Positions 1 through 64,000 of a stretch of DNA of 64,000 nucleotides are shown one piece after another. The notes beneath the pieces are model-generated. The model ran no database searches and was not told the origin of the DNA. It saw nothing but the letters and a program-made list of their open reading frames with translations. Where the stretch lies: sequence record OR539220.1, one strand, 5' to 3'. The stretch comes from Escherichia phage vB-Eco-KMB40. A program made the position numbers and the translations under genes. The stretch's first letter is position 1, and every line of letters begins with the position of its first letter.

Positions 1-729
1 TTTATCTTTATTATCCCAATGATAGCCTTTTCGTCGAGATGCTATATGAGCTTTTCTAATCTCCGGATTTTTCCAACTAGCAGCTACTGAATTTGATATA
101 GCTATTTTATATTCAGGTTTTGATAAAGCAGCACGAACAGCCTTTTGGTGTTTAATTTTATTTTCTTCGTTATTAAACCATTCCCTTGAAGCCATTGAAA
201 TTTTTTGTTTTGTTTTAAAATTATTTAATCTTTCTTTGTTATCTTTCCTATTTTTTGCTACTGAAAAATATTTTAATGCCCTTTCTCTAGCAGCATTTCT
301 ATTTTGCGGATTTGAATAATACTGTTGAAGTCTTTTTGATATTGTGTCACTTACATCTTGTTTTATAAAACTATACTCAGCAGCTATTAAATCAACTTCG
401 GCTAAAGATAAATTTTTATATGTTTTTCCTGACATCATTCTATTTAAAGCATTTAGCATTTTTCCATTTTTACCTTTTGCTAATAAGAAATGTGCTTTAA
501 AATGATTAAAATGACTTAAATTAACTAAATTCCATGTAGATTTTAAATATTCAGGAAATATTGATTTAGGAAGCACGTGGTGTGCTTCCGTTTTACCTGG
601 AGTTTTAACAGTTGAATTCATAGAAATAAAATTAATGTAAGACTTGGCGTCTTCTTCACTCAACGCTAATTTTTCAACTAATTCCTTTATTAAAAATTCA
701 TCATTAATGTCAAGTTTAAAATTCTTCAC
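1..729 (-). CDS. HNH-family homing endonuclease (Mob-like), N-terminal 243 codons; C-terminus lies beyond window start
   Basis: Frame open from 729 to 1 with no stop (absent from ORF track because truncated by window edge); GTG start preceded by AAGGAA; translation contains HNH core EAHHVLPKS...NLVNLSHFNHFKAH followed by basic NUMOD-like repeats. Confidence 0.55.
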   Translation of the reverse strand, partial: MKNFKLDINDEFLIKELVEKLALSEEDAKSYINFISMNSTVKTPGKTEAHHVLPKSIFPEYLKSTWNLVNLSHFNHFKAHFLLAKGKNGKMLNALNRMMSGKTYKNLSLAEVDLIAAEYSFIKQDVSDTISKRLQQYYSNPQNRNAARERALKYFSVAKNRKDNKERLNNFKTKQKISMASREWFNNEENKIKHQKAVRAALSKPEYKIAISNSVAASWKNPEIRKAHIASRRKGYHWDNKDK

Positions 730-989
730 AAAAGATTCCTTTTAATGTATCTTTTAGACCATTCTATCATATCATCATAATCTAAAAAGTATTCATCAAA
801 TTCAGCCATGCAAACAACACCTTGTGCTGCTTTTGATGTGATATAAATTATTCCAACATATCTAGAATCTTCTTCGGTATAATCAATATTTGCTATGAAT
901 TCATCATTAATGTCAAATGTCGAAAACTTCACAGTATGCATCCTTAATACAAGATACAGCCATATCTCGTAATGATTTAGGTGTGTCAT
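726..989 (-). CDS. hypothetical ORF (87 aa); partly duplicates the 5' end of the HNH gene; coding status uncertain
   Basis: ORF track; peptide VKFSTFDINDEF resembles HNH N-terminus VKNFKLDINDEF; its stop TGA overlaps the HNH GTG start; overlaps 913..1176 in another frame. Confidence 0.25.
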   Translation of the reverse strand: MTHLNHYEIWLYLVLRMHTVKFSTFDINDEFIANIDYTEEDSRYVGIIYITSKAAQGVVCMAEFDEYFLDYDDMIEWSKRYIKRNLL

Positions 990-1176
990 TATCTAAAATG
1001 TTGAAGTTAAAAGATACAGCCCAGTCAGTGCAGACTGTAACCTTTTTAATACAATTATCTTCAACCTCTAACGGTTCAAACCAATATTCAATAATTTCTT
1101 TATGCCCAATATCATCTTTTACTTCACATTCAAAATGCTGACTCATCATAACATTTTTAAATTCATCAAAAGTCAT
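913..1176 (-). CDS. hypothetical small protein (87 aa)
   Basis: ORF track; start overlaps gene 47 stop (ATGA coupling). Confidence 0.5.
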   Translation of the reverse strand: MTFDEFKNVMMSQHFECEVKDDIGHKEIIEYWFEPLEVEDNCIKKVTVCTDWAVSFNFNILDNDTPKSLRDMAVSCIKDAYCEVFDI

Positions 1177-2192
1177 TGTGTTGCCTCTACATATAGCTGA
1201 TTTGCATATTGAATAAGTGCTTCGCGATCAGAATCAGTGATGTCTGGAATTGCATTAATGTATTCTTCCATCAACGTCTGAAGAGATTGAACTTCAACTT
1301 CTTCACTGTCATCTGACTCGACAGAGTTATCAATCTTTGACACAACTCGTAATGAATGCACAACTTTCTCTAGTTCAGATTCGAACTTCGTCAGATTTTT
1401 GTCTACTTCAGTTACTATAACACGTACTGATAGATTTGTAAAATCTTTATAGTCAATTTTTCCTTTAAATGGATAATGAATTCTACGATGCCAGGTAGTG
1501 TTGTTTGGAATAAATTCCATTCGTTCTGTTTCTGTATCAAACATCCAGAACCCACGAGGGTCATTCTCGTCACCGGCAGTTAGTGTCCATGGTGTCCCAA
1601 TATATCTGACGTTAGCAGCCTCAGAGATAGTATGGAAGTGACCAGACCACACCTCTTTATAAGTCTTAAGGAAATCAGGTTCAAGACCGTGAGATTTCAT
1701 TCCTTTATAAAAATAAAATCCATTCAGTTCCCAGTGACCAACACAAAAAGAAGCAGATGAAGTTTTGATGTGCTCAAGAATTTCACCAGTATTTTCTTCA
1801 CACATCCAAGGAATTAAATCAATTAAACATCCGTCAAAATCTACTGTAGTAGGCTTATCATATACTTTAACATTAGGATATTTAGCCAAAAGCTCAGTAG
1901 AGGCATTTGGAGTTAAAGTATTTTTAAAGTGCATATCATGGTTTCCTACAACAGTATGTAGGGTAATACCAGCATCATCAAGCATTTGAACTATTTCACG
2001 AGCGAACTCCATAGTTTTATGCGTGATTGCTTTTCGCACATCAAAAATATCGCCGTATTGAATCCATGTAGTAATTCCATTTTTCTTAGAATATTCTATT
2101 GCTTGTTTAATTCCATCCAACTGAATGGATTGAACCCACTCATCATCGGCTTTAACGCCTAAATGCCAATCACCTAAATTTAAAATTTTCAT
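1173..2192 (-). CDS. 47: recombination exonuclease subunit gp47 (Mre11/SbcD-like phosphoesterase)
   Basis: 339 aa; calcineurin-like phosphoesterase motifs (GDWHLG, GDIFD, GNHD, GHWE); length and N-terminus as in T4 gp47. Confidence 0.9.
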   Translation of the reverse strand: MKILNLGDWHLGVKADDEWVQSIQLDGIKQAIEYSKKNGITTWIQYGDIFDVRKAITHKTMEFAREIVQMLDDAGITLHTVVGNHDMHFKNTLTPNASTELLAKYPNVKVYDKPTTVDFDGCLIDLIPWMCEENTGEILEHIKTSSASFCVGHWELNGFYFYKGMKSHGLEPDFLKTYKEVWSGHFHTISEAANVRYIGTPWTLTAGDENDPRGFWMFDTETERMEFIPNNTTWHRRIHYPFKGKIDYKDFTNLSVRVIVTEVDKNLTKFESELEKVVHSLRVVSKIDNSVESDDSEEVEVQSLQTLMEEYINAIPDITDSDREALIQYANQLYVEATQ

Positions 2193-2353
2193 ATATCAAG
2201 AACCGTCATTGAAATGCAAAATAAAATTATTGAAATAAATCCATCTGGAGTGCTAAAGAACCCAATCCAACATGCTCTAGTGAATAGATAAAATGCGAGA
2301 AAAAGTATCACATATCCAAGAAATATCATTATATCAAACTCCGTATAAAGCTA

Positions 2354-2369
2354 AAGGGCCGAAGCCCTT
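2354..2369 (-). terminator. GC hairpin with TTCG loop (AAGGGC-TTCG-GCCCTT on minus strand) followed by U-rich tract
   Basis: Perfect inverted repeat at 3' end of a-gt, before gene 47. Confidence 0.4.
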
Positions 2370-3571
2370 TATTTTGTAATAATGTCAAACTGTTCTTTAA
2401 AGCAGAAGCTTGAATCTTGATGCTGATACAAAAATTCATAAGCTTTTTCGCGTTCGCGGTCATAAAGAGTTCGGTCAGATGACAGTTCTTTAATACGTTC
2501 AAATGTTGATTCCATGTCATTTTCATCAAACCAAATGATACCGCTATCATGCGAGGTCAAAGGAGTATTATCAACACGGAATTTTAAATTTTCGCCAGTA
2601 GATTTCCAAAATACCGGAATTGTTCCACATGCACCAAGCTCGAGATGAGTATATTCTAAAGAACGTTGTAGATATTTTTTATCCAACTTACTCAACTGAT
2701 AACCAAAACCGGATTTACTCATACGTTCAAGCATTTCGCTATTTACATAACGGTCAAGAATTTGCGTTGGCAAATTAGGAGCAATTTTAATTTGGTCTAC
2801 TTGATGAAGACGATAATACTCGTATGGAATTCCTTTTTCTTTAATAGGAATGAACGCTGGAGAACGTTCCAGACCTTCCATAATAGTACTTAGTCCTGCA
2901 GGTTTAAGATGTTTTTCATGAAAATCAAACATCTGATAAAAACCTTTCCATGTGGTCGTACGACCAATCCAACGGTTGATATTCATGTTAATTTCAGAAA
3001 CATCTTTCCAGTAGGTTGACCGAACCTTCGCAATATCCATAGGAGGCTGAAAGTTATATACTGTCGGTGCTTCTTCAATATCATCAAACAGAGAAACTGT
3101 TTCAGGATACCATTCTTTCATCAGAACTTTATTAAAATCACCATTATCAGAATGGCTAAAAATAACATCAGCTCGACGAACAGTTTCTTCTAATCCCAAA
3201 TTTCGACGCAAAGAAAGAGAAGAATGGTCATGTTGATAAACTACAACACGAACAGAAGGTTTAATGTTATCAATAATTTTTTTATAGTTATTAATAGTGT
3301 CTTCTTCAACCGAAGTAGCAGGAACTGAATTGATAATTAGAATATCACAATCATTTACCAGCTTAAGTGTTTTATCATATTCTTTTGCCAATAAAACCGG
3401 AATTGAAAATGATTTATAATCATGCGCGCAATTACGAGTAAATGATTTATCTTTAGCATAAACCAAAGTTACTTCATGACCATTCTTAATAAACCAATCA
3501 CGTTGCTCAAGAGAAAATTTAGTTACACCACAACCTTCAAGACCTCGAGCCATAAAAATACATACTTTCAT
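2369..3571 (-). CDS. a-gt: DNA alpha-glucosyltransferase (glucosylation of hydroxymethyl-cytosine DNA)
   Basis: 400 aa; N-terminus MKVCIFMARGLEGCGVTKFSLEQ and length match T4 alpha-gt as recalled; position between 47 and 55. Confidence 0.85.
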   Translation of the reverse strand: MKVCIFMARGLEGCGVTKFSLEQRDWFIKNGHEVTLVYAKDKSFTRNCAHDYKSFSIPVLLAKEYDKTLKLVNDCDILIINSVPATSVEEDTINNYKKIIDNIKPSVRVVVYQHDHSSLSLRRNLGLEETVRRADVIFSHSDNGDFNKVLMKEWYPETVSLFDDIEEAPTVYNFQPPMDIAKVRSTYWKDVSEINMNINRWIGRTTTWKGFYQMFDFHEKHLKPAGLSTIMEGLERSPAFIPIKEKGIPYEYYRLHQVDQIKIAPNLPTQILDRYVNSEMLERMSKSGFGYQLSKLDKKYLQRSLEYTHLELGACGTIPVFWKSTGENLKFRVDNTPLTSHDSGIIWFDENDMESTFERIKELSSDRTLYDREREKAYEFLYQHQDSSFCFKEQFDIITK

Positions 3572-3622
3572 TTAATATCCTCTTTGTTTTGGTTTATTTT
3601 ACCAAAAATTTATAAAGCAATA

Positions 3623-3640
3623 TAGGAGCCGAAGCTCCTA
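3623..3640 (-). terminator. terminator-like hairpin (TAGGAGC-TTCG-GCTCCTA on minus strand)
   Basis: Perfect inverted repeat upstream of a-gt; U-rich tract follows after a few nt. Confidence 0.35.
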
Positions 3641-3829
3641 TCCACATAATACGCCATACAGAGGCTCGTTAGAACTTTTAAATTTTATGCGCTTATATTT
3701 TATAGTTCCTTCTGCTTTAGCTTTATCATGAGACTCTTTAAAGCGTCTCATCATTTCCTCTTGAGAGGAACGAATTTTATTATAATCTATTTCAGAAGTC
3801 TGGTGTTCATCTTTCATAACTGCCACCAT
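3638..3829 (-). CDS. hypothetical small protein (63 aa)
   Basis: ORF track; member of overlapping minus-strand gene chain between 55 and a-gt. Confidence 0.4.
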   Translation of the reverse strand: MVAVMKDEHQTSEIDYNKIRSSQEEMMRRFKESHDKAKAEGTIKYKRIKFKSSNEPLYGVLCG

Positions 3830-4020
3830 TTTTTGACTTGATAAGAATCAACCCACACTTTCATATTGGGGTCTGCTCTTACAATAGGAGGATTAACTTC
3901 TTTAATTGAACTATCATGGTATTCTTTTTCAGAAATTTTCACACAAAGATGACCATTCAAAGATTCAGTAAATCCTGCATTAATTTTAAGACGCTTGAAT
4001 TTTACGTGTGTAAGCATCAA
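3814..4020 (-). CDS. hypothetical small protein (68 aa)
   Basis: ORF track; gene chain. Confidence 0.4.
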   Translation of the reverse strand: MMLTHVKFKRLKINAGFTESLNGHLCVKISEKEYHDSSIKEVNPPIVRADPNMKVWVDSYQVKKWWQL

Positions 4021-4303
4021 TCATATCCTCAATCTGCGATCTAGTAGTCTTCCAAAGAATACTGATGAGTTCATCGTTATATGGCTGTTTCAGAATATCC
4101 CGACTTTTCTTGATAGCATATTCGTATTGAGCAAAATTATTATTTTCAGCTGCAATCTGAGCGTGCTTATAAAGACGATTCAGTTCGCGTTTGTTTTTAG
4201 ACAATAACTTATTTGCTTTTCTTTCTGCTTCAAGACGGTTCTTTTCTTCAATAGAAGAAATAAGCTTTTCCACTTCATCATTAATTTCGGGTTTATCAGT
4301 CAT
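3986..4303 (-). CDS. hypothetical protein (105 aa), charged coiled-coil-like
   Basis: ORF track; gene chain. Confidence 0.45.
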   Translation of the reverse strand: MTDKPEINDEVEKLISSIEEKNRLEAERKANKLLSKNKRELNRLYKHAQIAAENNNFAQYEYAIKKSRDILKQPYNDELISILWKTTRSQIEDMIDAYTRKIQAS

Positions 4304-4304
4304 A

Positions 4305-4523
4305 TTATTTCTCTAATATAAAATAAAAATCATCATCTGTTAAATGATACCGATAGTTTAATTCTACACCATTAGATTTAAAAGCGGTATCATACGGATT
4401 TTCTGGATCAATATCAATGTCAAGAGCTAAAACTTCCCTGAGATACATTTTAAGTAAATAGGGAATAGCTTCAACTTCAGGTATTTCTTCCAAGAATCCG
4501 GAGAGGTTAATCGTTAGCCTCAT
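4305..4523 (-). CDS. hypothetical small protein (72 aa)
   Basis: ORF track; directly downstream of gene 55. Confidence 0.45.
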
Positions 4524-5064
4524 ATAAAAAATCCAAACTAGGAGAATCGTCTACAACACTTTTCTTTTCAGCCCCCGGTGTTCTATAGGTTGATTCTTCG
4601 TAATGCGTCATTTTATCGTAGATGTCTTGAATAAAAGTTTCATCTACTAACGCAACCATATCGTCGTCACGACTGTCATAGACATTGTGAACGAAGTAAC
4701 TATATTTCTTTGCAACTTCCTTACGTTCTTTTTTAATACGTTGGACGAATGCATTAAAACAAGCTTGAGTTATATACGCATGTGGGTTTTTATATTTCGT
4801 TTCATCAAAATTATGAAGCCCCTTAATAGAAGCTTCTATACCATCTGCAATCATTTCTTGTTTCCAAGACTGGGTGTATCCTGAAAAGTTGAAACGTTTA
4901 GATAAGCCTTCTGCAATAAGCATAATGGCTAATCCGATAGTATCATTCTGACGAACTACTTTATTTGGGTCTTTATTATTTGCTAATTCTGTTTTCCAAT
5001 CAATAATAGCCTGTAAAAGCTCTTTATTGTTTACGTAATTATATTTAGGCTTAGTTTCTGACAT
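4507..5064 (-). CDS. 55: late-transcription sigma factor gp55
   Basis: 185 aa from ATG at 5064 (track start is an upstream GTG); GAGGTG SD; length and position as T4 gp55. Confidence 0.85.
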
Positions 5065-5144
5065 TTTCACCTCTTAGCTCAATTCATAGATCTATTATAT
5101 CATAATATTTGAAGATCTATCTTAAAGCATAGAGGATGAATCAG

Positions 5145-5414
5145 TTATCTAAGTAAACAGTATGCTTGGAACACTTTCTCCATCATCTTTTTAAATTCAT
5201 GAATATCTATATAATGACTAGTTAAATCAGCATGATATAAAAAGTCTAAAAACTTTTCATGTGTGCTAACATATTCACTTTCATTTAATTCAGAAACATG
5301 ACTTTCCCAATATCCAACACCAGTCTTATTTGGGAAAAATGAAATTTTCATATATTGGTCAACATAGAAAATGCCATAATTTTCAATAGTAATAGAAATA
5401 TTAATAAATTTCAT
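5145..5414 (-). CDS. hypothetical protein (89 aa)
   Basis: ORF track; gene chain between nrdH and 55. Confidence 0.4.
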   Translation of the reverse strand: MKFINISITIENYGIFYVDQYMKISFFPNKTGVGYWESHVSELNESEYVSTHEKFLDFLYHADLTSHYIDIHEFKKMMEKVFQAYCLLR

Positions 5415-5632
5415 ACATTCATCAACTTAGCCGCTTCGAGAGCTGCATCTATTGAATCAAATTGGTCAACATATTCAATCAATTCGCCGTAATTAGCATA
5501 TAACCACCATTGGCTAAATTCATACTCAAGGATGAATCCGTTTCCTTCAATTTGAGTTAAACCAATGCCATTTGTATTTACTTCATACCCAGCAAGACGC
5601 AAATCGTTAATAAGAGCTTCGTTCATATTCAT
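5411..5632 (-). CDS. hypothetical protein (73 aa)
   Basis: ORF track; ATGA start/stop overlap with neighbours. Confidence 0.4.
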   Translation of the reverse strand: MNMNEALINDLRLAGYEVNTNGIGLTQIEGNGFILEYEFSQWWLYANYGELIEYVDQFDSIDAALEAAKLMNV

Positions 5633-5955
5633 ACCTTAGTAATTTTCAGGTCTGCAAATTTTTTCTTGCGTTGATTTTTCATGCGACGAATAGTCTTATC
5701 GGAAATTTCACGCTTTTGATAAGCTTTAGATTCTACACCGAAAGCTTTAACATCAAATTCTGACAAGATATATTGAACCAACAATTCACGGACAGTATTG
5801 CGTCCAATCTTCTGATCATTCTGTTTCATCGTCTGATGAAGCTCTTTTTCCCATTTATCCAAAATTTGAGGAGTTACAATATCGCCTTTTTCTAACAAAG
5901 AAACTACTTTATCATATGCGTAAGAATTGATGGCGTTTTTAATTTGAATAGTCAT
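5629..5955 (-). CDS. hypothetical protein (108 aa), basic C-terminus
   Basis: ORF track; gene chain. Confidence 0.4.
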   Translation of the reverse strand: MTIQIKNAINSYAYDKVVSLLEKGDIVTPQILDKWEKELHQTMKQNDQKIGRNTVRELLVQYILSEFDVKAFGVESKAYQKREISDKTIRRMKNQRKKKFADLKITKV

Positions 5956-5990
5956 ACATTATCCTCAATTACGTTAAAATTTTATTATCC

Positions 5991-6009
5991 AAAAAGGGCC
6001 GAAGCCCTT
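5991..6009 (-). terminator. intrinsic terminator (AGGGC-TTCG-GCCCT hairpin plus T-run on minus strand)
   Basis: Perfect GC hairpin followed by TTTTT on the transcribed strand, just 3' of ORF 6008..6208. Confidence 0.55.
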
Positions 6010-6208
6010 AGCTAAACTTTTTGGCACCCTTCCAGCCTTCGTACATCATTGCGACTGACAATGACAAAGCTCCTTCACATGCTGCATACTTATTATTCCA
6101 GAACCAATTTAGAAAAACTTCATCCTCAATACCATTGTGTTTCATGTTCTGGAAAAATTTGGCGCGTTCTTCAGCAATTCGCTGTGATAATTTAGATTCA
6201 GGATTCAT
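6008..6208 (-). CDS. hypothetical small protein (66 aa)
   Basis: ORF track. Confidence 0.4.
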   Translation of the reverse strand: MNPESKLSQRIAEERAKFFQNMKHNGIEDEVFLNWFWNNKYAACEGALSLSVAMMYEGWKGAKKFS

Positions 6209-6425
6209 TTAAATTTTTCCAGTTACCGTTTTCATCAATAAATTTAATCCAGTCATTTACTGACCACTTGGTCGTATCGCCTTTTGGAGTAACATTTAAA
6301 GTGTATAACCCTTGTTTAAAAAGCATTCGTTTGATATTCATATTTTCCTCAGCTGTAACGATAACACTCGTTTGATTTACGTTTAGCAACTCGTTGAGAA
6401 ATATTATAATCAAAATCATCATCAA
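6198..6425 (-). CDS. hypothetical small protein (true start possibly internal ATG near 6344)
   Basis: ORF track; N-terminal part overlaps upstream ORF. Confidence 0.3.
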   Translation of the reverse strand: MMMILIIIFLNELLNVNQTSVIVTAEENMNIKRMLFKQGLYTLNVTPKGDTTKWSVNDWIKFIDENGNWKNLNES

Positions 6426-6687
6426 TGTAAACAGATTTTTTCAACTTTCTTACTTCGCCGCGTAATTGACGATTTAACTCATCTTTAACTTCTGAATCAA
6501 TACCTTTCATTCTACGCCATTTATCTGAGCGAAAAATGTTTTCAACCATATCTTTATGACTTACACCATCAGGAGCTTTACGCTTTCCGAAATAGTCATA
6601 ATCACGCACTTTTAAGTCTTTACGACGATACGTTTTACCCATGGAGTTTAATTTCCTTAGCAACTGAACTAAATACAGCACGATCAC
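6349..6687 (-). CDS. hypothetical basic protein (true start possibly near 6642)
   Basis: ORF track; Lys/Arg-rich. Confidence 0.35.
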   Translation of the reverse strand: MIVLYLVQLLRKLNSMGKTYRRKDLKVRDYDYFGKRKAPDGVSHKDMVENIFRSDKWRRMKGIDSEVKDELNRQLRGEVRKLKKSVYIDDDFDYNISQRVAKRKSNECYRYS

Positions 6688-6817
6688 AAATCATACGTTT
6701 ATGTAATTTGATTATAAGATAGTAAACATCAAAACCATTTACATAAGTAACACGAACAACATTACCATTAATAAGATAATACTGTCCCTTTTTAATTTCT
6801 TTATCAACCACAACCAT
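6635..6817 (-). CDS. hypothetical small protein (60 aa)
   Basis: ORF track; first gene downstream of early promoter at 6848..6877. Confidence 0.4.
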   Translation of the reverse strand: MVVVDKEIKKGQYYLINGNVVRVTYVNGFDVYYLIIKLHKRMICDRAVFSSVAKEIKLHG

Positions 6818-6847
6818 ATCAATTCCTCAAAGGTAATTCATATGTTA

Positions 6848-6877
6848 ATAATACCATGGTTTGAACTTGTTGTAAAC
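6848..6877 (-). promoter_or_regulatory. T4-type early promoter (-35 GTTTACA, 17-bp spacer, -10 TATTAT; A/T-rich UP element)
   Basis: Minus strand reads TTTTTCACAAAGTTGTTTACA-N17-TATTAT; same architecture recurs at at least 11 other sites. Confidence 0.6.
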
Positions 6878-6958
6878 AACTTTGTGAAAAATATTTTAGG
6901 GAATGATAAGAAAGGAACGATAGCTTAGAATGGTAATATACAGAATGTGAGAAAGAAA

Positions 6959-6971
6959 GGCCCAGAGGGCC
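6959..6971 (-). terminator. terminator-like GC hairpin (GGCCC-TCT-GGGCC) plus U-rich tract
   Basis: Inverted repeat directly 3' of nrdH stop. Confidence 0.45.
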
Positions 6972-6975
6972 CGTC

Positions 6976-7284
6976 TTAATCTTCTATGATATCTCTATCA
7001 TATCCAAGTGAAATGAGAGTTTCTTTGAAGTGTTTAATGTTCTTTTGTCTAGAATCATTAATGAAAATGACCGGATAACGAATGTTAAGAGATGTGAATC
7101 CAGCGCGTTTAGCAAGAGATACAATCAGCGGACGATCATACTCAATCTTACCATTATTTGTAAGAACTTTATAGAAAGTAAAAGGAGCATTGAGCTCCTT
7201 TAGAAGTTTTGTAACTGATTGACATCCAGGACAACGACCTACTTCATCTGGAATTCCATAGACTTCAATCTTATTTTGTTTCAC
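6976..7284 (-). CDS. nrdH: glutaredoxin-like protein NrdH
   Basis: 102 aa; CPGC redox motif near N-terminus; adjacent to nrdG/nrdD. Confidence 0.8.
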   Translation of the reverse strand: MKQNKIEVYGIPDEVGRCPGCQSVTKLLKELNAPFTFYKVLTNNGKIEYDRPLIVSLAKRAGFTSLNIRYPVIFINDSRQKNIKHFKETLISLGYDRDIIED

Positions 7285-7286
7285 AA

Positions 7287-7499
7287 CTATTCCTTACTAA
7301 GAGCAGCATTCAGCTTGTTAGTAATTTTATCCAGACGCTCATTAAACTCACTAGAAGATAAGCCCTTTTCTGGAGAAATTAAACTAATCACGAAAAATAT
7401 AGCAATAAAAGGAATAAGGAAAATAGCTCCAACTGCCATAAACAGAAAGAACGTTACAGTTGTAAGAAAATCAGCTAAACCTTTACGAAATTTATACAT
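7287..7499 (-). CDS. small membrane protein (70 aa)
   Basis: ORF track; long hydrophobic core VTFFLFMAVGAIFLIPFIAIFFVISLI. Confidence 0.5.
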   Translation of the reverse strand: MYKFRKGLADFLTTVTFFLFMAVGAIFLIPFIAIFFVISLISPEKGLSSSEFNERLDKITNKLNAALSKE

Positions 7500-7614
7500 A
7501 TTTTACCCTTAATTGATTAACCAAGCATTGATAAGCACTAAACTATATTGCGAATAAAATTCTGGACCAAAATGAAAAATCATATCATTTATAGTATCCA
7601 TAATGTAATTCAAT

Positions 7615-8085
7615 TTAATCATGTGTCCACACCCCATCGGTATTTGACCAAAGTCGCTGATTATCTGATCCTCGCCACAGCTTTTTAGTCGGAAGATTTT
7701 TCTCATACTTCCCATCAATAATAACATCAACATATTTAAGCATTTCTAGTTGTTTAATATCTTCAAACTTATATCCTGTCCACAACCAAATGCTTTTATT
7801 GGGATAAAGATTTTTAATAGTTTGAACCACAGAGTGAATCACGTCTCTGTTATCAGGATAAAGAGGGTCACCTCCGGTTATAGTCAATCCTTCTATATAA
7901 TCATTATTCAAACATTCAATTAATTGTTCTAGTGTTTCACCAGTGAATGGAACACCATTTCTAGCATTCCATGTTGATTTATTATAACACCCTTCACATT
8001 TATGCAAACACCCCGTAACGAAAAGAACGACCCTGCAACCAGGGCCATTCACAAAATCGCAAGGATAAAATCTATCATAATTCAT
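7615..8085 (-). CDS. nrdG: anaerobic ribonucleotide reductase activating protein NrdG (radical SAM)
   Basis: 156 aa; Cys cluster CRVVLFVTGCLHKCEGC; immediately 3' of nrdD. Confidence 0.9.
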   Translation of the reverse strand: MNYDRFYPCDFVNGPGCRVVLFVTGCLHKCEGCYNKSTWNARNGVPFTGETLEQLIECLNNDYIEGLTITGGDPLYPDNRDVIHSVVQTIKNLYPNKSIWLWTGYKFEDIKQLEMLKYVDVIIDGKYEKNLPTKKLWRGSDNQRLWSNTDGVWTHD

Positions 8086-9899
8086 TGGTGTTTAACCCTA
8101 TGCATGATTTCTTTATTTTTACCGAGATTAAATCCACGTTCGTTCGGATTTCCCAAATAACCACATGTTCTTCTTATTGTGTTCATCTTTTTAGGGTCAG
8201 TTTCTCCACAAATAGAACAAACAAATCCGTTTTCAGTAGGAGTCATTTCATGGGTACTTCCGCATGTAAAACATTTATCTACCGGCATATTAACACCAAA
8301 ATAATCTAAATGTTGTGCAGCATAATCCCAGACAGCCTCAAGACCCTTTAAATTGTTTTTCATATCTGGAAGTTCAACATAAGAAATGTGACCGCCTGTC
8401 GCAATGAAATGATAAGGCGCTTCACGAGAAATCTTTTCAAACGGAGTAATATTTTCTTCTACTGAAACGTGGAAACTGTTAGTGTACCAGCCTTTATCGG
8501 TAACATCTTTTACACTTCCATATTTTTCTGTATCAAGTTTACAGAAGCGATAACAAAGGTTTTCAGCAGGAGTCGAATATAAACTAAAAGCAAATCCGGT
8601 TCTTTCAGTCCACTGCTTAAGACGAGCATTCATTTTAGTTAAAATTTCTTGTCCAATATCACGACCGACAAGAATATTCAATTCATGAATACCAATGTAT
8701 CCTAAAGACACTGAACTTCTACCGCTTTTAAATAACTCAATTATATCATCATCAGGTTTAAGACGAACCCCGAATGCACCTTCTTGGTAAAGAATAGGAG
8801 CAACAGTCGCTTTAACTCCTTTTAAAGAACTAATTCTACACATCAAAGCTTCAAAACATAAATCCATTCGCTCATTGAACAATTCGATAAATTTCTGTTC
8901 ATTGAACTGTGTTCCAATATAAGAATCTAATGCGATACGAGGAAGATTCAGTGTTACAACACCGAGATTATTACGTCCATCAAGAATTTCATTACCAGTC
9001 GAATCTTTCCATACACCCAAGAAACTACGGCAACCCATTGGAGAAACAGGAATAGATGAACCTGTGATAGCTTTATTGTTCTTAGCCGAAATGATGTCAG
9101 GATACATTCTTTTGCTTGCACACTCTAGAGCAAGCTGCTTAATATCATAGTTCGGGTCGTCTTTATAAAGATTAACACCTTCTTCAACGAACATAACAAG
9201 CTTAGGGAAAATAGGAGTTATCCCATCACGACCAAGACCTTTAATACGATTTTTCAGAATTGCTTTCTGAATCATTCGTTCAGTCCAGTCAGTTCCCGTA
9301 CCAAATGTAATTGTTACAAAAGGAGTCTGTCCGTTTGAACTAAAGAGAGTATTTACTTCATATTCATAAGCTTGGAATGCATCGTATACATCTTTTTCTG
9401 TTTTAGATTGAGCATAATTCAACGCGTCAGTGATTTGCCATTTTTCTGCGTCCTCAATATGTTTTGCATAGGTGCGTTTAACATAAGGAGAAAGTACTTT
9501 ATCTACATTTGCAAAAGTCGTTCCGCCATATTGATGGGAAGCAACCTGTGCAGTAATTTGTGCCATAATTGCAGTAGCAACACCGATTGATTTAGGAGTT
9601 TCAATCTGTGCATTACCGAGCTTAAATCCGTTTTCAAGCATTCCTTTTAAATCTACTAAACAACAATTAGTAAATGGAAGAGCAGGGGAATAATCAATAT
9701 CGTGGAAATGGATAATTCCGCTTTCATGCGCTTTCATAATAAAAGACGGGACCATATTTTTGGCAATGTGTTTAGACACAATACCAGCCATAAGGTCCCG
9801 TTGAGTTGGAAAAACACGAGAATCTTTATTAGCATTCTCGTTTAAAAGGTCTTTATTAGTTTTATGAATCAATCCTTCAATTTCTTTTTCAATTGTCAT
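8082..9899 (-). CDS. nrdD: anaerobic ribonucleoside-triphosphate reductase NrdD (glycyl radical enzyme), uninterrupted
   Basis: 605 aa; C-terminal glycyl-radical motif RRTCGYLG and Zn ribbon CFTCGS...CSICG; single continuous frame. Confidence 0.95.
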   Translation of the reverse strand: MTIEKEIEGLIHKTNKDLLNENANKDSRVFPTQRDLMAGIVSKHIAKNMVPSFIMKAHESGIIHFHDIDYSPALPFTNCCLVDLKGMLENGFKLGNAQIETPKSIGVATAIMAQITAQVASHQYGGTTFANVDKVLSPYVKRTYAKHIEDAEKWQITDALNYAQSKTEKDVYDAFQAYEYEVNTLFSSNGQTPFVTITFGTGTDWTERMIQKAILKNRIKGLGRDGITPIFPKLVMFVEEGVNLYKDDPNYDIKQLALECASKRMYPDIISAKNNKAITGSSIPVSPMGCRSFLGVWKDSTGNEILDGRNNLGVVTLNLPRIALDSYIGTQFNEQKFIELFNERMDLCFEALMCRISSLKGVKATVAPILYQEGAFGVRLKPDDDIIELFKSGRSSVSLGYIGIHELNILVGRDIGQEILTKMNARLKQWTERTGFAFSLYSTPAENLCYRFCKLDTEKYGSVKDVTDKGWYTNSFHVSVEENITPFEKISREAPYHFIATGGHISYVELPDMKNNLKGLEAVWDYAAQHLDYFGVNMPVDKCFTCGSTHEMTPTENGFVCSICGETDPKKMNTIRRTCGYLGNPNERGFNLGKNKEIMHRVKHQ

Positions 9900-10369
9900 T
9901 TTAAACTCTTTCTAAGCTGCTTCTTGAATGAAGCTATTAATTGTGTTTTGGTGTCAGATTCATTATATTCAAATCCTCTTTGAAGCATCTCAGCCATCAT
10001 TTCCTCTTTTCCTAAACGAGAAAATTCCTTTGATTTATCTCCAACGAAGTTAGGGTGAATATTATTTTGGGTGTAATCGGATTTTAAATAAGTAAGTAAA
10101 TTTTCTAACCATTCAAGATAATCAACCCCTTGTCCCTTTAAGCCAGAACGATTAAATTTATGCTTCATTTGACCTTCTGCGGCATTGCAGAGATTACAAA
10201 GCAATCCACGTACCTTTCCTGCTTTTGGTCCATTTAATTCATGGTCATGGTCGAGGTGATTAGCTTGAACATCAGGATTTAGTTCTCGTTGGCAAATTAA
10301 GCATTTACCGTTTTGTGCATCATAAAATTTCTGTTTTTCTTCTTTATATAATTTGCCAGTCAATAACAT
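9896..10369 (-). CDS. 49: endonuclease VII (Holliday junction resolvase) gp49
   Basis: 157 aa; CLICQ...HLDHDH...CNLCN zinc/HNH-like motifs; length as T4 gp49. Confidence 0.9.
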   Translation of the reverse strand: MLLTGKLYKEEKQKFYDAQNGKCLICQRELNPDVQANHLDHDHELNGPKAGKVRGLLCNLCNAAEGQMKHKFNRSGLKGQGVDYLEWLENLLTYLKSDYTQNNIHPNFVGDKSKEFSRLGKEEMMAEMLQRGFEYNESDTKTQLIASFKKQLRKSLK

Positions 10370-10411
10370 AATAAAACCCTTACCTTAAATAGATAAGGGT
10401 ATTTATTATTT

Positions 10412-10915
10412 TCAAGTATTGTAAAACATTTGATTCAATCGCTTATATTGCCGAATCTTTTGGTCAGAAAAAGAAATTTGGGTTTCAAGCCATTCAATAT
10501 ATTCTGCCGCAGCTTGCATCAAATTTCCTTCATAGCCATCGTTATTTTCTTGTGCAGCTAATTTAGCTAATGCGTATGAAATACGTTCACCTTGAAAATC
10601 AGCTTTAGGCTTCTGAACAACTTGATTAGTTCGCTCTACAACTTCTTCAATTTCGCCATTTTCAACGGATTCAGTATTCCATAAGCACCAATACGTAATT
10701 GGCTTATCATAGATATTAATAATCTTTCCGTCGGAAAGTTCAATTTCAATAATTCCAGTATCAGGCTCTATATCATCTTCACATTCTTTTGCAAGTTCAC
10801 GAACTTTAAAGACAGCACCTGCGCTAAGTTCCGGCCAGTAATTACACAGCCCTGTATCAGCACGATTAATTCTAAACCACTTATCTACTGTAATCATGTC
10901 CCATCTCCATATCAA
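10412..10915 (-). CDS. hypothetical protein (167 aa); positional equivalent of T4 pin
   Basis: ORF track; first ORF upstream of gene 49; assignment by position only. Confidence 0.35.
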   Translation of the reverse strand: MIWRWDMITVDKWFRINRADTGLCNYWPELSAGAVFKVRELAKECEDDIEPDTGIIEIELSDGKIINIYDKPITYWCLWNTESVENGEIEEVVERTNQVVQKPKADFQGERISYALAKLAAQENNDGYEGNLMQAAAEYIEWLETQISFSDQKIRQYKRLNQMFYNT

Positions 10916-11020
10916 TTAAGTCATTTATCGTTGGTTCATTATATACTGTTTCTTCATCAGTGTAAACCGGTTCTTCCGGCTCTGGCTCTACAGTTTCCCA
11001 TCTAGCCGCCCACCAAGGTT

Positions 11021-11341
11021 TTATAGCGTAATCCATTCTCGTACTGTCTGAGTTACTACACGTTCATGGGGCTCTACTAGTTCAACAGTCGGAACTGCAT
11101 AATACCAGTCAGAATGATAAGAACCTGACCGAGATTCATTTACAGCCACATGTACATTATGTTTTGGACTAAAGTAAACACACTGACGATATTGACATTT
11201 ACCATCTTGCACCCAGTCTTCTATTTCGACAGGTTTAAGATAATCGGAAAAATCGAAATCATAGTTTTCCGAAAATGCATCATGGTCTTCAATGATTTCG
11301 CTCAGAACTGCATCAACATCTAATTTATTTTCAATAGTCAT
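11021..11341 (-). CDS. hypothetical acidic protein (106 aa)
   Basis: ORF track. Confidence 0.4.
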   Translation of the reverse strand: MTIENKLDVDAVLSEIIEDHDAFSENYDFDFSDYLKPVEIEDWVQDGKCQYRQCVYFSPKHNVHVAVNESRSGSYHSDWYYAVPTVELVEPHERVVTQTVREWITL

Positions 11342-11351
11342 TTTTCACCAA

Positions 11352-11561
11352 TTAATTTCGCAATTTATTAAGTTCTTCATCATCAATCCAGGATTCTAGT
11401 CCTGATGGCAGGTCACATTCAATTTCCCAAAGAAGTTCTTCAATTTTCTGAAGACGATCTAGTTCTTCAGCAGGAATAGTAACCATCGACGGAGCTCTTG
11501 CTACATTAATATCGTAAATCATATTTACCCCAGTTTGACCATACAATCGCCGTATTTCCAC
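11352..11561 (-). CDS. hypothetical small protein (69 aa)
   Basis: ORF track. Confidence 0.4.
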   Translation of the reverse strand: MEIRRLYGQTGVNMIYDINVARAPSMVTIPAEELDRLQKIEELLWEIECDLPSGLESWIDDEELNKLRN

Positions 11562-11740
11562 TTAGAAATAGACTTTTCACCGTTAGAATAATAAACTTCA
11601 AGTTTAGCACGATTATTTTTAATTTGAATAACCTTTGCCGTCATCAAAGTTCCATACCCATAATAAACTGCAACTTCATCACCTACATATACCGCGCTTC
11701 CGCGGTAATCATGGATATAATCAGTTCCTTCGAGCATCAT
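11525..11740 (-). CDS. hypothetical small protein (71 aa)
   Basis: ORF track; ATGA overlap with nrdC. Confidence 0.4.
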   Translation of the reverse strand: MMLEGTDYIHDYRGSAVYVGDEVAVYYGYGTLMTAKVIQIKNNRAKLEVYYSNGEKSISKWKYGDCMVKLG

Positions 11741-12000
11741 TTAAAATATTCTCGCAGTTGGTCAAATCCACCAATATGACTTCCATCAGGAGCAAATACC
11801 TGAGGCATTGTCAAGCCGATTTGAGTATCACGACCTAGTTTAGTCAGAAGCTCAGCGATTTTCTCATCATCAAAAACACCTTTTTCCGGCATAATGTTGA
11901 TAAATTCAAACGGCTGTTTCTTCACGGTCAAAAGACGTTTTGCATTATCGCAATACACACATTTATGAATGTTGCTATCATAACCATATACTTTAAACAT
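11737..12000 (-). CDS. nrdC: thioredoxin/glutaredoxin NrdC
   Basis: 87 aa; CVYC active-site motif; length as T4 NrdC. Confidence 0.85.
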   Translation of the reverse strand: MFKVYGYDSNIHKCVYCDNAKRLLTVKKQPFEFINIMPEKGVFDDEKIAELLTKLGRDTQIGLTMPQVFAPDGSHIGGFDQLREYFK

Positions 12001-12001
12001 A

Positions 12002-12244
12002 TTATTCCTTAATTCCTAGTACTTGTTTAAAAGTCTCGTCGTAATCAAGACTTTGACCCGTTTGTTCTTTATGTTTGTATATAATATCACTTACTTCTGA
12101 TAGCATATTTTTATATGAACGAGTTAAAGCAGATTTAAGCACGCTGTATCTATAAGGAAATTTACCATGTTCATTATAATAAGCTATTGCTAATTCACGG
12201 ACTGCCTTTTCAGCAGCCTCCATATATTCTTTACGCTTGGTCAT
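12002..12244 (-). CDS. hypothetical protein (80 aa)
   Basis: ORF track. Confidence 0.4.
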
Positions 12245-12246
12245 TT

Positions 12247-12636
12247 TTAATCCAAAATATTATTAGGCATTGGTTGAACACTCACAAGTTCTTTAAAGAA
12301 CTCAGTAGAGTCAGGCAATTTAACCATTTCCGGAGCATGCTTACTGAATTTATGTTTACATTGACGGCATTTATATTCAAGCTCTGGTTTACGCCAGTTA
12401 ATCAATTGAACTTGTTCAGTACCGCATTCAGGGCAATTAGGAACGTTTTTAGAAGCTCTTTCACGTCGTTCAACCATAGCCATAATAGCATCCCATGCTG
12501 GAGGTTTAAAATCTAAATCGTCGCAGCCGTGAATCTTTCCACGCATTTCCATATCATCTTCCTCACCAGCCATAATAATTTTAATTAGACTAGAATTACT
12601 TGAAGCTGCAATGTCTTCTAATAAACGCTTTTTCAT
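12247..12636 (-). CDS. hypothetical protein with C-terminal zinc ribbon (129 aa)
   Basis: CPECG...CRQCKH four-Cys motif. Confidence 0.45.
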
Positions 12637-13562
12637 TTCAATACCTCAATAGCATTACGTAAACCATTTGCTTTGGCGGTTAAAGCCTTAAGAACTTTAG
12701 TATGCTCTTCAATTTGTTTTTCAACTTCAGCCAAACGGGCATTGAGATATTCACGTTCTTCACTCAGATTATCAACCTTTTCTACTTTAGGCTCTTTTAC
12801 AACTGTCTTATATGTATTAGGGTTCTTCAGTTTAATTAGAATGCGTGAACTGTATAACATTGAACCATTATCTTCGGTTTCGTCATACATTTCCACTACG
12901 TCCATAATTTTTAACATCATGCGGAGTTTATAAGACAACGAACGAATAGTTTTGTTGTGCTTATTAATTTCTTTAGCTGTCATGGCGCCAAGATTACGTG
13001 AGTAATAATAAGGAACCTGGATATTAATTAATACTGATGAACCACCTGGCTTGTGTGTTACTTCATCAGCAATAACCCAGTCCTTAACATGAACTGTATT
13101 TGTACGGTCATCGCCTGCAGTAAACAGCTTGCGAGCATGCTTAAAAAGCATATTCACTTGGTCATTGAATTGACAAGCAAATTTATCAGCAAATTTAGTT
13201 TCAGGAATGGTAGATAACCAATCAGCCAAATGGGTCTTTTTAACATCGTTAACAATAGTAAATTCAACCAAATCAGTTATAGATGTCGCAGATTTAATGA
13301 AGCTCGGCTTCATAAAGTTTTTAATGTTATCACGAGCTACAGTAGAAGATAACATACGAGAACGTTTAAACCATTCAAGCAAATTGCCTAACGAATGAGA
13401 ATAAGCGTTTTGAGTATCTTTACAGATATGATTTTCCTGACCAACATATTGAAGGAAATCACGAAGAATATTATTGATTACTGCTCTGTGCCCGATCTGA
13501 TAATTACGGTGTTTAGTAATAAGACTGTCAAAATAATCAATATAATGTTTACGAGTTTTCAT
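12633..13562 (-). CDS. hypothetical protein (309 aa) with C-terminal coiled coil; first of four similar tandem genes
   Basis: ORF track; N-terminus MKTRK; C-terminal ~45 aa heptad-like segment. Confidence 0.5.
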   Translation of the reverse strand: MKTRKHYIDYFDSLITKHRNYQIGHRAVINNILRDFLQYVGQENHICKDTQNAYSHSLGNLLEWFKRSRMLSSTVARDNIKNFMKPSFIKSATSITDLVEFTIVNDVKKTHLADWLSTIPETKFADKFACQFNDQVNMLFKHARKLFTAGDDRTNTVHVKDWVIADEVTHKPGGSSVLINIQVPYYYSRNLGAMTAKEINKHNKTIRSLSYKLRMMLKIMDVVEMYDETEDNGSMLYSSRILIKLKNPNTYKTVVKEPKVEKVDNLSEEREYLNARLAEVEKQIEEHTKVLKALTAKANGLRNAIEVLK

Positions 13563-13614
13563 GTTCTTCTCACTTGGTTAATGATTTATACTCCGAGCCA
13601 TCCTTGGCTTTAAA

Positions 13615-14613
13615 TTACTTAATTAACTGTAAAGCTTGTTCCAGACGATCCAAGCGATTGACAGATTCTTCCCAAATCTTTTTAGCCTGCTCATATTCTT
13701 TCTGCGCTTTATTAGAAATTTCTAGAACTTCTTTATAAGCTTTTTCTAGTGCAATAACTTCTGGACGAATTTCTACCGGTTCAGGTGAATCATCAAGATT
13801 ATCCATTAGTTCCTCAAGGGTAGTTTCTTCTTTAGGAGTATTCACAATTTCATCACATTTTTGTTGATAAATTTCTTTATCAGTAGGTGAGTACGCGCAC
13901 TTTACTTCACGAAGACTAATTACAATTTTATATCCTTCCCATCCGCATATATTCTTAAAAGGATATGTATGAATATTTTCTACTGTTTCCATACAAAGTA
14001 ATGCAGTCTCTAACTGACGAGTTATAGTGCTAGCAATTGAGAAAAATTTATTAATATTCTTTTGGTTAGCGTTTGGTGTAAAAAATCCATAATTCACAAA
14101 AATAGCTACTTTATTTTCATCAAGCTCATATTCTTTTACGATAATCATATCAGAAGCCAAAGGATGAATTTGACGATAATCGCCATAACATAATTTAGAA
14201 GCTGATTTTAGAATTTGTCCTTTGAAAAGTCTGAAATTACTAATCCAACGACGAGTAAAAATATTCTCAGGGTCTTCTTTATTAAGATGATAAGAATTAA
14301 CATCACCAAACCAATTATATCCTACTACATCTTTAGTTCGTTTAATTTCTTTCCCAAATTTACTAAGAATATCTCTGTTGACTAAGTATGAAAGAAGACG
14401 AGACCCTTTAAAGGTTTTCTTAATGTCATCTTTATCTGTACGACTAGAAATTTCACGAACTTCATGAATAAATTTACTGGAAGAAACAATACTTGCATCA
14501 ATACTGCTGAGCCATTGATTGATAATAGAAAGAACAGCGTTCTGACTAGACATGGGTTTAACTTTATCATCAATAACGCTATTGAATGATTTGATATATT
14601 CGTTACGAGTCAT
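13615..14613 (-). CDS. hypothetical protein (332 aa from ATG at 14613) with C-terminal coiled coil
   Basis: Track ORF extends into promoter; GAGGAG SD before MTRNEY start; own early promoter. Confidence 0.5.
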   Translation of the reverse strand: MTRNEYIKSFNSVIDDKVKPMSSQNAVLSIINQWLSSIDASIVSSSKFIHEVREISSRTDKDDIKKTFKGSRLLSYLVNRDILSKFGKEIKRTKDVVGYNWFGDVNSYHLNKEDPENIFTRRWISNFRLFKGQILKSASKLCYGDYRQIHPLASDMIIVKEYELDENKVAIFVNYGFFTPNANQKNINKFFSIASTITRQLETALLCMETVENIHTYPFKNICGWEGYKIVISLREVKCAYSPTDKEIYQQKCDEIVNTPKEETTLEELMDNLDDSPEPVEIRPEVIALEKAYKEVLEISNKAQKEYEQAKKIWEESVNRLDRLEQALQLIK

Positions 14614-14641
14614 ATTAATCTCCTCAGTAGAAAGTAAGAAC

Positions 14642-14671
14642 ATTATACCACATCCTTGTGGTAAAGTAAAC
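14642..14671 (-). promoter_or_regulatory. T4-type early promoter (-35 GTTTACT, -10 TATAAT)
   Basis: Minus strand AGTTTACT-N17-TATAAT upstream of 13615..14613. Confidence 0.6.
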
Positions 14672-15690
14672 TAGTTTAGTGCGTTTAGTGCGTTGTTCAG
14701 TTTAGAACGTTGCTTCGTGAGATTTTTGACTTTTTCTTGTGCTTTTTCTAGCATCTTTTCAGCTTCTAACACTTCATTGGTCGCTTTAACGAGTTCATCA
14801 TCTACTGCCTTAAGGGACTTCTCAATCGCATCCGCGTGCCATTTTTCAACAGGTTTAAGACTCGGATTTTCAGTAGGAAGAAAATTCACTTTATTAAATT
14901 TCCATGCATCTTTATTACCTGAGCTATACATCCAAAATTTAGGATCGTTTGATGAGCAATTAGATAAATTTAAGTTATCTTGCACTTCCTGCTTTTTCTC
15001 TTGTATAACTTCGTCCTTTCTCAAAAAATCGTATTTAAATGAAACGATCATATCAAGTTCATACGTTGTTGTGTCTAATTTAAATCGTTCAAAACGAGGT
15101 AAAATCTTAGATTGAACAGCGGCAACAACATCCATATACTTAAATGCTTCTGTCAACTGTGATTTAAGGCATTCACAAATTGAAAGAGAATTTTTTGTAT
15201 TAGGTTTAAAGCTAATTCGTGCAGTTCTATTATTTTCTTTTAATGGTCTTACTTCCATCTGAAGAGTATAACCATCAAATTTCAGGTTCTTTAAGTTAAT
15301 GTCAGAACCTTTTAATCGACTAGCTGTCGACAAAATTTGCTTTAATTGTTTACGGAATAGAGCAATAAATCTCCATTCAAGACGGTAATGATTTGGATTA
15401 AAAAATCCTGTTGATAAATCAACCTTACTCTGACCAACGCCTTGAACAAATAGAGGATTTTTATAATCAATAGTTTTACAGAAATCGGTGAGCTGTTCAC
15501 GAGCAGTCATTTGCGTAATATATCCAGCTTTATCAAAATGTCGCAACCATTCACTGCTATTCATATACTTAAAGTGAATGGAACTATTAACTCTATCAGG
15601 GTCTAAATTATTTTGGCACAAAAATGTCATAACATTACGGGTATAGCTGGCATTACGAACCATATCTTCAATTTGAGAACGAGTTTTCAT
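14671..15690 (-). CDS. hypothetical protein (339 aa) with C-terminal coiled coil
   Basis: ORF track; N-terminus MKTRS resembles 12633..13562. Confidence 0.5.
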   Translation of the reverse strand: MKTRSQIEDMVRNASYTRNVMTFLCQNNLDPDRVNSSIHFKYMNSSEWLRHFDKAGYITQMTAREQLTDFCKTIDYKNPLFVQGVGQSKVDLSTGFFNPNHYRLEWRFIALFRKQLKQILSTASRLKGSDINLKNLKFDGYTLQMEVRPLKENNRTARISFKPNTKNSLSICECLKSQLTEAFKYMDVVAAVQSKILPRFERFKLDTTTYELDMIVSFKYDFLRKDEVIQEKKQEVQDNLNLSNCSSNDPKFWMYSSGNKDAWKFNKVNFLPTENPSLKPVEKWHADAIEKSLKAVDDELVKATNEVLEAEKMLEKAQEKVKNLTKQRSKLNNALNALN

Positions 15691-15698
15691 GGTATTCC

Positions 15699-16586
15699 TT
15701 AAGATTTAAGTAAATCAACAATTTTAATTAACTTTTCACGCTCAGATTTAGCTTTACTACTCAATCCAGATAGTCTAAAGATTTCATCGTCATATTGTTG
15801 AATAGAAATATTCAGCTCTTCAATTTGCTTATTAAAATAATCAATTTGCTCAGAATGTTTTTCGTTACTACGAACTGGTACAGGTTTTGTAGGCAATTTA
15901 GTTGAACTGGATTCATCCGGGCGATAAATTAAAATACAACTTGAACCAATTGGACATTTTGCACCAGATGAATATTCTAATGTTCCAGATTCTTTTAAAA
16001 CTTCAAAAGCTAAACAGAGATGATGACCCATATTGACATAATCAGTAGAGCGAGCTCTGATGTAATAATCATCTCCACGAGTACTAAATTTAAAGCATTT
16101 AAGGTCTTCTGTATTATTGGTCTTAAAAATCATTTGTTTATCTAGACCTTTAGCTAATCGAGCGCCTAATGCTAATAATCGTCGTTGATTTTCCCACAAA
16201 TATGCAATCATTTGGTCAAATGATAATTTTGGCATTAGTCGACCATAAAGGTCATATCCTTTATTATAATTACGAAGAATTTCACTCGCATTAATACGAG
16301 ACAATGCTCCAATTTTATTAAGGGCTTTCATGATGCGATTAGATAAACTCATTCCAGATCCGTTTGTTCGCTGTAAATGTTTTTCTAATCCAAATCCAAT
16401 ATCAACTTTAAATTTATCTAAAATTTCAGCATGAACATCTCTGTCAATAACATTCAAATCCAAAGTTGGGTTAAATCTATGAAAAAATTTATCTGGCTCT
16501 CCACGACGAAGTACAGTCCATTCATTCAATTTTTTATTAACTAAAGATTTAATTACTGTATTGACATTATTAATTACTACTGACAT
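15699..16586 (-). CDS. hypothetical protein (295 aa from ATG at 16586) with C-terminal coiled coil
   Basis: GAGGAAAAT SD before MSVVINN start. Confidence 0.5.
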   Translation of the reverse strand: MSVVINNVNTVIKSLVNKKLNEWTVLRRGEPDKFFHRFNPTLDLNVIDRDVHAEILDKFKVDIGFGLEKHLQRTNGSGMSLSNRIMKALNKIGALSRINASEILRNYNKGYDLYGRLMPKLSFDQMIAYLWENQRRLLALGARLAKGLDKQMIFKTNNTEDLKCFKFSTRGDDYYIRARSTDYVNMGHHLCLAFEVLKESGTLEYSSGAKCPIGSSCILIYRPDESSSTKLPTKPVPVRSNEKHSEQIDYFNKQIEELNISIQQYDDEIFRLSGLSSKAKSEREKLIKIVDLLKS

Positions 16587-16593
16587 ATTTTCC

Positions 16594-17001
16594 TCACTCA
16601 ATTTCAATTTTACTAAATACACAGAATATGATGGAAAAGACTATATAAGCACCGCATACAGATTGAACTAATACCATTCCAAAGAACCAAACGATATTAT
16701 CAAACAATGTCTGTTTTACGTCGAAAGGACGTAAACTTACAGTAATATTATCACCTTTTTCTATTGAAGAATACATCTCTGGGGAAATATATTCACTAAA
16801 TCTATAACCGTCTTTGAGTTCATATACGGCAATAAACGATAAACTAGACCCCTTTCCTTGAGTTCCTGTAAGGGTATTAACTACAGTAACATCATAATCT
16901 TTATAATGCATATAATCATTAATAGCATAATAACCATATGCAACTACTATACATAAACAACATATCAATAAATTCAATCTTTTAATTATCAACTGTTTCA
17001 T
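16594..17001 (-). CDS. membrane protein (135 aa; N- and C-terminal hydrophobic segments)
   Basis: ORF track; LLICCLCIVVAYGYY and IVWFFGMVLVQSVCGAYIVFSIIFCVF. Confidence 0.5.
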   Translation of the reverse strand: MKQLIIKRLNLLICCLCIVVAYGYYAINDYMHYKDYDVTVVNTLTGTQGKGSSLSFIAVYELKDGYRFSEYISPEMYSSIEKGDNITVSLRPFDVKQTLFDNIVWFFGMVLVQSVCGAYIVFSIIFCVFSKIEIE

Positions 17002-17056
17002 AATAATCTCAATTAAAAGGGCTTAGAACCATTATACCATCCTTGGTATAAAGCGG

Positions 17057-17584
17057 TTATGCGAGTACCGTCTTTAACCGTTCTTCAAACTTCCGAAGAG
17101 TATTTTGGCGTTCAGCTCTTTGCTTTTTGTAAGTTTCAATACGCTCTGAAATGAGAGTGTATCGTTCATTTACTGATTCTTTCATAAAATCAGGAATTTC
17201 ACGAGAAGCTTTAATCTCATCAAATTTATCAATAACAGCTTGCTCTTCAGCAATTAAGTTATCATACATTAAAATATCTTTCTTGATGAACTCAATATCT
17301 TCTTGAGTTACACGAGATAATTTAGATGCTTTATCCTTTTTGTACTGTTCGTTAGTATCACGAGACCAGTGTAATGTACGATTTTTATTCGTATTTTTGT
17401 AAATTTCTACAATACCAATTTCATCAATAATAACGATCCAATTCCAACGGGATTTGTAAATTTGTCCTCCATCAACAGTGATTTCACCTCCGATTGAGAT
17501 GTCATTAAAGAACTTGCTTTGTGCTTCAGATTTAAATTTACCATCGTTGTAATTTACCAGGTTGAAAATATCTTTAGCATTCAT
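17057..17584 (-). CDS. hypothetical protein (175 aa from ATG at 17584)
   Basis: Track ORF N-terminal extension is translation of the promoter; GGAGGAACAC SD before MNAKDIF. Confidence 0.5.
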   Translation of the reverse strand: MNAKDIFNLVNYNDGKFKSEAQSKFFNDISIGGEITVDGGQIYKSRWNWIVIIDEIGIVEIYKNTNKNRTLHWSRDTNEQYKKDKASKLSRVTQEDIEFIKKDILMYDNLIAEEQAVIDKFDEIKASREIPDFMKESVNERYTLISERIETYKKQRAERQNTLRKFEERLKTVLA

Positions 17585-17611
17585 TTTGTGTTCCTCCGTA
17601 GTTGATAGTTG

Positions 17612-17641
17612 TATAGTACCACAGAGGAACAGTCTTGTAAA
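17612..17641 (-). promoter_or_regulatory. T4-type early promoter (-35 GTTTACA, -10 TACTAT)
   Basis: Repeat element gttgatagttgtatagtac (plus strand) shared with promoters at 19052, 22868 and 34516. Confidence 0.6.
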
Positions 17642-17644
17642 CAA

Positions 17645-17959
17645 CTAAAAGAAACTTCTTTCACAATTTTTTCCACTAAACCATGCGCTGACCGCTTTCT
17701 TAGTCTCAGGAGCAGTGTTATCCATAAACCATTCAAAGGCAGCCTTTTTATGATTCTGGAGGGCTTCTCGGGCTTTAATCTGCTCACGGTCTATTAACAC
17801 TAACATATGAGCCTTTCTTGTCACCAAGGGCTTCTTATGATTTTTTGAATACTCCCAATCATTTGTCCATCGCATCGTTGTTGCGAACTGAAATACTGCT
17901 TCTTTAATTTTAGTTTCGTAAATTTCACGAGCCTTTGAGTATAACATCATTACCTCCAT
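17645..17959 (-). CDS. hypothetical protein (104 aa)
   Basis: ORF track; GGAGG SD. Confidence 0.45.
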   Translation of the reverse strand: MEVMMLYSKAREIYETKIKEAVFQFATTMRWTNDWEYSKNHKKPLVTRKAHMLVLIDREQIKAREALQNHKKAAFEWFMDNTAPETKKAVSAWFSGKNCERSFF

Positions 17960-18048
17960 TTACCAGTTTAATTCTAGTCATCTTTTTAATGGCAGTCCAT
18001 ATAATCTATTTCTGAACTGCCTTTTTGTCATAGAAGGCCTCTTATGAA

Positions 18049-19017
18049 TTATTTCAGAAGAGTAACCTCAGCAATTTCTTCCCAACCGTTTTTGTCGGTC
18101 ATAATAAAGTCAGCAAGATAAAGTGCAGTACGCAGTGAAACATTGCGTAAACGATTAACATTGACTTTCATCCATGATAATGCTTTATAAGTTTCTTCAT
18201 CAGAAAGACCGCGTTTTTGCATCATGTCAGTTGAAAGAATAACATCTTCAACCCTGACCATAATTTCTTCATTAGTGTGAACACCCAAATCCAAATAAAC
18301 TGAGCGGGAAACTAATGCTTGTAAATGTGGAGCAAGTTTAGTACCACGGTCTAATTCGCGGTCAATGTCAACGTTTGTGATAAAAACAATCGTTCCTTTA
18401 AATTCAAACTCACGCTCAATGCCTTTTTCTTCTAAGTAAGAAGATGCGGTGCTCCAGCAGACTTTACGGGTCTCTCCGGTGTCCAGAGCAGCTTTCAGAA
18501 GATTAAGAATGTCCATATCAGAGAAAACATCCACATCATCAATCAAAAGGACAGAATTCTCTTCACGATTATTCCAAAGCTGTTCATAAAGACCGATACC
18601 AGAGATTTTACCATTAATGCTTTTATATTCGATGTATCCAATATCATTTGCTTTATTTAAAGCTTTATCTAAAGAATACGTTTTACCAATACCTGCTGCT
18701 CCAGAGATAATTAATGAACGAATGTTTCCGTTAATAATACCATTCGTCATCATTCCCATAACATTAAATCTTTTATTAATGCGGGTTTTCATATCTTCAT
18801 ACGATTCTTTAACTTCTTCAACTTTTACACCATCATATGAAATGTCTGATTTGTAAACCCAAACACCGCGACGCTTACCGTCAATTTCAACAAAAACTTT
18901 ACCATCTCCTTGTGCATCTACCGGAGCATTATCTGGGAACCATTCACCTAAGAGCTCAAAAGTTCCAGAGATTTCTTTACCGAAGTAGATACCCTTATTG
19001 ATAGTTACAGTTTTCAT
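18049..19017 (-). CDS. P-loop NTPase (AAA-like) of unknown function (322 aa from ATG at 19017)
   Basis: Walker A SGAAGIGKT and Walker B VLLIDDVD; own early promoter. Confidence 0.6.
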   Translation of the reverse strand: MKTVTINKGIYFGKEISGTFELLGEWFPDNAPVDAQGDGKVFVEIDGKRRGVWVYKSDISYDGVKVEEVKESYEDMKTRINKRFNVMGMMTNGIINGNIRSLIISGAAGIGKTYSLDKALNKANDIGYIEYKSINGKISGIGLYEQLWNNREENSVLLIDDVDVFSDMDILNLLKAALDTGETRKVCWSTASSYLEEKGIEREFEFKGTIVFITNVDIDRELDRGTKLAPHLQALVSRSVYLDLGVHTNEEIMVRVEDVILSTDMMQKRGLSDEETYKALSWMKVNVNRLRNVSLRTALYLADFIMTDKNGWEEIAEVTLLK

Positions 19018-19051
19018 TTTATTCTCCAAATCCGTATCAGTTGATAGTTGT

Positions 19052-19081
19052 ATAGTACCATAAAGCTTTATGCTTGTAAAC
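19052..19081 (-). promoter_or_regulatory. T4-type early promoter (-35 GTTTACA, -10 TACTAT)
   Basis: Conserved early-promoter repeat upstream of ATPase gene. Confidence 0.6.
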
Positions 19082-19101
19082 CGTTTTGTGAAAAATTTTT
19101 G

Positions 19102-19128
19102 AAATAAAAAGGGAGCCCGAAGGCTCCC
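19102..19128 (-). terminator. intrinsic terminator (GGGAGCC-TTCG-GGCTCCC plus TTTTTATTT on minus strand)
   Basis: Perfect 7-bp GC stem with tetraloop directly after nucleotidyltransferase stop. Confidence 0.6.
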
Positions 19129-19130
19129 TA

Positions 19131-20144
19131 TCATTTATAATAACTTCGGTGGTTTTCAAGATAGACCTTCTCAAGGAAGTCATCCCAGAAACTCATGTCT
19201 ACTTTTTGCTGCATACCGTTCTTAGAAGCTTCAGTAGATGCTGCTTCTACTTGATCGACCACATCTTCCAAAAACTCTTGAACTGTTTTAAATGGATGTT
19301 TACCCAACTTCACGTCGAGAATAAATGGAGCATCTTGGAGTGGATAAACCAAGTCACCAGTTTTGTAAATTTCCAATAGTTGGAGTCCACCACGACAAGC
19401 ATGACTCAGAGCTTTCCAGTCAATGCCTTCATTAGCTTCGGCTTTACGAGCACGTTCACCATATTCAGCATCTAATTTATTCAGTGACTGCTTAAGCTCA
19501 ATAAGAGAAAGTGTTGTCTGATATTTACGACCCAACACAGTGTAGAACGTTTGCGGGCCTGTTTTCTCGTGATTATGGAACACCCATTCACAGAATTCGT
19601 TTTCTGGAAGACGATGCTTAATATCTTCAACTTTAGTGCGACGCTGCTTAATAGAACCATCTTCTTGGTAATCAACCCATTGCTCGGGGATTTGATTAAC
19701 TACTTTCAATACATCACGTAATGCAGCCAAACGAGAACCCTTGACACCGTATTTAGAAGCTTGCTTGCGAACATATCCTAAATAGGATTTCATGTTAGTT
19801 GTATAAAAACGAGAACGGTTGTCTTGAATAAACTTCCACACATCAGGCAAATCAGATTTAACCACTAGTTCAGGTGGAGTGTGAAGCATATCCAATGCTA
19901 CAGTTTCACCATCTGCTGCTAATTTAAAGAAATATTTAAGACTGTATAGTTCATGGTCAATATCATCTTTAGTGTTTTTAGATGATGTGTTGTTAGTGTT
20001 TTTACTCATGTGCTCTTTGACATTTCCGATAAGAATATCACGAGCAGGAGGAACAAAAATTTCTTTAAAATCTACATCAGATTCTGGGGTAGAAGTTCCA
20101 TAAAGATGACTACCAAAATAGCTTTTCATTACTGTTTTCATCAT
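19131..20144 (-). CDS. nucleotidyltransferase-fold protein (Pol-beta superfamily), 337 aa
   Basis: N-terminal motif GSHLYGTSTPESDVDF (G-S...D-x-D) and downstream acidic ALDMLH; helical C-terminal region. Confidence 0.55.
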   Translation of the reverse strand: MMKTVMKSYFGSHLYGTSTPESDVDFKEIFVPPARDILIGNVKEHMSKNTNNTSSKNTKDDIDHELYSLKYFFKLAADGETVALDMLHTPPELVVKSDLPDVWKFIQDNRSRFYTTNMKSYLGYVRKQASKYGVKGSRLAALRDVLKVVNQIPEQWVDYQEDGSIKQRRTKVEDIKHRLPENEFCEWVFHNHEKTGPQTFYTVLGRKYQTTLSLIELKQSLNKLDAEYGERARKAEANEGIDWKALSHACRGGLQLLEIYKTGDLVYPLQDAPFILDVKLGKHPFKTVQEFLEDVVDQVEAASTEASKNGMQQKVDMSFWDDFLEKVYLENHRSYYK

Positions 20145-20614
20145 TCAGCCTTATATTCAATAACAGGACATACTTTAGCTTTACGAGCTTTTAAAAATTC
20201 AACGATAATCGATTTCTTGGGTTGAATAGGAGGTAAACCTTTATACGCCCTATCAATATTTTCTATGTGTAAAGCATAATCCTTTTTCCATTTATAATCT
20301 TTATATTTTTCATGCAAATGCGCAGGAATAACAAATGAACCGATAATAAGTAAAACAACCAAAAGCGCAAGTATAAATGCTGATGGAAGAAGAGTCCATA
20401 AACTACCGAAAATAAGCCAACGTTGTAGGCTTTCTGCACAAATAATTGTTAGACCTGCGAGTATAGTACATCCGAAAAAAGAAACGAAAAATGTAGGGAT
20501 AACAATAGACCAAAAGTATGCACACAGTGTCTTAGGTCGTTTCCATTCGTCGTTAAACAGTTTGAATAATTTATAGTGCCAAGAGTTTTCATTAATAATC
20601 ATAATTATAATCAT
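20141..20614 (-). CDS. integral membrane protein (157 aa, multiple TM helices)
   Basis: Hydrophobic segments throughout; ATGA overlap with both neighbours. Confidence 0.5.
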   Translation of the reverse strand: MIIIMIINENSWHYKLFKLFNDEWKRPKTLCAYFWSIVIPTFFVSFFGCTILAGLTIICAESLQRWLIFGSLWTLLPSAFILALLVVLLIIGSFVIPAHLHEKYKDYKWKKDYALHIENIDRAYKGLPPIQPKKSIIVEFLKARKAKVCPVIEYKAE

Positions 20615-21132
20615 CCTTTCATTGAAGGTGTAACAGTTGTTAAATACTTAATCATAGCCTCAGCTTCTGATTTTGATAATGAAATTTCTCCATTGTTTTG
20701 ACGAATAGAAATAAAATCCGGATGACGGTCACCACCAGCTTTTAAAACACACATATAAGTATCAGTTTCATCTTCAATATTTGAAATGATTGAAGCAGTT
20801 CCACATGAATGCGGTTTTTGATAAATCAATACAGCTTTTCTTCCGCCATTTGACTGTTCATAAACTTTTAATACATCAAACAAATCACTTCTTTTATCAA
20901 TAGCTAAAATGTTATTTTCATCTTCAACGTTAAATCCTTCGGATACTTCATAAAGTGTTACCCATAAATCGCCAATATCAATAACAGCGTTCACTTTTCC
21001 ATGACTTTCAAGAGCATGACAAATTTTCTTGATTTCGTCATAACTCATTTTAATAATATCATCTCCTTGAATAAGAAAGATGTCATTTTTAAATTCAACA
21101 CGAATTAAACCACTTCCACTTGAAATAAACAT
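20611..21132 (-). CDS. hypothetical protein (173 aa)
   Basis: ORF track. Confidence 0.45.
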   Translation of the reverse strand: MFISSGSGLIRVEFKNDIFLIQGDDIIKMSYDEIKKICHALESHGKVNAVIDIGDLWVTLYEVSEGFNVEDENNILAIDKRSDLFDVLKVYEQSNGGRKAVLIYQKPHSCGTASIISNIEDETDTYMCVLKAGGDRHPDFISIRQNNGEISLSKSEAEAMIKYLTTVTPSMKG

Positions 21133-21138
21133 ATTTCC

Positions 21139-21748
21139 TCACTTTGAAATCATAGTTGGAATGACAGAATCAAGATAATTCTTTAGCGCAATAGCTTCGT
21201 CTTTGGTAAATGTGACAATATGTGCTCGAGAATCATCATTTTGGCGAACAAGTACGACATCGCCATCTTCATAAGAAGTCTTGACATCCAAAGTCGTAGT
21301 ATAGTTTGCAGCTACTGGATTAATAATGCTAGCACCGCGATCTTTAGCCCATTGAAGTTTAACCTTTTCGGGTGTTTCGACTGTTTCAGATTCCAAGAAT
21401 TCTTTCACCTTGGCAACGAATGTTGCCCAATTGTTGATAGAAAGACACATAAATTCAGTTTCAATAGGCAACGAATGTTGCCCAATTGTTGATAGAAAGA
21501 CACATAAATTCAGTTTCAATATTACCGCCGTAAAGGCCACGATAAAAACGAACTTGGAGGTCGCCTGTAATATTAGTTACACCGGTAACTCCTGAGGGAG
21601 CATAAGATAAAATCGCAGCCAGTTCCATAGGAAGAATAGTAATACTATCGTCTTCCTGCGTCAGAACGTATACATTATCACGTTTTTCGATAACCAGGTC
21701 ACCGAACAAATCAGTTGTTTCAATTACAGCTTTCATATTATTTACCAA
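21139..21748 (-). pseudogene. gene interrupted by a 55-bp tandem duplication (ORF fragments 21461..21748 and 21139..21540)
   Basis: Both fragments share peptide IETEFMCLSINNWATFVA encoded by the two repeat copies; removing one copy restores a single ~184-codon frame. Confidence 0.55.
21412..21521. repeat. perfect tandem direct repeat, 2 x 55 bp
   Basis: ggcaacgaatgttgcccaattgttgatagaaagacacataaattcagtttcaata occurs twice back to back (21412..21466, 21467..21521). Confidence 0.9.
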
Positions 21749-21923
21749 TTAAAGTTTCAATATAAGAATCAAGATTTACTTTAGCTTCTTCCATAAGAAT
21801 TTTGTATTTAATCTTGTTAGCATGTCCGGAGAAAGCTGATTCATCAATAATTGTTGATGTATGAACAGCTCTACTATACGTCTCAATTAATTCTCTTAAT
21901 TTAAAAGCCTGCTCACTTGTCAT
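21738..21923 (-). CDS. hypothetical small protein (61 aa)
   Basis: ORF track. Confidence 0.4.
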   Translation of the reverse strand: MTSEQAFKLRELIETYSRAVHTSTIIDESAFSGHANKIKYKILMEEAKVNLDSYIETLIGK

Positions 21924-22055
21924 TACATACTCCTTTGAACCATATCAATAATGTTATTCACCAGATTATAAGTAAACATTGGGTAATTATATTGAATCAT
22001 CACATACACAACAAACAAAACTTTCATTCTCTTCTCCTTGGCAGTTGACAAGATT

Positions 22056-22085
22056 ACTATACCATAACCTTGCCAACTTGTAAAC
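22056..22085 (-). promoter_or_regulatory. T4-type early promoter (-35 GTTTACA, -10 TATAGT)
   Basis: Minus strand GGTTTACA-N17-TATAGT. Confidence 0.5.
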
Positions 22086-22250
22086 CATTAAATGGCGTTT
22101 TCAATAAAATTCTGAAGCTTTGTGTGAGCATCAACCATGATTTTCATTTCTTCTTTGGCGAAAGCTGTACCTCTTTCCCGAGAAGAACATTCATAGTCAG
22201 AAACTGCATTAGCATATTCTTCAATTAGTTTCATTAAAAACATCTGCTTT

Positions 22251-22445
22251 TCAGTTTTCATTATTCCACCTAATCATTTCAAGATATTGAACTAACTTAG
22301 CTTTAGATTTATCCAAATCCTTTTTAGCTGTTTCTATACCGTCGTATGAATATCCTTCACAATGCTCAACTGCTAATTGATATGAATCTATTTCAATATC
22401 ACGTGCTAATTTAATGATTTTTTCAAACTGTTCATGTGTTAGCAT
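22251..22445 (-). CDS. hypothetical small protein (64 aa)
   Basis: ORF track. Confidence 0.4.
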   Translation of the reverse strand: MLTHEQFEKIIKLARDIEIDSYQLAVEHCEGYSYDGIETAKKDLDKSKAKLVQYLEMIRWNNEN

Positions 22446-22447
22446 AC

Positions 22448-22687
22448 TTAAACTCTCGTATTATGATCGATAATTTCATCAAGAAACATATCTAACGCTT
22501 CTAAAGCATTATCAACTTTAGTTTCAAAGTCTTTAATGCCTTTATTCGAAATACCCGATGAATACCAAGCAAAGTCAATCAGCTCTTCATCTGCTTTACG
22601 AATTGAAGCCACTAATTCCTTGATTTTATCTGCTTGCTCTATACTAATCATTATTCCACCACATATGACAGAGAGAATATTGCACAC
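22448..22687 (-). CDS. hypothetical small protein (79 aa)
   Basis: ORF track. Confidence 0.4.
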
Positions 22688-22839
22688 GCCATGTGAGTTG
22701 CAACTTCATCACACATATTATAACGTTTCTTAAGAAGTTCTACAAGTTCTTCACTAGTAACTTCATCCATGTCGACGAAAAAATCACCATTAATGATGAC
22801 GTAGATATTTCCTTCTTGATTAAGTGCTTCAATTTTCAT
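22651..22839 (-). CDS. hypothetical small acidic protein (62 aa from ATG at 22839)
   Basis: Track ORF starts at TTG inside the promoter; GAGGAG SD precedes ATG. Confidence 0.4.
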
Positions 22840-22867
22840 GATGTTCTCCTCTTTATCCGATAGTTGT

Positions 22868-22897
22868 ATAGTATCACAGCTCAAACGGAAAGTAAAC
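22868..22897 (-). promoter_or_regulatory. T4-type early promoter (-35 GTTTACT, -10 TACTAT)
   Basis: Conserved early-promoter repeat. Confidence 0.55.
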
Positions 22898-22905
22898 CGG
22901 TAAAA

Positions 22906-22929
22906 TGAAAAAAGTCTCCCGAAGGAGAC
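22906..22929 (-). terminator. intrinsic terminator (GTCTCC-TTCG-GGAGAC plus TTTTTT on minus strand)
   Basis: Perfect hairpin plus T-run directly 3' of ORF 22935..23321. Confidence 0.6.
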
Positions 22930-22934
22930 TAATG

Positions 22935-23321
22935 TTATTCGAGGGAAAGAAGATACTTACTCTGGTAAAACATTCCAGTAATATCATCTATCGTGCTTTG
23001 AATGGCTGGAGGCATTTCTTTATAAATGCTGTTAGATTGGTCTAGTATGCGATCAATCATTTTAATTGTGTCGGTAGGAAGTTTACTGGCATCTGGAATT
23101 GAAGGCGTGTATTTTCTACCAGAATACCCCAAATATTGCTCACCAAATTTATCAATCAAATCTGGCAATTCGGAGAAAATAAAATCGTATGCTTTGTGTC
23201 TAGCATAACTTTTAGTTTCAAAATGCGCAGAATGAAAATAAGCTTGTGCAGCCATTAATAAACCTAAGTATTCATCTGCCTTTGAAGGTTTTCCACTTTG
23301 TGAAAAGTCGCTGAATTTCAT
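22935..23321 (-). CDS. hypothetical protein (128 aa)
   Basis: ORF track; immediately downstream of rI. Confidence 0.45.
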
Positions 23322-23611
23322 TCAGTCTCCAATTTAATGTTCATAATTCTAGCGTATGATTGTGCCATCTCCGCGCCTCGTTCTATACATTCAAAATCAG
23401 AAGAGCACGGGTCATTTTTATAGGTCGTTCTCATAAAACTATAGAACTGTTCAGATGATTCTACGCTTTTATTTTCAAAAAGCATATAAACATGTCTAAT
23501 ACCAGATTCCATAAATTTATCAAAATGAGGATCGACATTCGCTTCAATTGGTGGAGATAAAGCAAATGACAATCCTAGCATGGCAAATAGTGCCGTTGCT
23601 TTTAAGGCCAT
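23318..23611 (-). CDS. rI: lysis-inhibition regulator RI (antiholin)
   Basis: 97 aa; N-terminal signal-anchor MALKATALFAMLGLSFALS then periplasmic domain; length and position next to tk as in T4. Confidence 0.75.
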   Translation of the reverse strand: MALKATALFAMLGLSFALSPPIEANVDPHFDKFMESGIRHVYMLFENKSVESSEQFYSFMRTTYKNDPCSSDFECIERGAEMAQSYARIMNIKLETE

Positions 23612-23623
23612 AAAGGCCTCCTA

Positions 23624-23836
23624 TCATTTTTGTCCTGTATTTACTTTATGCCGATGCACGGCCTTAACTTTATCAAGGTATTTTTCAAAATTTCGCAATC
23701 TAGTATAGTCTGCCGGAGATTGGTTGAGTGATACTTCTCGACGCAAAGCTGAAATAACATTTCCAACTTCCCTACGAATTTCATCTAATTGAAGAACAGT
23801 AAGATTGCGAAGTTGCTTTTCAGTTAATTGTAGCAT
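23624..23836 (-). CDS. hypothetical small protein (70 aa)
   Basis: ORF track; between tk and rI. Confidence 0.45.
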
Positions 23837-23878
23837 ATATACCCCTTTAGTTAGATAAACCTATTTATAACTTTTGCA

Positions 23879-24460
23879 CTAACCGAGCTTTTTAGTTAAT
23901 TCATTCCAGTGTTTTCTACACAAAGAAACATAAATTTCATCACCAATACAGATTTGATTACCTTCTTTAACTGGTGTTCCATCTTCCATTAATCGAGCTG
24001 TCATAATCGCTTTTTTACCACAATGACAAACTGCCTTTAGTTCAATAAGTTTATCTGCAATCGCCAAAAGTTCTTTAGAACCTTCAAACAATTTTCCAGC
24101 GAAATCAGTCCTTAATCCATAAGCCATAACAGGAACATTATATGTATCAACAATTCGACTTAATTGATGCACCTGTTCAGTTTTTAAAAACTGAGCTTCA
24201 TCTACAAATACGCAATGAATATCTTTTTGTGCTTCAGCCCATTTATAGAACTCGAAAATATCCATATCATCTGTAATAATATTCGCTTCCTGTTTAATTC
24301 CAATGCGAGAAACAACTTCACAGACAGAATCGCGAGTATCAATAGCAGGCTTAAGAACTAATACACTCATTCCACGTTCTTTATAATTATGTGCAGCAGT
24401 CAAAAGAGAAGCAGATTTTCCAGCATTCATTGCTGCATAAGTAAAAATTAAACTCGCCAT
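23879..24460 (-). CDS. tk: thymidine kinase
   Basis: 193 aa; P-loop AAMNAGKS; C-terminal Cys pairs (CHCG...CRKHW) typical of type II thymidine kinase. Confidence 0.9.
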   Translation of the reverse strand: MASLIFTYAAMNAGKSASLLTAAHNYKERGMSVLVLKPAIDTRDSVCEVVSRIGIKQEANIITDDMDIFEFYKWAEAQKDIHCVFVDEAQFLKTEQVHQLSRIVDTYNVPVMAYGLRTDFAGKLFEGSKELLAIADKLIELKAVCHCGKKAIMTARLMEDGTPVKEGNQICIGDEIYVSLCRKHWNELTKKLG

Positions 24461-24469
24461 ATCACCTTC

Positions 24470-24655
24470 TTAAAGCGTATTCACATAAGCTATTAATTCA
24501 TTTTCTTTCTTATCAAACCGATCAGCAAATTCTTCCTGCTGTTCGGGAGATAGCGGGCCGTATTCATCATAAAAGGTGTTTGCTTCTGTATGCTCATCTA
24601 GAAGTTCATGGATAAGCCCAAACAATTTATCTTTTTGTTCTTTACTCAGACTCAT
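24470..24655 (-). CDS. hypothetical small acidic protein (61 aa)
   Basis: ORF track. Confidence 0.4.
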   Translation of the reverse strand: MSLSKEQKDKLFGLIHELLDEHTEANTFYDEYGPLSPEQQEEFADRFDKKENELIAYVNTL

Positions 24656-24825
24656 ATATTAATTTCCAGGAGTTTTAAAATAATTCGCTTTTGCTTAAAT
24701 ATTTCCATAGTTAAATGACCAGTATCTTTTTGACCGATTCCAATGGCAAAACCTTTATTAACAGCGAGTTCAATTAAATTATCAAGCTCACGTAACACTT
24801 CGTATTGTAACTCAAAACTATTCAT
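24652..24825 (-). CDS. hypothetical small protein (57 aa), below ORF-track cutoff
   Basis: Own translation; ATGA overlaps at both ends link it into the gene chain. Confidence 0.35.
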   Translation of the reverse strand: MNSFELQYEVLRELDNLIELAVNKGFAIGIGQKDTGHLTMEIFKQKRIILKLLEINI

Positions 24826-25034
24826 TTTGGTTTACCTTCTTTAACGAAATCTGGATAAGGATAAAATCCCGAATAAAATCCTTCACCTTTATGATTGATG
24901 CATCCTTTATTAGAACAATAGCACCAATAATCAAAATCACAAGCCATTTCATCGTTGCATAAAGCAAAAACAACCGGCCATTTACACTTTTCACAATGAG
25001 CATTTTTAAGAATACTAGTTTGGCTCATAACCAT
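24822..25034 (-). CDS. Cys-rich small protein (70 aa), probable metal binding
   Basis: Multiple C-x2-C and C-x-C motifs; preferred over overlapping 24818..25003 frame. Confidence 0.4.
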   Translation of the reverse strand: MVMSQTSILKNAHCEKCKWPVVFALCNDEMACDFDYWCYCSNKGCINHKGEGFYSGFYPYPDFVKEGKPK

Positions 25035-25237
25035 GTAACCTTTAAGCAGTATTCTTCTACATGTTGTTTACGACCTTTCTTATCAATAAAGGTATATTCA
25101 ACGAATGTTCCAATGTAGTCTTTATCTACATCATGTGGACTATTAATTGGACATTTAGTACGGCAAATGCGTTCCCATTGACGAATAATTTCCACTTTGT
25201 TTTTAGGATCAAACGGATGTGGGTAATGTACTTTCAT
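25025..25237 (-). CDS. hypothetical small protein (70 aa)
   Basis: ORF track. Confidence 0.4.
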   Translation of the reverse strand: MKVHYPHPFDPKNKVEIIRQWERICRTKCPINSPHDVDKDYIGTFVEYTFIDKKGRKQHVEEYCLKVTWL

Positions 25238-25688
25238 AATCCACCACTATTAAATCAATATCAGGAGTAAACATGTCGATTAATTTAGAAACCTTATCCC
25301 AATCGCCGCCAGCAATACCACAACCTATGCGTGGAATGTAAATTACTGGTTTAAACAAAAGGGTTTCTGCCTGTAGATTTAATTCTATCATGCAGTTTAC
25401 TAAAGCACCATAATCAAGATTAGGACCTGGTTCGTATTGCGTATACAGGTTATAGCATACACCAAAACCATTAGGTTTATGTTTAAAAACAATAGACATA
25501 TCGCCTAATTTATCACGAGAACCGTACTCAGTAGTGGTTTTATCTATTTCTAAAATTTTGGGATAGGCTCTTGCTAATTGACCAGCTACACCTGAACCCA
25601 TAGTATGAAAACAATTGCACCCGTGCGCAATAATATTACCTTGAAGAAATAGGGCGACAATATCGCCCTTGATATATTTTACAATCAT
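25209..25688 (-). CDS. macro-domain protein (putative ADP-ribose binding/hydrolase), 159 aa
   Basis: Motifs GDIVAL...NIIAHGCNC...GSGVAGQL and PRIGCGIAGGDWDKV fit macro-domain Gly-rich loops. Confidence 0.5.
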   Translation of the reverse strand: MIVKYIKGDIVALFLQGNIIAHGCNCFHTMGSGVAGQLARAYPKILEIDKTTTEYGSRDKLGDMSIVFKHKPNGFGVCYNLYTQYEPGPNLDYGALVNCMIELNLQAETLLFKPVIYIPRIGCGIAGGDWDKVSKLIDMFTPDIDLIVVDYESTLPTSV

Positions 25689-26026
25689 CTAGTACTCAAT
25701 CCTCGATTATAAGAATCTACCAAACGGTCAACCATTGAATGACAAGCGGCTTTATCTTTCTCCTCCGCAACTGAACATTCTAAGGTATTCCACTTTTTAG
25801 CATATCGTTTTAACAATGTATCATTTTTGTATCTGCTTGATTTATCTCTTTCTCCGTCTTTATATGCATATATTAATTTCTGTGCAAATTCAGCTTGGCA
25901 TGCTTTATTTTTCCCGCAATAATCCGCTGCAGTACGGTTTACATACTCTCTAATTTCAGTATATGATGTATCTGCTAACGCAGAAAATGAAATTAATCCT
26001 ATACATAAAACCAAAATTTTAGTCAT
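25685..26026 (-). CDS. secreted/periplasmic protein (113 aa) with signal peptide
   Basis: N-terminal MTKILVLCIGLISFSALA; four Cys. Confidence 0.45.
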   Translation of the reverse strand: MTKILVLCIGLISFSALADTSYTEIREYVNRTAADYCGKNKACQAEFAQKLIYAYKDGERDKSSRYKNDTLLKRYAKKWNTLECSVAEEKDKAACHSMVDRLVDSYNRGLSTR

Positions 26027-26564
26027 TTACTATTTCCAAAAGTTTATTATTTTTAAGGTAATTAGCCTTTTCTAGGACTTCAGAAGCATATTTAGAACCT
26101 GCTTTAACATTCCATCCCGAATTATAAGAGGATATTGCTTTTCTTATATCGCCCTTATGTATATTTAACCAATAAGAAAGTTCAATGTACGCCCAGGAAG
26201 CTGAATTGGACCGTTTATTCAACATTCTTTTTATTTCAGCATCGGTCATATTATAACCAAGTTCCTTAACTCTCGCTCGCATAGTAGGCAAATAATTTTG
26301 GAACATTCCATAAGCGTGATGCTTTGGTTTAGATTTTAAATTAACTCCGCCAGAGCTTTCTTGCCATAAAATGGCTGCCATTATATGACCTAATCCGCTC
26401 TTGTGGATATTTTTATGTGTTTTATATTTTCCATCCTTAGAAAATTGTTCCCCGAATTGATACGCGTAACGCATGTTATCGAGTTGGACATTACTGAAAG
26501 TATGCTCGGAGCTATGTGCCATCATTGAAATGGCCAATAGACCAGCGAGTAGTGCTTTTCTCAT
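26019..26564 (-). CDS. secreted lytic-transglycosylase-like protein (181 aa)
   Basis: Signal peptide MRKALLAGLLAISMMAHS; SLT-like motifs ILWQESSGG and AYGMFQ. Confidence 0.45.
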   Translation of the reverse strand: MRKALLAGLLAISMMAHSSEHTFSNVQLDNMRYAYQFGEQFSKDGKYKTHKNIHKSGLGHIMAAILWQESSGGVNLKSKPKHHAYGMFQNYLPTMRARVKELGYNMTDAEIKRMLNKRSNSASWAYIELSYWLNIHKGDIRKAISSYNSGWNVKAGSKYASEVLEKANYLKNNKLLEIVND

Positions 26565-26571
26565 GCTTACC

Positions 26572-27033
26572 TCATTGAGTTTTAATTACTGCTTTAGAAG
26601 CCTTTCCTGGTAAACGACGACTGTTGATAATTGCCATCCTACATTGAAGTGACGGGTCTTTGAACTTCTCATTAGGTTTACAAACTGTAAATCCAAGCCA
26701 AAGATTTCCATCTGTAATTTCTAAACGTCCAGGACGATATTCAACTCCATCAATAAAATCCTCATCAATGTCAGGACGCGGAGGCATACTCAGGAATTCA
26801 TTAACTTCTAAAACATGGTCTTTTATTTTATGGAATAATTCAAAAACATATGTCTCATCAATCTCCCGTTGAATTGCACGATCAAGAAGATGTTGAGAAT
26901 ATTTTAGATGAAACGATGAGACCCCTGCTGCTTTTGATGCCTCACGAATCTCATTGTTAATTTGACGAAACTCCGACTCAAAGTGACGACGAAGCTTATT
27001 TCGACGGATAAAAACTTCTGTATTGATAGTCAT
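26572..27033 (-). CDS. regB: sequence-specific endoribonuclease RegB
   Basis: 153 aa, same length as T4 RegB; position between vs-type ORFs and tk; own early promoter. Confidence 0.7.
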   Translation of the reverse strand: MTINTEVFIRRNKLRRHFESEFRQINNEIREASKAAGVSSFHLKYSQHLLDRAIQREIDETYVFELFHKIKDHVLEVNEFLSMPPRPDIDEDFIDGVEYRPGRLEITDGNLWLGFTVCKPNEKFKDPSLQCRMAIINSRRLPGKASKAVIKTQ

Positions 27034-27060
27034 GTTATTCTCCTCTTAACTGATAGAAAA

Positions 27061-27090
27061 ATTATACCACAGTCAAGAGGAAAAGTAAAC
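27061..27090 (-). promoter_or_regulatory. T4-type early promoter (-35 GTTTACT, -10 TATAAT)
   Basis: Minus strand GTTTACT-N17-TATAAT upstream of regB. Confidence 0.6.
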
Positions 27091-27092
27091 AG

Positions 27093-27371
27093 TTATTCTT
27101 TAAATCTAATCAATTTATTCATAGACTTTGAAACTTCTGCACGAACCTCATGTAAGTTTTTAAGCTGTTCAAGACGCTGCGTATAGTAAGCAATTTCATC
27201 TTCTTCGAGACAGTCCTGTGAATCTTCTTTAAGATAACGTGCATAGTCCTGGAAAGCTTTACGGACTACTTCCTGGAAGTCATCAAGACTTTGAATTTTC
27301 TTAGGAGCGACAGATACACGACGAGGTGCAGTATAATACTCATAACCAAACCCTGCGCTTAATTGAGCCAT
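27093..27371 (-). CDS. hypothetical protein (92 aa from ATG at 27371)
   Basis: Track ORF trimmed to ATG abutting upstream stop. Confidence 0.4.
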
Positions 27372-27637
27372 TAGTATTTTTCCTCTGGTTGGAACACTGC
27401 GCGACAAGCCCACATACTGGCTTCTTTGAGTTTCGTTTTAGCAATAGTTAACTGATCGAGGCTTTCGGCGTAATTCTTCGCGAGTTCATCATCTTCACAG
27501 CTATCAAATGCTTCCCAAAATTCATCGTATAAAGCATCAAAGATAAGTCCTAAACGAACTTCAGCGTCTTTAATAGCATTTACTTTACCGATTTTTTCGT
27601 CGGTATGTGGCTTATAACCTTTAATATCTTCAATCAT
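27371..27637 (-). CDS. hypothetical acidic protein (88 aa from internal ATG); occupies T4 vs.4-like position
   Basis: Position only; no motif visible. Confidence 0.35.
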
Positions 27638-27851
27638 ATTTGACTTCCTCACCAGTACATAAATCGTATTCAACTAAACGAATAGGTTCATGAATGCCAT
27701 ATCCCTGAACAGAAATTTCTGTAGTAGGATAAATTCCATTAATATCACCCATGTTCCATGCTTCGTTAAATTGCTGTTCGCCTGAATTACTAAACCATTC
27801 GGCGAAAGCATTTAGCACATCTTCAGAACCTTCAATAATTATCTTTGCCAT
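27630..27851 (-). CDS. hypothetical small acidic protein (73 aa)
   Basis: ORF track; ATGA overlap with the glycyl-radical gene. Confidence 0.4.
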   Translation of the reverse strand: MAKIIIEGSEDVLNAFAEWFSNSGEQQFNEAWNMGDINGIYPTTEISVQGYGIHEPIRLVEYDLCTGEEVKYD

Positions 27852-28213
27852 TACAAACTCTCGGTAAAGGTACGAGCGATAACGTCGCGCTGCTGTTCCG
27901 GAGTCAGAGAGTTAAAGCGAACTGCATAACCGGATACACGGATGGTCAGCTGCGGATATTTTTCCGGATGCTTAACTGCATCTTCCAGAGTTTCACGACG
28001 CAGAACGTTAACGTTCAGGTGTTGACCACCTTCAATTTTAACTGTAGGTTGTGGCTCAATTTCAATTTCACGGGCATGCAAACCATAGAAAATTTCTGGG
28101 TCTACAAAAGAGTCCTCTTTAAAGGTTTTAGAGACAATAATTCGTGCTTGAATACCATCTTCAAAATAAATAGTACCTTTATGTGTGCCTTCAAGAATTT
28201 GATATGCTTTCAT
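27851..28213 (-). CDS. autonomous glycyl-radical cofactor (GrcA/YfiD-like; T4 Y06I family)
   Basis: 120 aa; C-terminal glycyl-radical signature [27 protein letters not shown]. Confidence 0.8.
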
Positions 28214-28220
28214 ATAAACC

Positions 28221-28547
28221 TCAATTAGAAAATAAATTTATCCAAGATTGTTCTTTAATTAAAAATGGCTCAGAATCATATGCCATTAAACTTTGGGTGA
28301 TTAGTCCTTTAAAAGGTCCATCAATAAATTCCATGGTAAAATATGGAATTTTATTCATTAACTGTGCGTTAGGAGCAGTGCACAAAACTCTGCATCCTTT
28401 GAATACGCCTTTTTGTAATTTGTATTGCTTGGGATAAAATTCGCTTAAAATGTTGTTATTTGCCAAAATTTCAAAATGATTTACCAATTTATTTTTAATA
28501 GTTTTTGGCGAAAAATAGAGATATTCGAAAAGCTGTGTGTCTGTCAT
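28221..28547 (-). CDS. hypothetical protein (108 aa from internal ATG)
   Basis: ORF track trimmed to remove overlap. Confidence 0.35.
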
Positions 28548-29137
28548 TATTGCATTCCGATTACGAAAAACTGTGGACGAGTAATACCACCAATGCAACA
28601 TTTACTATTACAGCAGTAGTGTACAGTGTCAATATGGACGCTATAAATCTTATCCATATCAGGAGATTTGACAGGCTCATCAATTATATACAAAATTCGC
28701 GAAAGCGATAAACCTCTGAACTTGCTTCCTTTATTACCAATAAAACTGCGTACAGAATCAGTAAATAAACGAAAACGTATATCATCATTAGAATAACGCG
28801 AAAATTCCTTTTTAATGTTATTTGCAGAAATTTTAGCGTAAGCTGAAGTATTAGAAAGAACAATAACTGTTCCGCCATCATACAGCCAATTAGCAGCAAA
28901 GTTAGTCACAGCAATTGATTTACCGGATTGACGTCCACCATCTATACGAAGTGTGCAGTACTGTTTGAGCACATCTTCCATTGGTGGAAGATAATCATTC
29001 TTACAAAGTTCTTCTACTCTAGCATCAGAATGGTGTGTAAAAGCATTCATCAGGGATAGATAAGGTCCGGTTAAAAATGTTCTCATGTTATTTCTCTTAA
29101 GGTTTTTGGGCCATTCCGTGGCGCATGAATTGTCCAT
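28547..29137 (-). CDS. hypothetical protein with possible P-loop (GGRQSGKS); start uncertain
   Basis: Walker-A-like motif; 5' end lies in GC-rich intergenic stretch. Confidence 0.35.
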   Translation of the reverse strand: MDNSCATEWPKNLKRNNMRTFLTGPYLSLMNAFTHHSDARVEELCKNDYLPPMEDVLKQYCTLRIDGGRQSGKSIAVTNFAANWLYDGGTVIVLSNTSAYAKISANNIKKEFSRYSNDDIRFRLFTDSVRSFIGNKGSKFRGLSLSRILYIIDEPVKSPDMDKIYSVHIDTVHYCCNSKCCIGGITRPQFFVIGMQ

Positions 29138-29230
29138 TTCTGTATTTACCCATTACCGCACTCAGGCTCGACCTTATTACAGGTTGGCGGGAATCCCTCA
29201 TAGAATCATGAGGTCCAGGCTGTTCCCATA

Positions 29231-29704
29231 TTATTTGAACGATTTAACGTACTGAATAGAACCTTTACTATTTACAAAGGCAATTTTACCATTTTTATTA
29301 TACATGGTAGCAGTACGTTGATAACCATAAGTTTGTTTACCAGATTGATAACCAACTAATGCGAAATTATCTTCGCCCATTTTATTCTGTTTAGCGCGAA
29401 TGCGTTCATGACCATGTGCCATAAGAACCTTAGCATCACCGGTTGCAATGGATCGACGAGTTTTTTCATCTTCAACTGTATTAACAAAGTCGTCAAATGA
29501 ATCAAATTTAGCATGTGATTTATTATACAGTTTTCCATCTACTGCATAATTATATCCCTGTACATCCATCTCAACTTCTGTACCATCATCCAATACAGCA
29601 GTGATTTTTTGACCTTTTTTAAATTTCAAAAGATCAGTAAAAGATTCAGCAATAATTTGAGAATTAATAGCTGCTTCAGTGATAAATTCTTGATATGTTT
29701 TCAT
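29231..29704 (-). CDS. internal-protein-like head protein with capsid-targeting N-terminus (157 aa)
   Basis: N-terminus MKTYQEFITE matches T4 IP capsid-targeting consensus MKTYQEFIAE; basic mature part. Confidence 0.6.
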   Translation of the reverse strand: MKTYQEFITEAAINSQIIAESFTDLLKFKKGQKITAVLDDGTEVEMDVQGYNYAVDGKLYNKSHAKFDSFDDFVNTVEDEKTRRSIATGDAKVLMAHGHERIRAKQNKMGEDNFALVGYQSGKQTYGYQRTATMYNKNGKIAFVNSKGSIQYVKSFK

Positions 29705-29713
29705 ATGTTTCCT

Positions 29714-30130
29714 TTAAATGTAAATATTTTTACCGTAATACTTATACCAATGTGGTTTCATTAAAATTTTTTCATCAAGTCGTTGTTGACTCAATTTAAT
29801 AGCTGATTTGCATGGATTATAATCATTTTTCCATTCTACTGGAATATCGCTGATGTCAGGAACTTCAGTATCTTTTATACTGAACCCTCGTTTTAAGCAT
29901 TCCGTTATAATGTCTAATTGACGCTTTCGCAAAAATTCTAACTTATCGTAAAAGAACGTAACATGACCAGAACCTAAAATAAACTCGGAAGATATTTTAA
30001 AATCTTTAACGCGCTTACCGTTTGCCACATGCTTACGAACTATACCAAAAACACGTGGCAATTCACGATATTCTGCAATTAAATGCTGATCAGTAAGTTC
30101 AGATACTAAAGTCAAATTAATACGAGTCAT
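29714..30130 (-). CDS. denV: endonuclease V (pyrimidine-dimer DNA glycosylase)
   Basis: 138 aa; N-terminus [12 protein letters not shown]...[11 protein letters not shown] as T4 endo V. Confidence 0.92.
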
Positions 30131-30154
30131 TTTATCCCTCCAAGTAACTGTGAA

Positions 30155-30185
30155 TATACTATCACAATTCTAGGAGAAAGTAAAC
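30155..30185 (-). promoter_or_regulatory. T4-type early promoter (-35 GTTTACT, -10 TAGTAT)
   Basis: Upstream of denV with GGAGGG SD. Confidence 0.55.
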
Positions 30186-30189
30186 AACT

Positions 30190-30720
<531 letters not shown>

Positions 30721-31176
30721 TTAAAAGAGGCTGTTCATTATTCGGTAAAGTGAAGGACCCATCACATATTGCCACTGAGTACGAGGAATAAGAGCAAAAG
30801 CATCCATCTCTGGAATCATAACGCCATCTTTATTTTCAAAATAAGACTCGCAATGGCAATTTCTGAACATCTCATGCTCTACTGGAATCGTATAATAAAA
30901 TAACTGTAAGTCTTTATTACTAGAATATTTAAATACACCTAGGTCTTCTAGAAGGTCTGGATTATAATTGCTAAAACCAGTCTCTTCTAAACATTCTCTT
31001 CGTGCTGCATCTAATGCGCTTAAATCGAAATTTTCTACACGGCCCTTTGGAATATCCCAGCGATGTGCCATCATTCCAGGCTTACGAGAACCAGTAACCC
31101 GACCCATAAATAAATCTTTATCTTCTGTCATAAAGATAATACCAGCTGATAGTGTTTTCATTTTAATTTCCTGCAT
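30721..31176 (-). CDS. nudE: Nudix hydrolase NudE
   Basis: 151 aa; Nudix box GRVENFDLSALDAARRECLEETGF. Confidence 0.85.
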   Translation of the reverse strand: MQEIKMKTLSAGIIFMTEDKDLFMGRVTGSRKPGMMAHRWDIPKGRVENFDLSALDAARRECLEETGFSNYNPDLLEDLGVFKYSSNKDLQLFYYTIPVEHEMFRNCHCESYFENKDGVMIPEMDAFALIPRTQWQYVMGPSLYRIMNSLF

Positions 31177-31646
31177 TCAGTGATAAAGTTATTTAAATTT
31201 TGAGTATATTTCTTTTCATCAAAAATCTTTTGCTGTCTGCGTAAACGCCATGGCATTTCAATGAACACGCACCATATTCCTGATAATATTGCTGCTGTCA
31301 AAATATTAACAATCATAATTAAAAGAATCCAATCTCCTGTTCTGCCTATTGGACTTTCACCAAAGAAGCAAAATACAAATGATGACACAGGAAGACTAAT
31401 GATATACCACAGAATCATAATCTTATTTGTAAACCAATCAGCGTTCGTTAGCTTAGCGCGACCATTATGAATACACACAAATTTATCATCTGTTATAATA
31501 GATGGCTTAGCTGCTTGATATCCCATTCTAAACTCCCTAATCAACAAATTTTTCATATCTTCGGAACAACCATTCCAGTCAACTCTATTAACTGAAATGC
31601 CATCATCCCCATCATCTAAATCATACCAGCGAGTTTTTAAAATCAT
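31158..31646 (-). CDS. membrane protein (162 aa; C-terminal TM helices)
   Basis: ORF track; hydrophobic segments. Confidence 0.45.
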   Translation of the reverse strand: MILKTRWYDLDDGDDGISVNRVDWNGCSEDMKNLLIREFRMGYQAAKPSIITDDKFVCIHNGRAKLTNADWFTNKIMILWYIISLPVSSFVFCFFGESPIGRTGDWILLIMIVNILTAAILSGIWCVFIEMPWRLRRQQKIFDEKKYTQNLNNFITECRKLK

Positions 31647-32005
31647 TTAATTTTCCTGCAATCACTCACAAACTCTTCCATTGATTCTTTTTCAATATAA
31701 GACATGTAGTTGTTATATTCCTTTAATTGTATTTTGTAATCCTTTTTTCTTTGCCAATTTATTTTAAAATTATCATAATGAAAATATAACATGGTACCAA
31801 AGAATGAAAATAATGAAATAATTTTAGTATAGTGAAGTTCACTCCAAACTTCTATTATATTTACTGTGCCGTCAATGTTTAAAATAATACAGTCAATTAA
31901 CAATCCAAAAAGACTACCCGCAAGAGCTGCAGCCAACGCCACAGCAAAAATTAAAAATGACTCAGGAAGAGAATATTTGACTTTATTTAGTTTTGGCTTT
32001 TGCAT
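31643..32005 (-). CDS. membrane protein (120 aa)
   Basis: ORF track; two predicted TM helices. Confidence 0.45.
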   Translation of the reverse strand: MQKPKLNKVKYSLPESFLIFAVALAAALAGSLFGLLIDCIILNIDGTVNIIEVWSELHYTKIISLFSFFGTMLYFHYDNFKINWQRKKDYKIQLKEYNNYMSYIEKESMEEFVSDCRKIK

Positions 32006-32379
32006 CGTGATTCCTTAACAAATTTCATAATTTCATCAAATTCATGTGCAGCAAGTTTAAGCTGATGTTCCTTTTTAATCTTTTTACACTGGGCTTTCCA
32101 ATCACGTACACGTTTACGATAGTGTCTTCCTTGATACCAGTATCCCACCCAATTTACAGGTACTAATAAAAATGGAACTATCATTGGAAGAATTAGTGTT
32201 GACGCAAATATTATATTAGATTCAATATCAGTCATAACATCTATAACTATTCCAACCCCCAGTAGAATTACAAATGATACAGCTATTACAGGACCTATTA
32301 ATACATCAGTAGAAATTAGCTGGCGCTTTAATTCATACTTCAACGGTTTACTTGGAAGATACATTGATGGCTTTGACAT
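31987..32379 (-). CDS. membrane protein (130 aa)
   Basis: ORF track; two predicted TM helices. Confidence 0.45.
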   Translation of the reverse strand: MSKPSMYLPSKPLKYELKRQLISTDVLIGPVIAVSFVILLGVGIVIDVMTDIESNIIFASTLILPMIVPFLLVPVNWVGYWYQGRHYRKRVRDWKAQCKKIKKEHQLKLAAHEFDEIMKFVKESRCKSQN

Positions 32380-32956
32380 ATTCTCTACATTCCTTCACAA
32401 ATTTTTCTAATAATAAATCGCTTTCAAAATTGGGATTTTCCACAAATTTATCAAAAAGATCATCAACAATAGTTAAGATATTCTTTTTACTAAGAATACG
32501 CTTATTTTCATGCTTCGTTTCAGAATCAACTATAAGAGTAAAGAAATATTTCTTGCCCTGAAATTTTACAGTAGTATCAATATAGAATAAATTTGACTTT
32601 TGTAAATTACGTTTAAACCATGCATCACTTAAACTATAAACGCCAAGATAATCATAATCGTCGTTTAAATAACAGACCGTCCATTCAGGAGAAACAAAAT
32701 CAGTAAATTCAACGTCAAAATCGCATGTTAATGAATGAATTGATTCAATACTGTTAATAAGTATTCCAGGACGTATTAAAGACTTTTTACCTCTAGAAAA
32801 TCTTCCAGAAAGATTTTCATCAGTTTCATATGAAGAACCCCAATAATAATTACGTCCTTCTGCCATACGTTTAAGAGCATTTAATAATTGGTCTGGAACA
32901 TCAACTCGTCTTTGGAACTCTTCAAACATTGAATTGAAATCACTTTGCATTTTCAT
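32348..32956 (-). CDS. hypothetical protein (202 aa)
   Basis: ORF track. Confidence 0.45.
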   Translation of the reverse strand: MKMQSDFNSMFEEFQRRVDVPDQLLNALKRMAEGRNYYWGSSYETDENLSGRFSRGKKSLIRPGILINSIESIHSLTCDFDVEFTDFVSPEWTVCYLNDDYDYLGVYSLSDAWFKRNLQKSNLFYIDTTVKFQGKKYFFTLIVDSETKHENKRILSKKNILTIVDDLFDKFVENPNFESDLLLEKFVKECREYVKAINVSSK

Positions 32957-32997
32957 TCCTACTTACTCCAAGTAATAGGGGCCGAAGCCCCTTATCA

Positions 32998-33591
32998 TTA
33001 TTTCAGAGAATTAATGTATTCCTGAACATCGGCAGAGGTAGTTTCAACCCCAGAAATATTGCCATTAAAGGTTTCAACTCGGGCAAGAGTATCTTCAATA
33101 TCAACCTTAGTCAGTGCTGCAATTTCAACTACATCATCAGCAGTACTAATTCCAAGTGCATTTGCTGCACGAGTTTCACGGATATATTCCAATTTAACTG
33201 CAAGTTCTTGGCGAGCATCATCTAACTCAACTACTTTCTTGGCTATTTCAATTCGCATTTCAGCATAACCATCAGCTTTAGTAGTCAGCTGCTCAGCTGT
33301 TCGACGATATAGTAAACCGAGTTTAGCATGCATTGTTACATCTTGACCTTCAGAAAGGAGCTTGCGAATTTCGCGCTCTTTTGATTCGGCCTGCTTATTC
33401 TTTTCGACAATAAGTTCACGAATACGCTTTTCTTCGTTAATAGATTTAATGGAAGCAGTTTTTAGGTCTTTAATCTTATCAAGTAGTTTTGCTGCTGCAG
33501 CAGTATACTGTTCTTCAACAGATAGATTTTTAGCCATAACAGAACCAAGTTTAGTGCGAATAAACTCAACAATTTTCTTCAGTGTGTTCAT
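32998..33591 (-). CDS. coiled-coil protein, PspA/IM30-like (197 aa), tentative
   Basis: Long heptad-like helical sequence with weak PspA-like segments (ARQ...RAANA). Confidence 0.3.
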
Positions 33592-33633
33592 AGTATTTCC
33601 TTAGGTTGATTAAAATTAAAATCCACAGAAAAA

Positions 33634-34167
33634 TTATATCATGCTATTTAAGAGATGTAAACTATTTTTAATTTTACAAATTCGTTCAGCTTCTTCAACA
33701 GCGGCAGTGATAATGCTTTTAGCTATAGGAGTACTAATACTAGTAGCTTTTACACTTAACACGATTTCTTTATCTTTACCAGGCCAACCCCACGATTTTT
33801 CACCATGAGTGCCTTTAATTACAGCAGACACCTCAAGTGAGCATCCATTATCACATGTTTTTACATTAACAACCCAAGTGTCACTTTTCTCAACCGGTTT
33901 ATCCCAGTAAATATTGAGAATACGCGGGACATCAAATTTAGCAGGGCAAATCTTAACCGTAAGACCTTCGCTTTCTAGCCAATTAATAAGAGGACGTTCA
34001 TACATGCGGCGATGTGGGCTTTGAACTCGACAAGCCTTGTACCCATTGCTTGCGGCTTCACTAAGCTCTTCTAATACCTGCTTTTGCATTATTGATAAGA
34101 TACCATCAAAAGATTTTTCGGAAGTTTCATTCAGTTCGGTATAAAGAGACATAACAGTTTTCCTCAA
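33634..34167 (-). CDS. hypothetical protein (177 aa)
   Basis: ORF track. Confidence 0.45.
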   Translation of the reverse strand: MRKTVMSLYTELNETSEKSFDGILSIMQKQVLEELSEAASNGYKACRVQSPHRRMYERPLINWLESEGLTVKICPAKFDVPRILNIYWDKPVEKSDTWVVNVKTCDNGCSLEVSAVIKGTHGEKSWGWPGKDKEIVLSVKATSISTPIAKSIITAAVEEAERICKIKNSLHLLNSMI

Positions 34168-34208
34168 ATTATAGGCTCATAATATCTCAATCATGAGCCT
34201 ATGTAAAC

Positions 34209-34484
34209 TTATTTCATATTATTGAAATATTCTTCTGCGATTTCATCGTTATCATGGTAAACTTTAGAAGACAGTTTAACATAACCTTCAGCAGTGAACA
34301 TGTTAATCACAACCTTTACAGTATACCACTGACCATCTTCATTACCCATTACTGCGTAAGTTTCAAACATCGGATGATCAGGACCGATAACTTTAATATC
34401 ATTCACTGTACGACCAAAATCTTCTGAAACACATTTCATAAAGAAGTTGAACAGTTCGCCGTAATTATCCATTTCATTCTCCAA
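34209..34484 (-). CDS. hypothetical small acidic protein (91 aa)
   Basis: ORF track; own early promoter. Confidence 0.45.
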   Translation of the reverse strand: MENEMDNYGELFNFFMKCVSEDFGRTVNDIKVIGPDHPMFETYAVMGNEDGQWYTVKVVINMFTAEGYVKLSSKVYHDNDEIAEEYFNNMK

Positions 34485-34515
34485 GTTGTTTTCTGTATCA
34501 GTAGTTGATAGTTGT

Positions 34516-34545
34516 ATAGTACCATAGAAGAACAGGGATGTAAAC
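34516..34545 (-). promoter_or_regulatory. T4-type early promoter (-35 GTTTACA, -10 TACTAT)
   Basis: Conserved early-promoter repeat. Confidence 0.6.
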
Positions 34546-34677
34546 AGTTTTGTGAAAAATTTTTTAAAAAGTTTTGGGGAATTTTAGGGCAAGGAGGGGA
34601 AATCAAAGGATAGGATAATATATTATAAAGGGTAGAAACTAAATGATGCCTAGAGAGGCCTGGAAAGGCCTAGATAC

Positions 34678-34707
34678 CAAAAAGCCCCAACCTTTTGGTC
34701 GGGACTA
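34678..34707 (-). terminator. intrinsic terminator (GTCCCGACC-AAAA-GGTTGGGGC plus TTTTT on minus strand)
   Basis: 9-bp stem plus T-run; near-identical copy at 35238..35265. Confidence 0.6.
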
Positions 34708-34713
34708 AGAATG

Positions 34714-35187
34714 TTATTTGATTTGTTTAGCAGACCAAATGCGGTCTTTAATAATTTTTTGGATGTCTTCAACATACTCAAGAGAATGAGCATGTGGGTT
34801 ATCTTTAAAGCTATGAGCACGAGCTAGCTTTTGGCCTTCAGTTTTGATTACTAAAAGCTCTTTAAGGATAGCTTCATATTTGGAGATAATTCCTTTAACG
34901 ATATTTTTTTCTTGTGCGACTTTAGGATCTGCTTTAGGAGCAGGTTTACCCGAAGCCTTTGCAAAAGCAGCGCCAGTAGCAACTAAACTTTTCCAGGCCA
35001 TACTAACTGCATTTCCCGTAAATCCTTCCGCTTTCATGTCGCGTGCGAACTGGAATCGTGATTCATCAGAAGCATCTTTGTAAGAATATTTACCCGCTGC
35101 AATGGCTGCTTTTGCGACAGCTTGAATTTCGGTGCTAGATGCTTCATTTAACACCGCTTCATTTAAAAATTGAGTATATGATTTCAT
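34714..35187 (-). CDS. internal-protein-like head protein with variant capsid-targeting N-terminus (157 aa)
   Basis: N-terminus MKSYTQFLNEA resembles IP capsid-targeting sequence; Ala/Lys-rich mature region. Confidence 0.5.
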   Translation of the reverse strand: MKSYTQFLNEAVLNEASSTEIQAVAKAAIAAGKYSYKDASDESRFQFARDMKAEGFTGNAVSMAWKSLVATGAAFAKASGKPAPKADPKVAQEKNIVKGIISKYEAILKELLVIKTEGQKLARAHSFKDNPHAHSLEYVEDIQKIIKDRIWSAKQIK

Positions 35188-35237
35188 CTTATTTCCTGTT
35201 TTAATTCGTGGTTTTAATATACTACTATATTTATACC

Positions 35238-35265
35238 AAAAAGCCCCAACCTTTCGGTCGGGGCT
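35238..35265 (-). terminator. intrinsic terminator (GCCCCGACC-GAAA-GGTTGGGGC plus TTTTT on minus strand)
   Basis: 9-bp GC stem with GAAA tetraloop plus T-run; ends the tRNA/stable-RNA transcription unit. Confidence 0.65.
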
Positions 35266-35573
35266 AAGCCTTGCGGCAACCTTGTCGGGGTTCCACCTGC
35301 TAAGGCAAGTGTTTGTACGAAACGCCGGGATTCGAACCCGGTTATTAAGTAGTTGACGCTACTCAATATTTTTAAAAGGCCATATCTCGACCCATATCCG
35401 AACGTTCCGTCAAAAACGCTACTCGGCTTACGGCAAAGATATTTCCTCGAATCGATAATTCGGTGCGCCGTTTCTGCTGTGATAGTAAAGAGCCAGAACA
35501 CAGTAAAACTGTGGGAGGAAACTATACTCCAGGGAACATCAGTCCGACGACTTACCGGTAGCGACCCGGTTTC
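35266..35573 (-). ncRNA. GC-rich structured non-coding region; candidate small stable RNAs (T4 rnaC/rnaD-like)
   Basis: No convincing ORF; minus strand has canonical T-arm CCGGG-TTCGAAT-CCCGG and several hairpins; lies 3' of tRNA-Arg. Confidence 0.35.
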
Positions 35574-35924
35574 TTAGTATTCTTTTAAAGCATCAACCTG
35601 TTCACGACGTTTACGCCATAAATCAATTACTTCATACGCAGATTCAGCATTTCGAATTGGACGGCATTTATATAAAGACTTGTGATTTTGATATTGTGTA
35701 GATAACGGAATTTTATCTAAAAGGTCTTTACGTTCAAAATATTCGTAACCATCTAAACCAAATGAACGATTTTTGAGAAATTGCCAATGACCATATTCGT
35801 TTTCGACATAAACATAATCTGCATGCTGATAAAGCAAATTAATTAAGCGTTCAGAAATAACAGTGTCATTGTGATTAAAATAGAATGTTAAATCATGAAC
35901 TACTAAATAAACATTACCTTTCAT
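35574..35924 (-). CDS. hypothetical protein (116 aa) just 3' of tRNA-Arg
   Basis: ORF track; no motif. Confidence 0.4.
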   Translation of the reverse strand: MKGNVYLVVHDLTFYFNHNDTVISERLINLLYQHADYVYVENEYGHWQFLKNRSFGLDGYEYFERKDLLDKIPLSTQYQNHKSLYKCRPIRNAESAYEVIDLWRKRREQVDALKEY

Positions 35925-35942
35925 ATTTTCCTCACTTATAAT

Positions 35943-36018
35943 TGGTCGAGGCAGTAGGGATCGAACCTACGACCCAGGACTTAGAAGGTCCTTGCTCTTC
36001 CTTCTGAGCTATGCCCCG
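35943..36018 (-). tRNA. tRNA-Arg (anticodon UCU)
   Basis: Manual fold: 7-bp acceptor, D arm GCTC/GAGC, anticodon loop CTTCTAA, T loop TTCGATC, CCA encoded. Confidence 0.85.
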
Positions 36019-36022
36019 TAAT

Positions 36023-36098
36023 TGGGGTGACCGATGGGAGTCGAACCCATGACTACGAGAATCACAATCTCGAGTTCTACCAACTGAACTACGGCCAC
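36023..36098 (-). tRNA. tRNA-His (anticodon GUG)
   Basis: Manual fold: canonical arms, anticodon loop TTGTGAT, discriminator C, CCA encoded. Confidence 0.8.
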
Positions 36099-36212
36099 AT
36101 TAATACCTACTCCAACAATCAAGATGTCTTCACACGAAATTAAGAGAAGAGTGATCAGTTCAACCCCTATAATCGCGTCAAGTAGATATTAATGTGACAG
36201 TTGTCACAAATT

Positions 36213-36287
36213 TGGCGGACGTGATAGGATTCGAACCTATAACCAATCGCTTAACAGGCGATCGCTCTGCCATTGAGCTACACATCC
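36213..36287 (-). tRNA. tRNA-Asn (anticodon GUU)
   Basis: Manual fold: D arm GCTC/GAGC, anticodon loop CTGTTAA, T loop TTCGAAT, CCA encoded. Confidence 0.8.
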
Positions 36288-36291
36288 AAAT

Positions 36292-36378
36292 TGGTGGGGA
36301 GTGATGGAGTCGAACCACCCGAGTCGCAATGACAATGAATTTACAGTCCACACCGCTACCTCTACGGGATAACTCCCC
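36292..36378 (-). tRNA. probable tRNA-Tyr (anticodon GUA), long variable arm
   Basis: Canonical acceptor, anticodon arm (loop CTGTAAA) and T arm; 15-nt variable arm; D arm non-canonical (4 nt between acceptor and D stem). Confidence 0.6.
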
Positions 36379-36390
36379 TAATTCATAATT

Positions 36391-36465
36391 TGGTGGCCCT
36401 GGGTGGAATTGAACCACCATCTGGCGATTATGAGTCGCTTGCTTGAACCTTCCAGCTACAGGGCC
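36391..36465 (-). tRNA. tRNA with CAU anticodon (Met, or Ile if C34 is modified as in T4 tRNA-Ile)
   Basis: Manual fold: anticodon loop CTCATAA, T stem GGTGG/CCACC, CCA encoded. Confidence 0.75.
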
Positions 36466-36466
36466 T

Positions 36467-36542
36467 TGGTGCTGATTGACGGAATCGAACCGCCGACATC
36501 CTCATTACAAGTGAGGTGCTCTACCTACTGAGCTAAATCAGC
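36467..36542 (-). tRNA. tRNA-Thr (anticodon UGU)
   Basis: Manual fold: canonical cloverleaf, anticodon loop CTTGTAA, CCA encoded. Confidence 0.85.
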
Positions 36543-36547
36543 AAAAC

Positions 36548-36637
36548 TGGCGGAGGCGATAGGATTTGAACCTATGAGTCGCCGGAGCGACTGCCGGTTT
36601 TCAAGACCGGTGCATTAAACCACTCTGCCACGCCTCC
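36548..36637 (-). tRNA. tRNA-Ser (anticodon UGA), long variable arm
   Basis: Manual fold: anticodon stem CCGGT/ACCGG, loop CTTGAAA, 18-nt variable arm, CCA encoded. Confidence 0.85.
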
Positions 36638-36639
36638 AG

Positions 36640-36713
36640 TCTCCGCGGCAGGATTTGAACCTACGACATTCTGCTCCCAAAGCAGACGCTCTACCAAACT
36701 GAGCTACACGGAG
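36640..36713 (-). tRNA. tRNA-Pro (anticodon UGG)
   Basis: Manual fold: anticodon loop TTTGGGA, T loop TTCAAAT; CCA not encoded. Confidence 0.85.
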
Positions 36714-36723
36714 TAAATTAAAT

Positions 36724-36797
<74 letters not shown>

Positions 36798-36802
36798 AAA
36801 TT

Positions 36803-36889
36803 TGGTGCGAGAAGTGGGACTCGAACCCACAAGGAAATCATTCCGCAGCATTTTAAGTGCTGTGCCTTTACCAATTTGACCATTCTCGC
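36803..36889 (-). tRNA. tRNA-Leu (anticodon UAA), long variable arm
   Basis: Sequence GCGAGAATGGTCAAATTGGTAAAGGCACAGCACTTAAAATGCTGCGG...GTGGGTTCGAGTCCCACTTCTCGCACCA matches T4 tRNA-Leu as recalled. Confidence 0.9.
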
Positions 36890-36890
36890 G

Positions 36891-36963
36891 CTGGGAATAA
36901 AGGACTCGAACCTTTGCATCTAGCAGTCAAAGTGCTATGCCTTACCAACTTGGCTAATTCCCA
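36891..36963 (-). tRNA. tRNA-Gln (anticodon UUG)
   Basis: Manual fold: anticodon loop CTTTGAC, T arm AAAGG-TTCGAGT-CCTTT; CCA not encoded; first tRNA of the cluster. Confidence 0.85.
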
Positions 36964-37049
36964 ATTATTAACAAAGGCTCTCAAACAAGAACCCTTGATG
37001 ATAGAGGGTATTAATCAGTGCGGTATGAGTTAATAATAACAAATAATTC

Positions 37050-37565
37050 TTAAAGCAAATTAAACATTTTAACGGTCGGCAAAACAATTTCTTCTTCTAT
37101 ATAAGAGTATTTAACACTCTCAACTACACGCAAAAAATCATAATCATAATACTCAGAAGCATTACCTAAAATATTAATAAGTCCTTCAAGCACTTTATTA
37201 CCATTCACAAAGAATAAGTCAAATACGCGTTCTTCGTCTTCTTCGGATTTATTACCAAGGTCAACTTCTATATCAAAGACCTTTTTAATGAATTCTGGAT
37301 AAAGTTGTTCTGAGAACAGTCCTTCAACCAAGTATTCATAAATAAAAAGCGATTGCTCGCTGAACAAGCCATTACCACAATAACGTTCAGCTTTAGTACT
37401 AGAATGTCTACTTTTAAACTTCTTTAAAAGATATTGAAATTGTAAGATTTCATGCTCTTCTACGCCAAACAGTGTTTTAGTTTTATAGTTGTCACCATCA
37501 TTTTCCCAGGTAGTGACATCAATTACGTAACCCTGTGGAATTGTAGTACCTAAACAAATATTCAT
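37050..37565 (-). CDS. hypothetical protein (171 aa)
   Basis: ORF track. Confidence 0.45.
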   Translation of the reverse strand: MNICLGTTIPQGYVIDVTTWENDGDNYKTKTLFGVEEHEILQFQYLLKKFKSRHSSTKAERYCGNGLFSEQSLFIYEYLVEGLFSEQLYPEFIKKVFDIEVDLGNKSEEDEERVFDLFFVNGNKVLEGLINILGNASEYYDYDFLRVVESVKYSYIEEEIVLPTVKMFNLL

Positions 37566-37855
37566 TTGCTCACCATATTAATGTAAGTATATTCAATACA
37601 TTCAAGACCCAAAGGATTCTTGAAAATATCATATTCAAGAGGACCTTTTTCCGTTTCAATAAAGAAATCAAAATTTACTGTATTAAATTTACGGTCTTCC
37701 TTCACTAATTTAACCTGAGAAGATGAACGGTCAATGTAAACCTTTTCAACTTCAAAACATGTTAAAATGCCATAATCATCAATCAAGGCTTTAGCTGCTT
37801 CTTGATCATATTTATATCCATTTTCAATGGATGATACTTTAGCATAAAGAATCAT
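37562..37855 (-). CDS. hypothetical protein (97 aa)
   Basis: ORF track; ATGA overlap. Confidence 0.45.
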   Translation of the reverse strand: MILYAKVSSIENGYKYDQEAAKALIDDYGILTCFEVEKVYIDRSSSQVKLVKEDRKFNTVNFDFFIETEKGPLEYDIFKNPLGLECIEYTYINMVSK

Positions 37856-37857
37856 TA

Positions 37858-38268
37858 TCAGCCTCTATCAACGATAGCATGAGTATGGGCATTTACGATT
37901 TGCCACCAGTCGAAACGATTGGAACCATAATCTGGTTTATTTTCATTTTCTTTAATGATATCACGCAGTTTATCTTCTGTTTCAGCATACGCAATTAAAT
38001 CATCATATCCGCCACAAGGATAATAATTATCACCTGCGAATAAAAGAAAATTTACCTTAGATGGATTTACGTAATAATGGTCTTTAGGATATTTAGTTCC
38101 TCTCCAATCAGTTACTTCAACATAACGATAAGAAAATCCATTTTTACTTTCAATCCAACTCCACGCTTCAAAAGGAGTATTAAAAACTTTATCAGGTATT
38201 AAATTACCTTCAAAATGAGAAGGATTTGCATAATCCCCAGCATAAACATAATATTCGTTAATACTCAT
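37858..38268 (-). CDS. hypothetical protein (136 aa), Tyr/Trp-rich
   Basis: ORF track. Confidence 0.45.
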   Translation of the reverse strand: MSINEYYVYAGDYANPSHFEGNLIPDKVFNTPFEAWSWIESKNGFSYRYVEVTDWRGTKYPKDHYYVNPSKVNFLLFAGDNYYPCGGYDDLIAYAETEDKLRDIIKENENKPDYGSNRFDWWQIVNAHTHAIVDRG

Positions 38269-38454
38269 CTATTCACCTTTAGAAATTTTATCCATAACAA
38301 TAGCGATTAAACCAATTAAAAATGCTACTACAAGTGAAAACACATTTTCTGCTGTAGTTAATAATCCGCATATAAATCCAACAAACATTGAAAAACTGAA
38401 AGCGGAAGCAGAAATTGCAATAGCAACATTTCGAATTAATTCACAACGTTTCAT
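38269..38454 (-). CDS. small membrane protein (61 aa)
   Basis: Two hydrophobic helices; own early promoter. Confidence 0.45.
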   Translation of the reverse strand: MKRCELIRNVAIAISASAFSFSMFVGFICGLLTTAENVFSLVVAFLIGLIAIVMDKISKGE

Positions 38455-38482
38455 TTTATTCTCCTCAGTAGTTGATAGGGTA

Positions 38483-38512
38483 ATAGTATCACTACCCCGT
38501 CTAAAAGTAAAC
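38483..38512 (-). promoter_or_regulatory. T4-type early promoter (-35 GTTTACT, -10 TACTAT)
   Basis: Repeat element cctcagtagttgatagggtaatagtatcac shared with promoter at 38776. Confidence 0.6.
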
Positions 38513-38519
38513 TTATTTT

Positions 38520-38747
38520 TTACGAAAAAATTGATTTATTTTCTGCTGCCCATTTTTCAATAACTGCAGCAGGACCAGTGACAACAATTTTATCACCGTA
38601 ATCTTCTGCGGCGAGCTGACCATACATATTCAATGAACGACCGAGAACTTCCCAAGGCATTTCACCCATTTTATCTTTCTCGCCAGTGTAAATAAACTCA
38701 ACTTTTACATCAGCAGTTTCAGCAATAAATTCTTGATAAGTTTTCAT
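38520..38747 (-). CDS. small internal-protein-like head protein with capsid-targeting N-terminus (75 aa)
   Basis: N-terminus MKTYQEFIAE identical to the T4 IP capsid-targeting consensus; own promoter. Confidence 0.55.
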   Translation of the reverse strand: MKTYQEFIAETADVKVEFIYTGEKDKMGEMPWEVLGRSLNMYGQLAAEDYGDKIVVTGPAAVIEKWAAENKSIFS

Positions 38748-38775
38748 TTTATTCTCCTCAGTAGTTGATAGGGTA

Positions 38776-38805
38776 ATAGTATCACAACTAAAACCCTATG
38801 TAAAC
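38776..38805 (-). promoter_or_regulatory. T4-type early promoter with 7-bp inverted repeat (ATAGGGT/ACCCTAT) spanning the -10 and spacer
   Basis: Minus strand TTTTTCACAAAGTTGTTTACA-N17-TACTAT. Confidence 0.6.
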
Positions 38806-38823
38806 AACTTTGTGAAAAATTTA

Positions 38824-39108
38824 TTACAAAAGATTTTTAGCAATAATTTTAAGCTGAGCTACTGAAATATGCTTGGCTTTAAACAAAGCAGTTTCTTCAG
38901 CAGGGGAGATAACGATTGTAGCACCATCTTTCTTAGCGGACCATCCATCACCCAGGTAAACAGTACCTTTGACTTCTTCGCCATCAACCAGGCTAATCAT
39001 CGGTTTACCTTCACGTCCTTTGTTTGCTTTAATAACTTCAGAAGTAAGGGTCGCTTCAGTCAAAGTAGAAGCGTTAGTGGTTGAAGTGAATTCTTGATAA
39101 GTTTTCAT
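38824..39108 (-). CDS. ipI: internal protein I-like head protein (94 aa)
   Basis: N-terminus MKTYQEF; 94 aa versus 95 aa T4 IPI; immediately 3' of 57B as in T4; mature part divergent. Confidence 0.6.
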   Translation of the reverse strand: MKTYQEFTSTTNASTLTEATLTSEVIKANKGREGKPMISLVDGEEVKGTVYLGDGWSAKKDGATIVISPAEETALFKAKHISVAQLKIIAKNLL

Positions 39109-39138
39109 TTTATTTTCCTAATTAATTTTGATGAGGTA

Positions 39139-39169
39139 ATAGTATCACTACCTCATCAGCATGTAAACA
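39139..39169 (-). promoter_or_regulatory. T4-type early promoter with 9-bp perfect inverted repeat (GATGAGGTA/TACCTCATC) flanking the -10
   Basis: Minus strand AAAGTTGTTTACA-spacer-TACTAT; palindrome arms overlap spacer and start region. Confidence 0.55.
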
Positions 39170-39180
39170 ACTTTGTGAAA

Positions 39181-39865
<685 letters not shown>

Positions 39866-39866
<1 letters not shown>

Positions 39867-40579
39867 TATAGTACCTTTAGTGTATTTTTAATTTTAGAAA
39901 AAAGTTCTTCAAGAGAACCATCGTTTGTAATTACTAAATCGCCATCACGAATTGGCAATCCAGCTTCTGTAATATGTGTATCATTGGATTTTTGACCAGG
40001 ACGAACTACATGAATTACTGTAGCACCCATCGCCCTAGCCGCATCCATTTCATGATCTTGACGGGTATCAGGAACGATATAATAATCATAACCTGAGTTA
40101 AATTTATCAAGATAATCTAAAGCAAATAATTTTACCCAATACATGCGGTCGAAGTTATTAACAATCAAATCCGTACCTAGGGCTTGCATCAGACGACGGA
40201 CTGACCATTGATCTTCAATATTATTTATAACGTCAGCAATCTTGTTAAATGCTACGAAATTAACTGCGTCATCAAAAACAAACACGCCTTTAATTGGGCT
40301 TTTACTATTAAGATAGCAAAATGCTTGTTCCATAATCGTAATTACTTCTAATTTAGTCAGATTTAAATTAGTCTCACGATCATAGTCAATTCCTTCAAAC
40401 TCTTTACGAGTTAAGCAAGGATAGTCAGTGTTTGCTGCAAATACACCCCATGCATAAGCCAATGCATCCTTAATAGGACCAGCAAGTTGGTATTTAACCG
40501 CAGAATAATTGCTCATGATAAAATCAGCAGTAGTATCTTTTCCACTACGCTTTACACCGCTTAAAAAGATTAGTTTCAT
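39866..40579 (-). CDS. 1: deoxynucleoside monophosphate kinase gp1
   Basis: 237 aa from ATG at 40579 (MKLIFLSGVKRSGKDTT, P-loop GVKRSGKD); matches T4 gp1 N-terminus as recalled. Confidence 0.9.
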
Positions 40580-40628
40580 GTGTTTCTCCTCAAATTTAAT
40601 TAAGATTATAACACACAAAACTGAAGCA

Positions 40629-41159
40629 TTAAACTTCTGCTATAATTTTTCCATCTTTTTCTACTTGAAAATAGGTGTAAGGAATCGTTGCAGTACATAC
40701 TAAGGCCGGGTCTGAATCTTCTGTGTAGCTAAATTCTACTTCAGATAGGTCAGAAACCCAAGGCTTATAAAAATTTATTGACATCACGATTTCAGTTTTG
40801 CTATTATCTAAGATGTAAAGCGTAATGTACTCAGGACCTGTTTTTTGGGCAGTATTTTCACCTGTAAGATAGTTGCTAGTTCCTAGCATCCATTCATACA
40901 TTCCTATCCATGACTTAAGTTCTTCATCAACTATAAATCTCACAATGAGTGGATCATACTCAAATGTAACACCTGGACGTTGTGCTCGGCCTAGTCCAAA
41001 CGGCCCAGTCACGGTATCAGTAACAGGTATTCTAATTCCTGGAATAGGAACTGACTGGGCATTTAAAGTAAAAGCAGATGTAGTATTACTATGTGGTATT
41101 GATACTACAAAGTTAGTTGTATTTGCTTGGTTAAAAATTTGTTGCAGAGCTTGCGACAT
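40629..41159 (-). CDS. 3: tail completion / sheath stabiliser gp3
   Basis: 176 aa from internal ATG (MSQALQQIF), same length as T4 gp3; track ORF extends upstream. Confidence 0.8.
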   Translation of the reverse strand: MSQALQQIFNQANTTNFVVSIPHSNTTSAFTLNAQSVPIPGIRIPVTDTVTGPFGLGRAQRPGVTFEYDPLIVRFIVDEELKSWIGMYEWMLGTSNYLTGENTAQKTGPEYITLYILDNSKTEIVMSINFYKPWVSDLSEVEFSYTEDSDPALVCTATIPYTYFQVEKDGKIIAEV

Positions 41160-41265
41160 ATATTCCTCATAATGCTTTATAACTGTTAGTGGTATAATGG
41201 GTCTAAGTCCCTTCCATTCAATTCCATTTAGAATAAACAACAGAAAAGAATGGAAGATAATAGAA

Positions 41266-42090
41266 TTAGATATTTGACCAGACTTTGTTTGCAGAGAAAC
41301 GTTTTCCTTTTGAAACGAACTGCTGAAGTGGCATCAACACAACGTTCGCCCAGTCTTTCGGGGCGATTTCAACAAGGCTACCCATAATATTACCAGGTAT
41401 ATATGCCTTAATCATTTGGTCTGCACCCCTAAATCCTTTCACTTGACTCCAATCAATTTTTAATTTCGTTTTATTAGTAATAGTAGGTGTATTTGCATAT
41501 TGCTTTAAAAGCTCTTCTAGAAATTGCTGACGAGCTTTAGGTGGAATATAGTGCAAGTTCAATCCGTACATTAAATTATGCTTACCTAAACCAAGGTAAA
41601 TTATCAAAGGAAATTTATCCCAGTAAGGAAGAGTTTCCTTGTGTTTAGCATCATAAGCAAAAGCATATATTCGTCCCGGTTGCGGGCGAACAACTTTATG
41701 TCCTTTTACTTGCTTAATAGTTTCAGCAAACCACTTTCTGGTTTTATTATTAATTGCTGCACCTTCATTACGAATTTTATCACGCAATGTTTGTCTGAAT
41801 GAATTTATCATAAGCAGTTGTCTTTCTTGCTTATTGAGCTTATTCATTGGTTTTGATTCAAGCTTTTGAATCTTTTCAGCTGTTTTAATTCCTGAAGCAT
41901 ATTTTGACATTGCTGAAGTAAACGTGGAGTATTTGATTCCTCTTTCTTCAGCAAATTGTTTTCCTGTCATTCCTTTTGCTTTGGCCTTTTTATATTCAAG
42001 ACCTATTTGAATCCATTTCTTTTCGTTTAATGATTGCTTAACCTTTGGAACTTGGGGAGTGCTTTCATTAATTATTTGAAAAATAGCCAT
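41266..42090 (-). CDS. 2: DNA end protector protein gp2
   Basis: 274 aa, as T4 gp2; position between genes 3 and 4. Confidence 0.85.
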
Positions 42091-42542
42091 TATGCCCCCT
42101 TAAAGCCAAGAGCTCGTAATCCATCTTCTGTTAGAATTCTAAATTTTATTCCACGCTTTTCAGCTAAAGATTGTGCTGCTTTCCATTTGTCGGTATTAAC
42201 GGAATATGTATAAATTTCATTCATAAATCTTTTCTTCGCTGCGGTTGTTAGATGTGCTGGTTTAACTGGTGGTTGTGTTTCTTTTTTAGGTTTTATTTCA
42301 ATAAAAAATTCTTGTCCAGAAGAATCTTTCATCCAAATATCCATGAAGTATCTACGTTTTTTCCCTTCTGCATTACAAAAATAAGGAATTACTGCTGTTT
42401 CACTACCCCATGCAATAATTTCTGGATTTTTATCTAACCATTCAAAAAAGAATTTTTCCCAATTTGATCTATACGTAATTTTTTTAGGGTCACCTCTATA
42501 TTTTGATATATTTTTAGGAACCCATTTTCCAGAATATGCCAT
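42090..42542 (-). CDS. 4: head completion protein gp4
   Basis: 150 aa, as T4 gp4; divergent from gene 53 across late-promoter region. Confidence 0.85.
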
Positions 42543-42553
42543 TGGATTCTCCT

Positions 42554-42576
42554 TATAAATAGATAATATATTTATA
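42554..42576. promoter_or_regulatory. divergent late promoters (TATAAATA on plus for gene 53; TATAAATA on minus for gene 4)
   Basis: Plus TATAAATA at 42554..42561; complement of plus 42569..42576 is TATAAATA; both upstream of SD sequences. Confidence 0.65.
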
Positions 42577-42589
42577 AACAGGAGGGCCC

Positions 42590-43180
42590 ATGCTCTTTAC
42601 ATTTTTTGATCCGATTGAATATGCGGCCAAAACGGTGAATAAAAACGCGCCGACTATTCCTATGACAGATATTTTTAGAAACTATAAAGACTATTTTAAA
42701 CGCGCTCTTGCGGGATACCGCTTACGTACTTATTATATCAAAGGTTCACCACGCCCGGAAGAATTAGCAAATACTATATATGGAAATCCACAGCTGTATT
42801 GGGTTTTATTGATGTGTAATGATAATTATGATCCATATTATGGATGGATTACTTCACAAGAAGCAGCTTATCAAGCATCTATACAAAAATACAAAAATGT
42901 AGGTGGAGACCAAATAGTATATCACGTGAATGAGAACGGTGAAAAATTTTATAATTTAATATCATACGATGATAATCCATATGTTTGGTATGATAAAGGC
43001 GATAAAGCTAGAAAATATCCTCAATATGAAGGAGCGCTTGCTGCGGTCGATACGTATGAAGCGGCTGTTCTTGAAAATGAAAAACTTCGTCAAATAAAAA
43101 TAATAGCAAAATCAGACATCAATTCATTTATGAACGACCTTATACGTATAATGGAGAAATCTTATGGAAATGATAAGTAA
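42590..43180 (+). CDS. 53: baseplate wedge protein gp53
   Basis: 196 aa, as T4 gp53; first late gene after promoter; GGAGGG SD. Confidence 0.9.
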   Translation: MLFTFFDPIEYAAKTVNKNAPTIPMTDIFRNYKDYFKRALAGYRLRTYYIKGSPRPEELANTIYGNPQLYWVLLMCNDNYDPYYGWITSQEAAYQASIQKYKNVGGDQIVYHVNENGEKFYNLISYDDNPYVWYDKGDKARKYPQYEGALAAVDTYEAAVLENEKLRQIKIIAKSDINSFMNDLIRIMEKSYGNDK

Positions 43181-44891
43181 TAACCTTAATTGGTTTGTTG
43201 GTGTTGTTGAAGATAGAATGGACCCATTAAAATTAGGTCGTGTTCGTGTTCGTGTGGTTGGTCTGCATCCACCTCAAAGAGCACAAGGTGATGTAATGGG
43301 TATTCCAACTGAAAAATTACCATGGATGTCAGTTATTCAACCTATAACTTCTGCAGCAATGTCAGGAATTGGAGGTTCTGTTACTGGACCGGTAGAAGGA
43401 ACTAGAGTTTATGGTCATTTTTTAGACAAATGGAAAACTAACGGAATTGTCCTTGGCACGTATGGTGGAATAGTTCGCGAAAAACCGAATAGACTTGAAG
43501 GATTTTCTGACCCAACTGGGCAATATCCTAGACGTTTAGGAAATGATACTAACGTATTAAACCAAGGCGGAGAAGTAGGATATGATTCGTCTTCTAATAT
43601 TATCCAAGATAGTAATCTAGACACTGCAATAAATCCCGATGATAGACCACTATCAGAGATTCCAACTGATGATAATCCAAATATGTCAATGGCTGAAATG
43701 CTTCGCCGTGATGAAGGATTAAGACTAAAAGTTTATTGGGATACAGAAGGATATCCGACAATTGGTATTGGTCATCTTATCATGAAGCAGCCAGTTCGTG
43801 ATATGACCCAAATTAATAAAGTTTTATCAAAACAAGTTGGTCGTGAAATTACCGGAAATCCAGGTTCTATTACAATGGAAGAAGCGGTAACTTTATTTGA
43901 ACGCGATTTGGCTGATATGCAACGTGACATTAAATCACATTCTAAAGTAGGACCAGTCTGGCAAGCTGTCAACCGTTCTCGTCAAATGGCATTAGAAAAT
44001 ATGGCATTTCAGATGGGTGTTGGCGGTGTAGCTAAATTTAACACAATGTTAACTGCTATGTTAGCAGGAGATTGGAAAAAAGCATATAAAGCCGGTCGTG
44101 ATTCATTGTGGTATCAACAAACAAAAGGCCGTGCATCCCGTGTTACCATGATTATTCTTACGGGGAATTTGGAATCATATGGTGTTGAAGTGAAAACTCC
44201 AGCTAGGTCTTTGTCGGCAATGGCTGCTACTGTGGCGAAGTCTTCTGATCCAGCTGACCCTCCTATTCCAAATGACTCAAGAATTTTATTCAAAGAACCA
44301 GTTTCTTCATATAAAGGCGAATATCCTTATGTGCATACAATGGAAACTGAAAGTGGACATATTCAGGAATTTGATGATACCCCTGGGCAAGAACGATATA
44401 GATTAGTTCATCCAACTGGAACTTATGAAGAAGTATCACCATCAGGGAGAAGAACAAGAAAAACTGTTGATAATTTGTATGATATAACCAACGCTGATGG
44501 TAATTTTTTGGTAGCCGGTGATAAAAAGACTAACGTCGGTGGTTCAGAAATTTATTATAACATGGATAATCGTCTTCACCAAATAGATGGAAGCAATACA
44601 ATATTTGTACGTGGCGATGAAACTAAGACGGTTGAAGGTAATGGAACTATCCTAGTTAAAGGTAATGTTACTATTGTAGTTGAAGGTAATGCTGACATTA
44701 CAGTTAAAGGAGATGCTACTACTTTAGTTGAAGGAAATCAGACTAATACAGTAAATGGAAATCTTTCTTGGAAAGTTGCTGGGACAGTTGATTGGGACGT
44801 TGGTGGTGATTGGACAGAAAAAATGGCATCTATGAGTTCTATTTCATCTGGTCAATACACAATTGATGGATCGAGGATTGACATTGGCTAA
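43164..44891 (+). CDS. 5: baseplate hub / tail lysozyme gp5 (cell-puncturing needle)
   Basis: 575 aa; central lysozyme domain paralogous to gene e (MLRRDEGLRLKVYWDTEGYPTIGIGHL); C-terminal VxGxxT beta-helix repeats. Confidence 0.95.
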   Translation: MEMISNNLNWFVGVVEDRMDPLKLGRVRVRVVGLHPPQRAQGDVMGIPTEKLPWMSVIQPITSAAMSGIGGSVTGPVEGTRVYGHFLDKWKTNGIVLGTYGGIVREKPNRLEGFSDPTGQYPRRLGNDTNVLNQGGEVGYDSSSNIIQDSNLDTAINPDDRPLSEIPTDDNPNMSMAEMLRRDEGLRLKVYWDTEGYPTIGIGHLIMKQPVRDMTQINKVLSKQVGREITGNPGSITMEEAVTLFERDLADMQRDIKSHSKVGPVWQAVNRSRQMALENMAFQMGVGGVAKFNTMLTAMLAGDWKKAYKAGRDSLWYQQTKGRASRVTMIILTGNLESYGVEVKTPARSLSAMAATVAKSSDPADPPIPNDSRILFKEPVSSYKGEYPYVHTMETESGHIQEFDDTPGQERYRLVHPTGTYEEVSPSGRRTRKTVDNLYDITNADGNFLVAGDKKTNVGGSEIYYNMDNRLHQIDGSNTIFVRGDETKTVEGNGTILVKGNVTIVVEGNADITVKGDATTLVEGNQTNTVNGNLSWKVAGTVDWDVGGDWTEKMASMSSISSGQYTIDGSRIDIG

Positions 44892-45420
44892 TATACTTCC
44901 AATGAGCGCTGATTTAGGAGAATCCATGGAAGGTTCTTCTATCGACGTCACCTTTACCGCTCAATTAGAAACAGGTGAAACGTTAGTATCTATAAATATA
45001 ACTAGTTACGAAGAAACTCCTGGGGTTTTAGTAGAAGAAAGTCGCTTATACGGAACATATGAATCTGTATTTGGTTTCGGAAATGACGCGTTGAAATATC
45101 GTTTAGGTGATGAATTTAAAACTGCTGCTTCATGGGAAGAACTTCCTACTGATTCTGACACTCAGTTGTATTTGTGGAAAGCTCCTCAAAATCTCCAGAA
45201 GACATTCACTTACGAAGTAACATTAATATATGACTACCAAGAACAAAGTGAATCTGGAGGTTCTGGCAGTAATTCTAGGTCATCTTCTGATACTACTGAA
45301 CCGACGGATCCTCCTGCTCCAGTAAGAAAAACTCTCGTTAAAAATTATACTAAAACTATAGTTGGAAATTGGAGTCGTTGGGCTAATAAATTAAGAAGCT
45401 ATGTGTATGAGAGGCCATAA
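44863..45420 (+). CDS. hypothetical protein at T4 5.1 position (185 aa; alternative start at 44902)
   Basis: ORF track; Ser/Gly/Thr-rich C-terminal region. Confidence 0.55.
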
Positions 45421-45714
45421 ATGTCAGGATTAAGTTATGATAAGTGTGTTACTGCTGGCCATGAAGCGTGGCCTCCAACAGTTGTGAATGCTACACAAAG
45501 TAAAGTATTCACTGGAGGAATTGCTGTTCTCGTAGCAGGTGATCCAATTACAGAACATACAGAAATTAAAAAGCCATATGAAACACATGGCGGAGTGACA
45601 CAACCCAGAACTTCTAAGGTATATGTCACTGGAAAGAAAGCTGTTCAAATGGCTGATCCAATATCATGCGGTGATACTGTGGCTCAGGCATCATCTAAAG
45701 TATTCATTAAATAG
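45421..45714 (+). CDS. 5.4: PAAR-repeat spike-tip protein gp5.4
   Basis: 97 aa, as T4 gp5.4; follows gene 5. Confidence 0.8.
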
Positions 45715-45722
45715 GATTTAAA

Positions 45723-47705
45723 ATGGCAAATACCCCTGTAAATTATCAATTAACAAGAACAGCAAATGCTATTCCCGAGATATTCGTCGGGGGTACGTTT
45801 GCTGAAATAAAACAAAACCTCATTGAATGGCTTAATGGCCAAAATGAATTTTTGGATTATGATTTTGAAGGCTCAAGATTAAACGTTCTGTGCGACCTTT
45901 TAGCTTATAATACATTGTACATTCAGCAGTTTGGTAATGCTGCTGTGTATGAAAGCTTTATGCGTACTGCTAACTTACGAAGTTCAGTTGTTCAGGCTGC
46001 ACAAGATAATGGATATTTACCTACTTCAAAATCCGCTGCACAGACCGAAATTATGTTAACATGCACCGACGCATTGAATAGAAATTACATTACTATTCCT
46101 CGCGGTACTCGCTTTTTAGCATATGCAAAGGATACTTCTGTTAATCCATATAACTTCGTTTCTACCGAAGACGTTATTGCTATTCGTGATAAAAATAACC
46201 AATATTTTCCACGATTAAAATTAGCTCAAGGACGTATAGTAAGAACTGAAATCATTTATGATAAATTAACACCTATTATCATTTATGACAAAAACATAGA
46301 TAGAAACCAAGTTAAACTATACGTTGATGGAGCAGAATGGATTAACTGGACAAGAAAGTCAATGGTTCATGCTGGTTCTACATCAACAATTTACTACATG
46401 CGTGAAACTATTGATGGAAACACTGAATTCTATTTTGGCGAAGGTGAAATTTCTGTTAATGCGGCAGAAGGAGCTCTAACTGCTAACTATATTGGAGGTC
46501 TTAAACCTACCCAGAACTCTACGATTGTTATTGAGTACATCAGTACTAACGGTGCAGATGCGAATGGTGCAGTCGGATTTTCATACGCAGATACATTAAC
46601 AAATATAACTGTCATCAATATTAACGAAAATCCAAATGATGACCCAGATTTTGTTGGGGCAGATGGCGGTGGCGATCCAGAAGATATTGAGCGTATTCGC
46701 GAATTGGGTACTATTAAACGCGAAACCCAGCAACGCTGCGTAACTGCGACCGACTATGATACATTCGTTTCAGAGAGATTTGGTTCTATTATTCAAGCTG
46801 TTCAGACTTTCACTGATTCTACTAAACCTGGGTATGCATTTATTGCTGCTAAACCTAAATCAGGACTATATTTAACTACTGTGCAACGTGAAGATATTAA
46901 AAATTATCTCAAAGACTATAATTTAGCGCCTATTACACCGTCAATTATTTCTCCTAATTATCTTTTTATTAAGACTAATTTAAAAGTCACATATGCTTTA
47001 AATAAACTACAAGAATCCGAACAGTGGCTTGAAGGTCAAATAATTGATAAAATTGATCGCTATTATACCGAAGATGTAGAAATTTTTAACTCATCTTTTG
47101 CCAAGTCTAAGATGTTAACTTACGTAGATGATGCAGATCATTCTATCATTGGTTCATCAGCGACTATTCAAATTGTTCGTGAAGTACAAAACTTCTATAA
47201 AACACCTGAAGCAGGTATTAAATACAATAATCAAATAAAAGATCGTTCTATGGAATCTAATACGTTTTCATTTAATTCTGGACGAAAGGTTGTAAATCCT
47301 GATACCGGTTTAGAAGAAGATGTATTATATGACGTTCGCATAGTATCAACAGACCGAGATTCTAAAGGAATTGGTAAAGTTATTATTGGTCCATTTGCTT
47401 CTGGCGATGTTACAGAAAATGAAAACATTCAGCCGTATACAGGCAATGATTTTAATAAATTAGCAAATTCTGATGGACGCGACAAATACTATGTTATCGG
47501 TGAAATAAATTATCCGGCTGACATGATTTATTGGAATATCGCTAAAATTAATTTAACATCTGAAAAATTTGAAGTTCAGACTATTGAATTATATTCTGAC
47601 CCAACCGATGATGTTATCTTTACTCGCGATGGTTCACTGATTGTATTTGAAAATGACTTACGTCCGCAATACTTAACTATCGATTTGGAGCCTATATCAC
47701 AATGA
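45723..47705 (+). CDS. 6: baseplate wedge protein gp6
   Basis: 660 aa, as T4 gp6; gene order. Confidence 0.92.
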   Translation: MANTPVNYQLTRTANAIPEIFVGGTFAEIKQNLIEWLNGQNEFLDYDFEGSRLNVLCDLLAYNTLYIQQFGNAAVYESFMRTANLRSSVVQAAQDNGYLPTSKSAAQTEIMLTCTDALNRNYITIPRGTRFLAYAKDTSVNPYNFVSTEDVIAIRDKNNQYFPRLKLAQGRIVRTEIIYDKLTPIIIYDKNIDRNQVKLYVDGAEWINWTRKSMVHAGSTSTIYYMRETIDGNTEFYFGEGEISVNAAEGALTANYIGGLKPTQNSTIVIEYISTNGADANGAVGFSYADTLTNITVININENPNDDPDFVGADGGGDPEDIERIRELGTIKRETQQRCVTATDYDTFVSERFGSIIQAVQTFTDSTKPGYAFIAAKPKSGLYLTTVQREDIKNYLKDYNLAPITPSIISPNYLFIKTNLKVTYALNKLQESEQWLEGQIIDKIDRYYTEDVEIFNSSFAKSKMLTYVDDADHSIIGSSATIQIVREVQNFYKTPEAGIKYNNQIKDRSMESNTFSFNSGRKVVNPDTGLEEDVLYDVRIVSTDRDSKGIGKVIIGPFASGDVTENENIQPYTGNDFNKLANSDGRDKYYVIGEINYPADMIYWNIAKINLTSEKFEVQTIELYSDPTDDVIFTRDGSLIVFENDLRPQYLTIDLEPISQ

Positions 47706-50700
47706 CAGTAAAAGCACCTTCAGTCACTAGTCTCAGAATTTCCAAGTTATCCGCAAATCAGGTGCAAGTACGCTGGGATGACGTTGGTGCTAATTTCTAC
47801 TATTTTGTAGAAATCGCTGAGACAAAAACAAACTCGGGGGAAAATCTCCCGAGTAATCAATACAGATGGATTAACTTAGGATATACTGCAAATAACAGCT
47901 TCTTTTTTGATGATGCTGATCCACTGACATCATATGTTATTAGAGTAGCTACAGCTGCGCAAGATTTTGAGCAGTCTGATTGGATTTATACCGAAGAGTT
48001 TGAAACTTTTGCTACAAATGCTTATACATTTCAAAACATGATTGAAATGCAATTAGCCAATAAATTCATTCAGGAAAAATTTACTCTTAATAATTCTGAT
48101 TATGTTAATTTCAATAATGACACAATAATGGCTGCGTTGATGAATGAATCATTTCAGTTCAGCCCATCGTATGCTGATGTTTCATCAATAAGTAATTTTA
48201 TTATTGGTGAAAACGAGTATCATGAAATACAAGGTTCTATTCAGCAAGTATGTAAGGATATTAACCGAGTTTATTTGATGGAATCAGAAGGGATTCTATA
48301 TCTTTTTGAGCGTTATCAACCCGTAGTTAAAGTATCCAATGATAAAGGACAAACCTGGAAAGCTGTAAAGCTCTTCAATGACCGTGTAGGATATCCTTTA
48401 TCTAAGACTGTATATTACCAATCTGCAAACACAACATACGTTCTAGGATACGATAAGATTTTCTATGGCCGTAAATCGACTGACGTTAGATGGTCAGCAG
48501 ATGATGTCAGATTCAGTTCACAGGATATAACATTTGCTAAATTAGGAGACCAACTTCATTTAGGATTCGATGTTGAAATCTTCGCTACTTATGCGACTTT
48601 ACCAGCGAATGTATACCGTATAGCTGAAGCCATTACTTGTACGGATGATTATATCTATGTTGTTGCCAGAGATAAAGTTAGATATATAAAAACGAGTAAT
48701 GCACCTATAGATTCTGACCCGTTATCACCAACATACTCGGAAAGACTTTTTGAACCTGATACAATGACTATAACTGGAAATCCTAAAGCTGTATGCTATA
48801 AAATGGATTCTATTGGTGATAAAGTTTTTGCTCTTATTATTGGTGAAGTTGAAACATTAAATGCCAATCCGAGAACTTCAAAAATAATTGATTCCGCTGA
48901 TAAAGGAATATATGTTTTGAATCAAGACACGAAAACATGGAAAAGAGTTTTCGGTAATACCGAAGAAGAAAGAAGACGTATTCAACCTGGATACGCAAAC
49001 ATGTCAACTGATGGTAAATTAGTTTCTCTGTCTTCGAGTAATTTTAAATTTTTAAGTGATAACGTTGTTAATGACCCTGAAACTGCTGCAAAATACCAGT
49101 TAATCGGTGCTGTCAAATATGAATTTCCTCGCGAATGGTTAGCTGATAAACATTATCATATGATGGCGTTTATAGCGGATGAAAAATCTGATTGGGAGAC
49201 TTTTACTCCTCAACCGATGAAATACTACGCAGAACCGTTCTTTAATTGGTCTAAAAAATCTAACACTCGTTGTTGGATAAACAACTCTGATAAAGCTGTT
49301 GTAGTTTATGCAGATTTGAAATACACCAAAGTTATTGAAAATATTCCAGAAACGTCACCAGATAGATTAGTGCATGAATACTGGGATGATGGCGATTGCA
49401 CTATAGTAATGCCAAATGTTAAATTCACTGGATTTAAAAAATACGCATCAGGAATGCTTTTTTATAAATCTTCTGGTGAAATAATTTCTTATTATGATTT
49501 TAACTATCGTGTGAGAGATACAGTAGAAATTATTTGGAAGCCGACTGAAGTATTTTTAAAAGCATTTTTACAAAACCAAGAGCGTGAAACTCCTTGGTCA
49601 CCAGAAGAAGAACGTGGATTAGCTGACCCTGATTTAAGACCATTAATTGGCACAATGATGCCTGATTCTTATTTGTTACAAGATTCTAATTTTGAGGCAT
49701 TTTGCGAAGCATATATTCAGTATCTTTCTGATGGATATGGAACTCAGTATAACAATTTACGAAATTTAATTCGTAACCAATATCCACGAGAAGAGCATGC
49801 GTGGGAATATTTATGGTCAGAAATATATAAAAGAAACATTTATTTAAATGCTGACAAACGCGATGCTGTTGCAAGATTTTTTGAATCACGTAGCTATGAT
49901 TTTTATTCTACTAAAGGAATTGAAGCATCATATAAATTTCTTTTTAAAGTTCTTTATAATGAAGAAGTTGAAATTGAAATTGAATCGGGAGCAGGTACTG
50001 AATATGATGTAATCATTCAATCTGATTCTCTTACAGAAGATTTAGTAGGACAAACTATCTATACTGCAACTGGAAGATGTAATGTTACTTATATAGAAAG
50101 AAGTTATTCTAATGGTAAATTGCAATGGACTGTGACTATACATAATCTTTTGGGGCGGTTAATAGCAGGACAAGAAGTTAAAGCAGAAAGACTCCCTAGT
50201 TTTGAAGGCGAAATTATTCGTGGGGTTAAAGGAAAAGATTTGCTTCAAAATAATATAGACTATATTAATAGAAGTAGATCATATTATGTAATGAAAATTA
50301 AATCCAATTTACCTTCTTCCCGCTGGAAATCTGACGTTATTCGTTTTGTTCACCCAGTAGGATTTGGATTTATAGCAATCACGCTTTTAACTATGTTTAT
50401 TAATGTCGGTTTAACTCTTAAACACACAGAGACAATAATTAATAAATATAAAAACTATAAATGGGATTCTGGATTGCCTACTGAATATGCTGATAGAGTA
50501 GCTAAATTGACTCCAACTGGTGAAATTGAGCATGATTCGGTAACAGGCGAAGCAATTTATGAGCCTGGCCCAATGGCTGGTGTAGAATATCCTCTTCCTG
50601 ATGACTATAATGCTGAAAATAACAATTCAATATTTCAAGGTCAATTGCCGTCTGAACGACGTAAATTAATGAGTCCTTTATTTGATGCATCTGGAACAAC

Positions 50701-50800
50701 ATTTGCGCAATTTAGAGATTTAGTTAATAAACGTCTAAAAGATAATATAGGAAATCCAAGAGACCCTGAAAATCCAACACAGGTTAAAATAGATGAATGA
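47702..50800 (+). CDS. 7: baseplate wedge initiator gp7
   Basis: 1032 aa, as T4 gp7; ATGA overlap with gene 6. Confidence 0.92.
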   Translation: MTVKAPSVTSLRISKLSANQVQVRWDDVGANFYYFVEIAETKTNSGENLPSNQYRWINLGYTANNSFFFDDADPLTSYVIRVATAAQDFEQSDWIYTEEFETFATNAYTFQNMIEMQLANKFIQEKFTLNNSDYVNFNNDTIMAALMNESFQFSPSYADVSSISNFIIGENEYHEIQGSIQQVCKDINRVYLMESEGILYLFERYQPVVKVSNDKGQTWKAVKLFNDRVGYPLSKTVYYQSANTTYVLGYDKIFYGRKSTDVRWSADDVRFSSQDITFAKLGDQLHLGFDVEIFATYATLPANVYRIAEAITCTDDYIYVVARDKVRYIKTSNAPIDSDPLSPTYSERLFEPDTMTITGNPKAVCYKMDSIGDKVFALIIGEVETLNANPRTSKIIDSADKGIYVLNQDTKTWKRVFGNTEEERRRIQPGYANMSTDGKLVSLSSSNFKFLSDNVVNDPETAAKYQLIGAVKYEFPREWLADKHYHMMAFIADEKSDWETFTPQPMKYYAEPFFNWSKKSNTRCWINNSDKAVVVYADLKYTKVIENIPETSPDRLVHEYWDDGDCTIVMPNVKFTGFKKYASGMLFYKSSGEIISYYDFNYRVRDTVEIIWKPTEVFLKAFLQNQERETPWSPEEERGLADPDLRPLIGTMMPDSYLLQDSNFEAFCEAYIQYLSDGYGTQYNNLRNLIRNQYPREEHAWEYLWSEIYKRNIYLNADKRDAVARFFESRSYDFYSTKGIEASYKFLFKVLYNEEVEIEIESGAGTEYDVIIQSDSLTEDLVGQTIYTATGRCNVTYIERSYSNGKLQWTVTIHNLLGRLIAGQEVKAERLPSFEGEIIRGVKGKDLLQNNIDYINRSRSYYVMKIKSNLPSSRWKSDVIRFVHPVGFGFIAITLLTMFINVGLTLKHTETIINKYKNYKWDSGLPTEYADRVAKLTPTGEIEHDSVTGEAIYEPGPMAGVEYPLPDDYNAENNNSIFQGQLPSERRKLMSPLFDASGTTFAQFRDLVNKRLKDNIGNPRDPENPTQVKIDE

Positions 50801-51797
50801 TTCAAGTGTTATCTATCGTGCGATAGTTACTTCAAAATTTAGAACAGAAAAAATGTTGAATTTTTATAATTCAATTGGAAGTGGTCCGGATAAAAACACT
50901 ATCTTTATCACATTTGGAAGATCAGAACCGTGGTCATCAAATGAAAATGAGGTGGGCTTTGCCCCACCTTATCCTACCGATTCTGTATTAGGTGTAACTG
51001 ACATGTGGACTCATATGATGGGAACAGTAAAAGTTCTTCCATCAATGCTTGATGCAGTTATTCCTCGTCGAGATTGGGGAGATACTAGATATCCGGATCC
51101 ATACACATTTAGAATTAACGATATTGTAGTGTGTAACTCAGCTCCTTACAACGCTACTGAATCAGGCGCGGGATGGTTAGTGTATCGCTGTTTAGATGTT
51201 CCTGATACTGGAATGTGCTCAATAGCATCTTTAACTAATAAGGATGAATGCCTTAAGTTAGGTGGAAAATGGACTCCTTCTGCTAGGTCAATGACTCCTC
51301 CTGAAGGTCGAGGAGATGCTGAAGGAACAATTGAACCTGGGGATGGATATGTTTGGGAATATTTATTTGAGATTCCGCCTGATGTATCTATAAATAGATG
51401 TACGAATGAATACATCGTGGTTCCTTGGCCTGAGGAATTAAAAGAAGACCCGACTAGATGGGGGTATGAAGATAATCTCACTTGGCAACAAGATGATTTT
51501 GGATTAATTTACCGTGTTAAGGCAAATACTATCCGTTTTAAAGCATATTTAGATTCAGTTTATTTTCCTGAAGCTGCATTGCCGGGAAATAAAGGATTTA
51601 GACAAATATCAATAATTACGAATCCTCTTGAAGCTAAAGCTCATCCAAATGACCCAAATGTTAAAGCTGAAAAGGATTATTATGATCCGGAAGATTTAAT
51701 GAGGCATTCGGGCGAAATGATTTATATGGAAAATAGGCCACCTATTATTATGGCAATGGATCAGACAGAAGAAATCAATATTCTGTTTACATTTTAA
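50793..51797 (+). CDS. 8: baseplate wedge protein gp8
   Basis: 334 aa, as T4 gp8. Confidence 0.92.
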   Translation: MNDSSVIYRAIVTSKFRTEKMLNFYNSIGSGPDKNTIFITFGRSEPWSSNENEVGFAPPYPTDSVLGVTDMWTHMMGTVKVLPSMLDAVIPRRDWGDTRYPDPYTFRINDIVVCNSAPYNATESGAGWLVYRCLDVPDTGMCSIASLTNKDECLKLGGKWTPSARSMTPPEGRGDAEGTIEPGDGYVWEYLFEIPPDVSINRCTNEYIVVPWPEELKEDPTRWGYEDNLTWQQDDFGLIYRVKANTIRFKAYLDSVYFPEAALPGNKGFRQISIITNPLEAKAHPNDPNVKAEKDYYDPEDLMRHSGEMIYMENRPPIIMAMDQTEEINILFTF

Positions 51798-51802
51798 ATT
51801 AA

Positions 51803-51829
51803 GGGAGCCCATGGGCTCCCTTTTTCTTT
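51803..51829 (+). terminator. intrinsic terminator (GGGAGCCC-ATGGGCTCCC perfect palindrome plus TTTTTCTTT)
   Basis: 18-bp perfect palindrome after gene 8 stop, followed by T-run and then the gene 9 late promoter. Confidence 0.6.
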
Positions 51830-51836
51830 ATAAATA
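51829..51836 (+). promoter_or_regulatory. late promoter TATAAATA for gene 9
   Basis: Exact TATAAATA 25 nt upstream of gene 9 ATG. Confidence 0.65.
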
Positions 51837-51860
51837 CTATAAACTCATAAGGAAACCGCT

Positions 51861-52727
51861 ATGTTCATTCAAGAACCAAAGAAATTGATTGATACCGGCG
51901 AAATTGGTAACGCTTCTACTGGTGATATCTTATTCGACGGTGGTAATAAAATTAATAGTGATTTTAACGCAATTTATAACGCGTTTGGCGATCAACGTAA
52001 AATGGCAGTAGCAAATGGCACTGGAGCAGATGGTCAAATTATCCATGCTACTGGATATTATCAAAAACACTCTATTGCAGAGTATGCAACTCCAGTAAAA
52101 GTTGGCACTAGGCATGATATTGATACCTCTACTGTAGGTGTTAAAGTTATCATTGAAAGAGGCGAACTTGGCGACTGCGTTGAATTTATTAACTCAAATG
52201 GATCAATATCAGTTACTAATCCTTTAACGATTCAAGCTATTGATTCAATTAAAGGCGTTTCAGGTAATTTAGTAGTAACTAGTCCATATAGTAAAGTTAC
52301 CTTACGTTGTATTTCATCTGATAATTCTACGTCGGTTTGGAATTATTCTATTGAAAGTATGTTTGGTCAAAAGGAATCACCTGCTGAAGGTACATGGAAT
52401 ATTTCTACATCTGGATCAGTTGACATTCCACTATTTCATCGCACTGAATACAATATGGCTAAATTGCTAGTTACGTGCCAATCAGTAGATGGAAGAAAAA
52501 TTAAAACAGCAGAAATAAATATTCTTGTGGATACTGTTAATTCAGAAGTTATTTCTTCTGAGTATGCTGTCATGCGAGTTGGAAATGAAACAGAAGAAGA
52601 CGAAATCGCTAATATTGCATTTAGTATTAAAGAAAATTACGTAACGGCGACTATAAGTTCTTCAACTGTCGGTATGAGAGCAGCAGTTAAAGTTATCGCT
52701 ACGCAGAAAATCGGGGTGGCTCAATAA
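51861..52727 (+). CDS. 9: baseplate protein gp9 (long tail fibre socket)
   Basis: 288 aa, as T4 gp9. Confidence 0.92.
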   Translation: MFIQEPKKLIDTGEIGNASTGDILFDGGNKINSDFNAIYNAFGDQRKMAVANGTGADGQIIHATGYYQKHSIAEYATPVKVGTRHDIDTSTVGVKVIIERGELGDCVEFINSNGSISVTNPLTIQAIDSIKGVSGNLVVTSPYSKVTLRCISSDNSTSVWNYSIESMFGQKESPAEGTWNISTSGSVDIPLFHRTEYNMAKLLVTCQSVDGRKIKTAEINILVDTVNSEVISSEYAVMRVGNETEEDEIANIAFSIKENYVTATISSSTVGMRAAVKVIATQKIGVAQ

Positions 52728-54532
52728 TGAAACAAAATATTAATATCGGTAATGTTGTAGATGATGGTACCGGTGACTACCTGCGTAAAGGTGGTATAAA
52801 AATAAATGAAAACTTTGATGAGCTTTATTATGAACTTGGTGATGGTAATGTTCCATATTCAGCCGGTGCCTGGAAAACTTATAATGCTTCATCTGGGCAA
52901 ACATTAAAAGCTGAATGGGGAAAATCATACGCTATTAATACTTCGTCTGGAAGAGTAACACTGCAACTTCCTAAAGGAACTGTTAATGATTATAATAAAG
53001 TAATTAGAGCTAGGGATGTATTTGCAACATGGAATGTTAATCCAGTTACTTTAGTAGCCGCTTCTGGTGATACTATCAAAGGATCATCGTCATCGGTTGA
53101 AATTAACGTTCAATTTAGTGATTTAGAGCTAGTTTATTGCGCTCCGGGTCGTTGGGAATATGTCAAAAATAAACAAATTGACAAAATTATTAGTTCAGAC
53201 ATTAGCAATGTAGCTCGTAAAGAATTTTTAGTCGAAGTTCAAGGACAAACAGACTTTTTAGATATTTTCCATGGAACTAGTTATAATGTTAATAACATCA
53301 GAGTAAAACACCGCGGTAATGAATTGTATTACGGCGATGTTTTTAGCGAAAACAGTGACTTTGGCTCTCCAGGGGAAAATGAAGGAGAATTGGTTCCTCT
53401 TGATGGATTTAATATTAGATTAAGACAGCCTTGTAATATTGGTGACACTGTTCAAATTGAAACATTTATGGACGGTGTATCGCAGTGGAGAAGTTCATAC
53501 ACAAGACGTCAAATAAAAGTATTAGATTCAAAATTAACATCAAAAACTTCTTTGGAAGGAAGTATTTACGTTACTGATTTATCGACAATGAAATCAATTC
53601 CATTCTCCGCATTTGGATTAATTCCAGGAGAACCTATTAATCCTAATTCTCTTGAAGTTCGTTTTAATGGAATTTTACAACAACAAGCTGGAACAGCCGG
53701 ATATCCTCTGTTTTTATGTGAAGGCGCTAATTCAGATACGCAAGCAGGATGTATATCTCTTGGTGGTGAATGGAAAGAATCGAATACAGATTATTCTATA
53801 GAATATGAAGATGGAAAACCTGTCAGTCTTTTATTTGATAGAAAATTTGAATCCGGCGATATAATCGTTATAACATGGTTCAATAATGATTTAGGAACTC
53901 TTTTGGAAAAAGATGACATCATTGAATTAACTGATGAACGCTATGTTAGCAAAGGATCATCTACTGAAGTTACTGGTGATGTAGCCTTAACTGATTTTGA
54001 TAAAATCGGTTGGCCAAATGTTGAAAAAGTTGATTCTTATACTAGAACATATAATTCAATATCATCTATTTTCGATAGCATTTATCCCATTGGTTCAATT
54101 TATGAAAATGCTATAAACCCAAATAATCCGGTGACTTATATGGGGTTTGGTTCATGGAAATTATTTGGTAAAGGACAAGTTTTAGTAGGATGGAATGATG
54201 ATGTTACGGATCCAAACTTTGCATTAAATAACAATGATTTAGATTCTAGCGGAAATCCTTCGCATACTGCCGGTGGAACAGTTGGAACAACATCAGTGAC
54301 ACTTGAGAACGCAAATCTTCCTGCGACTAAAACTGATGAAAAAGTTTTAATTGAAGATGAAAACGGATCAGTTATTATTGGAGGTTGCCAATATGACCCA
54401 GATGAAACTGGTCCTATATATACAAAATATCGTGAAGACTACGCAACAACAAACTCTTCACATACTCCTCCTGCTAATATTAGTAATATTCAACCGTCTA
54501 TTACTGTATACCGTTGGATAAGGATTGCATAA
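52727..54532 (+). CDS. 10: baseplate wedge protein gp10
   Basis: 601 aa (T4 602); TAATG overlap with gene 11. Confidence 0.92.
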
Positions 54533-55191
54533 TGAGTTTACTTAATAATAAAGCGGGAGTTATTTCCCGCTTAGCAGATTTTCTTGGTTTTAGAACTAAG
54601 AAAAATGATATTTCGGTTATGAATAATCAGCCAGTAGGTGCTGTAACAATTTCACAAATAGCAAAAGGTTTTTATGACCCAAATGTAGAATCTGCTATCA
54701 ATGATGTTAGAAATATGGCAGAGCAACAGGTTGGAGCTGTATTAGTTAATATAAGTGGCGTATCTCCTACCGGCGTGCAGCAAACAGACTATTGGTCATT
54801 TGAAGGAACTGTTACTGATACTTCAGCTAAACCAGGTGACCCAGTTATTGTTAATATGTTTGGCATTCCTGTTAAAGCTACTAATGGAATGACTTCAATC
54901 GAATTTACCAGTGCCGTTAGAACAGCTCTGCAGGAAATGGTTGCAAAATTTATTGCAATTGATTCATTTGAAGACCATCCTACCATAGGAAATAAAATAC
55001 AAGTTAAGTATTTAGATAACCAAGAACATATCTTAGAACAATACTCTGATAAAGGAATTACTTTCAAACAGGAAATAATTTCTCCTTCTAAACCTGGGTA
55101 TGGAACTTGGCAATTATTAGGTGCGCAAACTGTTACGCTAGATAGTCACACCCAACCTACAGTATTTTATTATTTTGAGAGAATAGCATGA
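54532..55191 (+). CDS. 11: baseplate wedge / short tail fibre attachment protein gp11
   Basis: 219 aa from ATG at 54532 ([10 protein letters not shown]), as T4 gp11; track ORF starts 18 nt upstream. Confidence 0.92.
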
Positions 55192-56738
55192 GTAACAATA
55201 CATATCAGCACGTATCAAATGAATCAAAATACGTTAAATTCGATCCTGTAGGATCGAATTTTCCTGACACTGTCACGACAGTGCAGTCAGCATTATCAAA
55301 AATAAGTAATATCGGCGTAAATGGTATTCCTGATGCAACTATGGAAGTTAAAGGAATAGCAATGATTGCATCGGAGCAAGAGGTTTTAGATGGAACTAAT
55401 AATTCTAAAATCGTTACACCAGCTACATTAGCAACAAGATTATTGTATCCAAATGCTACTGAAACTAAATATGGATTAACACGCTATTCAACAAATGAAG
55501 AAACTTTAGAAGGCTCAGATAATAATTCATCAATAACGCCACAAAAACTGAAATACCATACTGACGATGTATTCCAAAATAGGTATTCATCTGAATCATC
55601 AAATGGAGTTATTAAAATATCATCTACTCCTGCGGCTTTGGCTGGAGTTGATGATACTACGGCGATGACTCCGTTGAAAACCCAAAAACTCGCAATAAAA
55701 TTAATTTCGCAAATAGCTCCTTCAGAAGACACAGCATCAGAATCTGTTAGAGGTGTAGTTCAGTTATCAACTGTCGCTCAAACTCGTCAAGGAACTCTCC
55801 GCGAAGGATATGCAATTTCTCCGTATACCTTTATGAATTCTGTTGCAACACAAGAATATAAGGGTGTTATACGTCTAGGAACACAATCAGAAATTAACAG
55901 TAATTTGGGAGATGTTGCAGTAACAGGTGAAACATTAAATGGTCGAGGAGCTACCGGTTCTATGCGTGGGGTAGTAAAATTAACGACGCAAGCCGGTATT
56001 GCTCCTGAAGGTGATAGCTCTGGGGCATTAGCCTGGAACGCAGATGTAATTAATACTCGTGGTGGACAAACTATTAATGGTTCTTTAAATTTAGATCATC
56101 TCACAGCAAATGGAATTTGGTCGCGCGGCGGAATGTGGAAAAATGGCGATCAACCTGTTGCCACTGAAAGATATGCGTCCGAAAGGGTTCCGGTTGGAAC
56201 TATTATGATGTTTGCGGGTGATTCAGCACCTCCAGGTTGGATTATGTGTCATGGTGGAACCGTGTCAGGAGATCAATATCCTGATTATAGAAACACAGTT
56301 GGAACGAGATTTGGTGGCGATTGGAATAATCCTGGCATTCCTGATATGCGAGGTCTTTTCGTCAGAGGAGCTGGTACTGGTGGTCATATTTTAAATCAAC
56401 GAGGGCAAGATGGTTACGGGAAGGATAGACTTGGTGTAGGATGTGACGGAATGCATGTTGGCGGTGTTCAAGCACAACAGATGTCATACCATAAACATGC
56501 TGGTGGTTGGGGAGAATACCAAAGACATGAAGCTCCATTTGGCGCGTCCGTTTATCAAGGATATCTTGGAACTAGAAAATATGCCGACTGGGATAATGCT
56601 TCATACTTCACTAATGATGGATTTGAATTAGGTGGACCGAGAGATGCCCTTGGTACACTTAATCGTGAAGGATTAATTGGTTATGAAACTAGACCATGGA
56701 ATATATCATTAAACTATATTATTAAAATTCATTACTAA
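55188..56738 (+). CDS. 12: short tail fibre protein gp12
   Basis: 516 aa (T4 527 as recalled); N-terminus [13 protein letters not shown] and C-terminal receptor-binding region with HKHAGGWGE. Confidence 0.92.
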
Positions 56739-56747
56739 GGATTACAA

Positions 56748-58205
56748 ATGATTGAATTAAAAGATTTACCTTTTGTTGATAGCGTTCCTGACGAAGGTCA
56801 GGAGCGTATTTCATGGATTAAAAATGGTGAAGAAATACTAGGAGCTAGTACTAAGTATGGAAACGATGGATCAATGAATAGACCAACTGTGTCCGTATTT
56901 AAAAATGTTGAGGTTCTTGATGAAAATATAGGAATTCTTAAAACTGCCGTTGAAACATCACAGGAAGATATTAAAACAATTCAAGGCATTTTGGATGTAT
57001 CTGGAGATATCGAAGCACTATCACAGATTAGCGTTAATAAAAATGACATATCAAATTTAAAGACGCTTACGAATGAACACACTGATATATTAAATGGTAC
57101 AAATGCCACTGTTGACCGCATTCTTTCTGATATAGGTCCATTTAATGAACACGCAAATTCAGTTTATAGAACAGTTCGAAATGATTTGTTATGGATTAAA
57201 AGAGAATTAGGGCAATATGCTGGACAAGATATTAATGGTCTTCCTGTTGTAGGAAATAGCAGCACGGGTATGAAGCATCGTATCATTAATAATACAGATG
57301 CTATAACTTCCCAAGGAATACGTCTAAGTGATTTGGAAGAAAAATTTATTGAATCTGATGTAGGTTCACTGACAATTGAAGTTGGAAATCTTAGACAAGA
57401 ACTTGGACAAAGACCATCTTCATTTAGTGAAAGCATATATTCACGTATGCATAATTTAGATCAATCGCAGATTAATCTTAGTTCCGAAATTAAATCTATC
57501 AAAACTTCTATTGGATATCCAGGAAATACTTCAATAATCACAGATGTCAATGTCAATAGTCAAGAAATTTCAGCTTTAAATGATGAACTAAATAAAAGTG
57601 GCGGCGTTAAACAGCGATTAACTGTTATTGAAACATCGATTGGTTCAGATGATATTCCTTCTAGTATTAAAGGTCAAATTAAAGATAATACCACTTCTAT
57701 TGAATCTTTAAATGGAATTGTAGGTGAAAACACCTCGTCCGGTTTAAGAGCTAACGTTTCATGGCTAAATCAGATAGTTGGAACTGATTCTAGCGGAGGT
57801 CAACCTTCTCCTCCGGGGTCTCTTTTAAATAGAGTTTCAACTGTTGAAACCTCTGTTAATAGACTTAACAATGATGTTCAAAACTTACAGGTTGAAATTG
57901 GTAATAACAATTCCGGAATTAAAGGGCAAGTTGTAGCACTAAATAAATTAGTAAATGGAACAAATCCGAATGGTTCAACTGTCGAAGAACGCGGATTGAC
58001 TAATTCAATAAAAGCTAATGAGACTAACATTTCTTCAATTAATCAAGAGATTCGTAGTATTAAAGGTAATGTGTCCTCATTACAGAGGGATGTCCAGACT
58101 TTACAAGAAGCTGGTTATATTCCTGAAGCTCCAAAAGATGGTCAAGCTTACGTTCGTAAAGACGGCGAATGGGTATTGCTTTCTACCTTTTTATCACCAG
58201 CATAA
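56748..58205 (+). CDS. wac: fibritin (whisker antigen control) with C-terminal foldon
   Basis: 485 aa; coiled-coil repeats; C-terminal foldon [27 protein letters not shown]. Confidence 0.95.
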
Positions 58206-58208
58206 CAT

Positions 58209-58226
58209 GGGGCCGCAAGGCCCTAA
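58209..58226 (+). terminator. GC hairpin (GGGGCC-GCAA-GGCCC) after wac; weak terminator or RNA-stability element
   Basis: Perfect hairpin with GNRA loop; no strong U-run. Confidence 0.35.
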
Positions 58227-58236
58227 AGGATTTTAA

Positions 58237-59938
<1,702 letters not shown>

Positions 59939-59979
59939 TAAATATTATAAACTAATTAAAGCCCAGATTAGGAGAAATC

Positions 59980-63120
<3,141 letters not shown>

Positions 63121-63148
63121 TATTAAAGCATATTAAAGAGGATTAAAA

Positions 63149-64000
63149 ATGACTTTATTATCTCCGGGCATTGAGCTCAAAGAAACTACGGTTCAAAGCA
63201 CCGTGGTTAATAACTCTACTGGTACAGCAGCTTTGGCCGGTAAATTCCAGTGGGGTCCTGCTTTTCAGATTAAACAGGTTACAAATGAAGTAGATTTAGT
63301 TAATACTTTTGGTCAACCAACCGCTGAAACTGCTGACTATTTTATGTCTGCGATGAATTTCTTACAGTACGGAAATGACTTACGAGTAGTTCGTGCTGTT
63401 GATAGAGATACCGCTAAAAACTCATCTCCGATTGCTGGTAATATTGAATACACAATTTCTACCCCAGGTAGTAACTATGCAGTTGGAGATAAAATCACGG
63501 TCAAATATGTTTCAGATGATATTGAAACTGAAGGTAAAATTACTGAAGTAGACGCAGATGGAAAAATTAAGAAAATTAATATTCCTACTGCAAAAATTAT
63601 CGCTAAAGCGAAAGAAGTCGGTGAATATCCAACATTAGGTTCTAACTGGACTGCAGAAATTTCTTCATCTTCTTCCGGTTTAGCTGCAGTAATAACTCTT
63701 GGAAAAATTATTACTGATTCCGGTATTTTATTAGCTGAAATCGAGAGCGCTGAAACTGCTATGACAGCAGTTGATTTTCAGGCAAATCTTGAAAAATATG
63801 GAATTCCAGGAGTAGTAGCTCTCTATCCAGGCGAATTAGGCGATAAAATTGAAATTGAAATCGTATCTAAAGCTGACTATGCGAAAGGCGCTTCTGCATT
63901 ACTGCCAATTTATCCAGGTGGTGGTACTCGTGCATCTACTGCCAAGGCAGTATTTGGATATGGGCCGCAGACTGACTCACAGTACGCTATTATAGTTCGT
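63149..64000 (+). CDS. 18: tail sheath protein gp18, N-terminal 284 codons (continues beyond window)
   Basis: ATG at 63149 after AAAGAGG SD; open to window end (MTLLSPGIELKETTVQSTVVNNSTGTAALAG); follows gene 17. Confidence 0.9.
   Translation, partial: MTLLSPGIELKETTVQSTVVNNSTGTAALAGKFQWGPAFQIKQVTNEVDLVNTFGQPTAETADYFMSAMNFLQYGNDLRVVRAVDRDTAKNSSPIAGNIEYTISTPGSNYAVGDKITVKYVSDDIETEGKITEVDADGKIKKINIPTAKIIAKAKEVGEYPTLGSNWTAEISSSSSGLAAVITLGKIITDSGILLAEIESAETAMTAVDFQANLEKYGIPGVVALYPGELGDKIEIEIVSKADYAKGASALLPIYPGGGTRASTAKAVFGYGPQTDSQYAIIVR

Follow-up and report, generated by a model that had tools for sequence, protein, structure and literature searches.

Between the stable-RNA genes and the genes downstream of them, the genome of Escherichia phage vB-Eco-KMB40 (OR539220.1) carries one short open reading frame enclosed by two almost identical transcription terminators, which raises the question of what kind of protein is encoded at such a place and what the paired terminators mean for the fate of the gene. 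The window analysed here is a stretch of 64,000 nucleotides of this Tequatrovirus-type genome. The frame, designated below as gene A, occupies positions 34714..35187 of the minus strand and encodes 157 aa with the N-terminus MKSYTQFLNEAVLNEASS; a preliminary description made from the sequence had reported this frame with its leader MKSYTQFLNEA, an Ala/Lys-rich mature region, and a position between the stable-RNA region and downstream genes, all of which were confirmed. On one side the site is bordered by a homologue of rnaC, with which the tRNA/stable-RNA transcription unit ends, and on the other by a homologue of e.8, which is followed in transcription order on the minus strand by e.7-like, e.6, and e.5 genes (Table 1). 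The interval and its surroundings are 98–99.9% identical to many Tequatrovirus genomes, including NiC89, AugustSocin, G4507, RB51, and RB68, and a search of Rfam matched no family to the rnaC/rnaD region or to the gene A interval.

The interpretation proposed here, with a probability of roughly 0.7, is that the interval represents a late transcription unit of a single gene, the product of which is an internal protein (Ip) of the T4 type that had not been recognised before. Packaging of the product is in itself considered probable, while an anti-defence role, suggested by analogy, is considerably less so. Gene A would then most likely represent an unrecognised injected protein at a third polymorphic internal-protein locus. 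The new element is most likely the gene A family as an internal-protein candidate at that locus; the internal proteins as a kind, their capsid-targeting sequence (CTS), and repeat-bounded cassettes are already known.

Table 1: Features of the gene A site and its borders in the window, in order of transcription.
Feature	Position	Strand	Remarks
Eleven tRNA genes	35943-36963	minus	First in transcription order
116-aa ORF		minus	After the tRNA genes, before the rnaD homologue
rnaD homologue	35462-35574	minus	Before the rnaC homologue
rnaC (species 1 stable RNA) homologue	35316..35455	minus	98.6% identity to T4 rnaC
Upstream repeat copy	35233..35268	minus	Holds the predicted intrinsic terminator of the tRNA/rnaD/rnaC unit
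Upstream terminator stem	35265..35242	minus	AGCCCCGACC-GAAA-GGTTGGGGCT + TTTTT; T-run 35237-35241
T4-type late promoter (predicted)	35228..35235	minus	TATAAATA; 40 nt upstream of the gene A ATG
Shine-Dalgarno sequence	35194..35197	minus	AGGA; 6 nt before the gene A ATG, read from sequence
Gene A	34714..35187	minus	157 aa; candidate internal protein, family phrog_2280
Leader/propeptide, codons 1-15	35143..35187	minus	Putative CTS MKSYTQFLNE, then AVLNE
Downstream repeat copy	34674..34709	minus	Holds the predicted intrinsic terminator of gene A
Downstream terminator stem	34706..34683	minus	AGTCCCGACC-AAAA-GGTTGGGGCT + TTTTT
Early-type promoter (predicted)	34516..34544	minus	TTTACA-17-TACTAT with TG; would drive e.8; right border of the site
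e.8 homologue	34209..34472	minus	97% identity to T4 e.8

Transcription Signals of Gene A

Both terminators are situated on the strand of gene A, and each consists of a stem, a 4-nt loop, and a T-run; the stems are of 10 bp and not of 9 bp as at first described, while the near-identity of the flanking pair is far beyond chance. The upstream terminator (folding energy −20.3 kcal/mol, z = −3.5 against shuffles) lies 47 nt beyond the rnaC 3′ end and has the sequence of the single terminator found after rnaC in T4 and T2, and the downstream one (−16.8 kcal/mol, z = −3.6 against shuffles) stands after the stop codon of gene A. Each is the central part of one copy of a 36-nt direct repeat; the copies are identical at 34 of 36 positions and 559 bp apart, and no repeat-like match at 3 or fewer mismatches was obtained in 100 shuffles of the window.

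Directly after the upstream terminator, with its first three bases overlapping the end of the repeat, stands the late promoter TATAAATA, which is absent from T4 and T2 and was independently marked as predicted by the annotators of phage fPS-90. It is kept at the Tequatrovirus and Jiaodavirus loci, and either TATAAATA or AATAAATA occurs at the loci of Mosigvirus type. The order terminator, TATAAATA, ORF, terminator is also present in the Jiaodavirus phiKp_22 and in eight IMG/VR contigs, and Mosigvirus APCEc01 has the same arrangement with AATAAATA in place of TATAAATA. At the sequence level the late promoter is the only one visible for gene A, while the internal proteins of T4 are made from early times onward. 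Judged by these signals, gene A appears to be a monocistronic late unit within an early/stable-RNA region, and conservation of the late promoter in three genera points to expression during prohead assembly.

Transcripts of the tRNA, rnaD, and rnaC genes would stop at the upstream terminator, the late promoter behind it would drive gene A while heads are being built, and the downstream terminator would close the unit, after which the early-type promoter, about 140 nt farther on, would restart transcription into e.8. The region of this early promoter is 92% identical to the T4 rnaC-e.8 spacer. Promoter regions similar to that of e.8 recur in the window at 38758-38836, 19018-19104, and 17583-17643.

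The Leader as a Probable Capsid-Targeting Sequence

In the leader of IPIII, MKTYQEFIAE, amber-suppression mutagenesis assigned capsid targeting mainly to residues 4 and 7 and processing to residues 8 and 10 (PMC9026906, reviewing Mullaney and Black 1996). The leader of gene A differs from this canonical sequence at 4 of 10 positions and is matched by none of the HMMs of known Ip families; it nevertheless has Y4 and F7 at the targeting positions and L8 and E10 at the cleavage positions. The cleavage site typical of the prohead protease gp21 is present twice, as L8-N9-E10/A11 and as L13-N14-E15/A16, the second having arisen from a 15-nt tandem duplication (codons 7-11 and 12-16, 12/15 identical), and alleles without the duplication read MKTYNEFLMTEA or MKSYAEFLTEQ. 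The sequence from A11 is AVLNEASSTEIQAVAK and that from A16 is ASSTEIQAVAK.

An exhaustive profile search for the family gave only 13 representatives, which were aligned. Position 4 is Y or F in all of them and position 7 is F in 12 (I in the remaining one); L8 is nearly invariant, most members have Glu at the position equivalent to E10, and only a few columns of the whole alignment, M1, F7, and L8 among them, show no variation or almost none. Homologues with as little as 23–30% identity begin with MLKFNEFLAEG, MINFSDFLNEGA, MKSFSSFLNEGA, or MISFNEFVDG. Three frames of at least 50 aa in the window begin with the motif M-x-x-[YF]-x-x-F-[LIV]-x-E, whereas 200 codon shuffles gave a mean of 0.01; the two other than gene A belong to phrog_3155 and phrog_8111, which are annotated as "internal virion proteins": the frame at 29231..29704 is 100% identical to IpIV of phage PST, and that at 38520..38747 is 82% identical to PST IpVI and similar to Ip6 of T6.

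Direct detection is available for an orthologue, g140 of Yersinia phage fD1 (98.7% identity), which was marked PPAP after LC-MS/MS of purified virions (PMC8309999 Table S3) in a broad list comprising up to 49% of fD1 proteins. DenV, lysozyme, and NudE are among the 113–137 of 277 phage proteins on the list, which also has 672 host proteins (PMC8309999). These data establish that g140 is expressed and co-purifies with particles, and, the list being unspecific, they are supportive of packaging and not decisive for it.

Taken together, the four retained residues, their conservation in distant homologues, the late promoter, and the fD1 orthologue in a virion preparation agree with the earlier view of a divergent but recognisable CTS. 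From these features we infer that the product is targeted to the capsid via its leader and that the leader is cleaved: residues 1-10, MKSYTQFLNE, would bring the protein into the prohead core, where gp21 would cut after Glu10 and/or Glu15.

The Mature Protein, Its Family, and Its Possible Function

The precursor has a mass of 17.2 kDa, and removal of 15 residues leaves 142 aa of 15.5 kDa with a pI of 9.6, including 25 Ala and 20 Lys. The alignment-based AlphaFold model (mean pLDDT 79; 70 for the single-sequence model) comprises a low-confidence leader, a small helical N-domain at residues 18-71 (pLDDT 85–91), a low-confidence Lys/Pro/Ala linker at 76-87, and a long helical hairpin at 88-154. 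The linker, KASGKPAPKADPKVAQEK, which we take to be histone-H1-like, has comparable K/P/A-rich counterparts in distant homologues, for example AKKAAKAPPAKAAKPEAKG and AAPKPAPAKPAPTPAK. The family is modular, since the Klebsiella (Jiaodavirus) and Yersinia fHe-Yen9-01 homologues keep the leader, the N-domain, and the linker and have a different C-terminal half.

Homology and structure searches assigned the protein to phrog_2280 and gave no functional match. Nothing significant was obtained in Pfam and NCBIfam and nothing below E = 0.09 in a sequence profile search of PDB, while Foldseek returned only the protein's own orthologues among viral models and a TM of about 0.24, not significant, against PDB. 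The mature part has no homology to Ip1, IpIII, IpIV, IpV, and IpVI (a set without Ip2) or to the Ip families in PHROGs.

A second member of the family is gene B, which occurs at the same site in related phages and whose product has the leader MKTYAEFLTEA. It is a full-length phrog_2280 member (E = 2e-53), its C-terminal part aligning tentatively with that of A (HHalign probability 56%, E = 1e-4), and the two genes are regarded as distant paralogues mainly on the basis of the shared PHROG. Gene A was found in 511 phage records (469 full length) and gene B in 165, compared with 768 records with the T4-type e.8/rnaC region, duplicate RefSeq/GenBank entries being counted in each case.

Gene A is under purifying selection: pairwise dN/dS among seven orthologues is 0.04–0.21, with dS up to saturation. 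These values, together with the peptide detection, ruled out the notion that the frame is not a gene. Frameshifted alleles are nevertheless present in P0006, P0008, and P0014.

After cleavage the product would be a basic, all-helical protein of 15.5 kDa with a Lys/Pro/Ala-rich linker, which would stay in the head with the DNA and be injected with it into the next host. By analogy with Ip1, Ip2, Ip3, and Bas37_0260 it would then probably neutralise a host defence. The GmrSD type IV restriction enzyme blocked is a different one for each of three Ips, namely GmrSD-CT596 for Ip1, GmrSD/BrxU-ECOR21 for Ip2, and GmrSD-ECOR17 for Ip3 (PMC12373910), while McrBC is blocked by Bas37_0260, the Ip encoded at the ipI locus of Bas37 (bioRxiv 10.1101/2025.11.20.689424), and every Ip with a function found so far is a type IV restriction inhibitor (PMC12373910; bioRxiv 10.1101/2025.11.20.689424). 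These proteins share with gene A the genomic behaviour and, as far as its leader indicates, the logic of CTS-mediated delivery; they differ from it in having defined restriction targets, whereas an anti-restriction role of gene A is pure analogy.

The conservation of phrog_2280 across genera is no less compatible with a housekeeping role, in the head or in DNA binding, than with that of an arms-race effector. A variant of the proposed interpretation, which is held only tentatively and has the odds against it, regards phrog_2280 as a new family of head proteins, widely conserved and injected, that comprises the two paralogues and occupies a third internal-protein locus beside the tRNA/stable-RNA cluster, lost in T2, T4, and T6; given its conservation in several Tevenvirinae genera and its histone-H1-like Lys/Pro/Ala linker, the family may ride the leading DNA and counter a widespread defence other than the GmrSD and McrBC systems known for other Ips.

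Somewhat more doubtful is the reading in which the gene A product is packaged as a structural or DNA-organising component of the head and any post-injection effect is incidental; the basic helical protein would in that case bind to the packaged DNA and neutralise it, or would support the prohead core. The high pI and the presumably H1-like linker with its counterparts in distant homologues suit this role, and so do the position kept in three genera and the strong purifying selection, which the hypervariable Ips do not have, as well as the C-terminal half modelled as a generic helical hairpin. The gene, however, is dispensable, as T2, T4, T6, PST, and RB9 are without both A and B and frameshifted alleles circulate, and restriction inhibition is the activity of all Ips of found function (PMC12373910; bioRxiv 10.1101/2025.11.20.689424).

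A late product that is not packaged and acts in the infected cell only, its CTS-like N-terminus being a relic or chance product such as a recombined ip 5′ end, is very improbable: although the leader is divergent and matched by no Ip HMM and the fD1 proteome also includes clearly non-structural proteins, a relic would not keep the targeting and cleavage positions as the best-conserved N-terminal ones at 23–30% identity, the same kind of leader is borne by paralogue B and by a contig of fHe-Yen9-01 type (L014), and the late promoter times expression with head assembly.

Relation to Known Internal Proteins

Work of 1994 by Repoila et al. reportedly described the T-even internal proteins, their conserved leader, and the promoter/stem-loop repeats around the ip genes. 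Gene A resembles these systems in its leader of the MK(T/S)(Y/F)xxF(I/L)xE type, which ends in the gp21 cleavage motif, in its small, basic, and dispensable product (T-even internal proteins are mostly basic), and in being a polymorphic unit bounded by a repeated regulatory sequence. Among the features of T4-type internal proteins it has CTS residues 4 and 7, a gp21 site, a late promoter, and a small, dispensable, and polymorphic character. It differs from them in the mature part, which has no sequence similarity to any of them, and in the duplicated cleavage motif; the classical Ips are hypervariable, whereas phrog_2280 keeps both its sequence and its position in Tequatrovirus, Mosigvirus, and Jiaodavirus. 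Two Ip loci are known, ipII/ipIII upstream of e and ipI between 57B and trna.4, whereas gene A is situated at a third, rnaC-e.8, which is empty in T2, T4, and T6.

The route proposed for the gene A product, as read from its leader, is also similar to that of Dar/Hdf of phage P1, which are packaged in the head, injected, and protect the incoming DNA (PMC12810830); in that case, however, the phage and the proteins are unrelated and the mechanism of incorporation is different (PMC12810830).

No paper or database entry naming gene A as an internal protein was found, and an older paper could mention the ORF; literature searches by ORF name in RB32, by PHROG number, and by N-terminal peptide gave no match, and nothing appeared in the supplements of PMC12373910. 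Both A and B are "hypothetical protein" in every record among the matches listed, and PHROG 2280 is of unknown function. The gene was overlooked because T2, T4, and T6 are without it, its leader is divergent, and the listed entries state hypothetical protein or unknown function. New internal proteins are currently recognised by the N-terminal signal alone, and this holds for the studies of Ip1-3 and Bas37_0260 as well as for the present analysis. If the product is packaged, the site would be a third Ip locus and phrog_2280 the first Ip family conserved beyond one genus; the protein would be a ready candidate for a factor against host defence, with a bearing on the host range of the many therapeutic and BASEL-type Tequatroviruses in which the gene occurs, and its divergent leader would extend the range of sequences known to be tolerated in the CTS that serves engineered T4 protein delivery.

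The Terminator Repeat and the History of the Site

Comparison with T4, T2, T6, and the RB phages revealed that the unit is variably present. The rnaC-e.8 spacer of T4 is only 284 nt long and without gene A; in BLAST mapping its positions 1-83 match 35315-35233 of the window and its positions 49-284 match 34708-34473, the two pieces overlapping by exactly the 35-nt repeat. The site is empty, with neither A nor B, in T2, T4, T6, PST, and RB9, and exactly one terminator copy is present in T4 and T2. Gene A stands alone in this window and in RB51, G4507, and fD1. Gene B stands alone in Pu-Krd-SF2, where a 188-aa ORF starting with MKTYAEFLTEAAKL is found at the left junction of gene A, ...GGTTGGGGCTTTTT/AGTTTGAATC. 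Phages fPS-90, ZN18, and others contain both, in the order A, second terminator copy, B, third terminator, and then the common sequence GGGCTTTTTGGTATCTAGGCC. The four configurations have common junctions, which in T4, T2, Pu-Krd-SF2, and fPS-90, where the sequences were read, fall within the repeat.

In the proposed mechanism the 36-nt terminator repeat would double as a recombination substrate, its copies recombining so that a unit is removed or exchanged, which would explain the empty, A-only, B-only, and A+B sites of the relatives. In Tequatrovirus, Mosigvirus, and Jiaodavirus alike, gene A comes immediately behind the tRNA/stable-RNA cluster. Since all three genera keep it there, loss is more economical than insertion: in the simplest history the gene was present in the ancestor and was precisely lost in T2, T4, T6, PST, and RB9 via recombination of the repeats. 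Mixed infections offer a second route on an equal footing, in which the entire site is replaced through its highly similar flanks. The self-contained cassette of the preliminary description is thus retained as a terminator-bounded, swappable unit, while its being "inserted" is probably the wrong direction. A recent insertion was ruled out by the same position in three genera, and an autonomous mobile element was ruled out as well, the unit encoding neither nuclease nor recombinase.

The possibility must also be weighed that the twin terminators are a transcriptional double insulation and nothing else, with presence and absence of the gene resulting from exchange through long homologous flanks. 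The rnaC and e.8 flanks are 97–99% identical between phages, so that whole-site replacement needs no repeat, and the two terminators are unrelated to each other in Jiaodavirus and in some loci of Mosigvirus type. Against this stand the empty sites of T4 and T2, each with precisely one copy of the repeat, and the junction of the B-only site in Pu-Krd-SF2, which is exactly as expected from recombination of the first two terminators in an A+B site. Moreover, both copies in APCEc01 have the CCCCTTCC arm and both in the window have CCCGACC, a hint of exchange between copies that amounts to 2 nt only. Insulation as the sole function of the repeat is therefore considered unlikely, and a role of the repeat in recombination is preferred.

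The arrangement is similar to the PeSL (promoter-early stem-loop) cassettes of T4-type phages, which later carried the 1994 idea further (Arbiol et al. 2010, PMC2839356; Comeau et al. 2014, PMC4122927) and in which stem-loop terminator repeats border a variable gene and the indels of relatives fall at the repeats. Unlike a PeSL, which is a compact combination of a stem-loop and an early promoter, the upstream stem-loop of gene A is followed by a late promoter and the early promoter is about 140 nt away; on sequence grounds the site appears PeSL-like in its behaviour without having the composite motif of a strict PeSL. It may be described as a small hyperplastic region of units bounded by terminators, because empty, A, B, A+B, and other fillings occur there, and it provides a clean natural example of terminator repeats as junctions of gene gain and loss. 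In two Mosigvirus-type contigs gene A is followed, behind an unrelated terminator, by an ORF of 184 aa that may encode a membrane protein, its N-terminus being hydrophobic.

Gene B and the frameshifted alleles of gene A

The rnaC-e.8 site, which in the window holds gene A (the candidate internal-protein gene), is occupied in 165 phage records, duplicate RefSeq/GenBank entries included, by a second ORF with a capsid-targeting sequence (CTS), designated here gene B, which encodes 187-188 aa with the N-terminus MKTYAEFLTEAAKLPSE and is labelled hypothetical in every record among the matches listed. Judging from the protein sequences, which both belong to PHROG 2280, gene B is probably a distant paralogue of gene A.

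Gene A itself was found in frameshifted or truncated form in P0006 of Shigella phage SfPhi01 (111 aa), P0008 (93 aa), P0014 (108 aa), and P0016 (61 aa). Several of these alleles share an identical out-of-frame ending (...KISLKELSPNMKLSLKSF), which suggests that the frameshifts arose through slippage at the A-run within GAAAAAAAT (codons 93-95). Gene A is evidently dispensable in some lineages.

Coordinates of the features described, by genome or contig
Feature	Location	Coordinates	Strand	Remarks
Gene B	fPS-90 (L018)	2994-3557	minus
Gene B	Pu-Krd-SF2 (L017)	804-1370	minus
Gene B	L006, L008 and L012	2091/2100-2654/2663
Terminator copies	APCEc01 (L004)	2427-2460; 2968-3002
184-aa ORF	L009	2019-2573
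184-aa ORF	L013	ending at 2563
CTS-like ORF 1	L014	200-358		52 aa, MKTYIEFINE...
CTS-like ORF 2	L014	922-1491		189 aa, MLQYNEFLKES...
CTS-like ORF 3	L014	1501-2037		178 aa, MLEYSEFLKEL...; gene A homologue
Internal-protein gene (IpIV)	window	29231-29704	minus	100% identical to PST IpIV
Internal-protein gene (Ip6-like)	window	38520-38747	minus	75 aa, acidic (pI 4.6); similar to PST IpVI / T6 Ip6
e.8 upstream early-promoter region	window	34473-34575
e.8-promoter-like regions	window	38758-38836; 19018-19104; 17583-17643
116-aa ORF	window	35574-35924	minus	between tRNA-Arg and rnaD
tRNA cluster	window	35943-36963	minus	Arg, His, Asn, Tyr, Met, Thr, Ser, Pro, Gly, Leu, Gln

Gene A surroundings in other lineages

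In the Mosigvirus APCEc01 the 5' arm of each terminator copy contains CCCCTTCC, whereas the corresponding sequence is CCCGACC in both copies of the window. This likeness of the copies within each genome, which concerns two nucleotides only, hints that they may exchange sequence inside one genome. Some Mosigvirus-type contigs (L009, L013) contain between gene A and e.8 a 184-aa ORF (MKLLKYLSWVLLVPLDFISMVLAVILAP...) with a hydrophobic N-terminus, possibly encoding a membrane protein, and the terminator ahead of it is a different one, GCCCCGTCTGGGGC.

The IMG/VR contig L014 (167,773 bp, fHe-Yen9-01 type) has three CTS-like ORFs clustered on one strand, the second and third being separated by about 10 nt. 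Directly 5' of its gene A homologue lies another ORF instead of a terminator and a late promoter; thus, the context of the gene is different in the fHe-Yen9-01-type lineage.

Recognised internal-protein genes and the stable-RNA cluster

Two recognised internal-protein genes are present in the window. Residues 18-20 of IpIV, which has the leader MKTYQEFITEA, belong to a second motif, IAE|S. Directly upstream of the Ip6-like gene lies one of three regions that are 74-80% similar to the early-promoter region upstream of e.8. These repeats resemble the early-promoter repeats that have been reported near variable genes.

Identity to T4 is 98.6% for rnaC and only 79% for the rnaD homologue. Part of the rnaC region appears as 'tRNA-Lys(ttt)' in the automatic annotation of G4507 (L001 4214-4307); ARAGORN called no tRNA in the rnaC region of the window (35316-35455), and Rfam gave no family for rnaC or rnaD. 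The tRNA cluster of the window lacks an internal segB homing-endonuclease gene and comprises 11 tRNA genes, compared with 8 in T4. In T4 tRNA-Arg abuts rnaD without an intervening gene, whereas in the window the 116-aa ORF (MKGNVYLVVHDLTFYFNH...) is placed between them, and its counterpart (114 aa) occurs in the Mosigvirus loci too.

What the first reader, a model, noticed from the sequence alone, without database searches (positions are those of the whole stretch)
35266..35573. GC-rich, ORF-free structured region with a tRNA-like T-arm between tRNA-Arg and a strong terminator
This 300-bp stretch is clearly more GC-rich than surrounding phage DNA and has no credible ORF. Its minus strand contains a canonical T-arm (CCGGG-TTCGAAT-CCCGG) next to a stem-loop resembling an anticodon arm, plus other hairpins, and ends at the terminator at 35238..35265. 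It probably encodes stable small RNAs processed with the tRNAs (T4 has species 1 and 2 RNAs here), but a degenerate tRNA or novel regulatory RNA cannot be excluded.
Basis: partly seen in the sequence, partly recalled or inferred. Interest (0 to 1): 0.45.

Follow-up and report, generated by a model that had tools for sequence, protein, structure and literature searches.

The report
T4 stable RNAs rnaD and rnaC
This GC-rich stretch is this phage's copy of two small stable RNAs known in phage T4 since the 1970s (species 2/rnaD and species 1/rnaC), so the locus is not new, but comparing relatives shows rnaC is a tRNA-shaped, non-decoding RNA whose two long arms are locked together by a conserved loop-loop contact.

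Summary
Window 35266-35573 is 48% G+C against a 35% window mean, has no conserved ORF, carries a perfect T-arm on the minus strand, and ends at an intrinsic terminator. It aligns with T4 rnaD (species 2 RNA) and rnaC (species 1 RNA). By homology, rnaD is about 35462-35577(-), rnaC is 35316-35455(-), and a conserved trailer at 35266-35315 runs into the terminator at 35237-35265. Its function remains unknown in the literature I could search.

New here:
- rnaC occurs in at least 10 genus-level lineages of T4-like phages, often placed in tRNA arrays exactly like a tRNA gene.
- Covariation supports a 7-bp acceptor stem formed by the 5' and 3' ends, a T-arm, and two arms whose 6-nt loops (UUGACG/CGUCAA) are complementary in 22 of 22 sequences, with two independent compensatory changes.
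- The 94-nt "tRNA" reading, annotated as tRNA-Lys in another record, fails covariation.
- rnaD has conserved ends and a swappable apex, and it occurs without rnaC in some phages.

The most likely mechanism is co-transcription with the tRNAs and excision by tRNA-processing enzymes. A role as a tRNA mimic is inferred, not shown.

The parts
35462..35577 (-). rnaD ortholog (T4 species 2 RNA). It is a 5' hairpin followed by a long imperfect hairpin with a variable apex. Its 5' end overlaps the stop codon of ORF116.
   Evidence: Aligns with T4 rnaD 71053-71171. The boundaries are transferred from the T4 annotation and were not measured.
35554..35570 (-). rnaD 5' hairpin, ACCGG-GUCGCUA-CCGGU (5 bp, 7-nt loop).
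   Evidence: The closing pair covaries (A-U 12, G-C 2, G-U 1). The same palindrome was flagged on the + strand by the terminator scan.
35480..35531 (-). rnaD variable apex. The window has the 'type B' cassette, which differs from T4's.
   Evidence: At least three unrelated apex cassettes sit between invariant flanks in 15 distinct sequences. The helix below the apex covaries at columns 49-53/97-101 and at column 38/110 (U-A 8, A-U 6).
35456..35461 (-). 6-nt spacer (GAAUUA) between rnaD and rnaC.
35316..35455 (-). rnaC ortholog (T4 species 1 RNA), 140 nt. It is a tRNA-like four-way junction. The covariance-model hit at 35313-35455 includes the conserved CAA tail.
   Evidence: About 98% identical to T4 rnaC 70908-71046. 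The covariance model scores it at 159 bits. The folding z-score is -3.55. Covariation is shown.
35448..35454 (-). rnaC acceptor stem, 5' strand CGAUUCG. It pairs with 35318-35324 (CGUUUCG) and includes a tandem U.U mismatch.
   Evidence: Alignment column 4/146 is G-C in 14 sequences and A-U in 8. Tegunavirus converts both U.U mismatches to U-A and C-G.
35377..35447 (-). rnaC arm 1, in the D-arm position. It is a junction helix AGG/CCU followed by a long bulged stem ending in loop UUGACG (35408-35413).
   Evidence: Nineteen of its 21 variable-stem pairs show compensatory changes. Two sequence classes keep the same architecture.
35369..35376 (-). Single-stranded linker UUUAAAAA between arm 1 and arm 2. 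The A-run is nearly invariant.
35343..35368 (-). rnaC arm 2, a 10-bp stem with a 6-nt loop CGUCAA (35353-35358). That loop is complementary to the arm 1 loop, giving a 6-bp kissing interaction.
   Evidence: The stem has 8 of 10 pairs with compensatory changes. The loop-loop helix is paired in 22 of 22 sequences, with compensated changes in Tegunavirus (UUGAUG/CAUCAA) and Marfavirus (UUGGCG/CGCCAA).
35325..35341 (-). rnaC T-arm, CCGGG-UUCGAAU-CCCGG. It is directly followed by the acceptor 3' strand (35318-35324), then U, then ACAA.
   Evidence: The stem covaries at column 127/139 (G-C 10, U-A 10, A-U 1, U-G 1).
35266..35315 (-). Conserved 3' trailer with small hairpins (CACUUGC-CUUA-GCAGGUG and GCC-GCAA-GGC).
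   Evidence: The trailer is present in T4 and also in phages that lack rnaC, where it follows rnaD directly.
35237..35265 (-). Intrinsic terminator of the tRNA/rnaD/rnaC transcription unit.
   Evidence: PMC2330249 states that T4 transcription of the tRNA cluster terminates after the species I RNA gene.

Best explanation
The region holds the orthologs of phage T4's two small stable RNAs. On the minus strand the order is rnaD (species 2), a 6-nt spacer, rnaC (species 1), a short structured trailer, and an intrinsic terminator.

Shown:
- Homology to the annotated T4 genes.
- rnaC is a conserved structured RNA, 141-145 nt long in every lineage sampled.
- rnaC has a 7-bp acceptor stem made by its own 5' and 3' ends, stacked tRNA-fashion on a canonical T-arm.
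- The D-arm and anticodon arm are replaced by a long bulged arm and a 10-bp arm whose 6-nt loops are mutually complementary. This is a kissing-loop lock, either within one molecule or between two.
- rnaC has no 7-nt anticodon loop, so it cannot decode.

Inferred:
- Both RNAs are made as part of the tRNA-array transcript. That transcript would run from the MotA-box promoter candidate near 37051-37059, through the 11 tRNAs and ORF116, to the terminator.
- rnaC is cut out like a tRNA. RNase P recognises the acceptor/T-arm minihelix and sets the 5' end, and 3' exonucleases trim back to the stem.
- The same RNase P cut, followed by trimming of the 6-nt spacer, would set the 3' end of rnaD.

Function is not shown. 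My committed guess, at roughly 0.3, is that rnaC acts as a rigid tRNA mimic that occupies or recruits a tRNA-binding factor, such as a host processing or modification enzyme or a tRNA-targeting defence nuclease. I also guess that rnaD, with invariant ends and an exchangeable apex, is a separate module with a host-specific role.
For: Identity:
- The T4 RefSeq record annotates rnaC and rnaD just downstream of tRNA-Arg.
- The window aligns to them.
- About 750-800 T4-like phage records carry the same sequence.

rnaC structure:
- MAFFT-only alignment A3 (13 sequences): 94.8% of cells paired, and 18 pairs with double changes against 6.4 +/- 1.6 in shuffles (0 of 500 shuffles as high). Slid controls pair at 37-45%.
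- Alignment A6 (22 distinct sequences, at least 10 genus-level lineages): 93.3% paired, and 32 of 52 pairs compensated against 17.5 +/- 2.0 (0 of 500).
- The kissing helix is paired in 22 of 22 sequences with two independent compensated changes. Its columns were unpaired in the covariance model, so the alignment is not biased toward it.

tRNA-like handling of rnaC:
- In four phages of Karam-, Gelderland- and Kagamiyamavirus, rnaC lies 5-7 nt after one tRNA and 2-8 nt before the next.
- The acceptor/T-stem-loop minihelix is a sufficient RNase P substrate, and T-even tRNAs are made from closely spaced multimeric precursors (PMC11143913).

Expression in T4:
- RNAC and RNAD were detected and classed as late RNAs, with a Northern blot using an RNAC probe (PMC9697503).
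- The primary transcript covers the eight tRNAs plus the species I and II RNAs (PMC2330249).

Host-specific role for rnaD:
- A single convergent SNP in rnaD arose in all three lines of phage BW1 adapted to E. coli ECOR34 (PMC12685909).

Modularity:
- rnaD occurs without rnaC through a precise absence, and also in another genomic context.
Against: - No transcript ends were measured for this phage. The boundaries are transferred from the T4 annotation.
- RNase P dependence of species 1 RNA rests on my memory of 1970s-80s work and on the architecture. It was not tested here.
- In this phage an ORF, not a tRNA, precedes rnaD, so the nuclease that makes rnaD's 5' end is unknown.
- The basal stem of rnaD is invariant, so covariation says nothing about it. 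The rnaD fold is no more stable than shuffled sequence (z = -0.28).
- rnaC is cleanly missing in some T4-like phages. From memory, T4 deletions of the whole tRNA region grow on laboratory hosts. Any function is therefore conditional.
- Covariation cannot distinguish an intramolecular kissing contact from an intermolecular one (a dimer).
- Many sequences are closely related, so cell counts overstate the number of independent events.
- Nothing here identifies a binding partner.
Confidence: 0.8

Rival explanations
1. The 3' two-thirds of rnaC (35317-35410) is a degenerate or unusual tRNA gene of about 94 nt. Its 8-bp acceptor stem would be formed by the internal segment ACGGAACG and CGUUUCGU, and it would carry a long extra arm.
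For: - In this phage and in T4 the internal segment pairs perfectly with the 3' strand.
- Rfam gives a weak tRNA-Sec-like alignment of 17 bits.
- GenBank record MK327946 annotates the same element as tRNA-Lys(ttt).
- ARAGORN calls the equivalent stretch of Pet-CM3-4 a 96-nt tRNA-Phe.
Against: - The internal helix has no compensatory change. It is broken at column 49/138 in 7 of 13 sequences, which are all the sequences that carry C rather than U at column 138. The same substitutions preserve the terminal acceptor stem and helix 4.
- The 17 bits is far below the family's 47-bit threshold.
- ARAGORN finds no tRNA here in the window.
- There is no 7-nt anticodon loop.
- The T4 RNA is annotated at 139 nt, not 94.
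Confidence: 0.03
2. The region encodes small proteins, as many GenBank records annotate it ('hypothetical protein').
For: - Mechanical ORFs of 95 aa (minus strand) and 74 aa (plus strand) span it.
- Many phage records place CDS features over the homologous stretch.
Against: - No Pfam match.
- Both ORFs are broken in T4, where a 1-nt indel relative to the window lies inside them.
- Other homologs carry further 1-nt indels.
- Substitutions are compensatory for RNA pairing rather than synonymous.
Confidence: 0.02
3. The two RNAs are stable by-products with no function in trans. They would be structured spacer and 3'-end elements that help fold, process or protect the polycistronic tRNA transcript, and they persist only because they resist nucleases.
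For: - They sit at the 3' end of the tRNA operon, next to the terminator.
- rnaC is dispensable in some natural phages.
- No function has been found in about 50 years (PMC3014915, PMC9697503).
- The rnaD fold is not unusually stable.
Against: - The loop sequences, the kissing complementarity, the A-rich linker and the 3' tail of rnaC are held nearly invariant across at least 10 genus-level lineages while the stems drift. That is more constraint than a spacer needs.
- rnaC keeps its form both inside tRNA arrays and at their end.
- The rnaD ends are invariant in several unrelated contexts.
- A single rnaD SNP was the only shared change in lines of a T4-like phage that gained virulence on one host (PMC12685909).
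Confidence: 0.15
4. rnaD (with or without rnaC) takes part in phage-host conflict. It would be either an RNA that a host defence system senses or an RNA that blocks such a system. The exchangeable apex would reflect diversifying selection or cassette swapping.
For: - A convergent single SNP in rnaD arose in 3 of 3 lines adapting to ECOR34, with a large gain in virulence (PMC12685909).
- There are at least three unrelated apex cassettes between invariant flanks. Apex type is uncoupled from flank variants and from the presence of rnaC.
Against: - The evidence is one published experiment with no mechanism.
- The SNP could act in cis on neighbouring genes.
- No antisense target of 13 nt or more exists within this window.
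- No defence or anti-defence protein is linked to the locus here.
Confidence: 0.2

Closest known systems
Phage T4 rnaC (species 1 RNA, ~140 nt)
   Same: About 98% identical over its full length. It is on the same strand and in the same position upstream of the same trailer and terminator. The covariance-model scores are similar (159 bits here, 166 bits for T4).
   Different: One extra G in arm 1. Upstream there is an ORF plus rnaD, not tRNA-Arg plus rnaD.
Phage T4 rnaD (species 2 RNA, ~119 nt)
   Same: The 5' hairpin, the basal stem and the 3' end are identical or nearly so, and it sits immediately 5' of rnaC.
   Different: About 50 nt at the apex is replaced by an unrelated cassette. The RNA starts at the stop codon of a 116-aa ORF instead of 2 nt after tRNA-Arg.
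Canonical tRNA (Rfam RF00005)
   Same: A 7-bp acceptor stem formed by the two ends, contiguous with a 5-bp T-stem and a UUCGAAU T-loop. It sits in tRNA arrays with tRNA-like spacers.
   Different: No D-arm, no 7-nt anticodon loop, no encoded CCA, and twice the length. There is a tandem U.U mismatch in the acceptor stem. The tRNA model does not match it.
tmRNA tRNA-like domain
   Same: The 5' and 3' ends pair into an acceptor stem next to a T-arm. The rest of the molecule is a non-tRNA body closed by tertiary pairing. tmRNA is also an RNase P substrate (PMC11143913).
   Different: No G3.U70 pair, no tag reading frame, and only about 140 nt against about 360 nt. It has one loop-loop helix rather than pseudoknots. 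ARAGORN and Rfam find no tmRNA.
Bacterial and phage Y-RNA-like YrlA with a tRNA-like module (from memory, not tested by alignment)
   Same: A non-coding RNA that embeds a T-arm-containing tRNA mimic.
   Different: In YrlA the RNA ends form the Ro-binding stem and the tRNA-like part is internal. Here the ends form the acceptor stem. No Rfam family reached E <= 10 here apart from sub-threshold noise.

Membership tests
T4 rnaC / species 1 RNA | Full-length sequence homology to the annotated T4 rnaC gene | tested here: met
   About 98% identity over 140 nt. The covariance model built from relatives scores it at 159 bits, E = 1e-35.
T4 rnaC / species 1 RNA | Located on the tRNA strand, within or at the 3' end of the phage tRNA array, upstream of the operon terminator | tested here: met
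   The homologs are flanked by tRNAs.
T4 rnaC / species 1 RNA | Accumulates as a stable ~140-nt RNA in infected cells | not testable with these tools
   Reported for T4 (an RNAC riboprobe was used for the Northern blot in PMC9697503). There are no expression data for this phage.
T4 rnaD / species 2 RNA | Sequence homology to the annotated T4 rnaD gene, immediately 5' of rnaC | tested here: met
   The 5' ~45 nt and 3' ~25 nt are nearly identical and the position is the same. The middle ~50 nt is non-homologous, a cassette variant shared with other T4-like phages.
Canonical tRNA | Cloverleaf with a D-arm and a 5-bp anticodon stem carrying a 7-nt loop; detected by tRNA models | tested here: not met
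   ARAGORN finds none at this site. RF00005 does not match. tRNA-Sec scores 17 bits against a 47-bit threshold. The internal acceptor stem that this reading needs fails covariation.
Canonical tRNA | 7-bp acceptor stem stacked on a 5-bp T-stem with a 7-nt T-loop | tested here: met
   Helices 1 and 8. T-loop UUCGAAU.
tmRNA | tRNA-Ala-like acceptor stem with G3.U70, a tag-peptide reading frame, and pseudoknots | tested here: not met
   ARAGORN finds no tmRNA and Rfam finds none. The 3:70 pair is A-U or G-C.
Any Rfam 15 family | Reaches a family gathering score | tested here: not met
   Only the tRNA genes pass in the window. In 35150-36000 at E <= 10 there are only sub-threshold matches.
Protein-coding gene | Reading frame conserved among homologs | tested here: not met
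   The frames are broken in T4 and by 1-nt indels elsewhere. No Pfam hit.

The most novel reading that the evidence does not exclude
rnaC would be a previously uncharacterised class of phage tRNA mimic. It would be an acceptor/T-arm 'handle', processed by the host tRNA machinery, fused to a kissing-loop-locked body. It would act as a decoy or scaffold for a tRNA-binding host factor such as a tRNA-targeting defence nuclease. rnaD, with its exchangeable apex, would be a companion host-range determinant. Nothing here excludes this reading, and nothing here demonstrates it.
Probability: 0.2. Interest if true: 0.7.

Novelty: already known. Interest (0 to 1): 0.33.

Why it matters
The locus itself is textbook T4 and adds nothing new as a gene discovery.

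Its value is indirect. Species 1 and 2 RNAs are abundant phage RNAs whose role has been unknown for about 50 years. They are absent from Rfam and are routinely mis-annotated as hypothetical proteins or odd tRNAs.

The comparative model gives concrete handles for experiments:
- the terminal acceptor stem and the T-arm;
- a 6-bp loop-loop contact with natural compensatory variants;
- an invariant A-rich linker;
- a modular rnaD apex.

The model would also support a proper RNA family definition.

Tried and rejected
- **Rfam.** Scans at gathering score and at E <= 10 returned only tRNA genes and noise.
- **94-nt tRNA reading.** Tested and rejected by covariation.
- **Coding reading.** Rejected.
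- **Antisense targets.** No complementarity of 13 nt or more between rnaC or rnaD and the rest of the window.
- **Wider distribution.** I scanned metagenome contigs and bacterial genomes with a 21-base rnaC signature, and viral contigs with a pattern that depends only on the two loops and the T-loop, then filtered the viral-contig hits with the covariance model. No lineage appeared outside T4-like phages. The bacterial hits and about 70 viral hits were chance matches.
- **Extra T-arm-like match at 62203-62213.** It lies inside a 610-aa ORF and has no flanking stem, so it is chance.
- **Literature.** Searches for the original species 1 RNA sequence and structure papers, and for the Miller 2003 T4 genome review, found nothing held. 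I therefore cannot say whether the kissing-loop or acceptor-stem model was proposed before.
- **NAD-RNAylation preprint.** Its only 'rnaC' match is the grant name RNACoenzyme.

Full report
**1. What is in the sequence**

The window is a T4-like phage of the genus Tequatrovirus. A 401-bp query across the finding matches 809 phage records, mostly Escherichia and Shigella T4-like phages, at 80-99% identity.

On the minus strand the layout is as follows:
- ARAGORN finds 11 tRNA genes at 35943-36963, ending with tRNA-Arg at 35943-36018.
- A 116-aa ORF follows at 35574-35924. It belongs to phrog_3355, of unknown function.
- The finding (35266-35573) comes next.
- A 10-bp, 7-GC terminator hairpin with a U-tract lies at 35242-35265.

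The finding is 48.4% G+C against a window mean of 35.1%. That puts it in the top 0.6% of 308-bp windows and close to the tRNA array's 48.0%. The T-arm CCGGG-UUCGAAU-CCCGG is at 35325-35341.

Two mechanical ORFs cross the region. They have no Pfam match. Both are broken in T4, which differs from the window by a 1-nt indel inside them.

**2. Identity**

The T4 reference record annotates two misc_RNA features just downstream of tRNA-Arg. These are rnaD ('species 2 RNA', 71053-71171) and rnaC ('species 1 RNA', 70908-71046).

The window aligns to them directly:
- rnaC is nearly identical to T4, with one extra G.
- rnaD shares its first ~45 nt and last ~25 nt with T4, but its middle ~50 nt is unrelated.
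- The ~50-nt trailer and the terminator are conserved.

Transferring the T4 boundaries gives rnaD at about 35462-35577, a 6-nt spacer, rnaC at 35316-35455, the trailer at 35266-35315, and the terminator at 35237-35265.

Rfam has no family for either RNA. Only the tRNA genes reach gathering scores. At E <= 10 the best match here is a 17-bit tRNA-Sec-like alignment against a 47-bit threshold.

The literature I could reach says the roles of both RNAs are unknown (PMC3014915). It also says both were detected and classed as late RNAs in T4, with a Northern blot using an RNAC probe (PMC9697503). It describes them as part of the ~1.75-kb tRNA-cluster transcript that terminates after the species I gene (PMC2330249).

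**3. rnaC structure from comparison**

BLAST with the window's rnaC, and then with two of the divergent homologs it found, turned up relatives at 69-86% identity in other genera. I fetched these loci. A signature scan of viral contigs added more.

A MAFFT alignment of 13 distinct sequences gave an RNAalifold consensus. On that structure:
- 94.8% of cells are paired.
- 18 pairs carry changes on both sides, against 6.4 +/- 1.6 in shuffles (0 of 500 shuffles as high).
- Controls with the partner slid by 1-3 columns pair at only 37-45%.

A covariance model built from this alignment found one full-length hit in the window, at 35313-35455 with 159 bits. It also found full-length hits in Mosig-, Kagamiyama-, Karam-, Kanagawa-, Teguna-, Gelderland-, Marfa- and Moonvirus and in an unclassified straboviral phage.

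On 22 distinct sequences, 93.3% of cells pair and 32 of 52 pairs show compensatory change, against 17.5 +/- 2.0 in shuffles (0 of 500). That alignment is fitted to the model, which favours the model's helices. The MAFFT-only result shows the same picture.

The structure has these parts:
- **Acceptor stem.** A 7-bp stem is made by the RNA's own ends (CGAUUCG / CGUUUCG). It has a tandem U.U mismatch in 20 of 22 sequences. Position 4 is A-U in 8 sequences and G-C in 14. Tegunavirus converts both U.U mismatches to U-A and C-G.
- **T-arm.** A 5-bp stem with a 7-nt loop is contiguous with the acceptor 3' strand, as in tRNA. One stem pair is G-C in 10 sequences, U-A in 10, A-U in 1 and U-G in 1.
- **Arm 1.** This is a long bulged arm in the D-arm position. 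It comes in two unrelated sequence classes with the same architecture.
- **Linker.** An almost invariant A-rich single strand joins arm 1 to arm 2.
- **Arm 2.** A 10-bp arm with a 6-nt loop lies 1 nt before the T-arm.
- **3' tail.** After the acceptor stem come U and then ACAA (UCAA, CCAA or ACAG in a few phages). No CCA is encoded.

Total length is 141-145 nt in every lineage.

**4. A loop-loop contact**

The apical loop of arm 1 (UUGACG, window 35408-35413) is the exact complement of the apical loop of arm 2 (CGUCAA, 35353-35358).

Both loops are otherwise invariant. Where they do change, they change together:
- Tegunavirus has UUGAUG / CAUCAA.
- Marfavirus has UUGGCG / CGCCAA.

The 6-bp helix is paired in 22 of 22 sequences, with two compensated positions. 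These columns were unpaired in the covariance model, so the alignment is not biased toward the helix.

The data cannot tell whether the contact forms within one molecule, which would force arm 1 to fold back on arm 2, or between two molecules as a dimer.

A weaker hint comes from the Q7622-type Kanagawavirus RNAs. There the T-loop changes to UGCAUGC, and the unpaired GG next to the junction changes to CG in the same sequences. That would fit a T-loop/GG contact like the tRNA elbow. It is a single lineage, so it is only a lead.

**5. The '94-nt tRNA' reading**

In this phage and in T4, an internal segment (ACGGAACG) can also pair with the 3' strand. That pairing gives a 94-nt cloverleaf-like object. 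It is what the Rfam tRNA-Sec alignment picks up. One GenBank record annotates it as tRNA-Lys(ttt). ARAGORN calls the equivalent stretch tRNA-Phe in Pet-CM3-4.

Across lineages this helix has no compensatory change. It breaks in 7 of 13 sequences at the very position where the terminal stem is compensated. I reject this reading.

**6. Genomic behaviour**

Spacing of rnaC relative to neighbouring tRNAs:
- In four phages of Karam-, Gelderland- and Kagamiyamavirus, rnaC sits inside the tRNA array. It lies 5-7 nt after tRNA-Trp or tRNA-Phe and 2-8 nt before tRNA-Gly or tRNA-Trp.
- In Kanagawavirus Q7622 it starts 5 nt after tRNA-Met.
- In Tegunavirus it ends 5 nt before tRNA-Trp.

It is therefore placed and spaced like a tRNA gene. 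That fits excision by RNase P acting on the acceptor/T-arm minihelix, which is a known sufficient substrate (PMC11143913), followed by 3' trimming. RNase P dependence itself was not tested here.

rnaD was found only in ~170-kb T4-like contigs. Its features are:
- The 5' hairpin covaries.
- One mid-stem pair switches between U-A (8 sequences) and A-U (6 sequences).
- The helix below the apex covaries.
- The apex comes in at least three unrelated cassettes.
- Apex type is uncoupled from flank variants and from the presence of rnaC.

Five contigs have rnaD followed directly by the trailer, with rnaC precisely absent. One contig has rnaD alone in another context. The two RNAs are separable modules.

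**7. Mechanism and function**

The identity, the rnaC fold, and rnaC's tRNA-like genomic handling are shown.

The following steps are inferred:
- Transcription from the promoter candidate upstream of the array. A MotA-box match lies at 37051-37059.
- Read-through of ORF116 and termination at 35242-35265.
- An RNase P cut at the rnaC 5' end, which together with trimming would also set the rnaD 3' end.

Function is unknown. My best guess, at about 0.3, is a non-decoding tRNA mimic that engages a tRNA-binding factor.

A published experiment is the only functional lead, and it concerns rnaD. A single rnaD SNP arose in all three lines of a T4-like phage adapting to E. coli ECOR34 and was associated with a large virulence gain (PMC12685909).

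The alternative that both RNAs are functionless stable by-products keeps about 0.15.

**8. Verdict**

Interest is modest. What this analysis adds is a structural and phylogenetic model for an old orphan RNA. It does not add a new kind of element.

Noticed in passing
window 34683-35235: Relative to T4, this phage has an inserted module downstream of the rnaC terminator. The module has an exact late-promoter motif TATAAATA (35228-35235, minus strand), a 157-aa ORF (34714-35187, phrog_2280, unknown function), and a second near-identical copy of the terminator (34683-34706). After that second terminator, homology to T4 resumes. Related ORFs follow rnaD in L024, L071 and L072.
   Followed up: partly
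window 35574-35924: A 116-aa ORF (phrog_3355, unknown function; weak sub-threshold DUF2654 hit) lies between tRNA-Arg and rnaD. In T4, rnaD starts 2 nt after tRNA-Arg. The stop codon of this ORF overlaps the start of rnaD.
   Followed up: partly
window 36099-36212: A 114-nt gap in the otherwise tight tRNA array, between tRNA-His and tRNA-Asn. On the minus strand it contains a 7-bp perfect palindrome (TGTGACA-AC-TGTCACA). No tRNA, Rfam or rnaC-model hit falls there.
   Followed up: no
L027, L071, L072, L079, L088 (about 150 nt downstream of the CCGGGTCGCTACCGG match); L024: Some ~170-kb T4-like contigs carry rnaD joined directly to the trailer (GCGCACCGAA|CACTTGCC), with rnaC precisely missing. 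L024 has rnaD alone in a different neighbourhood. The covariance model finds no rnaC in any of these loci.
   Followed up: yes
L002 3140-3233; L004 1547-1642; L105 1516-1653; L110 342-515; L111 362-472: Public records and tRNA finders mis-annotate rnaC. It appears as a 94-nt tRNA-Lys(ttt), as a 96-nt tRNA-Phe(gaa) called by ARAGORN, or as small hypothetical proteins.
   Followed up: yes
L003 1506-1648 and L020 4200-4342 (Kanagawavirus Q7622 type): These rnaC copies have a non-canonical T-loop (UGCAUGC instead of UUCGAAU). In the same sequences, the unpaired GG beside the junction changes to CG. This may be a covarying tertiary contact like the tRNA elbow, but it is seen in one lineage only.
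   Followed up: no
window 35266-35300: The trailer contains a near-repeat of the terminator's 5' arm: AACCCCGAC, against AGCCCCGAC in the terminator. That repeat could pair instead with the terminator's 3' arm. The significance is unknown.
   Followed up: no
window 35316-35455: The 9-mer GAGUAGCGU occurs twice in rnaC, once in arm 1 and once running into the arm 2 loop, in different structural contexts. The arm 1 copy is absent from the Melville-class arm 1, so it may be coincidence or an old duplication.
   Followed up: no

Follow-up and report, generated by a model that had tools for sequence, protein, structure and literature searches.

Two internal-protein genes and their dyad-bearing early promoter modules between the 57B and trna.4 homologues of Escherichia phage vB-Eco-KMB40

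Introduction

In the genome of Escherichia phage vB-Eco-KMB40 (OR539220.1), two small genes lie in tandem beside a homologue of T4 gene 57B, and the early promoter in front of each carries an inverted repeat around its -10 hexamer. This raises the question of what the two genes encode and at which level, DNA or RNA, the inverted repeats act. An earlier note on this DNA, made from the letters alone, took the genes for a pair of internal-protein (IP) genes and the repeats for possible operators. Here, we analyzed the locus in its stretch of 64,000 nucleotides (the window) and compared it with T4 and other T4-type phages. The IP loci of T-even phages are reportedly polymorphic: in 1994, Repoila, Tetart, Bouet and Krisch are said to have described variable small ORFs with a shared MKT(Y/F)(Q/K)EF leader, ipI and ip6 being among the named members. 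Each ORF is said to have on its 5' side a conserved segment of ~70 bp, which holds a T4 early promoter and a ribosome-binding site and was reportedly proposed as a mediator of shuffling. The locus studied here likewise adjoins 57B and differs in nothing essential; it represents one particular combination, ipI + ip6.

Results

Layout of the locus and identity of the two genes

The features of the locus are collected in Table 1. It is very probable, from gene identities and the arrangement of the modules taken jointly, that this is the ipI-side "hyperplastic" IP locus of a Tequatrovirus, which runs from 57B to trna.4 and holds two cassettes, ipI and ip6. IP loci are recognized by their position between 57B and trna.4 or between denV and e, and both genes are located between the homologues of 57B and trna.4, the latter of which has matches in 20 IMG/VR T4-like contigs. 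Both ORFs begin with MKTYQEF, and the earlier reading of a tandem pair of predicted IP genes at the ipI position, each with its own putative early promoter, is borne out.

Table 1. Features of the internal-protein locus and of its promoter modules (positions are those of the window).
Feature	Position	Strand	Evidence or remarks
57B homologue, 151 aa	39181..39636	-	Pfam Acb1 (anti-CBASS) PF23474, 1.1e-59; phrog_755; position as T4 57B; upstream neighbour, left border of the IP locus
Promoter module 1 (P_ipI)	39109..39180	-	
Module 1, -35 TTTACA	39167-39162	-	
Module 1, left arm TGATGAGGTA	39158-39149	-	
Module 1, loop GTGATACTAT	39148-39139	-	holds TG and the -10 hexamer
Module 1, -10 TACTAT	39144-39139	-	
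Module 1, right arm TACCTCATCA	39138-39129	-	
Module 1, Shine-Dalgarno AGGA	39119-39116	-	
ipI, internal protein I precursor, 94 aa	38824..39108	-	PDB 2JUB, 7.5e-43; Pfam IPI_T4, 1.3e-51
Promoter module 2 (P_ip6)	38748..38823	-	
Module 2, -35 TTTACA	38804-38799	-	
Module 2, left arm ATAGGGT	38799-38793	-	
Module 2, -10 TACTAT	38781-38776	-	within the 18-nt loop
Module 2, right arm ACCCTAT	38774-38768	-	
Module 2, Shine-Dalgarno GAGGAG	38759-38754	-	
ip6, IpVI-family internal protein, 75 aa	38520..38747	-	phrog_8111 "internal virion protein", 1.3e-42
Promoter module 3 (P_trna.4), hybrid	38455..38519	-	
Module 3, -35 TTTACT	38511-38506	-	own 5' half
Module 3, left arm GACGGGGTA	38501-38493	-	own 5' half
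Module 3, -10	38488-38483	-	3' half as in module 2
Module 3, right arm TACCCTATC	38482-38474	-	3' half as in module 2
trna.4 homologue, 61-aa predicted membrane protein	38269..38454	-	phrog_1692, 6e-35; position as T4 trna.4; right border of the IP locus

The 94-aa product is a precursor: its first 18 aa (MKTYQEFTSTTNASTLTE) form the propeptide, and the other 76 aa are mature IPI*. Residues 19-94 are identical to T4 IPI* (PDB 2JUB residues 1-76) at 73 of 76 positions (96%), and the Pfam model PF11634 (IPI_T4) is matched over its positions 1-76 of 76 with 173 bits against a cut-off of 25. The earlier note had ascribed a divergent mature sequence to this protein and named identity with T4 IPI as one half of what would speak against its reading; the alignment it proposed yields essentially the T4 protein, and only the 18-aa propeptide departs from the canonical capsid-targeting sequence (CTS). 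For T4-type internal proteins, a CTS was defined as an N-terminal MKT(Y/F)(Q/K)EF.. followed by an (L/I)xE cleavage site. The leader MKTYQEF...TLTE, cut before A, fits this pattern, and the first position behind the cut corresponds to residue 1 of the 2JUB chain. The propeptide is similar to the T4 ipI leader (MKTFKEFTSTTTPVSTITE), starts with MKTYQEF where T4 has MKTFKEF, and is one residue shorter. The T4 protein shares the 76-aa mature part, the precursor layout, the Glu-Ala cleavage context and the gene position, and differs from the protein here by three substitutions (I to V, A to V, and H to Q). With 96% identity, this IPI would be expected to inhibit GmrSD (CT596-type) restriction of glucosyl-hmC DNA. 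A new IPI variant directed against another restriction enzyme was also considered and was rejected as unsupported at that identity.

The 75-aa product begins, as described before, with the exact CTS MKTYQEFIAE and is, by its sequence matches, the known Ip6/IpVI internal protein, which is annotated in more than 200 sequenced phages. The phrog_8111 match covers positions 1-74 of 77, identity to Ip6-type proteins is 64-88%, and homologues are annotated as ipVI in PST and GiZh and as ip6 in VR26 ("similar to T6 Ip6"). An AlphaFold model of the protein (pLDDT 79) matched VR7 Ip6 in BFVD by Foldseek (6.5e-9). Fold searches of PDB and BFVD with this model returned other Ip6 proteins alone and gave no lead on function, and a sequence search of PDB gave nothing below E = 0.5. 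Packaging and cleavage of Ip6 are predicted from its leader, the cut being placed after MKTYQEFIAE, before TADVKV.

Structure of the promoter modules

Each cassette is made up of one small gene and the repeated module in front of it. Within its ~70-90 bp, a module combines a T4 early promoter (GTTTAC, 17 nt, TGnTACTAT) and the AT-rich tract upstream of it with a dyad and with a Shine-Dalgarno sequence and ATG. The arrangement TTTACA-17 nt-TACTAT with a TG extension lies upstream of ipI (39167-39139) and of ip6 (38804-38776). At both genes the -10 hexamer of this T4-type early promoter is indeed enclosed by an inverted repeat, namely GATGAGGTA/TACCTCATC at 39157-39149 and 39138-39130 in module 1, which the flanking T/A pair would lengthen to 10 bp, and ATAGGGT/ACCCTAT in module 2. 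These palindromes were said to straddle the transcription start; instead, their arms flank the -10 hexamer, filling the promoter spacer and the stretch from -10 to +1, and end at about +1. The earlier note counted two modules and overlooked a third one upstream of the trna.4 homologue. Module 3 (38492-38449) shares a run of 44 identical nucleotides with module 2 (38785-38742), and its dyad is weaker (GGGTA/TACCC, or nine positions with one G.T and one mismatch). The three copies stand in direct repeat at spacings of 293 and 361-363 nt.

All three modules place an early promoter and then a Shine-Dalgarno sequence with ATG within ~70-100 bp of intergenic DNA, as PeSLs (promoter-early stem-loops) do. 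In the sense RNA, module 1 folds into a stable 13-bp hairpin (-17.4 kcal/mol; z -4.6; equalled by 0 of 200 shuffles) and module 2 into a likewise stable stem-loop (-16.6 kcal/mol; z -3.1; equalled by 1 of 200). The hairpin of module 3 is weak (-12.1 kcal/mol; z -1.6), and a strong stem is thus not obligatory. A terminator scan of the IP region found none. Of 39 strong -10-centred hairpins, none is followed by 8 nt with five or more T; their tails are A-rich (AAATTAAT and CAACTACT at this locus), so that these hairpins are not classical intrinsic terminators. The late-promoter motif TATAAATA does not occur inside 38400-39300, and its nearest occurrence on the same strand is at 40222-40229. A scan with Rfam 15 gave no family at gathering score and one chance match (23.6 bits against a gathering score of 50).

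Gain, loss and exchange of cassettes

The T4 locus corresponds to that of the window minus one 293-bp cassette, with the breakpoint within the 44-nt identical core. T4 is without ip6 and the 5' half of module 3, and its trna.4 promoter corresponds, nearly identically, to P_ip6. The T4 ipI promoter is identical to module 1 in -35 hexamer, dyad, -10 and 5' leader; over the whole module, one spacer base and the length of an A-run (by 1 nt) differ. The palindromes, whose absence from homologous promoters of related phages had been named as the other half of the evidence against the earlier reading, are conserved, T4 carrying the identical one at ipI.

Between 57B and trna.4, 0-4 IP genes were counted across 25 phages: PST has ipV-ipVI, L077 ip6 only, L076 a different IP, and L078 and L079 no IP, while the combination ipI + ip6 occurs in at least 20 deposited phages. 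Hybrid modules are present in L011 and at the PST trna.4 promoter, and L016 contains a 19-nt slip duplication of GATACTATTACCTCATCAA. As with PeSLs, the modules flank variable ORFs, and the breakpoints of indels and replacements between related phages coincide with them. The repeated module would provide the homology through which cassettes are inserted, deleted and exchanged. A scan of IMG/VR with the promoter core GTGATACTATTACC retrieved only 19 loci, and scans by CTS start or by trna.4 protein were more productive.

Conservation and covariation of the dyads

The palindromes are not peculiar to ipI and ip6, about one in three T4-type early promoters having a strong dyad. In 57 of 139 promoter contexts an inverted repeat was perfect over 7 bp or more, compared with 18 +/- 3.6 in shuffles; dyad centres in these contexts gather at -4.5, counted from the end of the -10 element, and the right arms stop at +6 to +10. 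When 150 promoters were compared in a fixed register, 50.1% of cells were paired (44.4 +/- 0.9 in shuffles, 0 of 500; 33-38% in slid registers) and the covariation score was 0.230 against 0.161, figures to be read with the relatedness of the phages in mind, since the shuffle statistics overstate the independence of their promoters.

Arm sequences are unlike between adjacent promoters of this genome (GATGAGGTA, ATAGGGT, GGGTA, ATAGGCTCAT, GTTGGCAAGGTTA). Across phages, the two arms change together and stay complementary, as in the series ATAGGCTCAT/ATGAGCCTAT, ATGGGCTCAT/ATGAGCCCAT and ACAGGCTCAT/ATGAGCCTGT and the further pairs AGGGCTAT/ATAGCCCT and AGGGTTAT/ATAACCCT; one base pair is G-C in L079, G.T in L078 and A-T in L089. 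Stems of 10-13 bp are kept also at single-copy promoters outside cassette arrays (34202-34171 and 22077-22044 in the window; 57989 and 20611 in T4). In T4, the promoters with a -10-centred dyad include those of ipI and trna.4 and those at 57989 and 20611.

The dyads also show a strand asymmetry. Single mismatches within strong stems comprise 9 G.T and 0 A.C, the G.T cases being not all independent, and sense-strand hairpins are 3-4 kcal/mol stabler than antisense ones. Over the fixed register as a whole, G.T and A.C are about equally frequent (11.9% vs 10.8%), and the sense bias is partly built into the promoter consensus, as TGnTAnnAT gives G.U on the sense strand. As evidence of the strand on which the dyads act, the asymmetry is suggestive only.

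Discussion

Proposed explanation

Overall, the best explanation, and a likely one, is that IP cassettes are carried on modules analogous to PeSLs, with the dyad acting in read-through RNA. The RNA-level role taken by itself is proposed tentatively, as it falls a little short of an even chance. According to established T4 biology, host sigma-70 RNA polymerase would fire each promoter directly after infection, the N-terminal capsid-targeting sequence would bring IPI and Ip6 into the prohead core, and the prohead protease would cut after Glu (LTE before A in IPI, IAE before T in Ip6). The mature proteins would then be injected with the DNA at the next infection, where IPI* would block a GmrSD type IV restriction enzyme. 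As the arms lie upstream of each promoter's own start, no transcript begun there contains the hairpin. It would form in read-through transcripts, which may come from the 57B or ipI promoters or from the late-promoter motif at 40222-40229, and there it would most likely be the 3' structure of the upstream message, either an attenuator or a barrier to 3' exonucleases. The overlap with the promoter may be explained by the tight intergenic region, in which the spacer and the stretch from -10 to +1 are the only sequence-free parts. Promoter use, read-through and a 3' end at the hairpin are what we infer from the arrangement of these elements.

Weighing of alternatives

We give next to no credence to the idea that AT-rich promoter DNA carries these palindromes by chance. 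Shuffled sequences often contain inverted repeats of 4-5 bp, but no shuffle reaches the folding energy of module 1, dyads of 7 bp or more occur three times as often as in shuffles and at a fixed position, covariation appears in the true register only, and the dyad is conserved in T4; the fold shuffles, the dyad excess and the covariation rule chance out. Alternatively, the hairpin might only promote exchange of modules, for instance by replication stalling and template switching or because T4 endonuclease VII cuts hairpin or branched DNA, and have no role in expression. Such a recombination element agrees with the slip duplication in L016 and with breakpoints, of hybrid modules as well as of cassette indels, that fall within the dyad core or beside it. 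We regard it as distinctly unlikely, because the homology of a 44-90-nt module suffices to explain the exchanges and second-order selection would hardly keep perfect 10-13-bp stems by compensatory change at single-copy promoters outside arrays. Another possibility is that in read-through RNA the upstream sequence pairs with the Shine-Dalgarno sequence, so that only RNA from the proximal promoter is translated; such discrimination between transcripts has precedents in T4, namely gene e (lysozyme), gene 49 and I-TevI. The minimum-energy fold of module 2 does pair AUUUUUC..AGUUG with CAACU..GGAGAAU, which contains the ip6 Shine-Dalgarno sequence (-21.9 vs -16.6 kcal/mol for the core), and in L090 and L093 CAAATGGAG, which covers the trna.4 Shine-Dalgarno sequence, is matched by a complementary spacer, CTCCATTTG. 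However, the extension in module 2 uses two G.U pairs and is absent from the centroid fold, the Shine-Dalgarno sequence is left open in modules 1 and 3, and the majority of right arms stop before +1, all of which makes this reading quite improbable.

The earlier note held that the palindromes act at the DNA level, possibly as an operator. In this form, a phage or host factor would bind the dyad at -10, double-stranded or extruded, and switch early promoters off. A dyad that, at dozens of promoters, has its centre on -10 and its end at the start site would be a natural repressor site, and the shut-off of T4 early promoters, which needs neither ModA nor AsiA, has no explained mechanism (Hinton 2010, PMC2988021). 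Nevertheless, the inference does not follow. An operator would present the same half-site at the promoters that it regulates, whereas in this genome each promoter has arms of its own, and from phage to phage the arms co-vary, so that one sequence-specific protein cannot read them all. Moreover, a strong dyad is found at only about a third of early-type promoters whereas shut-off is general, and the central spacers of 8-18 nt would, from established DNA physics, disfavour cruciform extrusion. The mismatches in the stems are G.T on the sense strand and never A.C, which weakens one hairpin of a cruciform and not the sense-strand one. We therefore consider control at the DNA level very improbable. 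The compensatory change of the arms argues against a sequence-specific operator and for a nucleic-acid structure, most likely one formed in read-through RNA.

Relation to known systems

The two-gene IP arrangement has been described in the literature since 1994 and 2010 and is real but ordinary. By analogy, the module is the T-even counterpart of the PeSL. PeSLs and the modules here are alike in composition (AT-rich tract, early promoter, stem-loop, Shine-Dalgarno sequence and ATG); both flank variable ORFs, are tied to indels and replacements, and have G-T pairs in their stems (Arbiol 2010, PMC2839356; Comeau 2014, PMC4122927). PeSL stems lie mostly between -35 and -10 or over -10, and PeSL-like elements at T-even IP loci, seen by Repoila 1994, have been called analogues of PeSLs, not homologues (Arbiol 2010, PMC2839356). 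The PeSLs of RB49 and phi1 have near-perfect sigma-70 boxes and G/C-rich stems, whereas the modules here have the T4 early consensus, AT-richer stems and no U-tract. One RB49 PeSL terminated transcription in a reporter, an activity that may not be transferable to the present dyads. Stems in PST and T4 have been placed just upstream of the promoter (Comeau 2014, PMC4122927), whereas those here embrace the -10 hexamer. In bacterial promoter-coupled terminators, one stretch of DNA serves both as end signal of the upstream unit and as promoter of the tandem gene behind it, as would be the case here, and such elements are enriched between tandem, functionally related genes and save intergenic space (Fletcher et al. 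2026, bioRxiv 10.64898/2026.08.19.745784). Their stem lies over -35, with a T-tract before -10 and a 3' end ~10 bp ahead of the start, in contrast to the dyads here, whose stem embraces -10 and which have no T-tract.

Implications

What the locus adds to these descriptions is quantitative: at many T4-type early promoters, compensatory evolution has kept a hairpin that overlaps -10, yet the U-tract expected of a terminator, its usual label, is missing. A reading that we hold to be unlikely takes the -10-centred dyads, present at about one in three T4-type early promoters, for a cis-element in its own right, selected and not just left over from shuffling homology, which is kept by compensatory change, always ends at the start site and serves a regulatory step. 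If they were, candidate roles would be the shut-off of early promoters, or protection or masking of read-through RNA, for example by hiding the C-rich stretch from -10 to +1 from Rho or exonucleases. Internal proteins are injected anti-defence factors, and the content of the cassettes bears on phage host range. Three of them, Ip1, Ip2 and Ip3, disable GmrSD restriction enzymes, each one a different enzyme (PMC12373910), and the set of cassettes that a phage carries thus bears on the hosts open to it. Ip6 probably blocks another host defence and is an obvious candidate inhibitor for testing.

Organization of the internal protein locus

The window derives from a T4-like Tequatrovirus, and 807 phage records match the 1.5-kb region. 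All genes of the internal protein (IP) locus lie on the minus strand and follow one another, in the direction of transcription, as gene 1, 57A, 57B, the 94-aa ORF, the 75-aa ORF, the 61-aa ORF, homologues of trna.3 and trna.2, and the tRNA cluster. At least 20 deposited phages have this tandem of ipI and ip6, with both products annotated as internal virion proteins. Both proteins begin with MKTYQEF, and a third gene with this start is located in a second IP locus downstream of denV. It is the single IP gene there (157 aa, MKTYQEFITE..; Pfam DUF7412, phrog_3155), begins 10 nt past denV with no early promoter of its own, and stands at the position occupied by ipII and ipIII in T4.

The 57B homologue, which adjoins ipI, gave a full-length match to Pfam Acb1 (1.1e-59), an anti-CBASS cyclic-nucleotide phosphodiesterase; thus, 57B/Acb1, ipI and ip6 are three consecutive known or likely counter-defence genes. 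The tRNA cluster holds eleven genes versus eight in T4, and the 171-aa ORF between it and the trna.2 homologue has no counterpart at this position in T4. Late transcripts from the late-promoter motif in gene 1 would span 57A, 57B, ipI and ip6 and carry the hairpins described below.

Features of the IP locus and related elements (dyad, inverted repeat around the -10 region; energies, sense-strand RNA folds)
Feature	Coordinates	Strand	Details
Late-promoter motif	40222-40229	-	TATAAATA; within gene 1, upstream of 57A
57B	39181-39636	-	Acb1 homologue
ipI (94-aa ORF)	38824-39108	-	
First 20 nt of ipI	39089-39108	-	ATGAAAACTTATCAAGAATT
ip6 (75-aa ORF)	38520-38747	-	
First 20 nt of ip6	38728-38747	-	ATGAAAACTTATCAAGAATT
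T-run near ip6 end	38525-38530	-	six T
trna.4 homologue (61-aa ORF)	38269-38454	-	
171-aa ORF	37050-37565	-	phrog_2290 (unknown function)
tRNA genes	35943-36963	-	Arg, His, Asn, Tyr, Met, Thr, Ser, Pro, Gly, Leu, Gln
Third MKTYQEF gene	29231-29704	-	second IP locus
Module 1 dyad (ipI)			TGATGAGGTA/TACCTCATCA; 10 bp, 10-nt loop; -17.4 kcal/mol (z -4.6)
Module 2 dyad (ip6)			ATAGGGT/ACCCTAT; 7 bp, 18-nt loop; -16.6 kcal/mol (z -3.1)
Module 3 dyad (trna.4 homologue)			GACGGGGTA/TACCCTATC; five perfect pairs, G.T, mismatch, two outer pairs; -12.1 kcal/mol (z -1.6)
Early-type promoter outside the IP locus	34171-34202	-	perfect 10-bp dyad around -10, ATAGGCTCAT..12 nt..ATGAGCCTAT; -18.2 kcal/mol (z -5.1)
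Early-type promoter	22044-22077	-	13-bp stem GTTGGCAAGGTTA..TGGTATAG..TAATCTTGTCAAC, two sense-strand G.T pairs

Proteins encoded by ipI and ip6

The solved T4 IPI* (PDB 2JUB, 76 residues) aligns end to end with residues 19-94 of the 94-aa protein (E-value 7.5e-43) with only three substitutions, and this protein scored 173 bits against Pfam IPI_T4 (cut-off 25). The precursor consists of MKTFKEFTSTTTPVSTITE followed by ATLTSEV.. in T4 and of MKTYQEFTSTTNASTLTE followed by ATLTSEV.. in the window. Therefore, mature IPI is conserved and the difference is confined to the propeptide, the opposite of the divergent mature sequence claimed in the earlier note. The first 20 nt of ipI and ip6 are identical, and ipI of T4 and teqdroes starts with ATGAAAACATTTAAAGAATT instead; gene conversion between the leaders of the neighbouring cassettes may have produced the shared start.

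The 75-aa protein gave a match to phrog_8111 ('internal virion protein'; 1.3e-42), and an identical protein is included in the vB-Eco-KMB40 deposit. The ip6 DNA is present in 310 phage records, its homologues being annotated as ipVI in PST and GiZh and as ip6 in VR26 ('similar to T6 Ip6'). The AlphaFold model (pLDDT 79) contains a small beta-alpha-beta-beta-alpha domain, for which structure comparison returned no informative neighbour besides Ip6 itself. Ip1, Ip2 and Ip3 each block one GmrSD enzyme, all different (PMC12373910), and by analogy an anti-restriction role would be a natural guess for Ip6. Near the end of ip6, a run of six T, versus five in relatives, shifts the frame and yields a protein of 75 aa ending in ..SIFS rather than one of 77 aa ending in ..SIFRKK. 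The opposite shift is present in two variants from the database, P0003 and P0004 (98 aa), whose reading frames extend into the promoter module that follows.

Promoter modules and comparison with T4

A consensus scan detected TTTACA-17 nt-TACTAT, preceded by TG, upstream of both ipI and ip6, and a search for the pattern GTTTAC-N15-TGATACTAT returned three perfect matches in the locus, before ipI, ip6 and the trna.4 homologue. The tandem of IP genes with promoter and palindrome, as first noticed, is real and non-random, but the modules number three, not two, the one before the trna.4 homologue having been overlooked. A repeat finder grouped the modules into direct-repeat families of three copies each, spaced 293 and 361-363 nt apart. 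In all three dyads the -10 hexamer sits in the loop, and the right arm stops approximately at the expected start site, 6-8 nt past the hexamer.

The dyad and core promoter elements of ipI are the same in T4, so the palindrome is present in the homologous promoter; the whole of module 1 differs from T4 in one spacer base and the length of one leader A-run. The ip6 promoter of the window is the promoter before trna.4 in T4, and modules 2 and 3 share a 44-nt identical core, GTGATACTATTACCCTATCAACTACTGAGGAGAATAAAATGAAA. Hence, T4 corresponds to the window with one 293-bp unit removed, namely ip6 together with the 5' half of module 3; exchange between the two repeats is expected to yield this product. 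Among 25 phages, the number of IP-type genes in the 57B-trna.4 interval ranges from zero to four; their combinations differ, and most of the genes have a promoter and dyad of their own. Hybrid modules, whose left and right halves belong to different types, were observed in one related locus (L011) and in the PST trna.4 promoter. Within an IP promoter module of another locus (L016, ~2015-2077, minus strand), 19 nt are duplicated in tandem (GATACTATTACCTCATCAA), apparently through slippage of replication at the dyad.

Dyads in other early promoters

The dyads are not IP-specific. We surveyed all distinct early promoters of the T4 type that precede a ribosome-binding site and ATG; the sources were the window, 77 kb of T4 and approximately 95 related loci. 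Perfect inverted repeats of at least 7 bp were present in 57 of 139 promoter contexts, versus 18 +/- 3.6 after shuffling; their centres cluster 4.5 nt short of the end of the -10 hexamer, and the right arms extend to +6 to +10 relative to the hexamer. In a fixed-register test of 150 promoters, 50.1% of cells were paired, versus 44.4 +/- 0.9 in shuffled sets (0/500) and 33-38% with the partner slid, and the covariation score was 0.230, versus 0.161 shuffled and 0.10-0.14 slid, figures that overstate independence because the promoters are related. Individual compensatory series are clear: ATAGGCTCAT/ATGAGCCTAT in the window (34202-34171), ATGGGCTCAT/ATGAGCCCAT in L028 and ACAGGCTCAT/ATGAGCCTGT in L057, both double changes; AGGGCTAT/ATAGCCCT or AGGGTTAT/ATAACCCT in trna.4 promoters; and a three-step series from L079 (G-C) through L078 (G.T) to L089 (A-T). 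T4 itself has dyads at 73938 (ipI), 73571, 66497, 57989 (13 bp, perfect) and 20611 (10 bp). The perfect 13-bp palindrome at 57989 is the counterpart of the window stem with two G.T pairs, and that of L021 has one G.T.

Possible level of action

The suggestion that the palindromes act on DNA as an operator finds no support in the arms, whose sequences vary between promoters of one genome with complementarity kept. Single mismatches within strong stems are sense-strand G.T in nine cases and A.C in none, and the sense strand folds better than the antisense in 56 of 63 strong cases (by 3-4 kcal/mol at the four window promoters tested). Together, these observations favour a single-stranded structure of the sense strand over a protein operator. 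Since better folding of the sense strand follows in part from the TGnTAnnAT consensus itself, and G.T and A.C mismatches are about equally common over all promoters, the strand bias is suggestive but not decisive. A DNA-level role is attractive in that early-promoter shut-off in T4 is unexplained (PMC2988021), but it would have to depend on structure, and extrusion is unlikely with central spacers of 8-18 nt; we regard such a role as very improbable.

A role at the RNA level is tentatively preferred, at somewhat short of an even chance. The hairpin cannot form in the RNA of its own promoter because the left arm lies upstream of the start; it is contained in read-through RNA from the promoters of preceding genes or from the late-promoter motif. 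There it would form part of the upstream message's 3' end and serve as an attenuator, pause site or exonuclease barrier, possibly once the RNA has been cleaved at the Shine-Dalgarno GGAG present in modules 2 and 3. A classical terminator is unsupported, as none of 39 strong hairpins tested was followed by a U-tract. We propose that the hairpin overlaps the promoter because, in a very short intergenic region, the spacer and the -10/+1 stretch are the sole unconstrained positions. The bacterial promoter-coupled terminator (Fletcher et al. 2026, bioRxiv 10.64898/2026.08.19.745784) is a parallel, but its geometry differs. In two distant T4-like phages (L090 1446-1500 and L093 1447-1500, plus strand), the spacer of the trna.4 promoter, CTCCATTTG, could pair with CAAATGGAG, a complementary stretch that includes the Shine-Dalgarno sequence lying ~34 nt downstream. 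Such pairing, possible in read-through RNA only, resembles the known control of T4 gene e and gene 49.

Relation to known systems

Variable gene combinations at IP loci were reportedly already described by Repoila et al. in 1994. The promoter-early stem-loops (PeSLs) are the generalised form of this picture: their stems lie mostly between -35 and -10 or over -10, and the T-even IP elements are PeSL analogues on T4 early promoters (Arbiol et al. 2010, PMC2839356), a view extended to PST and T4 by Comeau et al. 2014 (PMC4122927). The finding is a known system re-described, namely a polymorphic IP locus whose ipI and ip6 cassettes have promoter modules resembling PeSLs, and its residual interest is limited to the role of the conserved -10-centred hairpins and the target of Ip6.
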